Assembly (NCBI GenBank): GCA_965263355.1
Contig: CBDHHL010000032.1
Location: 1,120,001-1,184,000, forward strand
Source: Leptolyngbyaceae cyanobacterium
Lineage (GTDB): Bacteria > Cyanobacteriota > Cyanobacteriia > Phormidesmidales > Phormidesmidaceae
Reading direction: 5' to 3'
Length of the DNA stretch: 64,000 nt
Positions within the stretch are counted from its first letter, which is position 1, and the number at the start of each line of letters is the position of its first letter. The notes under the pieces were generated by a model. It saw only the letters and a program-made list of their open reading frames with translations, searched no databases and had not been told where the DNA came from. Below, piece by piece: positions 1 through 64,000 of the stretch. Both the position numbers and the translations under genes were made by a program.

Positions 1-428
1 TTTGCTAAACAATAGAGGCTGAATATCTTTTTTGGGGCTATATAGTATGTGCCCATCTACTGCATCCCCATCCGATAGTTGTTGACGTATTCATAATCGT
101 CGCCCTATTTATTATGACTATTAGGTTTCACTATTTTTTTTCTTTAAGCTGAGTGAAGTATTTTTCCAACTTTGGAGCAAGGTTAATTGTTATAAACCAA
201 GGTGTCTATACTAAACATGGAAACGCTTTCAAGTTGAAGATTTATCGATATAAGAAAACTTGAAATTTTCAGTTTAGTGTAGATGGAACAACAGTATTTT
301 GAGTGGCCAAAGACTTGTCTCAGGTCATATGTGAGGGTGCAATTTCAATCTATGTTGTTCTATCTATAGTTGGCCTTTACTTGGCCTTTAAATTACTATT
401 CTCGTTTGTTTTGCAGGGTTACTCGATA

Positions 429-584
429 ATGAAATTTCCCCTCTGGCAATATCTTCAACAACCGGTCTTCAGTTCTCAACACAACACAATCTTCAGCCCA
501 TTCAGATTTTGGCAAAACTATAATATTCAGCATCTGGAGCGTTGTTGGGAAAAAGAATATCGGCAACCAGGAAAACTTAACTAA
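429..584 (+). CDS. small conserved-type cyanobacterial hypothetical protein (51 aa)
   Basis: The ATG at 429 gives MKFPLWQYLQQPVFSS...FRFWQNYNIQHLERCW. The FPxWQYLxQP...LERC pattern resembles a small cyanobacterial family. The upstream GTG extension (303) looks spurious. Confidence 0.5.
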   Translation: MKFPLWQYLQQPVFSSQHNTIFSPFRFWQNYNIQHLERCWEKEYRQPGKLN

Positions 585-1054
585 GCTCGTAGAGTTAAAG
601 TGCAGCTGATTGCTTCTGCTTTAGAAAAACTTGGGTTTTGATTATGACCAAAGTTTGGTTAAAGCCACTTGAGATAGTCCATGACAATATGGTTTGATTG
701 AGAAAATATAAAAGTTTATCAATTGATTTCTAATATCAAGTTGGGCTAGACACCCATAATTACCCAATAAGTAGTATCTCTGTCATCATACCCAGGTTAC
801 CAATTTAGAAGGTAAGGCCTTTGAGTTAGGTCTTGCTGTTGTTGAGCAACTGTTGATGCCGTTAGAACACCAACTCTTCTAACTGTTCAATCGTGTTAGA
901 GGCTATCGGCTAGGATTTCACTATCAATGTTCAGAGTCATTCTGCTGGCTGTAATTCAGTTGAGTAAGGGGACATTGGAACCAAATAAAAACGGCATCTA
1001 CTAGTTTCTCAGCAGACGCTGTTGTCGTTAGAATTTTGGAATATGATGACAGCT

Positions 1055-3589
1055 TTAATTGGTCTGACTGATATAGGTTGAAATTGCTATGCGAGCTTCT
1101 TGCCAATCGGCTAATGCCTGCTCAGACCAAAGCCAATGGAATGATAAATCATCGGATATATCTTCGTTATTAACGGCTTGCAGAGCATCTTGCCAATAAC
1201 TAACCGCCGTCTCTAACAATGACAACCTATCATCCTCAGTCAGGCCTTGTTTAGATTGTTGATGGTAGGCCATAACTAAACCAAGTTGAGCATGCAACTT
1301 AGTTGGTGCATTTTGAATAACAGCATTCTGGGGAATTTCATGCAGTGTCAAAATTGGAATATCGTACGCTTTCCCCTTGTCAAGCGCATTTTTCCAAGTG
1401 TCAATGGCCTCATCCCAAAAACCACCTTCGTAGTAAGCAAAGCCCAAAGCAACCTGGGCATCTAGCCAGTTAGGCTGCACGTCTAAGGCATCTTGCCACG
1501 ACCTGGCTGCCTCAGCAGGACCGATATACTCTTCCGCTGGCTGCTGGTTCATTAAATCCCACTGTAGCTGCCCCTTTGCAAACAGGAGGGTAGGATCATC
1601 AATGCCGCCCAGGGTCAAAATTTGCGTGAGGGCTTCATTTTGATTACCAGCCGCAGCCATACTATTAAGCGCTATCACAGCACTTGTAGGGTTCCCACTA
1701 GAAATACCGCTGATTTCAACCAGTTCTGGCGAAATCTCGATGGTAACAGGATTGGAACGAGGGGACTGATTAAATCGACCCAACAGATCCTTAATCCCTA
1801 AACCGGCAAATAATACCAGGGTCAAAGCACCAGCTCCTATAGCTACTTGTTGGGTGAGCCAACCTTTGTTTTTAGTCTTTCTGTCTACTGGCTGAGCATT
1901 AGTATCTTCAGTATTAATATTATTCCTATCAGTGTAGATATCTGTTTCGTCTTCAACCGTCTCTCTATTAGTTGTTTCAGTAGATGGTGGCTCAATGGGC
2001 TTTTTAGGTAGCTGATCGTACAAGTCTAAACCAGGAGTTTCCAAAGTCTCAGGAATTAGAGACTCATCGACATCCGCCAGCATTACCTGATCGGATGCAG
2101 ACGGTTGCGACAATTGCTCCACCAGCTCTGTCATAGACGAAGCATCTTCCTCGTTATAGCTAAGGAGTTCGTCTAAGTCTAACGTTTCAACAACGTTGTC
2201 TAGATCTACATTTTCTAAATTTATGTCTGTATCTGCCTCTGCCTCTGCCTTTAGCCCCGATGGCACCTGCTCCTCTTCAGTAACCTTGGTTGATGATTCG
2301 CCTAAGGATGCCAGAGCAGATTCAGACTCGACCAATAGCTTGTCAAGGGCACTGTTGTAGGTTCCAGGTTTACTAGCCAAATAACCGTCGAAACCAGGCT
2401 GCATATATAAAATAGGTAACGCCCAGTAACTATGGTGAGAACCATGGGCCGAGATTAGCCCCTGACGGGTACGATTGAGACACAGATCAATGGGATTACC
2501 CTGCTTTAAGTTGCGATATAGAAGCTGGGTAAAGGTAATAGCCACATCATCGGGAATCCGTTCAGCCATGGCAATTACCCCTGGTATACCACGGTTAACC
2601 AAGGCGTGGGCTAAATTTTGCTCATGCCAACCCGCTTCGGAAACTGTATTTTGGGCATACGCGCCCCGACAAGAATTTAAGACAGCTAGCTTCACACCGT
2701 TGTTCGACAGGAGCCCAGCTAAGTCCTCGCCACTAATGCGTTCGGTCAAGCCTGTCTGACGGCTAACTAGGTATAGATCGCCACCCGCATTACCCAAGTT
2801 ACTATGGCCCGCGTAGTGCAAAACCTGATAATTACCCTGCTCCAGCGCCTGGGTTAATTCAGCTCGACCTGGCTGCTCTAAAACCGTTAGCTGAACATCA
2901 AGCTGCTGCTTGGGAAGGATGTCATAATTATCTCCAGACCGCATCGCCGATAGGGGATGTAGCTCATTTTTGAGATGCTTGGCCTCACGGGCAAGCTCCA
3001 GGCGATCTTGATCGTTAGGTGCTGCAATCACCATTAAAACTCGTAGGGGCTGATCAAAGTCAGGTACTGTCGCCACGGGACGATCGTATCCCTGACGCAG
3101 GTCCAGATGGTAGCGAGAGAAGGTGACATCGGTGCCAGTTCCCAGGGGACGATCACCTGCATGCAAAACTTCCCAAGGAAGCTTCTGCAGTTTTCCTCCC
3201 TTAAGCCCCAAACGCAGACGCAACGGAGAGCGACGATTTTGGGCTACCCCCTGAGCCGTCAACCAGCTGTCGCGTAAGGCCCTATCAAATAAACTATTGT
3301 AAAAAGTCTGACCAAGGTTTACTAAGGTGGGAAGCGGAGCGTCTGAAGGGTCACCGTTGCTACCACCCGAGCGAAAATTTGACCTTGATGCCCAACGCTG
3401 ACTCGGTTCCCCCTTAAGCAGTCCAAGCAAAGGATCATGCATGAGCATGGAGGCCTCCCTCAGCCAGTCATCTATAGGCCAGTGAAATTGTTCTTGCGCC
3501 AAGGGGACACCGGGCGCAACTTGTTCCGTGCGCACCAGGTATCGGTCATTGCCGACTGCTGTGATTGATATGTCAAATTCTTGGAGCAC
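1055..3589 (-). CDS. hetF: HetF-like CHAT-domain (caspase-like) protease with acidic linker, TM helix and C-terminal TPR
   Basis: N-terminus QEFDISITAVGNDRYLVRTEQVAPGVPLA. CHAT motifs LPWE, HYAGHS (catalytic His), VLNSC (catalytic Cys) and YWALPILY. TM segment VAIGAGALTLVLFAGL, followed by TPR-like helices. Confidence 0.75.
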   Translation of the reverse strand: MLQEFDISITAVGNDRYLVRTEQVAPGVPLAQEQFHWPIDDWLREASMLMHDPLLGLLKGEPSQRWASRSNFRSGGSNGDPSDAPLPTLVNLGQTFYNSLFDRALRDSWLTAQGVAQNRRSPLRLRLGLKGGKLQKLPWEVLHAGDRPLGTGTDVTFSRYHLDLRQGYDRPVATVPDFDQPLRVLMVIAAPNDQDRLELAREAKHLKNELHPLSAMRSGDNYDILPKQQLDVQLTVLEQPGRAELTQALEQGNYQVLHYAGHSNLGNAGGDLYLVSRQTGLTERISGEDLAGLLSNNGVKLAVLNSCRGAYAQNTVSEAGWHEQNLAHALVNRGIPGVIAMAERIPDDVAITFTQLLYRNLKQGNPIDLCLNRTRQGLISAHGSHHSYWALPILYMQPGFDGYLASKPGTYNSALDKLLVESESALASLGESSTKVTEEEQVPSGLKAEAEADTDINLENVDLDNVVETLDLDELLSYNEEDASSMTELVEQLSQPSASDQVMLADVDESLIPETLETPGLDLYDQLPKKPIEPPSTETTNRETVEDETDIYTDRNNINTEDTNAQPVDRKTKNKGWLTQQVAIGAGALTLVLFAGLGIKDLLGRFNQSPRSNPVTIEISPELVEISGISSGNPTSAVIALNSMAAAGNQNEALTQILTLGGIDDPTLLFAKGQLQWDLMNQQPAEEYIGPAEAARSWQDALDVQPNWLDAQVALGFAYYEGGFWDEAIDTWKNALDKGKAYDIPILTLHEIPQNAVIQNAPTKLHAQLGLVMAYHQQSKQGLTEDDRLSLLETAVSYWQDALQAVNNEDISDDLSFHWLWSEQALADWQEARIAISTYISQTN

Positions 3590-3849
3590 TATTAGCAGAT
3601 CGCTTCCCTGTTATCTTCTTTTTCACCATTTGACATCCCTGAGCCTACTCGGCTTTTCTAGTATCCCCAATAAACCAGCATAATGTGTCGAAGTAGATAC
3701 GATTATCAAGCAGATGCAGTTATTAGATTGTCTACATAGTACGTTTGCAAATAGCTAATTGAGGCAATCTAAGCTAGCTGCAAACTTTAGTCACCATATA
3801 TATGAAGTTCTAGACATGCTATTAAATTATTCAGTACTCTATAGGGTAG

Positions 3850-5691
3850 CTATTCCGATGTAGTATTGACAACCATAGCAGCTCCACCACCTCGTCTGAT
3901 TGGCTCAGCCGATGCTCGGATTGCCCCATTAGGCCATAATTCTAGCCCCGTAGCTGCCCCAATTTCCTCTACTACCCGTAACTGATGTCCTAACTGGCTA
4001 AGCATGTCCAAGTCATCAGCCCCACCTCGCTCAACAGTTGTAGTACGTCTATTACGTTGGGAAAACCGAGAACTACTAATTGCCTCAGGCAGGGAAAAAT
4101 CAAAATCAATTACATTAGTAACGATGCCAACGACGGTGGTGATGATGGTCGAACCGCCAGGACTACCAACGGCAAAGATACGGCCATCAGGAGCAAATAC
4201 GATAGTCGGTGACATGCTGCTGCGGGGCCGTTTGCCCGATTCTGGTGCATTGGGATGGGGTATAGCGGTGTCAAAATCCGTGAGTTCATTATTGAGGATA
4301 AAGCCGTATCCAGGGACAACAATGCCCGAACCACCAGTTGACTCAATGGTTAGGGTATAGGAAACGATGTTGCCAAAGCGATCGGCAGTGACTAAATGGG
4401 TGGTGGACAAACCATCTGGGCCATTGGCTGCAGATGTACTTGGTGATTGGGTCAGACTAGGGCTTGGATCGGTTTGATACAGGAGTGGATTACCAGGAGT
4501 TGTACAAGGTTCAGACGCCCTGGTTGGAAGCTGGTGACTGGCAATGTAGCTGGGGTTGAGCAATCCTGTTAAGGGCACATCCACGTATTCAGGGTCGCCT
4601 AGGTAGGCATTGCGATCGCAAAACGCTAATCTCTCTGCCTCAATCACCCGATGCAGTGCTTCACTGCGATCCAAACTACCCAGGTCACTAGACTCTAGTA
4701 AAGCCAGCGTTTGCGCCACCGTAATCCCACCGCTGCTGGGCAACCCCATGCCGTAAAAGCGGTAGCCGCGATAGTCACTGACTACCGGCGGGCGTACCCG
4801 CACCTCATAACGGTCCAAATCCCCCAGAGTCATTGCCCCAGGATGTACCGTAAATGGGGGGTCATCTACGATAGGTGGAGACTGTACCGTATCGACAATC
4901 GCCTGGGCAATATCACCCCGATAAAAACTATTAACGCCCTTGCTGGCAAGCAAACGATAGGTTTTGGCCATATCCAGGTTCTTAAACCTTGATCCTACGG
5001 CTGGCGGCACACCACCATCTAAATACAGTTGTTGTGTTGAGGTAAATGCAGCAAATCGTGCCTGGTTGCGGGTCACCTGCTGAGCAAATGTGTCATCTAC
5101 GATAAACCCGGCTTCAGCCAACTCAATTGCCGGGGCCAATGCATCTGCTAGGGATAGGGTGCCGTAACGAGACAGTGCCGTTTGCCAGTTCAATGGCGTT
5201 CCAGGCACACCAACTGACAAGCCGCTGCTAATGCGATTAGGAAAAAACGGTAAATTTTCTCCTGCCGGGTTTTCTGGATCACGAAATAGATCAGGGGTTA
5301 CGGCTTCAGGAGCCTTCTCACGGCCATCCAGGGTAATAACGCGGTCCTGGTTGTGCAGATAAATCACCATAAACCCACCACCGCCAATACCTGCAGAAAA
5401 GGGTTCTGTTACTCCCAGGGCAGCAGCCGTAGCAACAGCGGCATCCACCGCATTACCCCCCTGGCGTAACACTTCTATCCCAATGCGGCTGGCATCTTCA
5501 TCCACCGAAGCCACCGCACCACCGGAGCCAATGGCAACAGGGACCTTACCTTCGGATAGCTGGGCCAAACTGGAAAAGGCAAAAACCAGCACCAGGCAAA
5601 CGGTACAACACCATAACCACAAAATATTCGTAGGGGCGTTGCATGCAACGCCCCTACGAATATTTATACGATTAGATATGGTTTCCCACAT
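3850..5691 (-). CDS. ggt: gamma-glutamyltransferase
   Basis: Motifs GGNAVDAAVA, GIGGGGF, DGREKAP, GVPG, the autoproteolytic STTHL, LNNELTDF, KRPRSSMSP and GSPGGS. The start is uncertain because the N-terminus spans a palindrome. Confidence 0.93.
   Translation of the reverse strand: MWETISNRINIRRGVACNAPTNILWLWCCTVCLVLVFAFSSLAQLSEGKVPVAIGSGGAVASVDEDASRIGIEVLRQGGNAVDAAVATAAALGVTEPFSAGIGGGGFMVIYLHNQDRVITLDGREKAPEAVTPDLFRDPENPAGENLPFFPNRISSGLSVGVPGTPLNWQTALSRYGTLSLADALAPAIELAEAGFIVDDTFAQQVTRNQARFAAFTSTQQLYLDGGVPPAVGSRFKNLDMAKTYRLLASKGVNSFYRGDIAQAIVDTVQSPPIVDDPPFTVHPGAMTLGDLDRYEVRVRPPVVSDYRGYRFYGMGLPSSGGITVAQTLALLESSDLGSLDRSEALHRVIEAERLAFCDRNAYLGDPEYVDVPLTGLLNPSYIASHQLPTRASEPCTTPGNPLLYQTDPSPSLTQSPSTSAANGPDGLSTTHLVTADRFGNIVSYTLTIESTGGSGIVVPGYGFILNNELTDFDTAIPHPNAPESGKRPRSSMSPTIVFAPDGRIFAVGSPGGSTIITTVVGIVTNVIDFDFSLPEAISSSRFSQRNRRTTTVERGGADDLDMLSQLGHQLRVVEEIGAATGLELWPNGAIRASAEPIRRGGGAAMVVNTTSE
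5622..5665. repeat. perfect 44-bp palindrome, GTAGGGGC REP-like element
   Basis: AAATATTCGTAGGGGCGTTGCA|TGCAACGCCCCTACGAATATTT. A related copy lies at 14708-14731. Confidence 0.85.
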
Positions 5692-5696
5692 TCAAC

Positions 5697-7781
5697 CTAG
5701 GTCAAACCTGACAACAGCACCAATCCCAACACGGCCCCAAACACGATCAGGGCATAGAATTGGGCACGACCGGTTTCCAGATATTTCAACCCTTCACCCG
5801 TAATCAGGGTCAAGAAGCCAGTCAGGTTAACGACACCGTCCACCAATTTGATATCCATGGTGAGGGCAGCTTTGGCTAACTTACGGCTGCCTTGGACGAA
5901 GACAACTTCGTAGATGTCATCGACATACCACTTATTTAGGGAGAAGTTATAGAGGGGCTTGATTTTGTTTGCGATCGCATCCGCATCAATAGTCTTTGTC
6001 ACATACATCAGTACTGCCAGGGTAATCCCAACAATCGAGATCGCCACAGAACTACCTGCCATGACATAAAACTCATGCAGATCAACCTCTTCAGCCAGCT
6101 CAGCTACAGTAACCACTTCACCAGGAGCCGAAATAAATGCCTCAAAATAGTTACCAAAGGGTGTCCCCAATAAACCAATCAGGATAGAAGGTACCGCCAG
6201 CGCTAGCAGTGGCAACGTCATAGTGATGGGCGACTCATGGGGTTCAGACGCATGGTGATGATCGTCATGGTGATGGTCGTCGTCTGCTGCAGCCATAGGC
6301 ATTTCATGGGTACTCATGGCACCGGGGCCCACAGACGCTCCCATCCGCTGAAGCTGTTCAATCCGAAGCATTTCCTTAATATCACCGTCAGTACCGCGAA
6401 ACGCTCCTTCAAATGTAGAGAAGTACATACGGAACATATAAAATGCGGTAACACCAGCCGTTATCCAACCAATACCCCAAAGAAAAGGGCTGACCTGGAA
6501 TGTGGACCCCAGAATTTCATCCTTGGACCAGAAACCAGCAAAGGGAGGAATACCAGAAATCGCCAGGGTCCCAATCAAGAAAGTAATCGCCGTGACTGGC
6601 ATATACTTTCGTAAACCGCCCATCAAACGCATATCCTGAGCATAGGTAGGATTATGACCCACGACATCTTCCATGCCATGAATGACGGAACCAGACCCCA
6701 AGAACAGCATGGCCTTAAAGTAGGCATGGGTCATCAGGTGGAATAGACCGGCACTATAAGCCCCCACACCCATAGCCATTACCATGTACCCCAGCTGGGA
6801 CATAGTGGAATAGGCCAACCCCTTTTTAATGTCGTTCTGGGTAATGGCAATTGAAGCCCCCATCATGGCAGTGAAAGCACCGACATACGCAATGGTTGTC
6901 ATTGCGATGGGGATTTCCTCAAACACTGGATACATACGACCAATTAGAAATACCCCAGCCGCAACCATTGTTGCTGCGTGGATCAGGGCAGAAATAGGTG
7001 TCGGACCTTCCATGGCATCCGGCAACCAAACATGCAAAGGAAACTGAGCTGACTTAGCCATCGGTCCCATAAAGATCAGCACTGCAAACAATGCTGCAAT
7101 GCCCCCGGACAGACTGCCAACCTCAACCATATGGGTCAAACGCTCACCCATGATGTCAAAATCAAAGCTGCCAGTGGCCCAAAAGATGCCCAGCATCCCC
7201 AGCAACAGGCCAAAGTCACCAACACGGTTGGTGACAAATGCCTTCTGACAGGCATCTGCAGCCGGTTTACGGTTGTACCAAAAACCGATGAGTAGGTAAG
7301 AACACATACCCACCAGCTCCCAAAACACATACACCTGTAGCAAATTAGGACTGAGCACCAGCCCCAACATTGAGAAGCTAAATAAGCTCAGATATGCATA
7401 AAACCTGACATAGCCTGGATCGTGAGCCATGTAACCATCGGTGTATACCATCACCAAAAAGGCCACTGTGGTCACAATCACTAGCATCAGCGAAGCTAGA
7501 TGGTCGATGGTGTAACCCATCTGCAGCTTAAAGCTACCTGCCGAAGCCCACTCAAACATAAATGAGTAGGGTTCATGACCATTCCACTGGCTCCAGAAGA
7601 TGCCAAAGGACATCACCATCGCCATCCCAAGCAGGCTGACGATAAAGACTGAACTAGGCGTACGCAGCTTGCTTGTAGCGTTGCTGTAGCTGATCAGGCC
7701 CACACCGACAACCGCCGCACCGAGGAGTGGCAGTACTGGGATGAGCCATGCGTAAGAATAGAGAGATTCCAAGGATTCCAT
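5697..7781 (-). CDS. ndhF1: NAD(P)H-quinone oxidoreductase subunit 5 (NdhF1)
   Basis: Motifs YAWLIPVLPL, FWELVGMCSYLLIGFW, KSAQFPLHVWLPDAMEGPTPISALIHAATMV, a His-rich loop before EPHESP, and GRAQFYAL. ATG at 7781 chosen. Confidence 0.96.
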   Translation of the reverse strand: MESLESLYSYAWLIPVLPLLGAAVVGVGLISYSNATSKLRTPSSVFIVSLLGMAMVMSFGIFWSQWNGHEPYSFMFEWASAGSFKLQMGYTIDHLASLMLVIVTTVAFLVMVYTDGYMAHDPGYVRFYAYLSLFSFSMLGLVLSPNLLQVYVFWELVGMCSYLLIGFWYNRKPAADACQKAFVTNRVGDFGLLLGMLGIFWATGSFDFDIMGERLTHMVEVGSLSGGIAALFAVLIFMGPMAKSAQFPLHVWLPDAMEGPTPISALIHAATMVAAGVFLIGRMYPVFEEIPIAMTTIAYVGAFTAMMGASIAITQNDIKKGLAYSTMSQLGYMVMAMGVGAYSAGLFHLMTHAYFKAMLFLGSGSVIHGMEDVVGHNPTYAQDMRLMGGLRKYMPVTAITFLIGTLAISGIPPFAGFWSKDEILGSTFQVSPFLWGIGWITAGVTAFYMFRMYFSTFEGAFRGTDGDIKEMLRIEQLQRMGASVGPGAMSTHEMPMAAADDDHHHDDHHHASEPHESPITMTLPLLALAVPSILIGLLGTPFGNYFEAFISAPGEVVTVAELAEEVDLHEFYVMAGSSVAISIVGITLAVLMYVTKTIDADAIANKIKPLYNFSLNKWYVDDIYEVVFVQGSRKLAKAALTMDIKLVDGVVNLTGFLTLITGEGLKYLETGRAQFYALIVFGAVLGLVLLSGLT

Positions 7782-8078
7782 AAGTTTTTTTGGTGCCTGC
7801 CCCACACGCTAGAGTTGGCAAAACCGCCTACATTCTTACACATGAGAGCTGGACTATTGTCCAACTTCTGACAGACCTTCCTTTCAGAACGTTGATTTTT
7901 CCTTGAGCAATTACTTACTTAAATTGGTACAACGCAAGTAAACTCAAGGGCTTCTGTTTTAGACAATTGAAACCAGGCAGCGATCCTGATAAAAAGGTTA
8001 TTTTTTACGACATGGCCTGACTGTTTAGGTTTCTTGATGTTGGATCAATAAGTTAACAATAAGCATTGATAAAGCCCA

Positions 8079-10112
8079 ATGAATAATCGGCAACGCGGAG
8101 GGTGGGTACAGTCCACCGGGCAATGGGCAATGGGCAATGGGCAATGGAATGGGTGGGCATGGCCCATCGAGCAAAAGACAGTTAATTTTGTAGAGTGGAT
8201 ATGGTCCACCAATCCCTGGGCCATAAGATTGACGGGCATTGTATTGATTATTGCCCTATTGCTTGGGTATATCCTGCCATTACCTGCAACAGCCCAAAAC
8301 CAAGCCGAAAAAGCCAACGTTGTCATTGATGGTCGGGTGCTTTTCCGGCTTGGCAGCATTGAAAATATTAGTGCCGAGGAACGGGCGACGTTCGCCAGCC
8401 AGGCTCTATGGCAGGTACTGGAAAATGCTCAAGCTCAATCACCCCCCTCACCAATTCGCGTACGCACCAAACAGCAAGATGGTCTGGTGACGCTGAGGGC
8501 CAACAGTCGTCACTTACTAACGGTAACCAGTGGTGATTTGATGGCGGGGGTCCCTCCCCAGGAGCGGGCTGACCTGTGGGCAGACAATCTGCAAAGGGCA
8601 TTAGAACAAGCTCAGAAAGAACGCCAACCGGGCTATCAACGAAAAATGGCCTGGGTAAGCTTAGGGGTGGTGGCGATCGCACTCCTTCTCTGGAGCCTGC
8701 TTTACAATGTGCGCCGCTGGCTTTGGCGACGGCAAACCCGTAAGGGCCAGCTGCCCATGTGGATTTTGCCCTCGTTGTTTTGCGCCCAAGTGTTGATATG
8801 GCTAGGGGCGGCTATCTATATATGTGAGCTATTTCCCATTGCCCGCACCATACGTTACCGGGTGTTTCAATATTTCACCAGCCCTCTAGTTGATATTGAT
8901 GGTCAGGGCTATTCTCTGGTGGATGGGTTTCGAGTGGCGCTGCTTACCCTGGCCCTATGGATTGGGGTGCGGCTGGTGACGTCTGCGGTAAAGTCGAAGT
9001 TTTTGCAGGCAGCGATACCAGATCGAGGGGTACAGGATGCGATCGCTACACTGATACAGCTTCTGCTCACAGGTATTGGCTTGTTCCTAATTTTACAGGT
9101 GTTGGGCATTGACCTCAGTGCTCTGGCAATTCTGGCCAGTGTGCTGGGTGTGGGGTTGGGGTTTGGTCTGCAGAATATTGCTAATAATGTAGTCAGCGGT
9201 TGGATGATGCTGTTTGAGCGGTCGATTCAGGTGGGGGATTTTATTAACTTGGGAGACCTGGCGGGGACGGTGGAAAGTATTGGTGTACGTAGTACCGAGA
9301 TACGGACATTGGATCGGGTGTCGATTATTGTGCCAAATGCCCAGCTCTTGGAGAACAAGGTAATCAATTGGAGCCATGGGCATCCGGTATCTCAATTGCA
9401 TTTGCCCATGGGGGTGGCCTATAGCTCAGATATTCGTCAGGTGCATACAGCGGTGATGGAGGTAGCCAGTGCGCACCCAAGCGTATTGCAATATCCACAA
9501 CCCCGGCTGCGATTTCTCGGCTTTGGCGATAGCTCCCTCGATTTTGATGTGTTGGTGTGGATTCGTGACCCGAGGTTGCAATTTGATATTAAAAGCGACC
9601 TGTACTACATGCTGGAAGCAAATTTTCGTCGCTACGACATCGAGATTCCGTTTCCGCAGCGAGATTTGAATATTCGATCACCTCAGTGGGATACGTCTAC
9701 TTGGGCACAACAGGTATCGACAGTTGGCTCACCAGCTGTCTTGGAGAAATTAGAACAACAATCTCAAGGGTTGACAAGTCATGATTTGTTAGCCGATGTG
9801 AGAGATTATTCGAGTTTGTTACAAAATCATCAGCGTTTACAGGATGCATTGTTAGAACAATTGGTGAAACAAATGCGATCGCAAGATGGCTTAGACATCC
9901 AAAACCGACGGTTTCGGTTGACGGTATATCCCAATTGTTTTGTTGGCAGTGATGCGGTTACCTGGTTGGCAAAAACGCAGAATGCCACCCGAGAAGCCGC
10001 CGTCAGAATCGGTCAGGCGTTGGTGGAACAGGGAATTTTTCATCACGTCACCGACGAACATCCATTTAAAGATGAATATTTGTTTTACCGGTTTTACGAA
10101 GACGAGCCATAG
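8079..10112 (+). CDS. MscS-family mechanosensitive channel with C-terminal DEP domain
   Basis: MscS motifs GVGLGFGLQNIANNVVSG, IIVPN, GFGDSSLDF and IEIPFPQRDL. The C-terminal NRRFRLTVYPNCFVGSDAVTWL...FKDEYLFYRF matches a DEP domain. Start uncertain. Confidence 0.9.
   Translation: MNNRQRGGWVQSTGQWAMGNGQWNGWAWPIEQKTVNFVEWIWSTNPWAIRLTGIVLIIALLLGYILPLPATAQNQAEKANVVIDGRVLFRLGSIENISAEERATFASQALWQVLENAQAQSPPSPIRVRTKQQDGLVTLRANSRHLLTVTSGDLMAGVPPQERADLWADNLQRALEQAQKERQPGYQRKMAWVSLGVVAIALLLWSLLYNVRRWLWRRQTRKGQLPMWILPSLFCAQVLIWLGAAIYICELFPIARTIRYRVFQYFTSPLVDIDGQGYSLVDGFRVALLTLALWIGVRLVTSAVKSKFLQAAIPDRGVQDAIATLIQLLLTGIGLFLILQVLGIDLSALAILASVLGVGLGFGLQNIANNVVSGWMMLFERSIQVGDFINLGDLAGTVESIGVRSTEIRTLDRVSIIVPNAQLLENKVINWSHGHPVSQLHLPMGVAYSSDIRQVHTAVMEVASAHPSVLQYPQPRLRFLGFGDSSLDFDVLVWIRDPRLQFDIKSDLYYMLEANFRRYDIEIPFPQRDLNIRSPQWDTSTWAQQVSTVGSPAVLEKLEQQSQGLTSHDLLADVRDYSSLLQNHQRLQDALLEQLVKQMRSQDGLDIQNRRFRLTVYPNCFVGSDAVTWLAKTQNATREAAVRIGQALVEQGIFHHVTDEHPFKDEYLFYRFYEDEP
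8118..8145 (+). repeat. STRR-like heptamer tandem repeat (GGGCAAT)x4
   Basis: gggcaat x4, preceded by the REP-like gggtgggtacagtccacc. Confidence 0.8.
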
Positions 10113-10275
10113 CCAAAAACTGGTTTGTACCGGGATGATGTTTACGATGATCTGTGGACTCGCACTTCTCTTGGGGAGGATATTTAAACGCACATCTCTT
10201 AGCTAATAATGTCTCTGACAAATATTTGGCCAAGCAGCTAGTGCCCCAATTCCAAAGTTTCGGTTATCTTGGGTC

Positions 10276-11277
10276 ATGAAAACCAAGGATCCAGCTATGG
10301 AATCATCGACCGTAGAATCAGATTCAGATAGTATTTCTAGCCGAGCTTCTGGGCAAGAAATTTATACCCGATTGTCCGAGAATATTCAGCAGGTGGTCAA
10401 AGGGCAGACTGCGGCTGTACGTAAGCTTCTGGCCGCCTTTGTCAGTGGCGGGCATGTGCTGCTAGAAGACTACCCTGGCACAGGTAAAACCACACTGGCA
10501 AAAGCGCTGGCTTTTTCCGTCGATGTTTCCTTCAAGCGGATTCAATTTACGCCTGATTTACTCCCCTCTGATATTTTGGGCGTCTCAATCTTAAACCCCA
10601 TCGAACAGTCCTTTCAGTTTCACGAAGGTCCTATTTTTGCCAATATCGTTCTAGCAGATGAGGTTAATCGTGCTTCTCCCCGCACACAATCTGCGCTGCT
10701 AGAGGCCATGGCAGAGTCTCAGGTCAGCATTGATGGCACCCTGAGAAAGCTAAGCGCACCTTTTTTTGTAATTGCTACCCAAAATCCGGTGGGAGCCCAG
10801 GGCACCTATCCCTTGCCAGAAGCTCAAATGGATCGTTTTGCCCTGCAGTTTAGTTTGGGCTATATCTCTTCGGAAGAAGAAATGGAGATTTTATCAAGTC
10901 AGCTGCAGCACCATCCCATTGACCAAGTTAAACCCTGTCTCTCACGAGATGATATTGTTACCCTCAAGCAACAGGTGCAACAGATACGAGTCAGCGATGA
11001 ACTCAAGCGTTACATCGTTGATATTGTCGGGGCCACCCGCCAGGCAGAGGGTGTGCAGCTAGGAGCTAGCCCCAGGGGAGCCATCGCCCTGATGAAACTG
11101 GCCCAAGCACTCGCCCTGTTTGATGGTTACGAATTTGTTTTGCCAGAGCAGGTGCAAGAGCTGGCGCTGTCAGTCCTAGCCCATCGGCTGGTGCTTGAAC
11201 CCCAGGCTCGATTTTCGGGCACAACAGCCGATGCGGTGATTCAAGATATCTTAACTGCGACGCCTGTGCCTGCTTAA
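10276..11277 (+). CDS. MoxR-family AAA+ ATPase
   Basis: GHVLLEDYPGTGKT, RIQFTPDLLPSD, DEVNRASPRTQSALLEAM, ATQNP and YPLPEAQMDRF. Confidence 0.95.
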   Translation: MKTKDPAMESSTVESDSDSISSRASGQEIYTRLSENIQQVVKGQTAAVRKLLAAFVSGGHVLLEDYPGTGKTTLAKALAFSVDVSFKRIQFTPDLLPSDILGVSILNPIEQSFQFHEGPIFANIVLADEVNRASPRTQSALLEAMAESQVSIDGTLRKLSAPFFVIATQNPVGAQGTYPLPEAQMDRFALQFSLGYISSEEEMEILSSQLQHHPIDQVKPCLSRDDIVTLKQQVQQIRVSDELKRYIVDIVGATRQAEGVQLGASPRGAIALMKLAQALALFDGYEFVLPEQVQELALSVLAHRLVLEPQARFSGTTADAVIQDILTATPVPA

Positions 11278-11280
11278 ACT

Positions 11281-12624
11281 ATGAATCTCTTATTTTATCG
11301 TCTATTTCGATTCTTGGGCTACAGCCTGCGGCAATGGTTAAAAAGGCGATTTACGCCTCTGGGGGCAGGGGTTTTAGTGTTTGCCATTATTTCTGGGCTG
11401 GTGGGTCTAGATACCCAGCGCAGTTTGTCTTACCAGGTGTTTGCCCTGGCCTGCTTATTATTGGCTGTGTCTACAGTGGCTACCGCCTTTTCTAGACCTC
11501 GGTTCCAGGTGAAGCGACGACTGCCGCGCTTTGGCACGGTGGGCTTGCCGTTACCCTACCGCGTCACGGTACAGAATACGACTGGCAAGACTTTTAGGAA
11601 ACTGCGACTGATTGAAGCGTTTGCCCACTCATTTCCTAGCTTTGAAGACTACCTTGACATTAGCCGTCCTCGCAAAGGTCGCAAGGATACTCAATCATGG
11701 AGCAAACTAATCGATCAGGCTCAGCGTGCGATCGCACCAGCCATCGAAATTCCCGTTCTGGCAGCCCAGGGCACAACTGAAATCAAAGGTGAGATTACGC
11801 CCCTGCGACGAGGGTTATTACAGTTTGAGACGATGACCCTTGCCTGCCCTGATCCGCTCGGCTTATTTAATACCTGTGTCAGACTCCCCCTGCCTCAATC
11901 GGTATTAATCTTGCCAAAGCGCTACCCGGTGCCCTCTTTTCAACTACCAGAACGTCAAGGGTATCAACCGGGAGGATTATCGCTTGCCCTGTCGGTGGGA
12001 GAATCAGAAGAATTTTGGTCCTTGCGAGACTATCGCCCCGGTGACTCGCCACGCAAGATTCACTGGAAAAGCTGGGTTAAATTGGGTAAACCTGTGGTGC
12101 GAGAAGAACAAGCCGAGTACTTTGTGCATCACGCTCTGGTTTTAGACACATTTCAACCGGAGTCATTTAGCGAAATTTTAGAAGAGGCTATCTCAGTGGC
12201 AGCGTCATTGGCCTGGGGCATGCAAAACCAGGAATCCTTACTGGATCTTATCTTTTCAGGATTAGGCGGTGGATACGTTACCCTGGGTCGAGGGTTAGGC
12301 CAAACAGAACGTATCCTTGAATTGTTAGCGTCGGTAGTCCCCTGCAGGGATAAGCCCTTTGACTCGTTGCTGCCAATCATGCAAAATCGTTTGCCACTAT
12401 TAAGTAGCTGCATCTGCATTTTTCTCAGTTGGGATGAGGCACGCCAAGCCTTTGTTAAACAATTGCAGTCCGTGAATATCCCCACCTGGGTTTTGATCTT
12501 GACCCGTGATCGACACACACTATCGCCGATGTTAGAAGATTATCAAAGTCATTCAATGCGAGTTTATCCGTTACCGTTGGGTCACATTCAGCAGGGGCTT
12601 CAAGAGATATGCAATTCCATATAG
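11281..12624 (+). CDS. DUF58 domain protein
   Basis: EFWSLRDYRPGDSPRKIHWKSW motif. It follows MoxR directly. Confidence 0.9.
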   Translation: MNLLFYRLFRFLGYSLRQWLKRRFTPLGAGVLVFAIISGLVGLDTQRSLSYQVFALACLLLAVSTVATAFSRPRFQVKRRLPRFGTVGLPLPYRVTVQNTTGKTFRKLRLIEAFAHSFPSFEDYLDISRPRKGRKDTQSWSKLIDQAQRAIAPAIEIPVLAAQGTTEIKGEITPLRRGLLQFETMTLACPDPLGLFNTCVRLPLPQSVLILPKRYPVPSFQLPERQGYQPGGLSLALSVGESEEFWSLRDYRPGDSPRKIHWKSWVKLGKPVVREEQAEYFVHHALVLDTFQPESFSEILEEAISVAASLAWGMQNQESLLDLIFSGLGGGYVTLGRGLGQTERILELLASVVPCRDKPFDSLLPIMQNRLPLLSSCICIFLSWDEARQAFVKQLQSVNIPTWVLILTRDRHTLSPMLEDYQSHSMRVYPLPLGHIQQGLQEICNSI

Positions 12625-13742
12625 CCAGCCTGTGCAGTCTGGCATTATGCCTGTGGGGATTTCAAACGGGGTTTTGGGGTCTGGCAGTGCCGATGATTTT
12701 GTGCATCGAGGGGAGACGGGTGTTCTCTAAGCGCTGGATGCTCTCTAAAAGGGCAACCGTATGGATTTTGTTTATCTGCATTTCCGTGATCATTGTGACG
12801 CTTCAACTCACGGGTGATTTCCATAGCGTGCTGCCATTGCTGCCGTTGGCACTGTTTCCACTTATGTTGGCGCAACTCTATACGTCCAACCTTTCCCAGC
12901 GGATTCAAGGTTTCTTAGCTAACCCCTACTTTACCCAGCGAGGAAGTCAGTGGAAACGGCCCTCCCTGGATTTTGGTTATGTTTATTTTGGTCTGTGTTT
13001 GTTATCGGCCAGCGCCGTCAACGCCAATAGGGTTCTCTTTTATGGTTTGGCTTGGGCGCTGGTAGCAATATTGTTCTTTCACCTGCGGCCTGCGAAATCT
13101 AAGGTGATGATTTGGCTTGGTTTACTATGTTTGACTGGGACTTTAGGGATTTTGGCCCATAGGCAGTTGAGCCAGCTTCAGTTTGATCATAGTTGGCTCA
13201 ATGATGGTCGTAGACAAGGCTATGGACAAGGTGATGGGTTTTCTCAAGGTAGTAATCAAGGCGGTCCTCTAGAAGCACTTTTACGGAGGTTAGCGGAACA
13301 ACTATTCGCGCCTATCCAGGAACAATTACCGCAAGAGCCCAAATCTAGAACCCTGTTATATCTTCTGCTAATTGTCTTAATTGTTGTTATTCTTAGTGGT
13401 CTCTTGATCTGGTGGTGGAGACGACGCCAACAGGAAATGCTGGCTGCAAATGTAAATTTTGAGGTGAGAACGCAATCTACCCTCCCCGGTATTGATTCAG
13501 AGTTTTACCAAATTGAACACATTTTCAATCAATTAAAACTAGGGCGCAGACCTGCGGAGAATCTACAGCATTGGCTGGAACGATTAACCCAAACACTATC
13601 TGTAGCTCAGGTGGAAGCACTCAAACCGATTATCCAACTACATTATCGCTATCGTTTTGATCCCAAAGGTATTGATGCTGCTGAGCGAAACCAGCTTAGG
13701 GACCTAAGCCAAACCTGGTTAGAACGTTATCGTTATAACTAA
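12609..13742 (+). CDS. membrane protein of the MoxR-DUF58-transglutaminase triad (DUF4129-like C-terminus), no recognisable transglutaminase core
   Basis: Multi-TM N-terminus and C-terminal PGIDSEFY...LHYRYRFDP. It overlaps the DUF58 stop. Confidence 0.7.
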   Translation: MQFHIASLCSLALCLWGFQTGFWGLAVPMILCIEGRRVFSKRWMLSKRATVWILFICISVIIVTLQLTGDFHSVLPLLPLALFPLMLAQLYTSNLSQRIQGFLANPYFTQRGSQWKRPSLDFGYVYFGLCLLSASAVNANRVLFYGLAWALVAILFFHLRPAKSKVMIWLGLLCLTGTLGILAHRQLSQLQFDHSWLNDGRRQGYGQGDGFSQGSNQGGPLEALLRRLAEQLFAPIQEQLPQEPKSRTLLYLLLIVLIVVILSGLLIWWWRRRQQEMLAANVNFEVRTQSTLPGIDSEFYQIEHIFNQLKLGRRPAENLQHWLERLTQTLSVAQVEALKPIIQLHYRYRFDPKGIDAAERNQLRDLSQTWLERYRYN

Positions 13743-13759
13743 CGTGGGCGAATTGTTCA

Positions 13760-14432
13760 TTGTAGCCAAAAATCCCCTGGCTGGGTTTAATGTCTGCCAG
13801 TAGCGATCGCGATACCCCAAAAATATCTAGCAGTTGCTCATCCCATTGCTGTGTTGCCAAATTCATTAGCAATGTACGGCTGGCATTACTGTGGTCCGTC
13901 GCATGTACCTTTCCGCCCGTCAGGTTCCATAGCGCCCAAGTGTCAATGGTACCTGCCAGAATATTGTCTAAATGCTTGTCTGACAATTGGAGTTGAGTTT
14001 TATCCAGCAGCCACCGCAACTTTGTGCCCGAAAAATAGGCATCCAAAAACAAGCCACTGCGCTCATAGATTTTCGCCTTATGGCCTGCCAATGTGACGCA
14101 CATCCCTGCTGTCCGTCGATCCTGTCAAACAATGGCTTTATGCAGTGGTTCACCCGTTGTCTTATCCCACAATAGACATGTTTCCCGCTGCACGGTTAGA
14201 CCAATGGCAGCAATATCATCAGCGTTAATATTCGCCTCAGCAATGGCTGTTTTCATGACCCATTGCACGTCCTGCCAAATTTCTGTGGCATCATGCTCTA
14301 CCCAGCCCGGTTGCGGATAGTACTGAGTCAGCTCCTTATAGGCTTGACCCACAATGTCGCCCGCTTGATTAAACAGAATGGCCCGGTTGCCAGTAGTGCC
14401 CAAAAATCCAGAGCCATAACGTACTGCGGCAT
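13760..14432 (-). pseudogene. glpK: glycerol kinase pseudogene
   Basis: ATG 14432 MPQYVMALD, then a frameshift (GATTTTTGGGC) before GTTG, then YYPQPGWVEHD and QRET. An in-frame TGA at 14125-14127 replaces the W of AIVWQDRR. DAYFSGTK, GTIDTW and TDHSNASRT follow, and the gene is truncated at about 13760. Confidence 0.92.
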
Positions 14433-14457
14433 GGAAAAAGCACTTTACTGAAAGAAC

Positions 14458-14596
14458 AGGTATCCACTCAAGCCGGGAAATTCTGGTTAAGTAGGAATCT
14501 AGAATCCAGGAGCCAGAATTTAGAAGGGATATGGCTTCTGGCTCCTGACTTCTGACGTCTATCCTGAGGAAAACTTCCCGCTTTAAGTTGGTACCC
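14458..14596 (+). mobile_element. 139-bp MITE, copy 1 (8-bp TSD GAAAGAAC)
   Basis: Imperfect ~22-bp TIRs (AGGTATCCACTCAAGCCGGGAA / TTCCCGCTTTAAGTTGGTACCC). GAAAGAAC is duplicated at 14450-14457 and 14597-14604. An inverted copy lies at 56060-56198. Confidence 0.9.
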
Positions 14597-14707
14597 GAAA
14601 GAACTTCACCTATTGTGTCGTGGCCTTTCCTTTATGGAAAAAAACGAGGAAAGTCTTAGGGGAAATTAATAAAAATTGGTGAGTGATGATTAGGGAATAG
14701 ACAATAG

Positions 14708-14731
14708 GTAGGGGCATTGCGTGCAATGCCC
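14708..14731. repeat. REP-like palindrome
   Basis: GTAGGGGCATTGCGTGCAATGCCC, same family as 5630-5657. Confidence 0.7.
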
Positions 14732-14873
14732 TGGGGAATGGGGCGTGGGGTGAGCTTAGCCAAGGTCAAAAAAAAGAGGTTGCGTTGCCGCAATCCTCCA
14801 TAATGAAGCTGTTAAGTATTGATTTCTATTTTTATTATGGAGATAGGAGTTCAGTTGTGAATCCCGATGGGGG

Positions 14874-15161
14874 CTATTCTTCTTGTTGATCCAATAGCCT
14901 TGATAGTTGCCCGCGAATGGCATCGAGCTTCTTGTCGACTTTAGGCACAGTCAGTAGCCTCAATTCAACTTCCGCAATGTTATCAATGCGGGTCGTTTTT
15001 TCCCATAGCTTGCGTTCAACTTCAGATTCAGACTCGTAACGGAATGTAATAGTGGTGTCGGTCACCTCTAAAATTTCCACATTTTTAAACCAGCCATTGC
15101 TGCTTTTGACATACAGCCATACGCTGCCTTGACCAACAAGTTCTTTGAGCTTTCTTTCCAT
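14874..15161 (-). CDS. conserved cyanobacterial hypothetical protein (DUF6679-like)
   Basis: MERKLKELVGQGSVWLYVKSSNGWFKNVEIL...WEKTTRIDNIAEV, with a coiled-coil tail. Confidence 0.7.
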   Translation of the reverse strand: MERKLKELVGQGSVWLYVKSSNGWFKNVEILEVTDTTITFRYESESEVERKLWEKTTRIDNIAEVELRLLTVPKVDKKLDAIRGQLSRLLDQQEE

Positions 15162-15934
15162 ATGACATTTCCCAGACACTACACAGGCCTACAAGAGATA
15201 ATGCTGTCTTTTCTTAAGATTGATTTTACAATCTTAGCACTTTGAAAAGTTATGTATAGACAAAAAAACTGATATCCTACAAGCTGTCAATTGTCCTTCC
15301 CCAAAAATAATTAGCTATTTTTATTATTTGTGCTTAGGGGAAAAATGATATCGCAATCTGTATCAGGGGTTGTGGAGTGACACGTTGAAAGAATGCAGCC
15401 ACAACTAACTAAACGCAATTATTTTTCTATTCAAAGAGATTAACTTGTTGCTGATATAACTGTGGAGCTACTACTGATTAAGTTGCAGGCTACACTTAGC
15501 AATTAGCAGCCATACTGAGTATTGCCGTACTTGAGAACCAACAACATACATGTTTGGGGTGTAATTGAAGCAGGGGGTACTCAAATAATTTGCACTCTGA
15601 CAAATCACCTGTCCCCTGCTGGTGAGCCCCCCAAGCTCACACATTGCCGCCTGATTACATTGCTTGGACCCTAGACGCTAACTGTATAGCTATGGGGATT
15701 ACCAATTTGATTCTTTCTGCTCACCGCAGCGAATTATCTGATGCGGTGAGGGAGTGGAACAATTGAATCTTTTTCCAATTATCCAAGTTAATGTAAAAAC
15801 ACGTCTACAAAATTATCTAAAGATGCCAGAGACTCTTGATAGCATTGACAACTATATTGTTCTTCCTAAGCTGGTTAAGAAAGCTGGCATCCTAGGGTCA
15901 TTATTATTAACACAGAAAGCAAATACTTAAAGTA

Positions 15935-16456
15935 ATGGATAAAGAAGAAATACAAACAGCCAACGTAATTCGTAGCATGATTCAGCATGAGAATTCGTTA
16001 ACGAATGATCGTATTAGTTGGTTAGTGACTATCCAAGGTCTTTTATTTGCATCATTTGGCATTGTTTGGAACTCGAATACTCTAAGTAAAGAACTATTAA
16101 GTATTTTAGGGCTGTTAGGTATTTTAGTTGCAGTTTCTTCATTGCAATCATTGACACTTGCTAATAAAGCCCGACATGAGTTAGTTGCTTGGTGGAATGA
16201 TTATATTGCTGATAAATCCTATGAAGGGCCTCCCATAATAGGCACCTATTCGGCCTCAAAACAAACGCTCATCTTAGGAGAAACGTCTGGAGAAAATAGA
16301 AAGCTATTAACGAAGTTTTCTATGCGGAAAATAACAAGGTATTTTTCTAGAGCCTGTTTTAGATTTAGTCGCTGTTTAAGGCCTTGGCGGTTGTTGCCCT
16401 GGGTTTTTATAGTCGGTTGGATGGGGATTCTCGTAATAATATTTGAGCTAGTCTAA
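15935..16456 (+). CDS. hypothetical membrane protein (3 predicted TM; possibly RipA-like octameric membrane family)
   Basis: HENSLTNDRISWLVTIQGLLFA followed by hydrophobic helices, in an AT-rich context. Confidence 0.6.
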   Translation: MDKEEIQTANVIRSMIQHENSLTNDRISWLVTIQGLLFASFGIVWNSNTLSKELLSILGLLGILVAVSSLQSLTLANKARHELVAWWNDYIADKSYEGPPIIGTYSASKQTLILGETSGENRKLLTKFSMRKITRYFSRACFRFSRCLRPWRLLPWVFIVGWMGILVIIFELV

Positions 16457-16613
16457 GAATATTTTTTAACCTGAATTTGCTGGATTATCTGTTTTTCTAT
16501 GACTAGTAGAATGCTATTTTCAGTTTTAAATTTACTGTATTTTTAGTCACTTTCAGGCTCTAGAAAATCTACTCTATACCAGGGAAAATACTGTACTTAT
16601 ACATAATTATCAT

Positions 16614-16865
16614 TCACCTGTAGATGGACTCAAATTTTCGGTTTTATCAGGTGAAACAGATTTTTTAGTCCCACCTAATGAGCCAGAAGCTTTTTCAGAT
16701 GCAATTAGTAAAATTCTGTTAGATGAGGCAGTTGCCAAGAAGATGGGGGAAGGTGCTGAGAAACGGGTTAGGGAGCAGTTTTCTCTAGAGCAAACTGCCG
16801 ATAAAATTAGTGAGCTGTATGCAAAGTACTTGAGTTTTAATACCCCTGCGATATTACGCCGATGA
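16614..16865 (+). pseudogene. C-terminal remnant of a GT4 glycosyltransferase (not in ORF track)
   Basis: Manual translation SPVDGLKFSVLSGETDFLVPPNEPEAFSDAISKILLDEAVAKKMGEGAEKRVREQFSLEQTADKISELY...*. No start codon or N-terminal part. Confidence 0.8.
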
Positions 16866-16878
16866 AATGCCTGCCTTT

Positions 16879-17637
16879 CTAGTGCTGTGTAGCGTAGTTT
16901 AAATTAAAAGGACGGTAGCCATAGTGTCGTAGTCCTTCCCAAATACCCATCGCACCTGTTTCTAGGCTGTGGTACACGTTTGGCATAGTTTGAATCTTAT
17001 TCACAAGTTCGGGCTCTGAGTTGCCAATGGCAATTCCTTTTAGGCCTGTTTGGAACAGAGATAGATCGTTAAGTGTATCGCCACAGGTAACGACCTGGGT
17101 TGAATCTAATGATAGAAAGTTGAGTAGCTTAAGTAACGTTGTCCCTTTTGAAACGCCCTTGGGCAACACATCTAAATATTTGCTGTCTGAATAGATGTAG
17201 TCAAAACCGGCATCGATTACTTTTTGCAATGTGGAAGGCTTCAGTTCATCGGGCGTACAATAGTACGAGACTCGATGGTTTGGCTCACCTGGCTGGAGGG
17301 TTAGTCCAGATTCATTGCCTAGTAGCTGCCTAATCAGAGTGCTGGAATTCCGCCATTGACCGGCTATCCAATGGTTGATGGGGGCCACGGGCTCAAGCGT
17401 TGTGCCGTTGAAAACGTTGGTGCCAACATCGCTGATGATAAAGTCGGGCACTGGAACACTTTTGTATTCGGTGTAAATTTTGTTGACTAGTTCAAGGCTG
17501 CGACCGGTAACAAAAATGAGTAAAACGTGATTACGGCTCTGCTCTAATAGATTGTAAAATCGGATGCGCTTAGCGTTATCGCCACCTAGAAACGTACCAT
17601 CCAGGTCGGTTGCTAATACTAGTGAAGGTGCGGCCAT
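16879..17637 (-). CDS. HAD-IIB sugar-phosphate phosphatase (SPP / GgpP-domain-like)
   Basis: LATDLDGTFLG, VTGR, SDVG, LDVLPKGVSKG and GDTLND. Confidence 0.88.
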   Translation of the reverse strand: MAAPSLVLATDLDGTFLGGDNAKRIRFYNLLEQSRNHVLLIFVTGRSLELVNKIYTEYKSVPVPDFIISDVGTNVFNGTTLEPVAPINHWIAGQWRNSSTLIRQLLGNESGLTLQPGEPNHRVSYYCTPDELKPSTLQKVIDAGFDYIYSDSKYLDVLPKGVSKGTTLLKLLNFLSLDSTQVVTCGDTLNDLSLFQTGLKGIAIGNSEPELVNKIQTMPNVYHSLETGAMGIWEGLRHYGYRPFNLNYATQH

Positions 17638-17750
17638 AAAATATCAAATTCAGTTATATTTTGCCATTAATTTATATATGGTGTTTTCTGTTTACATGCA
17701 GTCTCCCTTTGTTCGTTTCAACTGTTTAATTATGGTTTCTTTTCAGAAGA

Positions 17751-18695
17751 ATGCGGCCAATTGATTGTATTGCGGTGTTGGGGAAAGGGGCATGGGGGAT
17801 GACTCTTGCTAAGCTTGCTGTAGATAAGGGTAACCCGGTTCAAACCTGGTCTCGTCGAGATGCGGTTGAGCTTTCAACTATTGTCCGTGATGCGGATGTG
17901 GTGGTATCAGCAATCTCGATGAAAGGTGTGGCTTCATTGGCCAATCAGCTACAAACGATCGAGCTAATGCCTGCAACGATTTTGGTGACGGCAACTAAAG
18001 GGTTAGACCCTAAGACAACCCGTACGCCATCGCAGATTTTTCGAGATAGTTTCCCAAAAAACCCAGTTGTGGTGCTCTCAGGGCCAAACCTTTCTAAGGA
18101 AATTGATCGGGGCTTGCCGGCTGCTACTGTAGTCGCAAGCGAAAATTTAGAGGCGGCTGCTCGGATACAGCAAATCTATTCATCGGAGTCTTTTCGACTT
18201 TACACCAGTAATGATCCCATTGGAGCAGAGCTGGGGGGAACGTTGAAAAATGTGGTTGCGATCGCGGTTGGTGTCTGTGATGGCCTCAAGCTAGGGTCTA
18301 ATGCTAAGGCAGCCCTAATCACTCGGGCGATTCCTGAAATGTTACGGGTGGGTGTACACATGGGTGCCCAGGTTGAAACCTTCTACGGTCTTTCAGGATT
18401 GGGAGATTTGCTCGCGACCTGCGACGGTCATCTTAGCCGTAACTATCGGGTGGGGTATGGTCTAGCTCAAGGAAAACAGCTAGACCAGATTTTAGCTGAG
18501 TTAGGCAGTACGGCTGAAGGGGTCAACACTACCCATGTGCTGATTGATATGGCTAACCGCGAAGGCATTCCGGTACCCATCGCCCGGCAAGTGCATCGGT
18601 TACTGTGCGGTGTGGTTACCCCCCAGGAGGCCGTAGGGTATCTAATGGAGCGAGAATTAAAACCCGAAGCCTGTGATTTAAAGGCTCGGGATTAG
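17751..18695 (+). CDS. gpsA: NAD(P)H-dependent glycerol-3-phosphate dehydrogenase
   Basis: GKGAWG, TATKG, LSGPNLS, GAELGGTLKNV, GLSGLGDL, SRNY and AEGVNT. Confidence 0.95.
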   Translation: MRPIDCIAVLGKGAWGMTLAKLAVDKGNPVQTWSRRDAVELSTIVRDADVVVSAISMKGVASLANQLQTIELMPATILVTATKGLDPKTTRTPSQIFRDSFPKNPVVVLSGPNLSKEIDRGLPAATVVASENLEAAARIQQIYSSESFRLYTSNDPIGAELGGTLKNVVAIAVGVCDGLKLGSNAKAALITRAIPEMLRVGVHMGAQVETFYGLSGLGDLLATCDGHLSRNYRVGYGLAQGKQLDQILAELGSTAEGVNTTHVLIDMANREGIPVPIARQVHRLLCGVVTPQEAVGYLMERELKPEACDLKARD

Positions 18696-18701
18696 TGAGG
18701 T

Positions 18702-20285
18702 TCAGCCACGGGGCTGCATAAAACGTTTTCGATAGTCATAGAGGCGTTGCAAGGACTGTCGTATTGACGGGGATACTGCTTCAGAGGTAGCTGGCTGAGA
18801 TTCACTATCTTTCAGTGTTTCACTATCTTCGAGGGTTTCAGTTGTCGACTCTAGAGTGGGTGCGATCGCTGCATCGACAGCAGGCGCAAAATTGGCTTCA
18901 ACGTCATTGTCTATACCTGTCTCTAGGGAGTCAGTTTCATCAGCATTAGACTCTATTTCTAAATCTTCAGGAATGTCTGAGTTTTCAGGAATGTCAGTTT
19001 CTATAGCTGCATTTTCTGTCGATTTATCAGATGTTTGATTCGGGGGGATATCGTTCAATAAATCGCTGGTTTCATGAGCTGTTTCAGGTGTAATCTCCTC
19101 AGATTTAGTGATATCAGGTTCAGTCACCTGAGGCTGAGTGAACTCAAGTCTAGTCATTTCAGGCTTACTTACCTCAGATTCAGTCACCTCAGGGGCAATC
19201 ACTTCGGGAATAGTGATATCAGCATCCTGCAAGGTTTCAATATCCTGTACTGTTTCAACCGTTTCCTCTACCTCAGCATCTTGGGTGGCTGTAGATTCTG
19301 GGTCGGGCGTCTCTGGGACTGATGGCTCATAGGTAGGATCGATAATGCTACCTACATCTGCTAAAGTCACGTCACCTCGGATGATTTTTGCCAGACTATC
19401 CTCAAGACTCGGATCATAGTCAACAAGTCTTACGGTGTTGTTAAAAACACCCTCAATGGGATTACCGTCATCATCAATCAGCATTAGCTGCACCCAATTT
19501 TGACCTGGACGTAGTCCCTCTATATATATAGACTCCCAATCCTTAAGGGTGAAACTCTCTCCATTTACGATGTACTGTACCCGCCAGTCTGAGATAGCCG
19601 GGTTATCTTGGGCGACTTGGTGTAACGGTGTATCAGTTAAGTAAAAGTCTAATAAAATTGGCTCAGCTCCATAGGTACCAACCGGTGCCCCGTAGGTGAT
19701 TAGGGGTTGATCACTGGCGGGCGAATTTTCGTTCGTTTTGGCCAAGATGTGAAACGTTACCTGGGCGTAAGCGCCTTCATTTTTAAAGCTTTCATGCCAG
19801 GGACGTGTAGCAAAGGCTCTGATGGTATGGGTACCTGGAGTCAAATTTTCGAGAATTATAGGCTGTTCGATATCGTATATCGAGTCCCAGGGGTGATTAT
19901 CTAGCAATAGTTCTATATGGGGACCCATGCCCCAAATCTTATCCTTATATATAGGTAAATCTTGAACCCGTAAAATGACGCTAACGTCAGTGTCAGCCAA
20001 AATTGCTTCGGCCTGGGGCTGACGGATCTGTACCTGGGGTTCATAGGCGTCTAACCAGGAGTCTAAATCACGAATCAGCTCTGGTGTTTCCACCTGCTTG
20101 ATAGCAGGAGCAGGCTGAACAACAGCAGGTTTAGCTGTCTCACTGATAGTTAATGGCTCAGCTGTTTGGGGTTTGCTACAGCTGGTCATTAATAACAGAA
20201 GGATTAAAACGAAAGAGCCCGCAATTTTTGCCAAATGCTTTGGCATATGGCCTAAAACATTAGAAACCAAAGGCATGGTTTGCAT
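18702..20285 (-). CDS. conserved cyanobacterial lipoprotein with long acidic low-complexity C-tail
   Basis: Lipobox LMTSC, then GMGPHIELLLDN, PGTHTIRAFATRPWHESFKN and PILLDFYL, and an E/T/D-rich tail. Start is 20285, 20276 or 20246. Confidence 0.75.
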   Translation of the reverse strand: MQTMPLVSNVLGHMPKHLAKIAGSFVLILLLLMTSCSKPQTAEPLTISETAKPAVVQPAPAIKQVETPELIRDLDSWLDAYEPQVQIRQPQAEAILADTDVSVILRVQDLPIYKDKIWGMGPHIELLLDNHPWDSIYDIEQPIILENLTPGTHTIRAFATRPWHESFKNEGAYAQVTFHILAKTNENSPASDQPLITYGAPVGTYGAEPILLDFYLTDTPLHQVAQDNPAISDWRVQYIVNGESFTLKDWESIYIEGLRPGQNWVQLMLIDDDGNPIEGVFNNTVRLVDYDPSLEDSLAKIIRGDVTLADVGSIIDPTYEPSVPETPDPESTATQDAEVEETVETVQDIETLQDADITIPEVIAPEVTESEVSKPEMTRLEFTQPQVTEPDITKSEEITPETAHETSDLLNDIPPNQTSDKSTENAAIETDIPENSDIPEDLEIESNADETDSLETGIDNDVEANFAPAVDAAIAPTLESTTETLEDSETLKDSESQPATSEAVSPSIRQSLQRLYDYRKRFMQPRG

Positions 20286-20706
20286 TTTCCCGCGACAGTA
20301 ATTGCGCTGCCTGTCTGCAATAGACTCAATAGGGCTACGCCTGATCAATCCTAGCGGTCTGGCGGTCAAGCTTAGTGATGAGATTCCTTGATTCGTAGTG
20401 TGGGTGAGAACACCCCTCAGTTTGTTACAGAGTTTAATAAAACTAAATATATAGAGATATTGATTGAAAGTCCTGACCATTAGTAGTGTTTATGGTCTGC
20501 ATTAGGAGAAGCAGGTTGATTTTTTGGGATTGTGTGTGGTTTTTATGGCTTATTGCTAAAAGCAAGGACTTGTATTGAGATTTGTTAATGTCCCCAGTGG
20601 TTGATGGCAGTTTTGTGCCAATGACTACCTTGTGACCCTTACCCTAAGAGGATTTCGGAGGTTGAATTATTGTTAACTCGACGCGGGATCGGTGAAGTGC
20701 CAAGTC

Positions 20707-20712
20707 TATAAT
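20707..20712 (+). promoter_or_regulatory. putative -10 box of the psaAB promoter
   Basis: Consensus TATAAT about 150 bp upstream of the psaA ATG. An AGGAG RBS precedes 20865. Confidence 0.5.
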
Positions 20713-20864
20713 GCTCAGGAGCAATCCTATAAATGGCGAGCCTTAACGTTTTTCATGGGGTAACATCTCAGTGGAAAATGTTTGCAATTGTTTCATTAAT
20801 GAAGCAGTTGCTGGCCTCAAGATTTTAGGCTGTTCGTTCTTTGTCTAGAGAGAGGAGAGTCTCC

Positions 20865-23132
20865 ATGACAACTACCCCGCGGGAGCGGGAGGCAGCAGTC
20901 AAGGTGGTAGTTGATGAAAATCCGGTACCTGTTTCTTTCGAGAAATGGGGTAAGCCGGGACATTTCAGCCGCGCCTTGGCTAAGGGACCCAAGACTACTA
21001 CCTGGATTTGGGATCTCCACGCCGACGCTCACGACTTTGATAGTCACACCAGTGACTTAGAGGACATTTCTCGTAAAATTTTTAGCGCTCACTTTGGTCA
21101 TTTGGCCATCGTGTTCATTTGGCTGAGTGGCATGTACTACCATGGCGCTCGGTTCTCTAACTTTGAAGCTTGGTTAGCAGACCCCGTTAATATTCATCCC
21201 AGTGCTCAGGTTGTTTGGCCTATCTTTGGTCAGGAAATCCTGAATGGTGAAGTGGGTGGTGGTTTCCAAGGTATTCAAATCACCTCTGGTTTATTCCAGA
21301 TGTGGAGAGCAGCTGGTTACACCAACTCCTTCCAGCTTTTGTGTACCGCCATCGGTGCATTGGTAATGGCTGGTTTGATGATTAATGCTGGTGTATTCCA
21401 CTACCACATTAAGGCTCCTAAGCTTGAGTGGTTCCAGAACGTGGAGTCCATGCTTAACCACCATTTGGCTGGTTTGTTTGGTCTAGGTTCTCTAGGTTGG
21501 GCTGGGCACCTGATCCACGTATCTCTGCCTGTTAACGCTCTACTAGATTCCGGGGTGGCTGCACAGGATATTCCTCTGCCCCACGAGTATCTATTTGATA
21601 AAGCGTTTATGGCGGACCTATTCCCTGGTTTTGCTCAAGGGATTACGCCATTCTTCACCCTGAATTGGGGTGTTTATGCTGACTTCTTGACCTTCAAGGG
21701 CGGTTTGAACCCTGTAACTGGCGGTCTCTGGATGACTGACATTGCGCACCACCATGTGGCGATCGCAGTGATGTTCATCTTTGCTGGTCATATGTACCGC
21801 ACTAACTGGGGTATTGGCCATAGCATTAAGGAGATTCTGGAAGGCCAGAAGGGCGATCCGTTGCTCTTCCCTGCTAAGAATGGCCATGATGGCTTGTTTG
21901 AGTTCTTGACCACATCCTGGCATGCTCAGCTAGCGATCAACTTGGCTATGGGTGGTTCGGTAACGATTATTGTGGCTCAGCATATGTATGCGATGCCTCC
22001 CTATCCATACCTAGCAACTGATTACCCAACTCAGCTGTGCCTGTTCACTCACCATATGTGGATTGGTGCCTTCATGATTGTGGGTGGTGCTGCTCACGGT
22101 GCGATCGCAATGGTTCGTGACTACGATCCGGCCATGCATGTTGACAACGTACTTGACCGCGTCCTACGCGCTCGTGATGCCATCATTTCTCACCTGAACT
22201 GGGTATGTATTTTCCTAGGCTTCCATAGCTTCGGACTATATATTCATAACGACACTATGCGTGCTTTGGGTCGTCCCCAAGACATGTTCTCTGACAGTGC
22301 GATTCAGTTACAGCCTATCTTTGCTCAATGGCTGCAGAACCTGCACACCCTAGCTGCTAGCGGTACCACTGCACCTAATGCAGTTGGCCCGACTAGTGTT
22401 GCTTTCGGTGGTGACATGGTTGTCGTTGGTGGCAAAGTGGCGATGATGCCGATTGCTCTTGGCACAGCTGATTTTATGGTGCATCACATCCATGCGTTCA
22501 CCATTCACGTAACTGTTCTAATCCTGCTCAAGGGTGTGCTTTATGCCCGTAACTCTCGCCTTATCCCTGATAAGAGCGAGTTGGGTTTCCGCTTCCCTTG
22601 TGACGGCCCCGGTCGTGGTGGTACTTGCCAGGTATCTGGTTGGGACCACGTTTTCCTAGGCCTGTTCTGGATGTACAACTCCCTATCCATTGTGATTTTC
22701 CACTTCAGCTGGAAGATGCAATCAGATGTATGGGGCACGGTTTCCGGCGATTATGTGGCTCATCCTGCTGGTGGTAACTTCGCAACTAGTGCGATTACTA
22801 TCAACGGTTGGCTACGTGACTTCCTGTGGGGTCAGGCTGCACAGGTAATCAACTCCTATGGCTCGGCTATTTCGGCCTACGGTTTGATGTTCCTAGCTGG
22901 TCACTTTATCTGGGCATTTAGCCTGATGTTCCTGTTCAGTGGCCGTGGCTACTGGCAAGAGCTGATCGAGTCCATCGTTTGGGCTCATAATAAGCTCAAG
23001 GTCGCTCCTGCAATTCAGCCTCGCGCATTGAGTATTACTCAGGGTCGTGCGGTTGGTGTCGCTCACTACCTCCTTGGCGGTATTGTGGTGACTTGGGCGT
23101 TCTTCCATGCTCGAATTCTCTCGATAGGTTAG
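20865..23132 (+). CDS. psaA: photosystem I P700 apoprotein A1
   Basis: [16 protein letters not shown], the FX loop [23 protein letters not shown] and [13 protein letters not shown]. Confidence 0.99.
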
Positions 23133-23155
23133 CGGGGAGGACTTAATAGAACACT

Positions 23156-25369
23156 ATGGCAACTAAATTTCCAAAATTTAGCCAAGACCTTGCACAAGAT
23201 CCAACTACGCGTCGGATCTGGTACGGGATTGCTACTTCCCATGACTTTGAAAGCCACGATGGCATGACGGAGGAAAATCTTTATCAAAAGATTTTTGCTT
23301 CTCACTTTGGCCATTTGGCGATTATCTTCCTTTGGGTATCCGGCAACCTGTTCCATGTTGCTTGGCAAGGTAACTTTGAGCAGTGGGTCGCCGACCCCCT
23401 CGGAACTAAGCCAATCGCCCATGCGATTTGGGATCCTCACTTTGGCCAGAATGCGGTGGATGCGTTCACCCAGGCTGGTGCTACTGGCCCCGTTAACGTT
23501 GCGTTTTCTGGGGTTTACCACTGGTGGTACACCATTGGTATGCGGACAAACGGTGACCTTTATTCAGGTTCCTTGTTCTTACTTGTGCTGTCTGCCATCT
23601 TCCTACTTGCAGGTTGGTTGCACCTACAGCCCAAGTTCCGTCCCAGCTTGTCCTGGTTCAAGAATGCTGAGTCTCGCCTAAACCACCACTTGGCTGGTTT
23701 GTTTGGTGTAAGTTCCTTAGCTTGGACTGGTCACCTGGTGCACGTTGCAATTCCTGAGTCCCGCGGTCAGCATGTTGGTTGGGATAACTTCCTAACTGTG
23801 ATGCCTCACCCCGCTGGATTGGCTCCTTTCTTCTCTGGAAACTGGGGTGTATATGCTCAGAATCCTGACACTGTGAATCATGTGTTTGGTACGTCTGAGG
23901 GTTCGGGTACTGCAATTCTGACCTTCTTAGGTGGTTTCCATCCTCAGACTGAGTCTTTATGGCTCACTGATATGGCGCACCATCACCTGGCCATTGCGGT
24001 AATCTTCATCATTGCTGGTCACATGTACCGGACTAACTTCGGTATTGGTCACAGCATTAAGGAGATCCTCAATGCTCATACCACTCCGGCAGGGACGCCT
24101 GGTGATTTGGGTGAAGGTCATAAGGGGATGTTTGAGACTCTCAACAACTCCTTGCACTTTCAGCTAGGTTTGGCTCTTGCCTCTTTGGGTGTAATAACGT
24201 CTCTAGTTGCTCAGCACATGTATGCGTTGCCTCCTTATGCATTTATGTCTAAGGACTACACCACCATGGCTGCGCTTTATACTCATCACCAGTACATTGC
24301 TGGCTTTATCATGATGGGTGCCTTTGCCCACGGTGCGATCTTCTTGATTCGTGACTACGATCCTGCTGCGAATGCTAACAACGTATTGGCTCGCATCATT
24401 GATCATAAGGAAGCGATCATTTCTCACCTGAGCTGGGTAACTCTGTTCCTTGGTTTCCATACTTTGGGTCTCTATGTACACAACGATGTTGTAGTTGCCT
24501 TTGGTACTCCTGAGAAACAAATCCTGGTTGAGCCTGTCTTTGCACAGTGGGTTCAGGCTGCCTCTGGTAAGGCCCTTTATGGCTTTGATACTCTGCTTTC
24601 CAATGCTGACAGTCTAGCTACTGGTGCTGCTAGTGGTATCTGGTTGCCTGGTTGGTTTGAAGCTATCAACAGCGGTACTAACTCTCTGTTCTTGACCATT
24701 GGTCCTGGTGACTTCCTGGTTCACCATGCAATTGCCCTGGGTCTTCATACCACTACCTTGATTTTGGTCAAGGGTGCGTTGGATGCCCGTGGTTCCAAGC
24801 TAATGCCCGATAAGAAAGACTTCGGCTATAGCTTCCCTTGTGATGGCCCCGGTCGTGGCGGTACTTGTGACATCTCTGCATGGGATGCCTTCTACCTAGC
24901 CATGTTCTGGATGCTTAACACGATTGCTTGGTTGACTTTCTACTGGCACTGGAAGCATCTGGCTATTTGGTCTGGTAACGTAGCGCAGTTTAATGAAAGC
25001 TCTACTTACCTGATGGGTTGGTTCCGCGATTATTTGTGGCTCAACTCTGCCCAGTTGATCAATGGCTATAATGCCTACGGCATGAACAACATCTCCGTAT
25101 GGGCATGGATGTTCTTGTTCGCTCACCTGGTTTGGGCAACTGGTTTCATGTTCCTAATCTCCTGGCGTGGTTACTGGCAGGAGCTTATCGAGACCATCGT
25201 ATGGGCTCATGAGCGCACTCCTCTAGCTAACCTGATCAGCTGGAAGGATAAGCCCGTTGCACTATCCATCGTTCAGGCTCGTTTGGTTGGTCTAACTCAC
25301 TTTACTGTGGGCTTTGTCCTCACCTACGCGGCCTTCCTGATAGCATCAACGTCTAGCCGATTTGGATAG
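23156..25369 (+). CDS. psaB: photosystem I P700 apoprotein A2
   Basis: [40 protein letters not shown] and [10 protein letters not shown]. Confidence 0.99.
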
Positions 25370-25396
25370 CGTTTGATTGCCTCCTTAGGAGAATGA

Positions 25397-25430
25397 AAAA
25401 AGCCCTTCAGCAAGCCTGAAGGGCTTTTTG
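25397..25430 (+). terminator. intrinsic terminator of psaAB
   Basis: AAAAAGCCCTTCAG-caagc-CTGAAGGGCTTTTT. Confidence 0.85.
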
Positions 25431-25592
25431 TTTACTAAGCTTTTTTGATAGTGGAGAATACTGGGAAATATATACCAACCTCTTAAAACAGAATTTTGCA
25501 TGGATGGTTAATTTTTTATTTTGGAATCTAAATAAAAAAAGCTTGCAAAAGGAGCTTGCAAGTTTAGTTCATATATATGATGTGGATATCTT

Positions 25593-26109
25593 GAAAATCA
25601 AATCCTTGAGCTTCACCTCTCCAATCGTTTGCCAGTACTCTGTTCTTAAGGTTTGGACTCGGTCGGTGTGACGCTCGCTGGCGTGCAGTGTTTTTTTTTG
25701 CGGGTTAACCCCAAGGTTTGAGTAATTCGTCCCATCGTTGACCGGCTCACCCACACGGCTTCTTGCTTATCAACTAACACCTGAAGTTCTTCCAAGGTAG
25801 CATCATTGTTGGCTTCAATCAGGGTCTTAACCCGCTCTCGTTGCTCGGCATTCAGCAGGGGAGGATGACCACCACCATGCGCTTTCGGTTCAATCCCTTC
25901 ACCCTGACGCCATCGTTTGAGTAATCGTTGGACGCTGCTCAAACTGACTTGAAAGCGCTTGGCTAACTGACGTTGAGACATCCCTTCGTCTGTGTGAACG
26001 TCAATAATGCGCTGGCGTAAATCAAGAGAAAGAGGCTTCATTGGAATACGAATCAGTAGTGGTTTTAGGGGTCCTGATATTGTATTCAAAGCAAGCAGGA
26101 AACGCTATA
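25593..26109 (-). mobile_element. truncated IS630-family element (HTH orfA plus frameshifted start of orfB)
   Basis: ATG 26041 MKPLSLDLRQRII...SQRQLAKRFQVS (HTH), NNDATLEEL and LTRKKK at the A9 run 25691-25699. The -1 frame reads KTLHASER...KDLIF and breaks before the DDE Asp. Left end TA-GCGTTTCCTGC at about 26107. Confidence 0.88.
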
Positions 26110-26269
26110 TAGAGCAGGATTCGCAGCCCAATCACTGTAAAAAGTCCTTTGATAGCTAGCACTACGCAAAATGCAAGAATGAGTACGGAGGCCCACGAAA
26201 GATATTCGCAGTAGTTGAGTTTCTCGGTACTCAAAAAGTGTCTTAGCTTGTGTTGGAGAGAATCCAGAG

Positions 26270-29017
26270 ATGGACGCACAGTCTTCAGGTCAACGCCAAG
26301 AAGCACCCGATTATGATCCTGAGAAAGCTAACGGTTGTTTTTGGGGCGGGGTTGCGATCGCATTCACCCTACTCGGCACAGTTATAGTTGCCTACAATTC
26401 CACCGTAGAAGCCGAGTACCGCACGCGTCTTAGCGAAATAGAGAAAAAAAGTATAGCAGCCCTACGGTTGTTTGAAACCGACCAGACCCAGGCTTTATTG
26501 GCCGCTTTAGAGGCCGGTCAGCAATTGCAAACTGTAGTCAATGAAAACGCCGATCGCCTAAGTCCAGACAACTTACGTGATGGCAAACTTCCCTTAGAAC
26601 AGTACCCCACACTCAGCCCGATTACCGCCCTAGACAAAATTTTGCGCCAGATTCAGGAACAGCCTATTGCCGGTAATCCTCAGCAACAGTTAAATAACAT
26701 GGCTGAGGTTCGCTGGCAAAGTGATGGACAATTCCTAGCCGCATTTGATGACGAACAACGGGTACTTGCATTTTGGCAGGCAGATGGCACCCCCGTACCA
26801 GTCATAGGAAGCCCACCCCAGGGTAGTGAAATAGTGTGGGAGCATGGACGGCAGGTTGAGGTGACCAGTTTTTTGGATGTCATTAATATCTGGAATCGTG
26901 GCGCTTCTCCAATTGCCTTTAAACGGACTGGTCGGTCGATGGGCACTGCGATTGTTGTCAGGTGGAGTCCTGATGGCCAGACATTAGCCATCTTTGGCAA
27001 ACGAGATGGCTTTGTTGGACTTTGGAACCGTGATGAGTCTTTTCTGAAAATCATCGAGGCATATCCAGAAGATGTGCTTCGATTAGCTTGGCAGGAAAAT
27101 AGTCAAACCTTTGTAACCACGGGTAGCGATGGCGTTATAAAACAGTGGCAGCGTGACGGGTCCCCAACGGCGATGCCTATCCTCTATCAAGGCAATAGTA
27201 AGGTTATTTGGGGAGATGGCGATCCATGGAAAAATGAGGCTGCGCCCGCCTTTGTAACTATCGAAGCAGAGGGCATTGTACAGCTTTGGCAGGGAGGTAG
27301 GCCTAAAGCGACTATCAGCACAAGCCATGATCCAAACACTATACGCAAGAGTCTTATATGGAGCCCTAATGGTGAAAAATTAGCCATCCTGGTCCGAGAT
27401 GGCACACTACAAATATGGCATCGTGATGGCTCTCTGTTGGCTACCCTCGAAACGAACCATACTTCAGAAAGTATTGACGATCGTCTCCTCTGGAGCCCTG
27501 ACAGTGAACAGTTAGCTATCCTCAACGCAGCGGCTAAGACGCAGCCCGGTCAGGGAGAAGAAACCGATGATGTCATACGACTATGGTCAGGGCGAGGTGC
27601 TCCCATTAAGACTATCCGTCAGGCGAGAACTTTTAGTATGCGATGGAGCCCAGACAGTGAGATTTTGGCCCTAGGTAGTGATACTGGTAGCCTTACACTC
27701 TGGAGCGGTGACGATGCTTCGTTGTTAAAACGCTTTGACAAGAGTTTTGGAACTATCCTCGATATTGGCTGGAGTTCAGATGAACAAATCTTATTGACTC
27801 GCGATCGCCAAGCCGTAAGGATTTGGACCCGTAAAGGACAATTAGTCGAGACCATGAGCTACGATAGCTCTCTTTCTTCGTATACCCCTTTTCGTGACGT
27901 TATTTGGGATGAACATCAACAGATTCTGGCGTTTCCCAATGCGTTTGAAAGAGACGTGATGCTATGGCATCAACAGAGACCTGCGATGACTGAATTCGCA
28001 ACTCAACAGCCTTTGGATCTCGGCATTAGCTGGAGTCCACCTGACGTTAGCTGGAGTCCAGATGACCAAACCCTGGCAACAGGAGGAGCAGATGGCACAG
28101 TCAAGCTGTGGAATCCTGATGGCATCTTACTGCGAACTATCGATGCCCATGAAAAGGCTGTTTGGAGTATTAGCTGGCGGAGCGATGGCCAGATTCTTGC
28201 AACCGGGGGAGCAGATCGCACCATTAAACTTTGGCAACCTGACGGTTCTCTAATCCGTACTATTAACCTCCGCACAGGGAATATCCCGATTGAAGTTGCC
28301 TGGAGTCAAGATAATAAACGACTGATTGCTGCCACCGGTCGTGCTTCACCTTCTACATGGGGAAATCGTAGTTTTTTCTCTGTTTGGCAAACCGATGGTT
28401 CCTTAGTGGCCAGCAGTTTTCAAGAACCGTTACGGTCAGATGCTACTGAGCAGGAATCTCAAGAGTATTGGCAGAGAGATAAAGAACTTTGGCAGTATTT
28501 TCGTAGTATTAAGCTTTATCAGCCCCATAGACTTAATTTTGACCCGACTACTGCCAAGGTTTGGACTGACGATGCCCAGGCAACAGCGACGTGCCGTAGC
28601 TTGATTAGGTGCGACATGATTAAGTTTATCCATGGAGATAACCCTCCGATAAATGTCCCTAGTGCTCATGTCGACTTAATCAGTGCCATGGTGTGGAATC
28701 ATGCTGGCGATATTTTAGCAACGGCCAGTCGCGCAGATGGTTTAGTTAAGCTGTGGAGTCGGAATGGTGACCTGATCAGGTCGTTTCAGGCCTATAGATA
28801 TGGTGGTTTGGAGCGCATTAGTTGGAGTTCAGATGGGCAAACATTAGCTACCGTAAATGCCGATGGTTTGATAAGGCTATGGCCGGTCCAGGGTCTTGAC
28901 AGTCTGTTATCACAAGGGTGCGATTGGTTAAATGGTTACCTGATTGGCAAGCCTGATCGATTGCAGGATTTGCCCGTGTGTCAAACAGCTGAGCGGACAC
29001 GATCAGCTGGTGTATGA
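26270..29017 (+). CDS. membrane-anchored WD40-repeat protein
   Basis: One N-terminal TM helix, many WSPDGQTLA...IKLW repeats and a C-terminal LDSLLSQGCDWLNGYL motif. Confidence 0.88.
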   Translation: MDAQSSGQRQEAPDYDPEKANGCFWGGVAIAFTLLGTVIVAYNSTVEAEYRTRLSEIEKKSIAALRLFETDQTQALLAALEAGQQLQTVVNENADRLSPDNLRDGKLPLEQYPTLSPITALDKILRQIQEQPIAGNPQQQLNNMAEVRWQSDGQFLAAFDDEQRVLAFWQADGTPVPVIGSPPQGSEIVWEHGRQVEVTSFLDVINIWNRGASPIAFKRTGRSMGTAIVVRWSPDGQTLAIFGKRDGFVGLWNRDESFLKIIEAYPEDVLRLAWQENSQTFVTTGSDGVIKQWQRDGSPTAMPILYQGNSKVIWGDGDPWKNEAAPAFVTIEAEGIVQLWQGGRPKATISTSHDPNTIRKSLIWSPNGEKLAILVRDGTLQIWHRDGSLLATLETNHTSESIDDRLLWSPDSEQLAILNAAAKTQPGQGEETDDVIRLWSGRGAPIKTIRQARTFSMRWSPDSEILALGSDTGSLTLWSGDDASLLKRFDKSFGTILDIGWSSDEQILLTRDRQAVRIWTRKGQLVETMSYDSSLSSYTPFRDVIWDEHQQILAFPNAFERDVMLWHQQRPAMTEFATQQPLDLGISWSPPDVSWSPDDQTLATGGADGTVKLWNPDGILLRTIDAHEKAVWSISWRSDGQILATGGADRTIKLWQPDGSLIRTINLRTGNIPIEVAWSQDNKRLIAATGRASPSTWGNRSFFSVWQTDGSLVASSFQEPLRSDATEQESQEYWQRDKELWQYFRSIKLYQPHRLNFDPTTAKVWTDDAQATATCRSLIRCDMIKFIHGDNPPINVPSAHVDLISAMVWNHAGDILATASRADGLVKLWSRNGDLIRSFQAYRYGGLERISWSSDGQTLATVNADGLIRLWPVQGLDSLLSQGCDWLNGYLIGKPDRLQDLPVCQTAERTRSAGV

Positions 29018-29154
29018 AGGGAAAATACTAGCTGCCAATGCACACCTGAGATCGCATGTCGACATGCTTGAAAAATATAGCGGAATGTGCCCAGGACTGA
29101 GTTTTGCTGTGCGATCGCCAGCATCACAGTCTTTAAGTCGGTGAGCATAAAACT

Positions 29155-29247
29155 CTAAAGTGCTTCTGGATCAACTCCCAGCTCTTTTAACTCTTCCGCT
29201 AATCGATTAGCCCTAGCTTGTGCTTGTTCAGCTTTAGCCCAGCGGAG
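29155..29247 (-). pseudogene. Uma2-family C-terminal tail remnant
   Basis: Manual translation LRWAKAEQAQARANRLAEELKELGVDPEAL*, matching the RAxRLAxxLRELGxDP tail of cyanobacterial Uma2 proteins. Confidence 0.5.
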
Positions 29248-29711
29248 GAAGGCAGGCACTGTTGTTTGGGGTCGTAGTGTAAAACCACTGGCTGTTATTG
29301 GACTAGACCGATAATAGAACTATTGTAATGTGATACCTATTAGAACGTTTTGCGCTCAACTTAAGCCCATTTGGGTTTGCTAAGTTGCAATTGTTTGACA
29401 CAACCAGGGTATTTGCATCCTTATGCAATGGCCTTAGCTGTTTTGTGTATCTTTCCATGAAACCAGCGGCTTAGGATTTTTATAGAGTGTTTGTTGAATT
29501 GGTTAGCGATCGCAAATATTCAACGTTGAATAGATTTCTGGTAACGGGATAAATGACTATTCGTGGTCACATTCTGTACGCACCCGCCACATATAAAAGT
29601 AGACATTATGTTACTTAAGGTTGGCACTGAGCCTAATCCTCAGGTATCGTCGCAGACGAACTGACGAGTCAATCAGTTGTTATCGACAACACATTTTTAA
29701 ATGTGACATCT

Positions 29712-30428
29712 ATGCTGTTTGCGATCGAAAACCTACCCTATTGGATTTTTTTAGGTACAGGAGCATTGTTGTTTGCCGTAGTCATTGCATCTGGTGGTGG
29801 CGACGACGGAGATGCAGATATCGATACGGATATTGACACGCCAGATCTCAGCTTTGACGATTTGTCTGGAGATTATTCCGGTGACGATATTGCCGATGGT
29901 GATGACGCTGCTGGCTCACTGAGCATGTTGCGTTGGCTTGGGTTTGGGCGAGTGCCGATCATCTTGCTGCTGGCCCTAGACCTATGTCTGTGGGGACTAT
30001 TTGGCTGGCTAGCGAATGTGTTGTTCTATAGCATTCTGGCTCCCATTCTATCGGGTATGGTCGGCGGTGTAATTTTTCTGGGTTCTATGGTGTTCGCCCT
30101 GGTGTCAGGAGGAAAAATTTCGGATCCCATTGGAAAAATATTCGCTTCCTTTGGGGAGAATGCTTCTGCTGATCGGTTGATCGGCTGTGTGGGTACAGTG
30201 AGTTCTGCCCAGGTACATGATGTCTCTACCGGTAGGATTGCCCAAGTGGATGTGCTAGATCCTGCCAAAAATCTTGTGGCGGTGAATGCGGTACTTCCTG
30301 AATGGGGCCGTGTACAACCTAAAATCGGTGACAAAGTACTGGTGATTGAACGACCAGAAAAATGTAATTTTTACTTTGTCATTGCTAAAAATAGTGTCGA
30401 TGAAGAACATTGGTTTTCATCTCGCTAA
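29712..30428 (+). CDS. YqiJ/NfeD-like membrane protein with OB-fold C-terminus (flotillin partner)
   Basis: TM helix, Asp-rich linker, WLGFGRVP and LIGCVGTV. It lies directly upstream of flotillin. Confidence 0.82.
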   Translation: MLFAIENLPYWIFLGTGALLFAVVIASGGGDDGDADIDTDIDTPDLSFDDLSGDYSGDDIADGDDAAGSLSMLRWLGFGRVPIILLLALDLCLWGLFGWLANVLFYSILAPILSGMVGGVIFLGSMVFALVSGGKISDPIGKIFASFGENASADRLIGCVGTVSSAQVHDVSTGRIAQVDVLDPAKNLVAVNAVLPEWGRVQPKIGDKVLVIERPEKCNFYFVIAKNSVDEEHWFSSR

Positions 30429-30469
30429 TGTCTGCTTGTTCTATTTACTTTTGATTAGAGGTTTCCCTG

Positions 30470-32656
30470 ATGAAGTTTTGGTTTACCTTGATTCGGTCTT
30501 TACCCTCCATTTCTGAGCTAGACCACAGTGGAGGAATTTTTACAGATAGTGAGGAATCTCGACCAATAGAATCCCAAATATTGAATGTTTTAACTTCAGA
30601 GATTCAGCCTGTGAGGCCAATTTTACCCCAAGGCAATCCCACATTGGCTCAAATACCGGGGAGTTTAATTGTATTTCCAAGCGTGATTGTTTCTGTCATT
30701 GTTTTACTATTGCTAAGCATTTGGGCTTACACCCGAGTGTATGTGATTACCCCCAATAACGAAGCCTTTGTGCGCACTGGGGGTATTTTTGTAAAACAAA
30801 AGAAGGTGATTCTCCATGGTGGCTGTATTGTGTTACCTGGTTTTCATGAGTTGACACGGGTACCGCTGCGAGAGATTTCTATCGATGTAGAACGGACCGG
30901 CAACTTGGCGGTGCGTACCCAGGATTATTTGCGGGCCGATATGCGGGTCACCTTCTATGTTTGTATTAATGGGGTAGATCAAGATGTGTTGACGGCGGCT
31001 GCAAGACTTTCGCAAAACGGCAAAATTACTCCAGAAGATATGAAAAATGCCCTAGAAAAACGGGCGGATGATGCCATTCGAGCGGCTGCAAAGACTAAGA
31101 ACTTGGCGGAGATTGACTCAGATAAACTGGGATTTGCCCAGGAAGTATTGAATCTGGTGCAGCAAGATCTAGGTAAGGTGGGATTGACCCTTAATAATAT
31201 TGCGATTTCTGAAGTTCAGGAGAGTGATACCTATGATGAGAATAATTTCTTTGATGCCCAGGGTGTGAGGCTGCGTACAGAGACGATTCAGCGCTCTATC
31301 CAGCAAAAACGTGAGGTGGAACTAACTACCCAGGTGGCCATTGAGCAGAAAGAATTAGATGCGGAGAAACGGTCTCTACAGATTGCTCAGGAAAAAGCTA
31401 GTGCTCAATTGGAGCAAAATCTTGAAGTGGAGGCGATGCGCGCTCAGAGAGAACGGGAAGTGCAAGAGGCAAAGGCCAGGGAGACTGCTACAGCTCAAAA
31501 GACTCAAATTCAGCAGGAAAAAGCGGTTGAGGAAGAAGAGATTCAGCGCAAACTGTCGGTTCAACAACGGCAAATCGATGCTGATATTGATCTAGAAGAA
31601 CAAAACAAGAAGCTAAAGGTAACCCAGGTTCTGCAAAAGCAAGAGGCAGAACTAGCTGAAATTAACCGTAAAAAGGCAATTGATGCGGAGTCTTTAGAGG
31701 CTCAGGTCTTTTTAGAAGAGCAGAATAAGAAGCTGAAAGTGGCCCAGGCTGTTCAGCAACAGGAAGCAGAACTGGCGGAAATTACCCGTCAGAAGACAAT
31801 TGATTCAGAAACCCTGGAAGCTCAGGTCTTTTTAGAAGAGCAGAATAAGAAACTAAAGGTAGCTCAGGCAGAGCAACAGCAGGAGGCCGAGCTGGCAGAA
31901 ATCACCCGTAAGAAAATGGTGGATTCTCAAACTTTGGAAGCTCAGGTGCAGGTGGCGGAATCTGAGCGGTTGGCGCGGACTGCTCAGGAAGAGGTTGCGA
32001 TCGCAATCGCTCAAAAACGTCAGGAAAGCTTTATGGCAGAAGCTGCCCGTGCTCAGGCAGAGGCCTCGGTGCAAACTGCCACAGAAGTAGAAGAAGCCGA
32101 AAGAGCTAGACAGCTTGCCGTTATTGAAGCTGAGCAAAGGGCCCAGGAAGTTAAGATTGCCGACCAAAACGTGGTAGAAATTGAAGTCTTTCGCCGTCGG
32201 CGTCAGGCGCAGGTGGCTAAGGAAGCAGCCGAGCTGGAAGCGGAAGCAATTCGTACTCTAGCAGAGGCCAATAAAGATAAGGCCCTGGCAGAAGCCGATG
32301 GTATTCGTTCCCAGATAGAAGCCAAGAATATTATTAGTGATGCCAATTTGACTGCTGATGTGTTGCAAACTATTTGGCCTGATTTAGCAGAGCGCTTACC
32401 AGAGGTTCTACAAGCCCTGGCACCTCAACCAGGAGTGTTGGGAGATACTCGGGTATATTCATTTCCTGGTGCCAATGGGGGAAATGGGGCTCAGGACATT
32501 AATAAGCTACTGCTCTCTACCAGTGGTTTATCGTTAATTAACTCTCTCTTAGAGGATGGCAAATTAGGGAACGTAGTTGGTAAAGTTAGCCAGTTGTTAC
32601 AGAATAAGACAGCAGAGGTGACTGAAATGAATCCGGAACCTCCTGAAGCCAGTTGA
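30470..32656 (+). CDS. flotillin / SPFH (YqiK-like) protein
   Basis: EAFVRTGG, DENNFFDAQG and an extended A/E/Q coiled coil. Confidence 0.92.
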   Translation: MKFWFTLIRSLPSISELDHSGGIFTDSEESRPIESQILNVLTSEIQPVRPILPQGNPTLAQIPGSLIVFPSVIVSVIVLLLLSIWAYTRVYVITPNNEAFVRTGGIFVKQKKVILHGGCIVLPGFHELTRVPLREISIDVERTGNLAVRTQDYLRADMRVTFYVCINGVDQDVLTAAARLSQNGKITPEDMKNALEKRADDAIRAAAKTKNLAEIDSDKLGFAQEVLNLVQQDLGKVGLTLNNIAISEVQESDTYDENNFFDAQGVRLRTETIQRSIQQKREVELTTQVAIEQKELDAEKRSLQIAQEKASAQLEQNLEVEAMRAQREREVQEAKARETATAQKTQIQQEKAVEEEEIQRKLSVQQRQIDADIDLEEQNKKLKVTQVLQKQEAELAEINRKKAIDAESLEAQVFLEEQNKKLKVAQAVQQQEAELAEITRQKTIDSETLEAQVFLEEQNKKLKVAQAEQQQEAELAEITRKKMVDSQTLEAQVQVAESERLARTAQEEVAIAIAQKRQESFMAEAARAQAEASVQTATEVEEAERARQLAVIEAEQRAQEVKIADQNVVEIEVFRRRRQAQVAKEAAELEAEAIRTLAEANKDKALAEADGIRSQIEAKNIISDANLTADVLQTIWPDLAERLPEVLQALAPQPGVLGDTRVYSFPGANGGNGAQDINKLLLSTSGLSLINSLLEDGKLGNVVGKVSQLLQNKTAEVTEMNPEPPEAS
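31595..31954 (+). repeat. 3 x 120-bp (40-aa) intragenic tandem repeat in flotillin
   Basis: EEQNKKLKVxQxxQxQEAELAEIxRxKxxDxxxLEAQV starting at 31595, 31715 and 31835. Confidence 0.9.
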
Positions 32657-32675
32657 CGACTAGTTAAGAAAATGT

Positions 32676-32713
32676 CCTAAAAAGCCTTGGCTTACGATCC
32701 AGGGCTTTTTAGG
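32676..32713 (+). terminator. intrinsic terminator after flotillin
   Basis: CCTAAAAAGCCTTGG-loop-CCAGGGCTTTTTAGG. Confidence 0.75.
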
Positions 32714-32935
32714 CTTGATTAGCCTAGGCGCTTACACTTATCCAATCAGTCTAAATTTTTCAGGGTCAATAGTTAGTTCTTAAAGTTTGCTTACCAGTTT
32801 CTCAGCTGAGTAATGAGCGATAACTATTTCATTACAGCAACTTTATGACATGTACATCAGATGACTACGAAAATACTTCCCTGTAATTGAAGTTATTGCC
32901 AGTGTGCTCAAGGCAATAAATTAGGAATCGTAGTT

Positions 32936-33754
32936 ATGGATAGACTGAAGATAACATCAAGGTTAATAGGGTGTGGGCTGATTGCAGGCTTGACAGTACT
33001 AAACGTACGTCCAGCCATAGCATTTCATGATGAGACTGATACCCTAGAGGCTTTGGTACCTGGTTCTAATGATTTTTCAGCTCATGCGGGTGATGTGATC
33101 AAAATTCGTGCCCAGAGTTCAGATGGTAATACGACGTGTTTGCCAGATGTGACTCCCACAGAAGAGTTGCTGCTGCTGGGTGAGGTAAAGCGAACTGCTA
33201 GCGATCGCACCTATGTATTTCAGGTTTATCAGGATGGTACCTATGAGTATCGGTTGCCAACGCCTTTAGATGAAACGGGGAGTTGTTCCATAACCGTGGG
33301 TGTGGCGACACGGTATGAAACATTGATGCTTGAGGCACGGGAGTTAGAGCGTAATAGCTATTGGGTTGCAGCTGAAGGGCAAGTTTCTCAAGCTCTGCAA
33401 ATGCAAAATGATGCACTAGCGCTTTACCAACAAGCAATTGAGTTGGAACCAGACTATCCTGATGCCTATAAGCGAGTGTTAGGGCTGTTGTTAGAAATTA
33501 ATGTGACTGATTTTGATCCAGAACAAGGTGATCTGGATGAGCTAGGAGAAGTTTTTCTGCGTTGGCCAGATTCAGTGCGGATATCTATGCTGACACATTT
33601 AGAGACACTGGCTCAGATCTATGAAAAATCTCCTGATTGGCGAGAAGATAAAGGGGATGATCCTTTATTCCTAAAGGGTTTTGCCGATTTTGTTCGGACT
33701 GGGAATGCACCTGATGTAGTAAGAGAGCTATTACTGGAAGGTCGAGGGGGTTAG
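32936..33754 (+). CDS. secreted hypothetical protein with TPR
   Basis: Signal peptide ending AIA, a beta-rich N-domain and the TPR ALALYQQAIELEPDYPDAY. Confidence 0.65.
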   Translation: MDRLKITSRLIGCGLIAGLTVLNVRPAIAFHDETDTLEALVPGSNDFSAHAGDVIKIRAQSSDGNTTCLPDVTPTEELLLLGEVKRTASDRTYVFQVYQDGTYEYRLPTPLDETGSCSITVGVATRYETLMLEARELERNSYWVAAEGQVSQALQMQNDALALYQQAIELEPDYPDAYKRVLGLLLEINVTDFDPEQGDLDELGEVFLRWPDSVRISMLTHLETLAQIYEKSPDWREDKGDDPLFLKGFADFVRTGNAPDVVRELLLEGRGG

Positions 33755-33843
33755 AGAGAGTATATGGGGTGTGATTGATTGCAACTAATTTTCAGCTGGT
33801 ACCAGCTACTCTTGCTGATACCAGGCAAACTAAAGATGCACGA

Positions 33844-34890
33844 CTAGGCCGTACGATGTTGATTTTGTAGTTGTCGACTCTTTGCTACGTGTTGGGCGGC
33901 TTCAACGGTAGAAATATTAGCACTGCTGGCATAATTAAAAATTTCTAGTAATGTACCATAGATACTGTGAATATGATTGTTTACCTTGGTTGTTTGGTAC
34001 CCAATTAATTCGTGATAGACATTAATAAGCCCACCCGCATTAATGACAAAATCAGGACAATAAAGAATCCCTTTTTGCTTGAGTGATACTGCATCTTGAG
34101 ATGCATTTGCTAGTTGGTTGTTTGCACACCCTGCAATAATTGGAGCCTTGATGTTTTGCAACGTAAATTGATTAATCACACCACCCAATGCACAGGGTGA
34201 AAATACATCGGCATCTAGCCCCATTATTTGATTAGGAGGAACAACGGTTGCTTGATAGCGTTGTTGTATCCAGGCTGTTTTCTGGGTATCTAAATCACTG
34301 ACAAACAACTGAGCACCTTGTTCTGATAGATCATGACAGAGGGCTTGGCCCACATTGCCTAAGCCTTGAATTGCTACTTTTAAGCCCCTCAGAGTGTGAG
34401 ATTGCCATCGAAATGCTACGGCTGCTTTAATGCCCAATAGCACACCTTGAGCTGTTGCGATCGCAGGTCCTCCTCCTTTTTCTTCAACTCCAACAACATG
34501 ATTAGTAATTTGATGCATGGTGCGAACATCTTGAGCATTCAGGTTAACGTCTTGCCCGGTAACAAATCGACCACCCAGGCTATCGACAAAACGAGCATAG
34601 GCTTTGAGTAAGGTGTCTGTTTTTGCATCAGGATGGGCAATAATTACCCCCTTTGCGCCTCCAACCGGAATCTTGGCACAAGCGGCCTTATAGGTCATGC
34701 CTCGGCTTAGGCGCAGAACATCTTTCAGAGCATCGGCTTCATCAGTGTAGGGCCAGAGACGCGTGGCCCCCATAGCCCACCCAGGTGTGGTGTCATGTAA
34801 GGCGATAATGGCCTTTAGCCCTGTAGCCCTATGGCGACAGTACAAAACCTGCTCGTGGTCTGAACTTTGAATTGTTTGAAAGAGTTCCAT
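33844..34890 (-). CDS. Glu/Leu/Phe/Val-family dehydrogenase, ScyB-like (probable tryptophan dehydrogenase)
   Basis: HEQV, MGATR, RLSRGMTYKAACA, GGAK, TGQDVN, VVGV, GLGNVG, PCALGG, ANNQL and NAGGLINVY. The substrate-pocket motifs match Nostoc ScyB, as recalled, rather than Bacillus LeuDH. Confidence 0.88.
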   Translation of the reverse strand: MELFQTIQSSDHEQVLYCRHRATGLKAIIALHDTTPGWAMGATRLWPYTDEADALKDVLRLSRGMTYKAACAKIPVGGAKGVIIAHPDAKTDTLLKAYARFVDSLGGRFVTGQDVNLNAQDVRTMHQITNHVVGVEEKGGGPAIATAQGVLLGIKAAVAFRWQSHTLRGLKVAIQGLGNVGQALCHDLSEQGAQLFVSDLDTQKTAWIQQRYQATVVPPNQIMGLDADVFSPCALGGVINQFTLQNIKAPIIAGCANNQLANASQDAVSLKQKGILYCPDFVINAGGLINVYHELIGYQTTKVNNHIHSIYGTLLEIFNYASSANISTVEAAQHVAKSRQLQNQHRTA

Positions 34891-34936
34891 GGTTTTGAGT
34901 TCTTAATACAATAACAGTCGACAATTATTGGGATGG

Positions 34937-36121
34937 TTAAGCTTGAGCACAAATCAGTGAAACCAGGGGCACGCCGTTATAACCAAAATTGAGGTAATGA
35001 TCAGCATGCTTTTGCAGAGTAAGTATGGGCGAGATGATCAAGGCATCAGTGCAGGAGGGGTTTAAGGTATAACCGCTCTGCTTTAGTCGGTTAACCCAGG
35101 ATTGAGCAGTTTCGTGGCGTTCAATACGGGCAGTGTTATCAGCTTTTAGTACATCAACAACTTCACGACCAAAGAAGCAGGTTTTTAAGCCATTTTTGCT
35201 TTGCTGATCAATTGCCAGAACGTCGATCATTTTGAAGACACTACTATAATGACGCCAGCAATTTTGAAATCGAATACGAAAGTCTGGCTCCAGATGATCG
35301 GTGTTAGGCTCAGATAAGACAATGAGTGCTGGATTGAGCTGATGCAGACGCTGTAGCATTTCTGTGCGTACATCTTGCCCAGCTTTATCACAAATATGAT
35401 GTAATGCAAAAGAAGCGTTTATGATAGGGCGATCACATTGATCCTTCAATTGTTGCCAGTCTTGAGCATTGAGATCTTCAATGCCATTACGAAACGCGGT
35501 AAAGGTAACATCAAGCCCAAGCTCATAGGCAGCAGCTAAGATTGTTTGTTGGGCTAGAGATAGGCTTTGTAATGAGGGTTCTATCCCAATAATGTTGACC
35601 CGTTGAGGTTTTCTATGTAGACAGGCTAACTGGTGAAGCAACTCGACCATTTGCCTGCCAGTCCCAATGCCGATATCAATCAGTGTGATATCATCGCGTC
35701 CATTGCAGGCGTCAATGAGTAAGCCGGTTGCGAGTTCGCTGATTTGTGAGACTAAAGGTACCTGGTTGGCTAACAGATTAAACAGTTGAATTTGTGGGAT
35801 TTCATAGGGTTTTAGGTAAAGATTGGCTTTGTCGGCCACACTATTAGAGAGGCGCTCTGCCAGGGCACGGGCAAAAATTAAATGAGCGATCGCATTGGAA
35901 TCAGTGGCGATATTGAGACTATCTAACAACTGGTTTAACTGAGCTTGAGCTGCACACATGTTCCCTTGCGCAATCAAATCTACAACGTTGAAAAGTCTCG
36001 TTTGATTCAAACTTGTTTGATTACGGTTAATGGTGACTGTGGGTTCAACCGGATAATGCTCTAACATCATCCTCACTCTAATATCAGTAATCGGTGCTAA
36101 TGTCTTCAGATTAGGTGTCAT
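34937..36121 (-). CDS. bacterial GRAS-family protein (Rossmann methyltransferase fold)
   Basis: FARAL, ITLIDIGIGTGRQ (VHIID equivalent with GxGxG), IIGIE, INASFALHH, LNPALIVLSE, RFxNCWRHY, FFGREV and RIERHE...W..RL..SGY. ATG 36121 with a GAGG RBS. Confidence 0.85.
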   Translation of the reverse strand: MTPNLKTLAPITDIRVRMMLEHYPVEPTVTINRNQTSLNQTRLFNVVDLIAQGNMCAAQAQLNQLLDSLNIATDSNAIAHLIFARALAERLSNSVADKANLYLKPYEIPQIQLFNLLANQVPLVSQISELATGLLIDACNGRDDITLIDIGIGTGRQMVELLHQLACLHRKPQRVNIIGIEPSLQSLSLAQQTILAAAYELGLDVTFTAFRNGIEDLNAQDWQQLKDQCDRPIINASFALHHICDKAGQDVRTEMLQRLHQLNPALIVLSEPNTDHLEPDFRIRFQNCWRHYSSVFKMIDVLAIDQQSKNGLKTCFFGREVVDVLKADNTARIERHETAQSWVNRLKQSGYTLNPSCTDALIISPILTLQKHADHYLNFGYNGVPLVSLICAQA

Positions 36122-36214
36122 CAGTGTGCCTCTTTCAATAGTTTGTGGACTCTCGATTAACAAAAGATTAGGCGACAACTTTTTATCTCGAATGGTGAAA
36201 GTATCTGGTGTGAC

Positions 36215-37036
36215 TTAAAAAGCCTGGTTGTCTCGGATGTGTGAGTCATTAAATAGAAGAGCGGTGGTTGCTTGCTGCATAATATCAGTCGTATCAAATA
36301 AATCGCCGTTGTAAATTTGGAGTTGTTCAGGGCAGTCTTGCCAAATTTGTTGCCAGCCGTCGGGAAAGCGGGTGTGATGGATGAGTTCAGCGCCATTGGG
36401 CCCCCAGGCTGCTTCAAATATCAGGCTGTCATTGTCTGATTCTGCGTCGGTATCGCCTGGCGTTTGAATGCCGAGACGGTCATAGAGATTAATCAGGGTT
36501 CCGTCCTGGGTGTAGCTTATGCCATTGCCACAGTAATCGGCTCTGGCCATGCGGGTGCAGGCCTGATGATAATCTCTTAGGGAAGTACCCTGCTCTGTTT
36601 GCCAAGGGCGATAGCCCCACAGGGCACATTTGGCGATAACACCGCTGGTGCAGGCAAATGTGATTTCGTCGTTGGCAACATAGGCTCCGGTGTCGTCCCA
36701 TTCACCCTGGAGGGGAATGACTTTAGTGCTGCCATCGGGAGCGGGGTTACACAGGTTATGCCACTCAAAGGTATCGGGGTCTTGATACTGGATGGTGTAG
36801 AGGTAGGTTTCTTGCTGGGGATCGTTGTTATCCAACTCTGGGTCGGTAACTTTGATGGTGAGAGATGCACCGCTGGTCGTTTCCAGGGTGGTGGGCCTAT
36901 CTTGCAGTTGTCCTTCAACATAGAAGGGGACCTGTAATGTTAATCCATGGCCTGGTAATACTGCTTGAGAGAAGCTTAGGGCCGAGACCGTAAGTAAAAG
37001 TGGATTGATTAGAGAGGATAGAGTTACGAATCGCAT
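36215..37036 (-). CDS. secreted ADYC-domain protein
   Basis: Signal-like N-terminus, then NLC, GEWD, TFAC...AKC..WGYRPW, HQACTRMARADYCGNG and FEAAWGPNGA. Confidence 0.85.
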   Translation of the reverse strand: MRFVTLSSLINPLLLTVSALSFSQAVLPGHGLTLQVPFYVEGQLQDRPTTLETTSGASLTIKVTDPELDNNDPQQETYLYTIQYQDPDTFEWHNLCNPAPDGSTKVIPLQGEWDDTGAYVANDEITFACTSGVIAKCALWGYRPWQTEQGTSLRDYHQACTRMARADYCGNGISYTQDGTLINLYDRLGIQTPGDTDAESDNDSLIFEAAWGPNGAELIHHTRFPDGWQQIWQDCPEQLQIYNGDLFDTTDIMQQATTALLFNDSHIRDNQAF

Positions 37037-37081
37037 GGTTAATACCTGAAATATTAGACCAGTGAAATTTTCAATCAGGGA

Positions 37082-37128
37082 AACCAGAGTTCACAGTTTA
37101 GAGAAGAAATAGAAAGAGAACTCTGGTT
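37082..37128. other. intergenic stem-loop inside the operon
   Basis: AACCAGAGTTC (37082-37092) pairs with GAACTCTGGTT (37118-37128). Confidence 0.7.
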
Positions 37129-37157
37129 CCGTGTTGTTGGGCGATGGTTAAGCTCTC

Positions 37158-37832
37158 TTATTTGGCAGCATGACCGTCTAATGAAGTGCCCTGTGTACCA
37201 TTGCTTTTAGGGGCATGACCACTTAAGGAGATGCCGTTGTGCATAGCTTTAGGGGCATGACCATTCAAGGAAGTGCTTTGGACAGCATGCCCTTTGGCAG
37301 CATGACCATTAGGAGCCTGTCCGTCTGGGGAGGAGCTGTTTATGGCCAATCTCTTAGGAGCTTGTCCGTCTAAGGAAGAGCTGTTTATGGCCAATCTCTT
37401 AGGAGCTTGTCCGTCTAAGGAAGAGCTGTTCGGTAATGTAACTTTAGGAGCCTGTTCGTTTAGGGAAGAGCCGTTTATGGCCAACCCCTTAGGAGCTTGT
37501 TCGTCTAAGGAAGAGCTGTTTTGACTGATTGCTTTAGGAGCCTGTCCGTTTAGGGAAGAGCTGTTAAACGTTGCTGCTTTAGGTGCATGACCATTTAAAG
37601 AAGTACCATTATTGATTGCTTTAGGAGCCTGTCCGCGTAAGGAAGAGCTGTTAAGCACTACTCTGTCCTTATCACTTTTGGGAGATAGTGGCTGGAAAAA
37701 GGAGGCTTTTGCCGAATTTGCTTTAGGGGATGAGTTTTCTAAAGAGACTGTGTTGGCATTGGCGATTGTTGTCAAGCTTAGTACAGATGTAAATGCACAA
37801 GCGGCGGCCATAGAGAAAGAAATGCGCTTCAT
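37158..37832 (-). CDS. secreted repeat protein with 11 x N(S/G)xSL(N/D)G(Q/H)APK units
   Basis: Sec-type signal MKRISFSMAAACAFTSVLSLTTIANA, an AGGAG RBS and repeats with a 42-45 bp period. Confidence 0.85.
   Translation of the reverse strand: MKRISFSMAAACAFTSVLSLTTIANANTVSLENSSPKANSAKASFFQPLSPKSDKDRVVLNSSSLRGQAPKAINNGTSLNGHAPKAATFNSSSLNGQAPKAISQNSSSLDEQAPKGLAINGSSLNEQAPKVTLPNSSSLDGQAPKRLAINSSSLDGQAPKRLAINSSSPDGQAPNGHAAKGHAVQSTSLNGHAPKAMHNGISLSGHAPKSNGTQGTSLDGHAAK
37161..37660 (-). repeat. ~45-bp coding tandem repeat array
   Basis: The unit gagctgtttatggccaatctcttaggagcttgtccgtctaaggaa is exactly duplicated at about 37333-37422, with diverged copies on both sides. Confidence 0.9.
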
Positions 37833-37896
37833 AGATTCAGACTCCTAATAGTTTGTGGGATTTTGGAAAGAACAGTTCGTTTGCTGTTCTGATAAC

Positions 37897-38049
37897 AGAG
37901 TATGGAAGTAGGCGTCCTGAAAACGTCCGCTGGCGTCCTGGGAAAAAATAGCGTTGATCCTATGGCTTGAGATACGTTCGTATCCCTTGAAATCACTAGG
38001 CTACAGTGCCAATGTGACGCGAAAACGTCCTGAAGCCTCAGGACGTTTT
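37897..38049 (-). promoter_or_regulatory. putative SARP-dependent promoter: phased GGACG(CC/TT) heptamers, -10 TACTCT and an upstream palindrome of the same motif
   Basis: Heptamers at 37932-37938, 37922-37928 and 37911-37917, an 8-bp spacer, then TACTCT at 37902-37897. AAAACGTCCTGA-agcc-TCAGGACGTTTT at 38022-38049. Confidence 0.6.
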
Positions 38050-38075
38050 TCATATCTATGAAGAGCAAGTGTGCT

Positions 38076-38118
38076 AAAAAATTCCCCAAAAGGCATTCAC
38101 CCGGTGACCTGTTTGGGG
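38076..38118 (-). terminator. probable terminator after the SARP-STAND gene
   Basis: CCCCAAACAGG...CCTTTTGGGG followed by a T-run on the minus strand. Confidence 0.55.
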
Positions 38119-38127
38119 CATAAAAAA

Positions 38128-41100
38128 TTATTCAACTGCCCCTAATGCTTTGAGTGCCGATTTTTGGGCCTCGGTTAATCCGGTGACATTGGCAATCTGC
38201 ATACCGGCGTAGGGTTTCAAAATATGAAAGGTAGAAAGGCGGGTGCCACTTTCCACATCCCAGAGGGTGATTTTCTCGTCCTCACCGCTGCAGGCCAACA
38301 GATGTCCGTTAGGATGAAGCGCCATAGACCATAGGGGAGCTTCGTGGGTAAGTACTTGCAGACATTCCCCTGTTTGCACATCCCAAATGCGGGCAGTGCC
38401 GTCATGGCTGGCACTGGCAATCAAGTGCCCATCTGGATGAATGGTCATGGCATATACCCAGCCGGTATGACCAGTGAGGGTACGGAAGCATTCGCTTGAT
38501 TGCAAATTCCATAGTTTAATGGTGCGATCGCCACTAGCACTAGCTAACCAAGTCTCAGGTAGATCATCCAAGGTAGCTCCAGACTGAGACGGACTAAACG
38601 CCACCGCATACATCCAATCGGTATGCTCCTGCAGCGTTTGGACGCATTCCCCAGATTCCACATCCCAAAGCTTGATCATATGATCAGCCCCAGCACTGGC
38701 CAGCTGTCGTCCATCGGGACTAAAGGCCACGGCCCAAACTTGGTTAGCATGTCCTGGCAGCTGCTGACAGCATTGCCCTGTGGTCAAATCCCAAATCCGC
38801 ACCACCGGTTGAATGCTGCCACTCGCTAATAGCTTTCCTTGGGGATGAAATGCTACACCATGGACCCACCCTGCCCGACCATCCAAAATTTGAATACTTC
38901 GGCCAGTGTCCCCATCCCACAGTCGAATGGTTTGATCAAATCCCCCTGTTGCTAGGATGGTTTGCAAGGTGCCGGACAGTTGCTGCTGAGCCACGGCCCA
39001 AACCCCACTGCTATGCCCTTCTAATGTCTTTAAACATTTGCCTGTCCGACTATCCCAAAGACGAATCAGGCTATCATCCCCGCCGCTAACCAGGGTGAAA
39101 TCATCATCACAAAAGGTGAGCGACCGAATGCAGTTGGTATATCCCTGCAGCGTTTGGACACATTGCTGTGTCTCCATATCCCACAACCGAATGGTTTGAT
39201 CAAAGCCACCGCTGGCTAACCTCTGCCCATCGGGACTAAAGCCCACTGCCCAGATTTGATCGGTGTGTCCTAGCAATGTGGCCAGACAGCTTTCGTTTTG
39301 GACATCCCACAAGCGCACCGTTTGATCATTACTGCCACTGGCGAGCATCTGTCCATCGGGGCTAAAGGCAATTGCCCAGATTTGATCGGTATGGGCCATC
39401 AACGTACTTAAGCATTGGCCCGTTTCAAGATCCCATAGACGAATCGTTTGGTCAGCTCCAGCGCTAGCAAGCATCTCTTGAGTGGGGTGTAGGGTAACGG
39501 ACCAAACCGGAGCCTGATGACCTTGAAAAACGGTAACACAGTCTCCTGAGTCCACATCCCACCAACGCACTACCTGAGCGGCATGCCCCGTGGCCAAATG
39601 AGTTCCCCTCGGATTAAAGGCTACAGAACGGACCAATCCCCCCTGGCTCTCCAGGGTGTGTAAACATTCGCCAGTTGTAGCATCCCACAGCTTGGCCGTT
39701 TGGTCTTCGCTGCCGCTAGCTACCCGCTGTCCATCGGGGCTAAAGGCCACGGACCACACCACGCTGGTGTGATCCTGCAGTATTTTCAAACATTGGCCTG
39801 AGGGTACATCCCAAAGCCGCACCGTATAGTCAACGCTGCCACTGACCAGGGTTTTGCCATCGGGGCTAAAGGCGATGGACCACACCCATCCCTTATGGCC
39901 CTGCAACGTCATCAGAGGTTGTCCATCAGTAACACGCCAAATCTGAACGTTGTAATTGTTGTCTCCCATCGCCAGGAGTGTCCCATCGGGACTAAAGGCA
40001 ATGGATAGAGCACTGCCAAAGGCCTGGGTAAACACCGACCTTACAAATTGTGCATGGGAAACATCGAGTTGGTGAAGCGTTGTTCCCTGAAGATAGGCCT
40101 GACGAATAGTGAGCTGGGAAAAATCTAAGTTGCTGGTGTCTAACTGGTTTTGACAGCAAAGATTGAGCAAATTCCCGCCGGCGTAGCTGGCACGATGAAC
40201 TTCGGTGTCGTGAATAGCCGTTAAAATCTGCTGAATTTGTTGCGTTAGGGCTATGGATGATGATGCTTGATTAACCTGCTCAAGGATGGGTTGCAAAATC
40301 AGGCGACATTGACTTTCACGAATAAAGTCTTGAACTGTTGCTTTGATGAGGGCATAGGCCGAGAGATGTGGCAGTTCAGCTGCAGCCTCCCTAAGTGTTT
40401 CGTCAAAATAGCTAATATCCAAAAGTTCATCGCTGACGGCTTCGATCAAACAGACCGTGACATATTCCATGACAACGGATTGTTGGGTGTAGGTATTACC
40501 CCGGCGTTCAATTAGCGATCGCCAACAGAGCGACTCTAGGGTTTCCAACAACAGTCGTTTAGAACACCGAGGATAAATATCAGCCCTCAGCTCTGGAATG
40601 CTGGTCCACTCCCGGTTAATCGCCAGCCAATACATCACCGTCTTTTCTAGAGGACTGAGCCGATCAAATTGTCGATCAAGTAGCTTTTTTGCGCCGTTAA
40701 ATAGAAGGGTATCCTCTTCTAAAAAAAGAGAGATGTCTCCGGAAAACACATCCCGTATCGAACCGCCGACAATTTGCAATGCCAAAGGGCTATATCCATA
40801 TCGTTTCCCCAGTTGTTCTTTTTGCACCTGGGTACCGACCAGTTGCTTAGCGTCTAGTACTGCCAGAGCGGCTTCGGGAGAACCAGCAACTTGGAGCGAT
40901 CGCACCGACTGGTTGATGCTTTCAAATGTCGAAATTTCAGCCGGTTTTTCACGACTTGTGATCATCAGGCAGCTCTGATGATTTGCCTGTCCCACCACTT
41001 GAATCAATTCACCGTAGTTTTCATAGCCGTCTCGAAACTGTCCGGCGCGTTCGCCTCCCTTGAGGATGGTTTCGCAATTATCCAAAACTACCAGACACCG

Positions 41101-42378
41101 GGATTGTCGTAGCCAGTGCATCAAGCGGTTTGTGGAACAGGCAGTGTCCTGTTGATTTGACAAAAAAGGAATTAAATCATTGAGTAACGTTTCTAGGGGC
41201 GGCGCATTGCGAAGCGATCGCCAAATCAGGTGGTCAAATTCCCCTTGTAGTTCCTGAGCTATTTTGGCAACTAGTGCCGTTTTACCAATGCCCCCCATTC
41301 CCAGCACGGCGGTCAGTCGACAGGAGTTTTCAACAATCCATCGCCGCAACTGAGCCAGTTCATCCGTGCGACCGTAGAAGAACTCAATGTCAGGGGCTTC
41401 GCCCCAGTCAATAGACGTCTTTGCCTGGGGCAAGGCTCGATCATCTTTGATATTGAGCCCTTGATCTGAGGAGGACTCGTTGCTATCTGTAGCTACATTG
41501 GATTCTGAGAACAAGGTAGCTGTGGTAGCCTCGGAAGTAGGCGTTTCCCAGCCTGGTACCACGATATCGGTATCCGAAAACTCTCTTGTCGGTAAACTAT
41601 CTGAAATTTGGCTGGTAACTACCTGGGGGGTATCGTCTAGTGTGAGTAACTCTTCATACAAGCTGCAGGTACTAGGACTGGGTGGCATGCCCAATTCCTC
41701 TTGCAGTAAAGTCATGCATTGATGATAGATACGCATGGCAGTGGCGCGATCACCCTTTTGGGCATGCAGCTGCATGAGGTGACAATAGGCCAGCTCTGAG
41801 AGTGGATCTAACTCACATAATTGCTGCGCATATTCAATGGCTGAACTCAGCTGGCCTTGTTCTGTTAGCTGGGTAATCAAGGTATCCAGTGCTTTGATTG
41901 CTTGCTGTCGCATGCGATCGCGATAGGGCTCAATCCAGTCGTCATAACACTCTGGCAATAAATCTCCCTGGTAGAGTTTAGCGGCTTGCTTCAAGTCTTT
42001 GAGGGAACTGGTTTGAAATACTTGTTCGTTGATTACTTGTTCGTTTATCAGTGCTTCAAAACGGTCTATATCTAACGCACACCCCTTACCCATGACCCAC
42101 TGAACCGTTTTAGGCTTAACCTGCAGCCAGCGTTCGCTCTCAGGGATATGTTGCTTCAGTTCATGCAATCGTCGTCTTAAGTTGGCTTTAGCGTTAGTAT
42201 CCGTTGCGTCAGGCCAAAGAGTTGCCGCTATTTGCTGTCGAGATAGTGGTTCATCTCGATGCAGTAAAATAAATGCCAATAATGCCTGTAAGCGTTCAGA
42301 CTTTACCCCACTGATGGGCACAGTATCAGCACTGAGGGAAAACTTGCCCAATAGTTGAATCTGCAGTTGGGTAGACAC
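38128..42378 (-). CDS. SARP/AfsR-type regulator: wHTH-BTAD + NB-ARC (STAND) ATPase + pentapeptide + WD40 repeats
   Basis: IQLLGKF, LLAFILLH, LWPD, LYQGDLL and LDPLSE (BTAD). DWGEAP, Walker A GMGGIGKT, Walker B LVVLDN and ITSRE. About 14 WD40 repeats and a C-terminal PYAGMQI...LKALGAVE. Confidence 0.93.
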   Translation of the reverse strand: MSTQLQIQLLGKFSLSADTVPISGVKSERLQALLAFILLHRDEPLSRQQIAATLWPDATDTNAKANLRRRLHELKQHIPESERWLQVKPKTVQWVMGKGCALDIDRFEALINEQVINEQVFQTSSLKDLKQAAKLYQGDLLPECYDDWIEPYRDRMRQQAIKALDTLITQLTEQGQLSSAIEYAQQLCELDPLSELAYCHLMQLHAQKGDRATAMRIYHQCMTLLQEELGMPPSPSTCSLYEELLTLDDTPQVVTSQISDSLPTREFSDTDIVVPGWETPTSEATTATLFSESNVATDSNESSSDQGLNIKDDRALPQAKTSIDWGEAPDIEFFYGRTDELAQLRRWIVENSCRLTAVLGMGGIGKTALVAKIAQELQGEFDHLIWRSLRNAPPLETLLNDLIPFLSNQQDTACSTNRLMHWLRQSRCLVVLDNCETILKGGERAGQFRDGYENYGELIQVVGQANHQSCLMITSREKPAEISTFESINQSVRSLQVAGSPEAALAVLDAKQLVGTQVQKEQLGKRYGYSPLALQIVGGSIRDVFSGDISLFLEEDTLLFNGAKKLLDRQFDRLSPLEKTVMYWLAINREWTSIPELRADIYPRCSKRLLLETLESLCWRSLIERRGNTYTQQSVVMEYVTVCLIEAVSDELLDISYFDETLREAAAELPHLSAYALIKATVQDFIRESQCRLILQPILEQVNQASSSIALTQQIQQILTAIHDTEVHRASYAGGNLLNLCCQNQLDTSNLDFSQLTIRQAYLQGTTLHQLDVSHAQFVRSVFTQAFGSALSIAFSPDGTLLAMGDNNYNVQIWRVTDGQPLMTLQGHKGWVWSIAFSPDGKTLVSGSVDYTVRLWDVPSGQCLKILQDHTSVVWSVAFSPDGQRVASGSEDQTAKLWDATTGECLHTLESQGGLVRSVAFNPRGTHLATGHAAQVVRWWDVDSGDCVTVFQGHQAPVWSVTLHPTQEMLASAGADQTIRLWDLETGQCLSTLMAHTDQIWAIAFSPDGQMLASGSNDQTVRLWDVQNESCLATLLGHTDQIWAVGFSPDGQRLASGGFDQTIRLWDMETQQCVQTLQGYTNCIRSLTFCDDDFTLVSGGDDSLIRLWDSRTGKCLKTLEGHSSGVWAVAQQQLSGTLQTILATGGFDQTIRLWDGDTGRSIQILDGRAGWVHGVAFHPQGKLLASGSIQPVVRIWDLTTGQCCQQLPGHANQVWAVAFSPDGRQLASAGADHMIKLWDVESGECVQTLQEHTDWMYAVAFSPSQSGATLDDLPETWLASASGDRTIKLWNLQSSECFRTLTGHTGWVYAMTIHPDGHLIASASHDGTARIWDVQTGECLQVLTHEAPLWSMALHPNGHLLACSGEDEKITLWDVESGTRLSTFHILKPYAGMQIANVTGLTEAQKSALKALGAVE

Positions 42379-42403
42379 AGGAAATGTGGGTAGACACAGG
42401 AAA
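42368..42403. repeat. 17-bp direct duplication spanning the regulator start codon
   Basis: TGGGTAGACACAGGAAA at 42368-42384 and 42387-42403. Confidence 0.85.
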
Positions 42404-42636
42404 CTTAAAAAGCAGCCTGAAGCAGCTGTCAGCGTAAATAAATTTCGTTTTATTCTATCGTGCTACTTTTGTATACCTCAAATACCCCTAAAAAACTTAA
42501 GATAATACTTTTCTACGTTCTAATCAGAACCATTTTGATTGCTGATAACGGTTTACGCCCCGTTGATTATGGGTATTGATTACGATGCAAAGTGATTAGA
42601 TTAAACTAGGGATATTGTTCAGTTGATAAATAAGCC

Positions 42637-42690
42637 ATGGTGGCTGCTAAGGAAAAATTCCCACAGATGACGCCCAAGGAGTATTTTGCC
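42637..42690 (+). pseudogene. N-terminal stub of a Uma2-family gene
   Basis: MVAAKEKFPQMTPKEYFA resembles the MTPEEY start of cyanobacterial Uma2 proteins. It joins the Dcm fragment abruptly. Confidence 0.55.
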
Positions 42691-43538
42691 CACATACAAA
42701 TGTCCTAACAGAGGATATACGTCAGCTTACTGGCCCAAGATTGCTTCAACAAGCTGGTCTTAAGCGTGGTGAGTTAGATTTATTAACTGGGTGTCCTCCA
42801 TGTCAAGGGTTTTCAACATTGCGGACTAAGCGGCGTAATCAAAAAAATGATGATCAGAGGAATGACCTAATTCGGGAAGTCTTACGTTTAGTTCGTTCTA
42901 TGCGACCAAGATCCGTTCTCATAGAGAATGTTCCAGGTTTAGCGAAAGATCGGAGATTTGCAGATTTTAGAAAAGGCTTGAAAAAATCTGGTTATTTTTC
43001 AGACTATGAAATTCTAAATGCGGCAGACTTTGGTGTTCCACAACGTCGTCGTCGTTTAGTACTTGTTGCCTTTCGAGGTATGGATGTGCCCAGTGGTTGG
43101 TCTTGTTACAAATCCGCCGAGAAGCATGTCAGGCAGACTATTTCTCATTTGTCTACCTCAGCTGGCTCTAGTGGAGATCCGCTACATGATATTCCAGAAC
43201 GAAGAACACCAGCTATGATGGCCAGAATAAAAGCTACTCCCAAAGATGGTGGTAGTCGCAAAGATTTACCTCCAGAAATGCAGTGTGAATGTCATATTCG
43301 TGGAGATGGATATTTTGATGTTTATGGAAGGATGGCATGGGATGATATTGCTCCTACTATTACTAGTGGATGTAGTAATCCTTCTAAGGGACGATTTTTG
43401 CATCCTGAGGAGGATCGAGCAATCATTCTCCGAGAAGCTGCACTGCTACAAACATTTCCAATAAATTATAAGTTTTGTCTTGAACGCGGGAAGGATCATG
43501 TCTTGAATCTAATAATGTTTCTAAGGAATTTAGTGTAG
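42690..43538 (+). pseudogene. DNA (cytosine-5) methyltransferase truncated at both ends
   Basis: EDI, motif IV GCPPCQGFS, VI ENV, VIII GVPQRRRR, TRD YGR..PTIT and IX REAALLQTFP are present. Motif I FxGxGG and motif X GNAV are absent. Confidence 0.85.
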
Positions 43539-44086
43539 TGGTTCAAAGAGGTGGAACTGCAATCCGCTCCAATCAACTTTATCGAGATATCAAAGCTTTT
43601 GCTAACTCTGGGAGAAAAAATATTTTTATTATTTTTGATGGTGATCATTATCCTGAAAGAGTTATTCCAGAAGATGGTCTCTTGCCACAAGGTGAAAAGG
43701 AAATAAAGGGTCTGATTAACGATATTACAAAAGGTAATAATTCTAAAGGTCCTAATCTAAACTTTGAAGATGTAGATGATATGACACGCTACATTCAATT
43801 TTTTCGACAGTTTATTTATTTCCTCCCGGCCCGTACGCCTGAGGAATTGGTTTGGAATAATGATGTTGCAAAAGAACTCTTAAAAAAAGAAGTTCCCAAG
43901 AGCATTTTAGGGGTAAAAAGTTATAAACAAAAAATCGCTATGCTTGCAGATATACTTCCAGGAGTCGATCCTGAAGCAGTGTTTCAATTTCTACTGTTAG
44001 GTTTCCTGAGTCGAGATAGTGAGCTCAAGTCAGAACTCATGGAACGTATTCAAGAGATTCGCTCATATCTTGCTACCAAATTGTAG
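43502..44086 (+). pseudogene. C-terminal fragment of a probable OLD/TOPRIM-type ATP-dependent nuclease
   Basis: GG...IFIIFDGD (TOPRIM DxD-like) and LP..TPEE. The frame is open upstream of the GTG to the Dcm junction, and there is no ATPase domain. AT-rich. Confidence 0.5.
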
Positions 44087-44669
44087 CCATTGTTATTATT
44101 AGTCCTGAAAGTTCTGGATCGCTTTTAACTATATCGGGGTTTGCCAAAACCTCAACAGGGTGTTTTGGACGATAGACATATACAGTTTTATTTTCTCGGT
44201 CAATCAAAAAGCCTAAGCGTAGGCCATTTTCAATATACTCCTGCATTTTCTCCTGCAGGCTTTTTAAGGTGTCGCTAGCAGAGCGTAGCTCGATAACAAA
44301 ATCTGGACAAATGGGAGCAAAAGATTTTTGTTGTTCAGGGGTGAGTGCATTCCAGCGCTCTAATCGAATCCATGAGATGTCGGGTGAGCGAGTGGCACCA
44401 TTGGGTAATGTGAAACCACTAGACGAATCAAATCCTATCCCCGTGCCATCTTTATCAGCCCATTTACCCACCTCAACAGCCAACTTAAAGTTTGAAGCGC
44501 ATGTATCTGAAAAAGCGGGCGGAGTCACAATAATTTTCCCTTGGGCTGTGCGCTCAATGCGCAACTCTCGATTGGCAAGGCAGAAGTCGATAAAATCCTG
44601 CTCGGTTGCTATTGTAGGCAGCTCGATAGTTAAGGGCGTATTAAATGAAGTGACTTGTAGCGTACTCAT
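44073..44669 (-). CDS. Uma2-family (PDDEXK) endonuclease
   Basis: FDSSSGFTLPNGATRSPDISW, PDFVIELRS and KMQEYIENGLRLGFLID. Confidence 0.92.
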   Translation of the reverse strand: MSTLQVTSFNTPLTIELPTIATEQDFIDFCLANRELRIERTAQGKIIVTPPAFSDTCASNFKLAVEVGKWADKDGTGIGFDSSSGFTLPNGATRSPDISWIRLERWNALTPEQQKSFAPICPDFVIELRSASDTLKSLQEKMQEYIENGLRLGFLIDRENKTVYVYRPKHPVEVLANPDIVKSDPELSGLIITMATIW

Positions 44670-44725
44670 AACTTGACTTTGCCTAATAAACTATCAAACG
44701 ACCTACCCATAGATTAGCTCAAAAT

Positions 44726-44756
44726 AAAAAGCCCCCACCCGTAGGCAGGGACTTTT
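44726..44756 (-). terminator. probable terminator after pgk
   Basis: AAAAGTCCCTGCC-loop-GGTGGGGGCTTTTT on the minus strand. Confidence 0.6.
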
Positions 44757-44800
44757 CTTAAAGTCCTTCTTCCCAAAAGAAAAAGGCTTCAGAATGAGGC

Positions 44801-46009
44801 TTACTTGTCATCTAGAGCAGCAATGCCAGGAAGAGTCTTACCTTCTAACAACTCAAGGCTGGCACCACCACCCGTAGAAATATGGCTCATCTTGTCAGCA
44901 ACGCCTACTTTTTCCACAGCGGCAACGGAGTCACCACCACCGATGATGGACATGCAGCCATTGTTGGTCGTGATTTCAGACAGAGTGTTGGCAACTGCTT
45001 CGGTACCCTTAGCAAACTTGTCAAACTCAAATACACCCATGGGGCCATTCCAGATAACGCCCTTACAATCAGCCAGAGCAGCTTGGAATACCTTGATGGA
45101 ATCAGGGCCAATGTCTAGACCCATCCAGCCATCGGGAATCGCTTCAACACTAACGATTTGATCATTAGCATCGGGAGCAAAGTTGTCAGCAACAACAACA
45201 TCAGTGGGAAGCAACAGCTCAACACCCTTTTCTTTGGCTTTAGCCTCAAGCTCCTTGGCTAGCTCTAGCTTATCTTCTTCAACCAAAGACTTACCCACAT
45301 CAAGACCACGGGCCTTGTAGAACGTGAAGATCATGCCGCCGCCGATAAACAGCTTATCTACTTTTTCAAGTAGAGTTTCGATCACACCAATCTTGGAGGA
45401 AACTTTGGACCCCCCGACAATGGCAGCAAAGGGACGCTGGGGATTGTCCACAGCGCTCTGTAGATACTGAAGTTCTTTCTCGATTAGCAGACCGCTAACG
45501 GAGGGGCTGAGATACTCAGTTACACCAGCAGTGGACGCGTGGGCACGGTGGGCAGTACCAAATGCATCGTTGACATATAGCTCAGCAACGGAAGCCAGAT
45601 TCTTAGCAAACTCAGGATCGTTGTCAGTTTCACCATTGTAGAAACGCACGTTCTCAAGTAAAGCAACCTGACCGTCAGCCATACCATCGACGGCAGCCTT
45701 AACGTCATCGCCAATGCAGTCGTTACACTTGATCACGTCCTGGCCCAATAGCTCAGATAGACGAATGGCAACAGGAGTTAGACGCATACTGTCAACGACC
45801 TTGCCCTTGGGGCGACCGAAGTGGCTGCACAAAATTACCTTGGCACCCTTGCTGGTTAATGCTTGGATGGTGGGCAGAGCAGCGCGAATCCGAGTATCGT
45901 CAGTAATTGTGCCTTGGTCATCTAAAGGCACGTTAAAATCTGCGCGCATCAGAACGCGCTTGCCTGACAGGTCAGCCGCTGACAAATCGGTGACGGATTT
46001 CTTGGCCAC
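44801..46009 (-). CDS. pgk: phosphoglycerate kinase
   Basis: [46 protein letters not shown] and [10 protein letters not shown]. Confidence 0.99.
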
Positions 46010-46187
46010 AGAACTATCCTCCTTATCTCCTAATGCAGTTTTGTTACGTTACGTACGCCCCACTTCAAAGCTAGGACAAGCTTGATTACCCTAGGTGTAA
46101 AGCGTTGATACATTTTCTTTACTCAATAGGTATTATCGCTTATTGCGGTTCTGATTTTTGATCGAAGTCTAGGGTTTTCCCACGCTT

Positions 46188-46592
46188 ATGTTTAAGACCG
46201 TTCTATTTCCAATAGATGCTAGTCCAGAAGCGCAACAGGCGGCTTTGAAAGCAGCGGAGTTGGTGAAATATCATCAAAGTCATTTGATTTTGCTATCGGT
46301 CGTTGAGACTCAAACTGGGTCCAATGCGCATCCCGAGCAAACATCCCCTGAGGCGGTGGCTCAGCTTTTAGAGAAGGCCAAGACTGTATTTACTCAGCAG
46401 GGCATTGATACAGAAGCGATTGAGCGCGAGGGCAATCCCGCGTTTGTGATCTGTGATGTTGCAGATGAGAAGTCAGCAGATCTGATCGTGATGGGCTGTC
46501 GCGGTATTGGGTTAACCCCTGAAGGGCAGTCAGAAAGTGTGAGTAATCGGGTGATTAATTTGTCGCCTTGTCCGGTGATGGTGGTGCCGTAG
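46188..46592 (+). CDS. universal stress protein
   Basis: MFKTVLFPID, ADLIVMGCRG and SVSNRVINLSPCPV. Confidence 0.93.
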   Translation: MFKTVLFPIDASPEAQQAALKAAELVKYHQSHLILLSVVETQTGSNAHPEQTSPEAVAQLLEKAKTVFTQQGIDTEAIEREGNPAFVICDVADEKSADLIVMGCRGIGLTPEGQSESVSNRVINLSPCPVMVVP

Positions 46593-46639
46593 GTGTGGCT
46601 GACCGCTAAAATAGGTTGCCGATCTCAATCATCTTTGCC

Positions 46640-47551
46640 ATGTCTTCGCCATCTATTCAGTGGTATCCCGGCCATATTGCTAAGGCGGAGCGTGCTTTGA
46701 AGGAGCAGCTAAAGCGGGTGGATGTGGTGCTGGAGGTGCGGGATGCTCGAATTCCCCTGGCTACGCACCATCCTGAGGTGGATGGATGGATTGGGGATAA
46801 GGCTCGGGTGCTGGTGCTAAACCGGGTAGATATGATTTCACCGGAAGCACGGCAGGTGTGGCAGGCTTGGTTTAAGTCCCAGGGGCAGGCTGCCTACTTT
46901 ACCAATGCGAAGCAAGGTAAGGGGGTGCAAAATCTGCTGCGGGCGGCACAGGATGCGGGCAAGGCGATGAATGAACGACGTCAACGTCGGGGAATGAAGC
47001 CACGACCGGTAAGGGCGGTGGTAATTGGTTTTCCTAATGTAGGGAAGTCGGCGCTGATTAATCGTTTGCTAAAGCGTAAGGTGGTGGTCAGTGAACGGCG
47101 GGCTGGGGTGACGCGGCAACTGCGGTGGGTACGTATTTCGAATGAAATTGAGCTATTGGATGCGCCAGGGATTATTCCCTTGAAGCTAAACGATCAGCAG
47201 ATGGCGCTAAAGCTGGCGATTTGTGATGATATTGGCAATGCCGCCTATGATACGCAGCGGGTGGCTGCTGCCTTTGTTGATTTGGTGAAGGAGCTAGATC
47301 AGCAGATTGAGGTTTATGGAAGTGCGATCGCTCCAACACTGATTAGTCAGTTCGCATCCCGCTACGATACGGCGTTAACCTCTGACACTGGCGAAGACTA
47401 TACCGGTGAGACGTATCTCACCCTGTTAGCCCAGCGACATAATGATGATTTAGAACGAGCGGCCCATCAATTGCTCAATGACTTTCGTAAAGGCAACCTG
47501 GGTAATCTTGTGCTGGAGCTACCGCCGATCGAAGCCGTTGAAGTAACGTAA
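46640..47551 (+). CDS. ylqF: ribosome biogenesis GTPase RbgA/YlqF
   Basis: IQWYPGH, EVRDARIP, GFPNVGKS, GVTR and LLDAPG. Confidence 0.95.
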   Translation: MSSPSIQWYPGHIAKAERALKEQLKRVDVVLEVRDARIPLATHHPEVDGWIGDKARVLVLNRVDMISPEARQVWQAWFKSQGQAAYFTNAKQGKGVQNLLRAAQDAGKAMNERRQRRGMKPRPVRAVVIGFPNVGKSALINRLLKRKVVVSERRAGVTRQLRWVRISNEIELLDAPGIIPLKLNDQQMALKLAICDDIGNAAYDTQRVAAAFVDLVKELDQQIEVYGSAIAPTLISQFASRYDTALTSDTGEDYTGETYLTLLAQRHNDDLERAAHQLLNDFRKGNLGNLVLELPPIEAVEVT

Positions 47552-47827
47552 TCTATTGTTAAAGGTGCCTAGCATATTCTTAGTCTACATGCCAAGTTGT
47601 CGATGTAAATATTTGGCGAAGATTAAATCTCATCAAGTGTTGGGAGTTTGCTACTGAGATAGTATTCGGATCAAACGGGAAAGCTTGATGGATAGTTCTA
47701 GTTCTATCCTTAAGGCGGCAAAACTACTGCTGAGTCGATAGGAGAACTGCCGTAATGTCATTTCCCTTACGAAAGTGGTGGCTTTACTGATTGTAGCTAG
47801 TCTGTGGATATCCCAAAATCCAAGAAT

Positions 47828-49072
47828 ATGGCCAAAAAACTCAAGATTTCTATAATTGCTAGCGATTTATCTAAATCTGGTGCCGGTCGTTGGCAGGGGG
47901 CTGTGCGACCTTTTTTGCTGGCTGAGACAGTTACCAGGCTAGGGCATGATGTAGAAATTCTTGGCTTTACCGATAGCGACACTGATGGGAAGTTTCCATC
48001 AAAGTTTTTTATCAAGGCGATTCCTGGGGGTATTTATCCTCAGTTTTGGGGGGCAGCAAACACCCTTTTGCAGACAATTAGTGGTGATATTGTCTATGCA
48101 TACAAGCCGAAACCTAGCAGCTATGGGTTAGCTCTTTTACATCGTCTGCGCTATCGTCGTCCCGTTATTTTAGATATTGATGATTGGGAGTTAAGTTGGC
48201 ACGGTGGCGATCACTATAACTACCGATGGACTCCGCGTAAGATGATCAGAGGATTGCTTAAAGCGGATGGTGAATTGCGTAATCCAGATCATCCGGTTTA
48301 TCTGCGCTGGACTGAAAATCTGGTGTCACAGGCTAATGCAGTTACCCTGCATAATCAGTTTTTACAAAATCGCTTTGGAGGTACCTACATTCCCAACGGA
48401 AAAGATACTGAGCTATTTAACCCTGAACGCTACAGTCCAGAGGCAAGTCGTTCCAAGTATGGCTTGTCAGATTATCGGGTACTGATGTTTCCAGGGGCAC
48501 CTCGGCCTTATAAAGGGATTGAAGATCTGCTAGCGGCCCTCGATATTTTAAATCAGCCAGATCTACGTTTGGTGATTGTGGGGGGCAGTCCCTATGATGA
48601 CTACGACCAAGTTTTGGCCAAGCGCTGGGGAAAATGGCTGGTACAGCTACCAAAGTGCCCCTATGAAATGATGCCTGAAGTGGTGGCAGCGGCCCATGTG
48701 ATTGTTGTTCCTCAGCAGGACCATGCGGCTGCTAAAGCTCAGTTTCCGCTCAAACTAACTGATGGTATGGCTATGGCCAAACCCGTTCTAGCGACGACTG
48801 TTGGTGATATTCCAGATATCTTAGGAGATGCTGGCTATTTGGTAGCGCCTGACTCACCGCAGCAATTAGCCAACATGTTGCAAACTATTTTGAATCATCC
48901 AGAGCAAGCGGCTAGTCGAGGGCGCTTAGCAAGGAAGCGTTGTATTGAGTACTACAGCGTTGATGCGATGGCGGAGATTTTAGGCCCTTTACTCCAATCC
49001 TGTGTGAATCGACAGTCTTTGAATCAGTTAGGCTATAAGCAAAAATACAGACATATGGAGAGTCGTCGTTAG
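47828..49072 (+). CDS. GT4 glycosyltransferase
   Basis: DIDDWE, IPNG, PRPYKG and FPLKLTDGMAMAKPV...VGDIP. Confidence 0.9.
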   Translation: MAKKLKISIIASDLSKSGAGRWQGAVRPFLLAETVTRLGHDVEILGFTDSDTDGKFPSKFFIKAIPGGIYPQFWGAANTLLQTISGDIVYAYKPKPSSYGLALLHRLRYRRPVILDIDDWELSWHGGDHYNYRWTPRKMIRGLLKADGELRNPDHPVYLRWTENLVSQANAVTLHNQFLQNRFGGTYIPNGKDTELFNPERYSPEASRSKYGLSDYRVLMFPGAPRPYKGIEDLLAALDILNQPDLRLVIVGGSPYDDYDQVLAKRWGKWLVQLPKCPYEMMPEVVAAAHVIVVPQQDHAAAKAQFPLKLTDGMAMAKPVLATTVGDIPDILGDAGYLVAPDSPQQLANMLQTILNHPEQAASRGRLARKRCIEYYSVDAMAEILGPLLQSCVNRQSLNQLGYKQKYRHMESRR

Positions 49073-49174
49073 CTCTTAAATATTAGAAACATCCAAAAAA
49101 TTTCCATAGGTTATTTGTGTTGTCTTCAAGTTCCATCTATTGAGCATCTCCTGCCTACTTATTCCTACTTATCT

Positions 49175-51265
49175 ATGTCTTCCACCCGTTTATTAGTACA
49201 GTCGGTTTTAAAGTATCCGATTCTATTATTTTTTACGATATTACTGGGCTTCTCGGGGGCTCTTTTTAATGGTGTAAGCACCTTGTTAATTGTGCCGATT
49301 TTGCTAGAACTACTGGGGCAAGCGGCTCAAAGCAAGGATTCGTTCCCGCCAATTTTGCAAACAATTATTGGCGTCTTTGATGGGTTACCTGATGGGGCAC
49401 GTTTGCCGATGATGGCAGCTTCGGTCGTCACTGTAATCGTGCTCAAAAGTCTGTCAGCCTATGCCAGTGCGCTAAGCGCTGGCACCTTAAATCGTAAGTT
49501 GGCGATGTCGCTGCGGCGAGACGGGTTAAGGCTGCTTTTAGATGTGGATTTGGGGTATTTTGCACGCACTAAGATTGGGGATTTGATCAATCAATTGAAT
49601 GTGGAGGTCAATCGCACCACTATTGCGATTAGAAACCTGGTCCGCATTGTGATCTTACTGATTACGATTGGGGTTTTTCTGAGTTTGCTAGTGCTCACAT
49701 CTTGGCAGATAACGCTGATTTCAATCGTTACCCTGGGCTCAGTTACCTTACTCAATCAATTTATCGTTAAGCGCTCTAAGGCCCTGGGTAAAGAGCTGTC
49801 TAAAATCTCTAAAGCATATTCGTCTCGTGTTTTTGAAGTTCTGTCGGGGATTCGTTTAGTTAAGGCAACCGCTAATGAGGAGCGGGAATATCAGTACCTG
49901 GATAAAATTATTATTGCTCGAGAAAGCGCTGAATTTAATTCCCAGCTGATTTTTGCGGGGATTGGTCCGTTTAACGAAATTATTAACATCCTGGCACTAA
50001 TCCTGATTGCTGTTCTGGGGCGAGTGGCGTTTGGGAATCAACTGGAGCGGTTTTCGTCTTCATTGCTGACATACCTAATCATTTTATTTAGGATGCTGCC
50101 CTACATTGGCCAGCTGAATAGCCAACGTAGCACCCTGGCCAATACCTCAGCTAGCGTGGAGGTGATTACGGCCCTTCTCCGTCGAGAGGATAAACCGTTT
50201 ATGTCGCGTGGTGCCCAACAGTATCGCCCCCTAGAAAAGGGAATTCATTTTCACCAGATCCGGTTCAGCTATCCAGGCCATGATCAGGAGGTGCTACAGG
50301 GTATTGATCTATTTTTACCTAAGGGGCAAACTCTGGCTCTGGTAGGGTCTTCAGGGGCCGGCAAATCAACACTGGCTGATTTGCTACCCCGATTCTATGA
50401 CCCGACGGGCGGCACCATTGAATTAGACGGGGTAGATCTTAAAACCATTGATCTCCATAGCTATCGGTCGAATTTAGGGATTGTTAGTCAGGAAACGTTT
50501 TTGTTCAATGCATCTGTGCGGGAGAACTTGCTGTACGGTCGCCCTGATGCTACTGAAGAGGAACTGATGGCAGCGGTAAAGCAAGCCAATGCCTATGAGT
50601 TTGTTGAGAATTTGCCCCAGGGGTTTGAAACTATGATTGGTGATCGAGGGGTGTTGCTGTCGGGGGGGCAGCGACAGCGACTAGCCATTGCTAGAGCTCT
50701 ATTGCAAGACCCGGATATTTTGATTTTAGACGAGGCAACCAGTGCTTTGGATACTGTGTCTGAGCGTTTGGTGCAAAATGCGATTGATGATTTGAGTCGT
50801 AATCGTACTACATTAGTAATTGCTCATCGGTTATCGACGATTCATGACGCTGATCAAATCGCTGTTTTGGACCGAGGTAAGGTTGTTGAGGTAGGAAACC
50901 ATACGGAACTGTTAGAAAAACGAGGGGCCTATGCCAAACTTTACGCAATGCAGGTGACTAAGAGTATGCGTGAGCACAGTAATGGTAGCAGCCCCCTGAT
51001 CTCAAATATTTTGCCGGTTTATCGTAAGGCAATTGGTAAGTCATCCTATGAGTTGCGATCGCAGCTTAATTCTATGATTGGCTTATTGGCCCTAATCGAG
51101 GATGAAGTGGATGATCCCTTTGAGCAGGCAGAGCTAATGACCCATGCCCGCACCATTGCCGTTGATCTGCTTAGTGTTGTGGAAAATCTGGAGTCAATTA
51201 GTAGTTTACCTCCGAGCAAGGCGCAACAGACTGAAACACCTAGGCCGGCACCGTCCACATCTTAA
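49175..51265 (+). CDS. HepA-like ABC exporter (TMD+NBD) with degenerate HisKA-like C-terminal extension
   Basis: GSSGAGKS, VSQE, LSGGQRQR, LILDEATSALD and IAHR, with the tail SYELRSQLNSMIG. Confidence 0.9.
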   Translation: MSSTRLLVQSVLKYPILLFFTILLGFSGALFNGVSTLLIVPILLELLGQAAQSKDSFPPILQTIIGVFDGLPDGARLPMMAASVVTVIVLKSLSAYASALSAGTLNRKLAMSLRRDGLRLLLDVDLGYFARTKIGDLINQLNVEVNRTTIAIRNLVRIVILLITIGVFLSLLVLTSWQITLISIVTLGSVTLLNQFIVKRSKALGKELSKISKAYSSRVFEVLSGIRLVKATANEEREYQYLDKIIIARESAEFNSQLIFAGIGPFNEIINILALILIAVLGRVAFGNQLERFSSSLLTYLIILFRMLPYIGQLNSQRSTLANTSASVEVITALLRREDKPFMSRGAQQYRPLEKGIHFHQIRFSYPGHDQEVLQGIDLFLPKGQTLALVGSSGAGKSTLADLLPRFYDPTGGTIELDGVDLKTIDLHSYRSNLGIVSQETFLFNASVRENLLYGRPDATEEELMAAVKQANAYEFVENLPQGFETMIGDRGVLLSGGQRQRLAIARALLQDPDILILDEATSALDTVSERLVQNAIDDLSRNRTTLVIAHRLSTIHDADQIAVLDRGKVVEVGNHTELLEKRGAYAKLYAMQVTKSMREHSNGSSPLISNILPVYRKAIGKSSYELRSQLNSMIGLLALIEDEVDDPFEQAELMTHARTIAVDLLSVVENLESISSLPPSKAQQTETPRPAPSTS

Positions 51266-51356
51266 TGTTGTTTTTTATTGTTGTTGATCTGACAAAACCT
51301 ATGTTAGCTCTGTATTTCTAATGTAATTCTCTATACCTTCTATCCCTTGAATTCCT

Positions 51357-52355
51357 ATGAAACGTGGCATATATACCCTGGCAAACGATGTCGTCTACGA
51401 CCAGCTTGTCGCCCTACTCAATAGTATTGAACAAAATTCAGGGCATATTCCGGTCTGTGTGATTGCCTACAATGAGCAAATTGAGAAGGTCTCTGCAGAA
51501 GTTGCTAAACGTGACAATGTGTCTCTATTAGATAAACCAGACCTGTTTAAGTTTTGGGAAGACTTTTCACTGCGGGTATGGCAAACTCATCCAACAGCGA
51601 TAGAACAGTGGAAAGCAGCTGGCGTTAAAACTCAATTTTACCGAGTGGGAGAGAACCACCGTTATGTTTCCTTTGACCCAGCAGCCCCCTTTGAGGAGTT
51701 TATATATCTAGATGCTGACACCCTGGTCATACAGCCCCTAGATTTTATGTTTGAGCGTTTGAACCGGGCAGACGTTGTGGTCTATGACTTTCAATTTAAA
51801 GACCTCAGCCATATTTTTAATGTCAATTCTGACAAGCTGACGACTGTATTTTCTGAGGAACGCCTAAAGCGAGATATTTTCTGTTCTGGCTGTTATGCGT
51901 CGAAGCGGGGATTGTTTTCTACAGCGGAGCTTGACCATGTGGTCGATACCTTGGCGCAAGGCAATGCGGATGTCCTTTACATGGGGGCGCCTAATCAGTC
52001 ACTGCTCAATTACATGGTGCAGATTAATCATCGCACTGTTCACAATGTTGCGTTAGAATGGCGGGCCGAAAATAAGGCGACAGGGAATGCGGTTTCATCC
52101 AAACATTTTGAAGAAAAAGATGGTCTTGTGTATGACCAGGGTAAATTGCTGAGCTATTTGCATTTTATTGGTCTGTCATCGAAGATATTTCGCCGAGTTT
52201 GTAATGGTGAGAATCTTGATTTTCCCTACCGTCAAACCTTTTTGCACTATCGCTATTTACATGAACCCATGCCAGAGTTTGAGGGTAAACCCAAGCAGTA
52301 CAATCAGCCCCCATCGTTACAGAAACGGCTGATGAAAAAGATTGGACTGGCCTAG
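51357..52355 (+). CDS. Npun_R2821/R2822-family GT8-like sugar transferase
   Basis: GIYTLANDVVYDQLVALLNSIE, FIYLDAD (DxD), QSLLNYM and YLHFIG. Confidence 0.8.
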   Translation: MKRGIYTLANDVVYDQLVALLNSIEQNSGHIPVCVIAYNEQIEKVSAEVAKRDNVSLLDKPDLFKFWEDFSLRVWQTHPTAIEQWKAAGVKTQFYRVGENHRYVSFDPAAPFEEFIYLDADTLVIQPLDFMFERLNRADVVVYDFQFKDLSHIFNVNSDKLTTVFSEERLKRDIFCSGCYASKRGLFSTAELDHVVDTLAQGNADVLYMGAPNQSLLNYMVQINHRTVHNVALEWRAENKATGNAVSSKHFEEKDGLVYDQGKLLSYLHFIGLSSKIFRRVCNGENLDFPYRQTFLHYRYLHEPMPEFEGKPKQYNQPPSLQKRLMKKIGLA

Positions 52356-52364
52356 GAGGTGTTG

Positions 52365-53309
52365 ATGACTAGCCAACCAACCAGGGGCGTTTATATCGTT
52401 GCCAATGAGAAGGTGGGGGAAAATGCGATCGCACTTCTTGCCAGCCTCCGTCGTCATGACCCGGATGTACCGGTGTTTATGATTCCCTTCAACGATGATT
52501 ATCAAACCCTGTTCCAGAAGCTACAGACCCTTTACCAAGTACAGCTGTTTCCAGAGCTGTCATTTTTAGACACCTTTACCCAAAGAATTAGCGAGATCTT
52601 TCCCCGCGATTTTCTGGCCCTGCCCAATAAAATGAGAAAACTGGCGGCCTGGTTTGGGCCATTGGATGAATTTCTCTACATTGATACAGATATTCTCTTT
52701 TTTGAGCCAGTTTCCCAGACCCTGGCCTATCTGGATCAGGCAGATTTTATTTGTTGTGACTATCACTTTAAGGGACGTAAGCTACGGGATGTCTTTTCAC
52801 CCGTTGTGATTGAACGGGGCATTTTCCCCGCAGATATTGTCAACTCTCTTTTTAATAGCGGTCTCTGGGGCTCTAAAAAAGGCACCATAACCTTGGACCA
52901 AATGTATCAGCGGTTAGGAGAGTGTGCCCAAAACCGTGACTATTTCGACTTTTCTGGGGGAACCACTGATCAACCGATTATGAATTATTTGGTGCTCAAC
53001 ACCATTGATAAACGCTTAAACATTACTCAGGTCAACCCAAAGGAACCCGGTAGTTGGGGCGGGATGAAACACTTTGTTGTCCGTGATCAGTCTCTCTATG
53101 ATGGAGACACTCGACTACGTTATTTGCACTGGGCGGGGACACCCATGGGGCCAGGGGGACCCTATCGAGAGGTGTGGGAGTATTATCGCTATCTGGATGA
53201 TCCCGATGCCCGTCCACCTGCAGGGACTCAAGGAGTGACAGTACAGCCCCAGCCTCTGAAGAGATTAAAACAGATTATTCGTCGTTTAATCCAACGGATA
53301 AAGAAATAA
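52365..53309 (+). CDS. Npun_R2821/R2822-family GT8-like sugar transferase
   Basis: RGVYIVAN, FLYIDTD, FNSG, TDQPIMNY and YLHWAG. Confidence 0.8.
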   Translation: MTSQPTRGVYIVANEKVGENAIALLASLRRHDPDVPVFMIPFNDDYQTLFQKLQTLYQVQLFPELSFLDTFTQRISEIFPRDFLALPNKMRKLAAWFGPLDEFLYIDTDILFFEPVSQTLAYLDQADFICCDYHFKGRKLRDVFSPVVIERGIFPADIVNSLFNSGLWGSKKGTITLDQMYQRLGECAQNRDYFDFSGGTTDQPIMNYLVLNTIDKRLNITQVNPKEPGSWGGMKHFVVRDQSLYDGDTRLRYLHWAGTPMGPGGPYREVWEYYRYLDDPDARPPAGTQGVTVQPQPLKRLKQIIRRLIQRIKK

Positions 53310-53312
53310 CCT

Positions 53313-53348
53313 CATTGCCCATTGCCGGGTGGGCATTGCCCACCCTAC
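53313..53348. repeat. STRR + REP-like palindrome
   Basis: cattgcccattgcc followed by gggtgggcattgcccaccctac. Confidence 0.65.
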
Positions 53349-53352
53349 GTTT

Positions 53353-54336
53353 ATGAATCCTGTTAGCTGTTCGTTGTCTATCATGGTGGCCCGCACCGAT
53401 ATTTCCTTCATGATGGAGACCATTCCCCATTTGGTGCGCACCAGTCACTACCCATTTGTGGAGCGGGTGTTATTTCTGGATACAGCCCCTCTAACGGGGG
53501 ATAAAGTGAGGCGACCGGGCATTGGTACCCTGGAGCAACTGCGGGCAAATTGTGCTCAGCTGATGGACATGGGGTTGGTGGATCGCCTTGTAGATATGGA
53601 TTATAACGATGCCTATCGGCAGCGGGTTTACAAAAAACACTTTGGTTCCGTGCCTAAACCCACCCATAACTGGAAGGGATATCCCATTCTGGGCACTATT
53701 TTTTCCCTCGAGGAAACAGTGGGGGACTATGTGGTGCATTTTGATAGTGATATGCTGCAGTATCAAAAAACAGGCCACAGCTGGATTACGGAGGGCATAG
53801 AGCTGATGGAAAAGCGGCCAGAGGTATTGTTTGTGCGCCCCTTGGCTGGGCCACCACGGACTGATGGCGAGCTAAATCAGCGGGTCCCCTATGAACGGGA
53901 TGATGGGTTTTATCGGTTTAAGTTTTTTGGTAGCCGTACCTATCTAATTAAAAAACAAAGTTTTGACCAGTTTTTGCCGGTTCCCGTTCTGTGGATGGAT
54001 TATAAAAACGAGTGGCTCAAACAATTGCCCCCCCGGTTGCTCACCTGGCTTAACTATTGGACTAGCCGCGGCAAACTGGACTCCTGGGAGGTGATGATTT
54101 CTCGCGAATTAGAACGAACTAACGGCTGGCGGGCAACACTCTCAAATCCTGATGCCTGGACGCTACACCCCGTCGCCAGAGGGCAAGAATACATCGCTGC
54201 CTTACCCAAAATTATTAGCGCGATTGAACAGGGTGAGTACCCTACTGGTCAGGAAGGAGATTACGACCTCAATCTAGACCTTTGGTTGCAAAAAGTAGGG
54301 GCAAACCACGGTGCGCCCTTACCGGAATATTCTTAA
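53353..54336 (+). CDS. putative GT-A fold glycosyltransferase
   Basis: YVVHFDSDM (DxD motif), within a polysaccharide cluster. Confidence 0.7.
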   Translation: MNPVSCSLSIMVARTDISFMMETIPHLVRTSHYPFVERVLFLDTAPLTGDKVRRPGIGTLEQLRANCAQLMDMGLVDRLVDMDYNDAYRQRVYKKHFGSVPKPTHNWKGYPILGTIFSLEETVGDYVVHFDSDMLQYQKTGHSWITEGIELMEKRPEVLFVRPLAGPPRTDGELNQRVPYERDDGFYRFKFFGSRTYLIKKQSFDQFLPVPVLWMDYKNEWLKQLPPRLLTWLNYWTSRGKLDSWEVMISRELERTNGWRATLSNPDAWTLHPVARGQEYIAALPKIISAIEQGEYPTGQEGDYDLNLDLWLQKVGANHGAPLPEYS

Positions 54337-54378
54337 TATTGCCCGCAGCTTCATATTGTCCAATGGACTGTGCTCACC

Positions 54379-55170
54379 CTACGCTGGTCGACTCGGATAC
54401 TGATGCAGATACTCTAAGAAGTGAGCCCAGTTAAAGCTGCGGGGATCTTGTCGAGACCCTGAGCGATCAACCGCTGCATGGGTAGTAATCCGGTTTTCGG
54501 GAATGGTGGTGCGGGCCATTAACCAGGCTAAGGATTGGTATTGAGCATCGGTATATCCGCTATGTGTGGGGGCATTATCCTGGCCGTCGGACGGGGTGAC
54601 CAGGGAAATGTGGTAAGCAAAGTTATTGACAGATGACGCAAATTCAGTGTTCGTTACCACTGTTTCGGGACCGTTAGGGCTGTCGAATACAGAGTTACCG
54701 GCCCCGTAGGCTCGTTTTTCAGGGGGCACGATATAGATAACGGTACCATCTCGATCAATGATGGTGTGATAGCTAACCTGGTCTTCGTCGCGGGGATGAT
54801 AGGTCTGAAATGTATTAATCGCGCTGGTAGCACTCCACACGGTTTCGTGCAAGACGGCCAGGTAATCGTGATTGAGGGGCTGACCGTAGGCATCGACGGT
54901 GTAGCGCTCCCCATAGTTGGAGGGGTCAGCTAACTCAACTCGCTCAGCCGGTCGATAGGTGGCGCTGTTATCAGCGGTGTATATAAATCCATGTTCGACT
55001 TTAGGCGTAGCTGCTTGATTGGCAGGCTCTACGACCTCCAACGTAGGTGCCGCTACAACTTGGGGGCCAAAAATTACCTTATGGGTAGTTGCCAACACAA
55101 TGGTGACTACCACCGCTAGGCAAAATGTACCTACATATATCCCAACTTTGAACCAACGATGCTCGCCCAT
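54379..55170 (-). CDS. N-acetylmuramoyl-L-alanine amidase (Amidase_2 / PGRP-like)
   Basis: N-terminal anchor, VLHET, VSYH, RAYGAG, YTDAQY and ITTH...DP. Confidence 0.88.
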   Translation of the reverse strand: MGEHRWFKVGIYVGTFCLAVVVTIVLATTHKVIFGPQVVAAPTLEVVEPANQAATPKVEHGFIYTADNSATYRPAERVELADPSNYGERYTVDAYGQPLNHDYLAVLHETVWSATSAINTFQTYHPRDEDQVSYHTIIDRDGTVIYIVPPEKRAYGAGNSVFDSPNGPETVVTNTEFASSVNNFAYHISLVTPSDGQDNAPTHSGYTDAQYQSLAWLMARTTIPENRITTHAAVDRSGSRQDPRSFNWAHFLEYLHQYPSRPA

Positions 55171-55366
55171 GAAAATCTTGCTAAAGACGCTGAATACCGA
55201 TGTTTACATCCATTGCATTATTACCAACTAGAGTCATAATGCAACAATTATTATTTATTTTTCTACAGTATTAGGTTTATTCCGATTATTGAAGTAGCCA
55301 AATAGGCAAATTGTCTAAATTTGATATCGGAGATTTAGGAGATTTGCTTTTTTCTAACTAACTGGC

Positions 55367-56011
55367 TTAGCGCCCCTGACGATGGGTAAATTGCCGATAG
55401 TAGCGTCGATAGGCGATTTCGAGGCGGCCACCATAATCTGCGATCGCAGCCCGCTGACGTCGGTAGAGCCCCTGAAATATATTGGCAAATAGCAGGGTTA
55501 CCATTGCGACCACCAATCCTATAGCCGTAGACACCAATGCCTCACCAATCCCCGCAGTAACCCCTGCCGCTCGGGCTGTGCCCACATCCCCAATCTGTAA
55601 GGAAGACAGTGCCCGAATTAAACCCAGAATAGTGCCCAATAGCCCCAGTAGCGGTGCCAGACCCACTACCGTTTCAAATACTGTGCCAAATCGCTTAAGC
55701 ATTGGAATTTCAGCCTGTGCAGCACTTTCCAAAGCCAACTTAAATTCATCTGGTGTTGCTTGTTCTAAGGATAGAGCAGCCAGAAAAATACGCACCATAG
55801 GTAACGACTGCTTTTGCTGAAGCTGTTTAATCGCCGCCTTAGGTTGCTGAACGTAGTCCATCAGAAAGGTACTAATAACCTGTTCCTGATGCCGAGAAAT
55901 CTGCCACCAAAACCAGCCTCGTTCCAGAATCAACGTAACTACTAGAATTGATGCAGCTAACAGTGGCCATATAACAACACCACCTGACGTAAATAGTTTC
56001 GAAATCACCAC
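55367..56011 (-). CDS. exbB: MotA/TolQ/ExbB proton channel protein
   Basis: GGVVIWPL, APLLGLLGTILG and GIGEALVSTAIGL. Confidence 0.88.
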   Translation of the reverse strand: MVISKLFTSGGVVIWPLLAASILVVTLILERGWFWWQISRHQEQVISTFLMDYVQQPKAAIKQLQQKQSLPMVRIFLAALSLEQATPDEFKLALESAAQAEIPMLKRFGTVFETVVGLAPLLGLLGTILGLIRALSSLQIGDVGTARAAGVTAGIGEALVSTAIGLVVAMVTLLFANIFQGLYRRQRAAIADYGGRLEIAYRRYYRQFTHRQGR

Positions 56012-56059
56012 TTAAGCTCCCTCTTGGTGGTTTTAGCGATTTTTTAGCGTTTTATAAAC

Positions 56060-56198
56060 GGGTACCAACTTAAAGTGGGAAGTTTTCCCAAGGATAGATG
56101 TCAGAATTCAGGAGCCAGAAGCCATATCCCTTATCCATTCTGGCTCCTGACTTCTAGATTCCTAGTTAACCAGAATTTCCCGGCTTGAGTGGATACCC
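56060..56198 (-). mobile_element. 139-bp MITE, copy 2 (8-bp TSD TTATAAAC)
   Basis: Reverse-complement homolog of 14458-14596. TTATAAAC at 56052-56059 and 56199-56206. Confidence 0.9.
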
Positions 56199-56705
56199 TT
56201 ATAAACCCTTAAAAAATAAATAAATATCCTGAGTGATACAAATCAAGTTTTATCAGCGTTTCAAGACATGTGCTTTTATATCGCATTTTTAATCCTTGTA
56301 AACTTATTTGCCAATGACTTTAGATTAGGTGTCAAAAACAATTACTTTCACTTCAGGTTTCAAGTAACCATCTACCCAAATTACTAATCAATAATTATTT
56401 TCTACTTCTTGAGAAGAAATTAAGTTACAGCGATACCGCTTTCATCTTGAAATGCCTCATGTATGATGAAGTCAGGCAAGTAATGTTAAATACATGCACG
56501 TTATGTTTGGGGTTTGATCAACGATTGAAGACATTCTAAGTTGGTGCATGGCAAGTCGTTTTTTCGTTGATTTTCTACCATGACTCTCATTTGTAAACTC
56601 ATAACAAAATACCCCTCTAACGCCCGTAATTAATAGGGGGGCATAAAGGTCGATGCTAACTGCCCGTTAGCTATGTAAGGCATAATAAATTAGACAGGAT
56701 AAGTC

Positions 56706-57341
56706 ATGTTAAATCACCGAAATGCCCTTAGTCACGATACTGGGTTTACGTCAGAGCAAGTATTAGAAAATCGCGGTAGAGTCGCGATTTTTATTGATGG
56801 TTCGAATCTGTTTTATGCGGCTCTTCAGCTTGGCATTGAAATTGATTACACCAAGTTGCTATGCCGATTAACTGCAGGCTCTAGATTATTCCGAGCTTTT
56901 TTCTACACAGGTGTAGATCGTACTAATGAAAAGCAGCAAGGCTTTTTGCTATGGATGCGTCGCAATGGATATCGTGTCATTGCCAAGGACTTGGTTCAGT
57001 TGCCTGATGGTTCTAAGAAAGCAAACCTTGATGTTGAGATTGCGGTTGATATGATGGCCCTGGTTGGATGCTATGACACCGCTATTCTTGTGAGTGGTGA
57101 TGGTGATTTAGCCTATGCTGTTGATGCTGCTAGCTATCGCGGTGTCAGGGTCGAAGTTGTGAGTCTACGCTCCATGACTAGTGATAGCCTAATCAACGTG
57201 TCTGATCGATACATTGATTTAGACACTGTCAAGGACGACATTAAAAAGACCCCCCGCAGTCACAGCAATGGTTATACCTATCGTCCATTGACAGGTCTTA
57301 GTGTGATGGAAGAAGAAGCAACTAGTGAGCAGCCAGGGTAA
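56706..57341 (+). CDS. NYN-domain (LabA/DUF88) protein
   Basis: AIFIDGSNLFY, KANLDVEIAVDM and VSGDGDL. Confidence 0.93.
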   Translation: MLNHRNALSHDTGFTSEQVLENRGRVAIFIDGSNLFYAALQLGIEIDYTKLLCRLTAGSRLFRAFFYTGVDRTNEKQQGFLLWMRRNGYRVIAKDLVQLPDGSKKANLDVEIAVDMMALVGCYDTAILVSGDGDLAYAVDAASYRGVRVEVVSLRSMTSDSLINVSDRYIDLDTVKDDIKKTPRSHSNGYTYRPLTGLSVMEEEATSEQPG

Positions 57342-57465
57342 CCATCTCTAAGTTTCAATCTTTAACAGCTTCACCCAAAAAAAATCAGTTCTGGGCGTAA
57401 GCAAAATTAATATCCGCTAGGATAATCTGGGCAACTAGGTTATTTACTAGTATGAGTAGTGCTGT

Positions 57466-58623
57466 ATGAATAAGTGGTATCGGTTGACGGCGATTGCAGC
57501 GTTGATTGCTGTAATTGTTGTAACTGTACGTACCTGCCAATCGTCAGGAGATACGTTAGACAGTATCCAGAATCGAGCAGAGGCTGATGATCAAGAGGCG
57601 GCTGAACTCACCCTTAAAGATGTCACTCTGGAGCAGCCTGATGGTAGTGGTGGGTTGCTTTGGCGGGTTAAGGCAGCAGCAGCGACCTACAGCCCGGATC
57701 GACGTTTAGCTAGCCTGAAAGCGCCAGAGGGTGAACTTTATCAAGATGGTAAACTGCTTTATCAAGTTAGAGCTGATCAGGGCGAAATTCGTGACAATGG
57801 TGAGTCAATATTTTTGCAAGGTAATATCTTGGCAACTAGTCCAGATAATCAGCTGACGCTTAAGGGAAATAGCTTAGAATGGACCCCAGATAAAGATTTA
57901 CTATTGGTTCGCGACAGTATTAGCGGGGAGCATCCACAGCTAAAAGTAACGGCTCAAGAAGCACGATTATTTAATCGCACCCAACGTTTAGAGCTGCTTA
58001 GGGGCGTGATTGCTAAAACTCAGCAGGAACCCTGGCTAGGATTTGAGTCAGATAAATTAGTATTGCTGTTAGATAAACAAAAGCTAGAAACCGATACTCC
58101 CTTAAAGGTAGAGCGCTATATTTCCAAAACTGATCAAACAGTAACTGATCGGTTAGTTGGTCAACAAGGGGAGTATGACCTCACCAAGCAACAGGCAATA
58201 TTGCGACAGCAGGTGCAGTTAAACGCGCTTAAAATACCATTACAAACGAATAGTGATATTGCTATTTGGTCAGTTAAAGCTGGCACAATCGTAATTAACA
58301 AGCCCGTTCAGATTCAGCAGCCCAAGCGTAAATTGGCAGCTAATGCTAACCAGGGCCGTCTTAATCTAAATACGCAAATCCTGGTGCTAAGGGGGAATGT
58401 ACGTACAGTTAGCAAAGATCGAGCATCGTTGTTACTGGCAGACCAGCTAACCTGGAATATGCAAACCCAGAACGTAGATGGCAGAGGTAATGTCAGCTAT
58501 CGCCAACGAGACCCGGCAGCGACTGTTAATGGAGATCGAGCCGTTGGTAATTTAGATAAGCAGACGGTGGTAGTCACCGGTAAAAATGTTGTCACTGAGA
58601 TTGTGCCGTTGGGGATTGAATGA
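57466..58623 (+). CDS. lptC: LPS export periplasmic protein LptC (cyanobacterial type)
   Basis: N-terminal anchor, LKDVTLEQ..G.LLWRVKA and beta-jellyroll repeats. It follows the NYN gene, as is usual in cyanobacteria. Confidence 0.82.
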   Translation: MNKWYRLTAIAALIAVIVVTVRTCQSSGDTLDSIQNRAEADDQEAAELTLKDVTLEQPDGSGGLLWRVKAAAATYSPDRRLASLKAPEGELYQDGKLLYQVRADQGEIRDNGESIFLQGNILATSPDNQLTLKGNSLEWTPDKDLLLVRDSISGEHPQLKVTAQEARLFNRTQRLELLRGVIAKTQQEPWLGFESDKLVLLLDKQKLETDTPLKVERYISKTDQTVTDRLVGQQGEYDLTKQQAILRQQVQLNALKIPLQTNSDIAIWSVKAGTIVINKPVQIQQPKRKLAANANQGRLNLNTQILVLRGNVRTVSKDRASLLLADQLTWNMQTQNVDGRGNVSYRQRDPAATVNGDRAVGNLDKQTVVVTGKNVVTEIVPLGIE

Positions 58624-59932
58624 TTTCATTCCTTTTGGGGTCGCCCAGGCGATAAGGATCTTTATTGAACTGAAGTTTAGGCTTGATTTGCGTGGGCACC
58701 TGACTAGCTTTACCCCACTGTTTTTCAAGGGCTGCGAGTAAACGGTCTTGACGAGCACGTAAGGTTTCTAGACCTGAGCCGTAATTGATAATTGCAAACC
58801 AAACAATGCCTTTTTTCTCAGTCGGGAATGCTCCCGCTAGGGCACTGACAACGGCTAGGCTGCCTGTTTTTACCGATGCATTAGTCGGTATTGTACGGTC
58901 AATCAGGGTGCCCACATCGGTACCTGAGACTGGAAATAAATCAGCAAAATTTAACCCCTGGGCCTGTAGTCGAGTTTGAATAGCTTGCATCAATATAATT
59001 ACGGCTCGTGCCGAGAGCTGATTGTCTTCTCCGAGGCCAGAGCCATTGATCAGGCTAATTTCACCAGGTGTGACCCCCATCTGCTCTGCAATTTTAACCA
59101 CCTTAGTAGGACCGCCTGACAAATTAGCAATCATCTCGGACATCACGTTATTACTATAAATGTTCATTGCCTTGAGAATCATGGCCAGCGGTAGTGACTT
59201 GTGGCGTATTAGCCAGCCTGAGGCTTGATTGATGGTGGTAGCTGCAGAGGCGATTTGTACTGGACCTTGAATCTGCAGAGTGGGTTTGGGGGTACCTGGT
59301 GGCAGAGTGGCATACTGTTTATCAACTTCCCAGCCCCATGTGGCCGAGTTCATGGCTTGCTTGAGTAATTCCCCTGACTCTAGTGGGTCTGTTTTGAAAT
59401 TCATCACAAACTGATCAACGACAATCAGACTGCCTGTGACTTGTTGGATGCCAAGTTGTTGTAGCGTATTACCTAGAGTGATGCCTTCTTCCCAGACGAA
59501 TAATGGATCATAGGCACCCTTAACAATCAAATTACCCTGGAGTACGCCATTGGCAATCGTCCCTTGCCAGCCAATAAAGGTTTCAAACTGATGATTAGTG
59601 CCATAGGTTTCAAGGGCTGCCAGGGTAGTGGCCACTTTGGTTAAAGAAGCTGCTGGTAGACGACGCGACTCCTGATGTCGAGCCACGGGATAGCGACCAA
59701 CATCGATGGCAACACTCTGTTGGTCTGGCGAAAATCCGAGGCTAACCAGGTCAGCCAGGTAGCCATTGAGAATGTTTTCAGCCGCTGGGTCGGCGACTAA
59801 ACGCTGTTGGAGCCAGGGAGATTCCCAGGTGGGGCGAATATCTACAGTAGCGAAATTAACGCTGGCAATGGGCTGCCAGGGGCGAGGTCCAATCAGAGCA
59901 GAAATGAAGGCTAGGGGTAAAAGCCAGTTCAC
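58592..59932 (-). CDS. dacB: D-alanyl-D-alanine carboxypeptidase (peptidase S13)
   Basis: PAASLTK (SxxK), YSNN (SxN), NGSGL and VKTGSL (KTG). Confidence 0.9.
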   Translation of the reverse strand: MNWLLPLAFISALIGPRPWQPIASVNFATVDIRPTWESPWLQQRLVADPAAENILNGYLADLVSLGFSPDQQSVAIDVGRYPVARHQESRRLPAASLTKVATTLAALETYGTNHQFETFIGWQGTIANGVLQGNLIVKGAYDPLFVWEEGITLGNTLQQLGIQQVTGSLIVVDQFVMNFKTDPLESGELLKQAMNSATWGWEVDKQYATLPPGTPKPTLQIQGPVQIASAATTINQASGWLIRHKSLPLAMILKAMNIYSNNVMSEMIANLSGGPTKVVKIAEQMGVTPGEISLINGSGLGEDNQLSARAVIILMQAIQTRLQAQGLNFADLFPVSGTDVGTLIDRTIPTNASVKTGSLAVVSALAGAFPTEKKGIVWFAIINYGSGLETLRARQDRLLAALEKQWGKASQVPTQIKPKLQFNKDPYRLGDPKRNEIIQSPTAQSQ

Positions 59933-59974
59933 GGCAGTCGGTTATCAGCGGTTTTACTGGCTAAACATACACCA

Positions 59975-60040
59975 GTAGGGTGAGCATTGCCCACCAGATA
60001 ATTGGGCGGAAATGATAATGTAAGCAATGCCCACCAGATA
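59975..60040. repeat. two REP-like units
   Basis: GTAGGGTGAGCATTGCCCACCAGATA and GCAATGCCCACCAGATA. Confidence 0.6.
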
Positions 60041-60054
60041 TGGACAAATAGGGT

Positions 60055-60717
60055 ATGGCAAAGACAGACGAGAATCAGGGGTTACGACGACTACCCCTGA
60101 TTGTAGGCAGTGTGGGTGGTACATTACTGATGCTAAATCGCCTGTTGACCCCCGTGGTGACTGACTCTCAGGCCAGGGCCGATGTGGTCGGCGTCTTTCT
60201 CAGTGCAATTTTGATTTTGACCACGTTGCTATGGCGTCAGATTCAGCCGATACCTCCAGAAGCCGTTATTTTAGACGGGAAAGAAGGCTTTGAGCTGGCG
60301 GATAACTTGTCAGAGGCGCTGGCGACTGAACTGGCTTGGGCATCTCATATGTTGCTAACCAATACGGCAACTCGTTCGTTAGTAGCTTACTACGATGGCC
60401 AGGTGCTTATGCGGCGTGGTGTTTTGGGACCTAATAAAGATATAGCAGTGGGGCCAATTTTAGAGCGGGCCTTGACTCAAAAAAAGCCAGTGTATTTGGT
60501 CAGTCTGAAGCTTTACCCTGGCAAAGTGGAATTTAATTATTTACCTGGAAATATCCAGGGAATTATTTGTCAGCCCATGGGGGATAAGGGGGTGTTAATC
60601 CTGGGGGCAAATGCCCCTCGTAGCTATACTAAGCAGGATGAAATTTGGGTTGAAGGTATTGCGGATAAGCTGGGAGCCAGTTTGGATGCTTTAGCTGCTA
60701 CTGAAGTAACTACTTAG
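60055..60717 (+). CDS. cofactor assembly of complex C (cytochrome b6f heme ci) CCB2/CCB4-family protein
   Basis: LRRLPLIVG, SQARAD, ELAWAS..LL.NT, LKLYPG..EF.YLP and RSYTKQDE.W. Confidence 0.85.
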   Translation: MAKTDENQGLRRLPLIVGSVGGTLLMLNRLLTPVVTDSQARADVVGVFLSAILILTTLLWRQIQPIPPEAVILDGKEGFELADNLSEALATELAWASHMLLTNTATRSLVAYYDGQVLMRRGVLGPNKDIAVGPILERALTQKKPVYLVSLKLYPGKVEFNYLPGNIQGIICQPMGDKGVLILGANAPRSYTKQDEIWVEGIADKLGASLDALAATEVTT

Positions 60718-60791
60718 GCCAATTTAATTTAAGTCAATGGTCTTGTATTCTGTCTATTGTGCTGATGTTTAGCCGATAGGAGCAAAGCGTA

Positions 60792-61061
60792 ATGGCCAAG
60801 TTTGTTATGTGGGGCAGCTACTGTGAGAACGCATTGGAGAAACGTACTCCCTATCGTGTTGATCATTTAGCTGGTTTACAGGAGCAAAAAGATAATGGAG
60901 TGTTGACTTCACTGGGGCCAACCACTGACAATCGTAAAGTATTTGGCACCTATGAAGCTGAGGATGAGGCAACAGTTCGACAGCTAGTGGAGAATGATCC
61001 CTACTGGGTCAATGGTATTTGGACCGAATATGAGGTTTACGAGTGGAATCAGGTGTTTTAG
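60792..61061 (+). CDS. YciI-family protein
   Basis: KRTPYRVDHL, LGPT and ENDPYW. Confidence 0.88.
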   Translation: MAKFVMWGSYCENALEKRTPYRVDHLAGLQEQKDNGVLTSLGPTTDNRKVFGTYEAEDEATVRQLVENDPYWVNGIWTEYEVYEWNQVF

Positions 61062-61215
61062 TTTCCAAAAACTAGCTAAAAGCCTAATTTAATTGTGTTT
61101 AGATGTTTTAAGAAAAGGGAGAACTTCTCTAAGAGAGATTATGACCTAGTGTAGATCTACAGCATATGCCTCAGTGCTACATAACCCAATGTTGTTTGAA
61201 TTGTCTACCAGGATC

Positions 61216-62867
61216 TTATCCTCGAATAACCGTAATTTGTCGTTCATTAACTATTGTAGCGGTTTCTGTTGTAGCCCGTTCAGCAATCGGCGGTAACCCT
61301 TCCCGCTGATCAAAAATAACCAACCAGCCAACGTCTAATCCTAACCCAGCCAGATACTTGTCTAACTGCACCAGACCAATATTCAACGGATCTGAACGTC
61401 CCTGTCACCACACCTTTAGTTCAATACCCAGGGTTACTGCGCCATAACGCAAACATAGCTCTATTCGATCTGTACCAATTGCATATTCTCTCTCCAGTGT
61501 TCCACCACCATTGACCACCCGATGTAAAAAGGCCATCATCACCAAATGGGGTGCAATCTCATGATAAGGCGCACTCTTAAGCAACGGTTGTCCATGCTGT
61601 CGCCAGAATGAGAGAAATGCCTCTAACAACTTGTCCACATCCAATTGACCATCAGGCTGTAGCCAGGTGGGATTAATCTGAGGCAAACTGTCCTGGGGGC
61701 CGCTGGCCAGCATCCGAGGCAAAATTTCTTGATGAATGCGGTTAGCGATCACCACCCCTCCTGCAGACGATCTACGTAGCAGGCCTAAATCTACTAAATA
61801 GTCTCGATCATCCAATGGAATTGGATCCAGCTCTTGCCCTGCCATCAGAGGTTCAATCACCGCTCGAATCCGAGATTCCTCTAATCGATCTGCCAAACTA
61901 TCCAGATGGGTATCCCTTCGCTGAATGAGAATTTCTTTGACTTGATAAATATGGTCAGGGGTAATGGTCGTTTGTTCATCGGGAACAATTTCTTCTACAA
62001 TTTCCTTAGCCATTGCATTTACAAGCCAGGGTTGTCCTTGGGTTAGCTCAAATACTGTCGCCAATGCTTCAGGTGTAAATGGTTGTCCTGTCGCGTCGGT
62101 AAGTACCTATGCAGAATTAGTTACAGAACAGTTTTTGAATAGCTACCTAAAATCAGACCATTCCGTCAAAGTCTTTTGTAAGAAATTTTGCATGCCTACT
62201 TATGTTGTTGATACAGCTGACTCACTTCTGTCTGAGTAAAATTAGACAGCGTTAATGACCGCACCTTAATGTTGAACGGACTAGCGGTTTGCAGACGAGT
62301 ACGTCCTCCCGATGTGACTTTATAATCACGGACGTCTCTCATGCCAATTAGGGCGAGGGAGTGGGGAAAGTGCTCAGGTCGTCGGGGATAGCCATCGCGC
62401 AGCTGTCGCAGCACCGAAATCAGGGCATCATCTGTGAGTGAATCGATTTCGTCAATAAAGACTACCAGCGGGCGAGGGCAGACCCTCGCCCAGACCTGTA
62501 GGGCAGCACCAATGCGGCGTCCATCTTCAGCGTCAGGCCAGGGTGGGGGTTGCAATTCATCCGGTAGGTCAGACTGAGCGGCCCCTCTCCAGGCATCCAA
62601 GATTACCCGTTCGGCTTTGCCGGGATCGTGGCTAAAGGGCTGACCGACTTCAGCAGACACCATAATGGCGCAATAGTCGCCTCCGGCGGTTAGTTGCCGA
62701 GCTAAGGCTAACATGGCAGTGGTTTTGCCGGTTTGGCGGGGTGCATGGATGACAAAATAGCTTTCCTGGGCAATCAGGCGATCTAAGGGGGGAAGTCGCG
62801 GGATTGCCGGTAGCATATAGTGCTTATCCGGACGGCAGGGGCCAGCGGTGTTAAACCATTTGGGCAT
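61216..62867 (-). pseudogene. AAA-like P-loop ATPase (PD-(D/E)xK C-terminus) pseudogene
   Basis: MPKWFNTAGPC, APRQTGKTT, FIDEID, SPFNIK, GQPWLVNA and RRDTHLDSL. It is interrupted by a 101-bp insertion at 62101-62201 and an in-frame TGA at 61405-61407. The reading continues QGRSDP...GWLVIFD...TVIRG* to 61216. Confidence 0.9.
62102..62200. mobile_element. 99-bp MITE with TA duplication (IS630/Tc1-type)
   Basis: TA-AGTACCTATGCAGAATTAGTTACA...TGTAAGAAATTTTGCATGCCTACT-TA. The 24-bp TIRs match 18/24, and removal restores LYQQH-TDATGQ in frame. Confidence 0.85.
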
Positions 62868-63061
62868 GGATGGGACCAGATGAAATTCCCTGAAGTATAG
62901 CAATTGCTAGCATTCTGGCTGAGTCAGCGCCAGCCTAGAACATATGTGCCATTAATTTGTAATGGCGTTCCTACTCTCCGATAAGTGCCCCCTTGCCTCA
63001 ATTAGGTCTAATCAGCTCTACAATAAGGATTCAAGCTAAACAAGACTGAAGCTTATTTGCT

Positions 63062-63478
63062 ATGGCCGCTAAAGATGCCTATCACGATATGGTAAAAGCC
63101 GCTTTGCAAAAGGATGGATGGACTATTACCCATGATCCATTAGTGCTAGAACTATCATCGGGACGGCTTGAAATTGATTTAGGTGCTGAGCAATTGGTTG
63201 CAGCTCAGAAAGAAGATGTTCAAATTGCAGTGGAAATAAAGAGTTTTTTAGCTCCTTCGCTAACATCAGAATTTCACAATGCATTAGGACAGTTTCTCAA
63301 CTATCGAGTAGCCTTAAAAGTAAAAGAGCCTACACGAACTCTTTTTTTGGCAGTGCCAATCAAGGTCTATCGGAACTTTTTCTCTGGGGAATTAGCACAG
63401 CTGAGTGTGGCTGAGTATCATGTCAAGCTTCTCGTTTTTGATCCTGAACAGGAGGAGATTGTAAAATGGAGCAGTTAG
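63062..63478 (+). CDS. xisH: XisH-family protein
   Basis: KDAYHDMVKAALQKDGWTITHDP, IDLGAE, AVEIKSF and ALGQFLNYR. Confidence 0.95.
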   Translation: MAAKDAYHDMVKAALQKDGWTITHDPLVLELSSGRLEIDLGAEQLVAAQKEDVQIAVEIKSFLAPSLTSEFHNALGQFLNYRVALKVKEPTRTLFLAVPIKVYRNFFSGELAQLSVAEYHVKLLVFDPEQEEIVKWSS

Positions 63479-63801
63479 ACCAATATCGTCAGTGGATTCA
63501 ACAAGTGCTGACGACCCATAACAATTCAAAACCGTCCTATGGAAATTTAGAACAGTTTACGGTTTTTGATACTCAGAATGATCATTATCAGTTGACAACT
63601 GTTGGTTGGGATGGTGATCGCCGGGTATTTAGTTGTCTAATCCATATTGACATTAAGAATGAGAAGATTTGGATTCAACATGATGGAACTGAGGTAGGTG
63701 TGGCAAATGAACTGGTTGGGTTAGGGGTACCTAAGCAGTCAATTGTAATGGGTTTTCATGATCCGAATGCGCGTCGGTTGACAGACTTTGCGGTAGGTTA
63801 A
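63466..63801 (+). CDS. xisI: XisI-family protein
   Basis: DHYQL..VGW, IHIDIK..KIWIQHDGTE and LGVPKQSIVMGFH. Confidence 0.95.
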   Translation: MEQLDQYRQWIQQVLTTHNNSKPSYGNLEQFTVFDTQNDHYQLTTVGWDGDRRVFSCLIHIDIKNEKIWIQHDGTEVGVANELVGLGVPKQSIVMGFHDPNARRLTDFAVG

Positions 63802-64000
63802 ATCTGTTGAACGGTAGAGTTCGCAGATACTTTCCATCAGGTTAGTCAACGTCAGTTCGCAGCATCGGCTGAGACCGGGTGAGTGCTATCGGAGGTAAAG
63901 GGTTGAGCGTTGATGCGATCAATGAAACCCCACCCATAAAATCAAGGGTGTCATCTAGAGGGCATCCACCGTCCACCATGTATAGAATGGACGGTTGGAG

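Follow-up and report, generated by a model that had tools for sequence, protein, structure and literature searches.

What does a GRAS protein do in a bacterium? A cavity resembling that of an enzyme is present in the GRAS proteins of plants (DELLA, SHR, SCR, NSP). The idea that their bacterial counterparts are methylases, ancestral to the plant proteins, goes back to 2012 (Zhang, Iyer, and Aravind, Bioinformatics 28:2407, as cited in the available text of PMC4279901 and PMC9474926). A transfer of GRAS genes from soil bacteria to plants is described in the available part of PMC10699852. We found no published activity or substrate of a bacterial GRAS protein, nor a published match to a metal triad, in a literature search that missed subscription journals. 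The methylase claim is old at the level of the family; what makes it testable is the pairing with a dehydrogenase gene and the putative triad of metal ligands, both described below. The locus supplies a small soluble protein, a candidate substrate, the enzyme that would make this substrate, and three residues to mutate. It lies in a stretch of 64,000 nucleotides, here called the window, in which we recognized psaA/psaB-like open reading frames, presumably those of a cyanobacterial host.

The GRAS protein and its conserved positions

The gene is located at 34937..36121 on the minus strand and, counted from its ATG, encodes 394 amino acids. An in-frame TTG start, which would add 19 residues, is less favored, as DNA homology with Leptothoe spongobia stops just above the ATG and a purine run resembling a ribosome site is kept at that same place. 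The protein matches the Pfam GRAS model PF03514 with 149.6 bits against a cut-off of 27 (E 1.5e-43) and aligns collinearly with the DELLA protein RGA over residues 47-351 (E 1.4e-15). Its AlphaFold model (pLDDT 91), in which around 28 disordered N-terminal residues precede a helical cap and a class I methyltransferase core, matches SCL3 with a Z of 38.3 and an rmsd of 2.6 over 347 residues in a structure comparison. The Pfam search and the structure prediction that an earlier note on this DNA had proposed as checks have both come out in its favor, and the open reading frame is confirmed as a full GRAS domain whose match is far above chance. The Pfam match ends at profile position 325 of 374, so that the plant SAW block is unmatched by sequence, and the protein has none of the marks of a plant-type GRAS regulator, namely a SAW sequence, a long variable N-terminus, and lost SAM motifs.

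The sequence blocks that the earlier note had read in the order of the plant proteins are all there and in that order: F83-L87, I145-Q157 (with G151, G153, and G155), I177-E181, I234-H242, P264-E271, R284-F296, G318-V321, R332-E337, W342, R345-L346, and G350-Y351. One detail has to be amended: in the block written as RF...HY..F, located at R284-F296, HY is separated from F by three residues instead of two.

The SAM motifs, described in the same note as intact, are indeed complete, and they include one acid more than it had listed. The motif I glycine loop (G151-G155, 35657..35671, minus strand, as are all positions in this section) keeps G151 in 126 of 127 and G153 in all 127 cluster representatives, with a strict GxGxG in 113 of 127; these representatives come from the top 150 among 1789 matches of a profile that we built, and the sample thus leans toward conservation. 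E181 (35579..35581), the acid that ends strand 2 at the ribose-binding position, is D or E in 127/128 and has Asp77 as its counterpart in CysG (for the role in CysG, see the available text of PMC11408123). The additional acid, E215 (35477..35479), stands after strand 3 at what we infer to be the adenine-binding position; it is E in 125/128 and Ala in RGA. G151, G153, and an acid at both 181 and 215 occur together in 124 of the 127 representatives that cover them. The protein thereby has the glycine loop after strand 1 and the acids after strands 2 and 3 of a class I SAM methyltransferase, and the motifs point to G151-G155, E181, and E215 as its SAM-binding site.

A second group of positions may bind a metal. 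H241 and H242 (35396..35401), which match His122-His123 of CysG and are candidate ligands, are kept in 126/128 and 122/128 representatives, and E334, within the R332-E337 block (35111..35128), corresponds in the alignment to Asp191, which is the third ligand of the metal in CysG, and is kept in 120/126 as well as in RGA and SCL3. All three positions, with E or D at 334, are found together in 115/126, and we take H241, H242, and E334 as the putative metal site. Another conserved His, H291 (35249..35251; 117/128, Tyr in RGA), located in the helix after strand 5, is a candidate substrate contact or metal ligand.

Partner enzymes and gene neighborhoods

The next gene (33844..34890, minus strand) begins 46 nt downstream of the GRAS gene and encodes a tryptophan-dehydrogenase-like protein. 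Its best PDB match is 5b37, the tryptophan dehydrogenase from Nostoc (E 1.7e-128), and a tree built from 30 cyanobacterial sequences places it, on a long branch, in the ScyB clade (support 1.0); on the ScyB model NF035922, it scores 526.7, below the cut-off of 600. With the ScyB clade, it shares M40, I74, G112, Q113, and Y292; the corresponding residues of the LeuDH-like group are L, L, A, E, and W. These positions presumably line the substrate pocket of the dehydrogenase. The ScyB group has around 59% identity to the partner and the same residues at the compared positions except V110. NpR1275 is a tryptophan dehydrogenase according to the available text of PMC3252866. ScyB genes have scyA and scyC as neighbors, whereas the window partner is not in a scytonemin cluster.

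The two genes form a cassette (33844..36139, minus strand) that is shared with L. spongobia at 81.6% DNA identity, with no other blastn hit in that locus. GRAS and dehydrogenase genes occur together in all three close loci, those of the window, of L. spongobia (L001), and of a further genome, G430 (L133), and the flanks differ. The neighbor is a conserved tryptophan-dehydrogenase-like partner, judging by the 5b37 match, the ScyB clade, and the retention of the cassette, and indole-3-pyruvate, suggested as the substrate in the earlier note, is consequently a sound local candidate. As the three loci are 75% identical and belong to close relatives, they represent about one acquisition.

Upstream of the cassette, the window has three more genes on the minus strand: that of an ADYC-domain protein (36215..37036; PF20032, E 1.6e-53), that of a repeat protein with 15-residue repeats, a signal-peptide-like start, and no family (37158..37832), and that of a STAND-type wHTH-BTAD-NB-ARC-WD40 regulator (38128..42378), a gene similar to the NB-ARC-WD40 gene that flanks the cassette in G430. 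The first two are best regarded as local neighbors. We recognized no ADYC open reading frame in L001 or L133, and in G001, where the control matched nowhere, this gene was unmatched as well; the repeat protein, which has no family and whose gene lies outside the cassette DNA shared with L. spongobia, was set aside as a conserved partner or substrate.

This part of the window has several features of its own. The repeat gene (37158-37832, minus strand) has a 45-nt period with around 6 to 8 copies and is followed by the ADYC gene, both of them downstream of the regulator gene. At 37911-37940, upstream of the repeat gene, there is a 9-nt direct repeat with 21-nt spacing and a partial copy in between, which may be due to chance; the spacing would suit a winged-helix regulator. 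One 12-nt word is found just upstream of both the repeat gene (around 37850-37862) and the GRAS gene (36137-36149) on the minus strand and is not kept in L. spongobia, and a promoter scan gave results below shuffled levels. Elsewhere in the window, a low-GC C5 DNA methylase reading frame (42741-44086, plus strand) begins mid-domain beside an unknown one, and a transposase-like HTH fragment lies at 25646-26089 (minus strand).

The flanks of the other two cassettes contain peptide precursor genes. In L001, a precursor with nine leader-core-NHNE units lies downstream of the dehydrogenase gene (L001:10319-11812), with an NHLP-type exporter nearby, and in L133 (1366-17134), there are several NHNE precursors and the NB-ARC-WD40 gene, and the GRAS protein is fused to one unit. 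Together with P0005, P0006, and P0012, these precursors share a double-glycine-type leader, a variable core that is often C-x-P-W-x-C-G, and NHNE, with up to around 10 units per gene. Such loci have several precursor genes each, adjoining an NB-ARC-WD40 gene and a haem-oxygenase-like gene, and some of the units are fused to GRAS. DUF5836 and the CTB-family bacteriocin are the only models that passed their cut-offs, no published NHNE peptides were found among the matches listed, and the whole looks like an undescribed peptide system.

Beyond the cassette, a direct search found at least 179 GRAS relatives, and a scan of the genome collection with the single GRAS protein found one locus only. GRAS genes are rare in cyanobacteria (2/401 across the phylum, 2/172 in this order, and 6/401 in another). 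Fusions to TerB are present in 15 of the 120 listed GRAS homologs, and the window's clade nests among TerB-fused relatives with a support of 0.96 in a tree that was built without plant sequences, from which we do not conclude that the plant proteins are closest to this clade; the nesting suggests acquisition by transfer. No viral copies were found, and weak tests turned up neither longer fused forms nor plant forms.

Enzymes of amino acids and 2-oxo acids recur beside these relatives. A class I/II aminotransferase gene lies directly downstream of GRAS in 19 of 80 metagenome loci and anywhere in 24, with none seen in the other 56; many of the contigs are short, and 65 of the 80 loci have at least 300 nt downstream. 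The five loci that separate the two counts have an opposite-strand HisC (one), genes that end signaling cassettes (three), and a partial upstream gene (one). Eighteen of the 19 could be placed in the tree, where they form one clade with 15 groups at 70% identity. Five directly adjacent aminotransferases were tested and are HisC-like, below the HisC cut-off; since such partners also score against the CobD decarboxylase, they need not make 2-oxo acids. GRAS and aminotransferase domains are also fused, in both orders. One cluster, with partial members that bear the name Bacteroidales, has three full-length fusion proteins, and a cluster from Streptomyces has two, in which PRK03321 is the best match of the enzyme half; the two clusters sit in different parts of the GRAS tree. 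One locus has an alanine dehydrogenase gene upstream of GRAS. Enzymes connecting amino acids with 2-oxo acids thus recur in at least three lineages, although the majority of loci have none. No dehydrogenase was seen beside the cyanobacterial GRAS genes outside the cassette clade.

Other contexts involve signaling genes. In 15/80 metagenome loci, a gene with an unknown DUF2378-like domain forms a cassette with one for a SpoIIE phosphatase, and genes of the slr1658/slr1659-like, cyclase, and PilZ kinds frequently accompany them. For instance, L060, L064, L066, L067, L071, L076, and others have GRAS, an unknown 180-residue domain for which DUF2378 is the lead, the phosphatase, slr1658-like and slr1659-like genes, a cyclase, and PilZ. 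In L134 (5884-9215), two TerB genes and a gene with a weak resemblance to CDPS come after a distant cyanobacterial GRAS gene, and in L178 (2698-7917), a beta-eliminating-lyase gene is lined up with those for a remote GRAS-like methyltransferase (E 4e-11; PF03514 does not match it at 1e-4), for a 2OG-Fe dioxygenase, and for an aminotransferase of class V. The GRAS gene of G744 is split across two open reading frames (L177:5248-6139), and two cyanobacteria, L. spongobia among them, have close homologs of MppJ (E 1.8e-70; L086:1453-2439 and L087:1435-2436).

A candidate reaction and its alternatives

Among 48,161 chains, the nearest folds outside the GRAS family were BelI (Z 19.4), CmoA (19.4), and MM_2633 (19.2), and the next reached 16.2; the 2-oxo-acid C-methylases SgvM, MrsA, and MppJ had 15.7, 14.5, and 14.4. 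A profile-profile comparison matched the bacterial GRAS proteins to a CysG-like family with a probability of 97.7 (E 1.7e-12), and in that alignment, the two HH pairs coincide and E334 falls on the Asp corresponding to Asp191 of CysG; this mapping is transitive, with a cyanobacterial CysG-like protein as the bridge, and was obtained by alignment. A His-His pair after strand 4 is common in class I methyltransferases. In CysG and BelI, His122, His123, and Asp191 hold the divalent metal with which a carboxylate is methylated (available text of PMC11408123), and the window protein has, in the transitive alignment, the same His-His pair and distal acid, with Glu replacing Asp. It may work like CysG and BelI, yet it is not a member of their family, which the GRAS profile did not match at E 10.

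Taking the protein and its partner together, we consider the chances about even that the GRAS protein is a metal-assisted SAM methyltransferase that acts on indole-3-pyruvate or a direct derivative, working with the product of the next gene. The ScyB-clade dehydrogenase would interconvert L-tryptophan and indole-3-pyruvate, a step well supported by homology. The GRAS protein would bind SAM through G151-G155, E181, and E215, as its motifs suggest, and a metal on H241, H242, and E334 would, according to the alignment, bind the acid in the cavity under the helical cap, possibly assisted by H291 and R332. Both candidate-ligand loops correspond, by our reading of the model, to the cavity walls named for SHR in the available text of PMC5873383. 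The methyl group could then go to the carboxylate, giving a methyl ester as with CysG and BelI, or to C3, as with MppJ and SgvM; the ester is slightly ahead of the C-methylation that the earlier note had favored. The product would probably be a diffusible signal or a building block, and relatives paired with aminotransferases may carry out the same reaction on other 2-oxo acids.

C3-methylation of indole-3-pyruvate, with the dehydrogenase acting in reverse, would give beta-methyl-tryptophan, and we regard this outcome, already counted within the even estimate above, as rather unlikely when taken alone. Genes for beta-methyl amino acids usually combine a methyltransferase with an aminotransferase or dehydrogenase, and the C-methyltransferases MarI and Ind1 act on indolepyruvate. 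MppJ, SgvM, and MrsA are among the first non-GRAS hits of Foldseek by E-value, with TM-scores near 0.4, although their structural Z values are just 14.4-15.7. Among methyltransferases outside the GRAS family, SgvM gives the best match to the bacterial GRAS profile (E 0.057, over a stretch that spans both His); it holds Zn with H244 and H296 (available text of PMC10502145), a spacing that resembles that of H241 and H291. Nevertheless, when the two were compared profile to profile, with a two-sequence profile, the match was weak (probability 69.7), and only the first metal His aligned, the second, around 52 residues away, falling off H291. The match to the MrsA model TIGR04543 was dismissed, at 20.7 bits against a cut-off of 425 for a non-specific model that matches 179/301 cyanobacterial genomes, and the window showed no NRPS that could take up the product. 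Of the indolmycin-type analogy drawn in the earlier note, the substrate candidate stands, and the C-methylation is less well supported, as the structure is nearer to BelI and CysG and the second His did not align in the profile comparison. It is likewise rather doubtful that the protein uses SAM on a different substrate or in a different chemistry, methylating tryptophan itself or a later product, or employing SAM for something other than methyl transfer, as CmoA does. CmoA/YecO ties with BelI as the nearest fold, and the partners of the relatives vary, with the TerB pair and CDPS-like gene in one locus, alanine dehydrogenase in another, and none in many; against this, the link to the dehydrogenase is tight in the window's clade and, to our knowledge, CmoA, which is not a methyl donor enzyme, lacks the His-His-acid triad.

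Many relatives without an enzyme partner sit among signaling genes, and for this reason we have kept a non-catalytic role in view, in which the protein would read indole-3-pyruvate or SAM/SAH and act on nearby signaling proteins, foreshadowing plant GRAS. We consider it unlikely. The SpoIIE cassettes described above are consistent with such a sensor, as are LytTR or kinase genes near some loci, GAF-kinase genes upstream in two cyanobacteria, STAND regulators in two of the three cassette loci, fusions to CBS and TerB, and the plant proteins, which have a cavity and no bound SAM (available text of PMC5873383). However, signaling genes would also be natural neighbors of an enzyme producing or altering the signal, and the near-invariant SAM and metal positions across clades and the enzyme fusions in two orders fit catalysis. 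Much less probable, and in our estimate very unlikely, is a role in tailoring a RiPP, in which the protein would methylate the NHNE-ending multi-core peptides with double-glycine leaders that its closest relatives have as neighbors or as fusion partners. One to four such units are fused N-terminally in 3/120 listed homologs, and two of the three cassette loci have the precursors already mentioned, but no NHNE unit is present in the 64 kb of the window or near GRAS in the 80 metagenome loci, where the few short motif matches looked like chance, and a dehydrogenase of free tryptophan has no clear part in such a pathway.

Comparison with known GRAS proteins and methyltransferases

If the window protein is active as a metal-assisted methyltransferase, this would be the first known reaction for a bacterial GRAS protein and a hint at the ligand of the ancestral plant pocket; if it is inactive, it just adds another member to a family already known. 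Indole-3-pyruvate is a metabolite of the auxin pathway. A broader and quite improbable idea is that the bacterial GRAS family consists of metal-dependent synthases whose products are methylated 2-oxo acids that serve as signals, the one from this locus being methylated indole-3-pyruvate, read by adjacent STAND, kinase, or phosphatase modules, in which case the His and ERHE of plant proteins would be a relic of the metal and carboxylate site and a ligand class would be named for the orphan cavity of DELLA, SHR, and SCL proteins.

The bacterial GRAS proteins of 2012 are, like the window protein, stand-alone GRAS domains with a Rossmann methyltransferase fold; the window protein differs in being paired with a ScyB-clade dehydrogenase, and three of its close relatives differ in being fused to peptide-precursor repeats. 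The plant proteins RGA, SCL3, SCL7, SHR, and SCR have the cap and core fold in common with it (Z 33-38), whereas they have long variable N-termini in place of its short disordered segment. RGA and SCL3 share H241, E271, W342, and the ERHE block with the window protein; RGA is without G151, G153, E181, E215, H242, and H291, and SCL3 is without the glycine loop, E181, H242, and H291. According to the available text of PMC5873383, plant GRAS proteins keep the cavity, yet one ITC test found no SAM binding.

MppJ, SgvM, and MrsA resemble the window protein in their class I fold, in the metal-binding His after strand 4, and in the pairing with enzymes of amino acids or 2-oxo acids, but their N-terminal dimer domain does not align with GRAS and their second metal His did not pair with H291 in the profile comparison. 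CysG/BelI and MM_2633 superpose on the GRAS model with Z values of 19.2-19.8 and rmsd values of 2.7-3.2 over around 205-210 residues, and CysG/BelI have their His-His pair after strand 4 and their distal acid in the same register as H241, H242, and E334. Unlike the window protein, to which they have 10-15% identity, they are compact single domains of around 230 residues without the GRAS helical cap, their third ligand is Asp and not Glu, and their substrates are alkylmalates of beta-lactone pathways.
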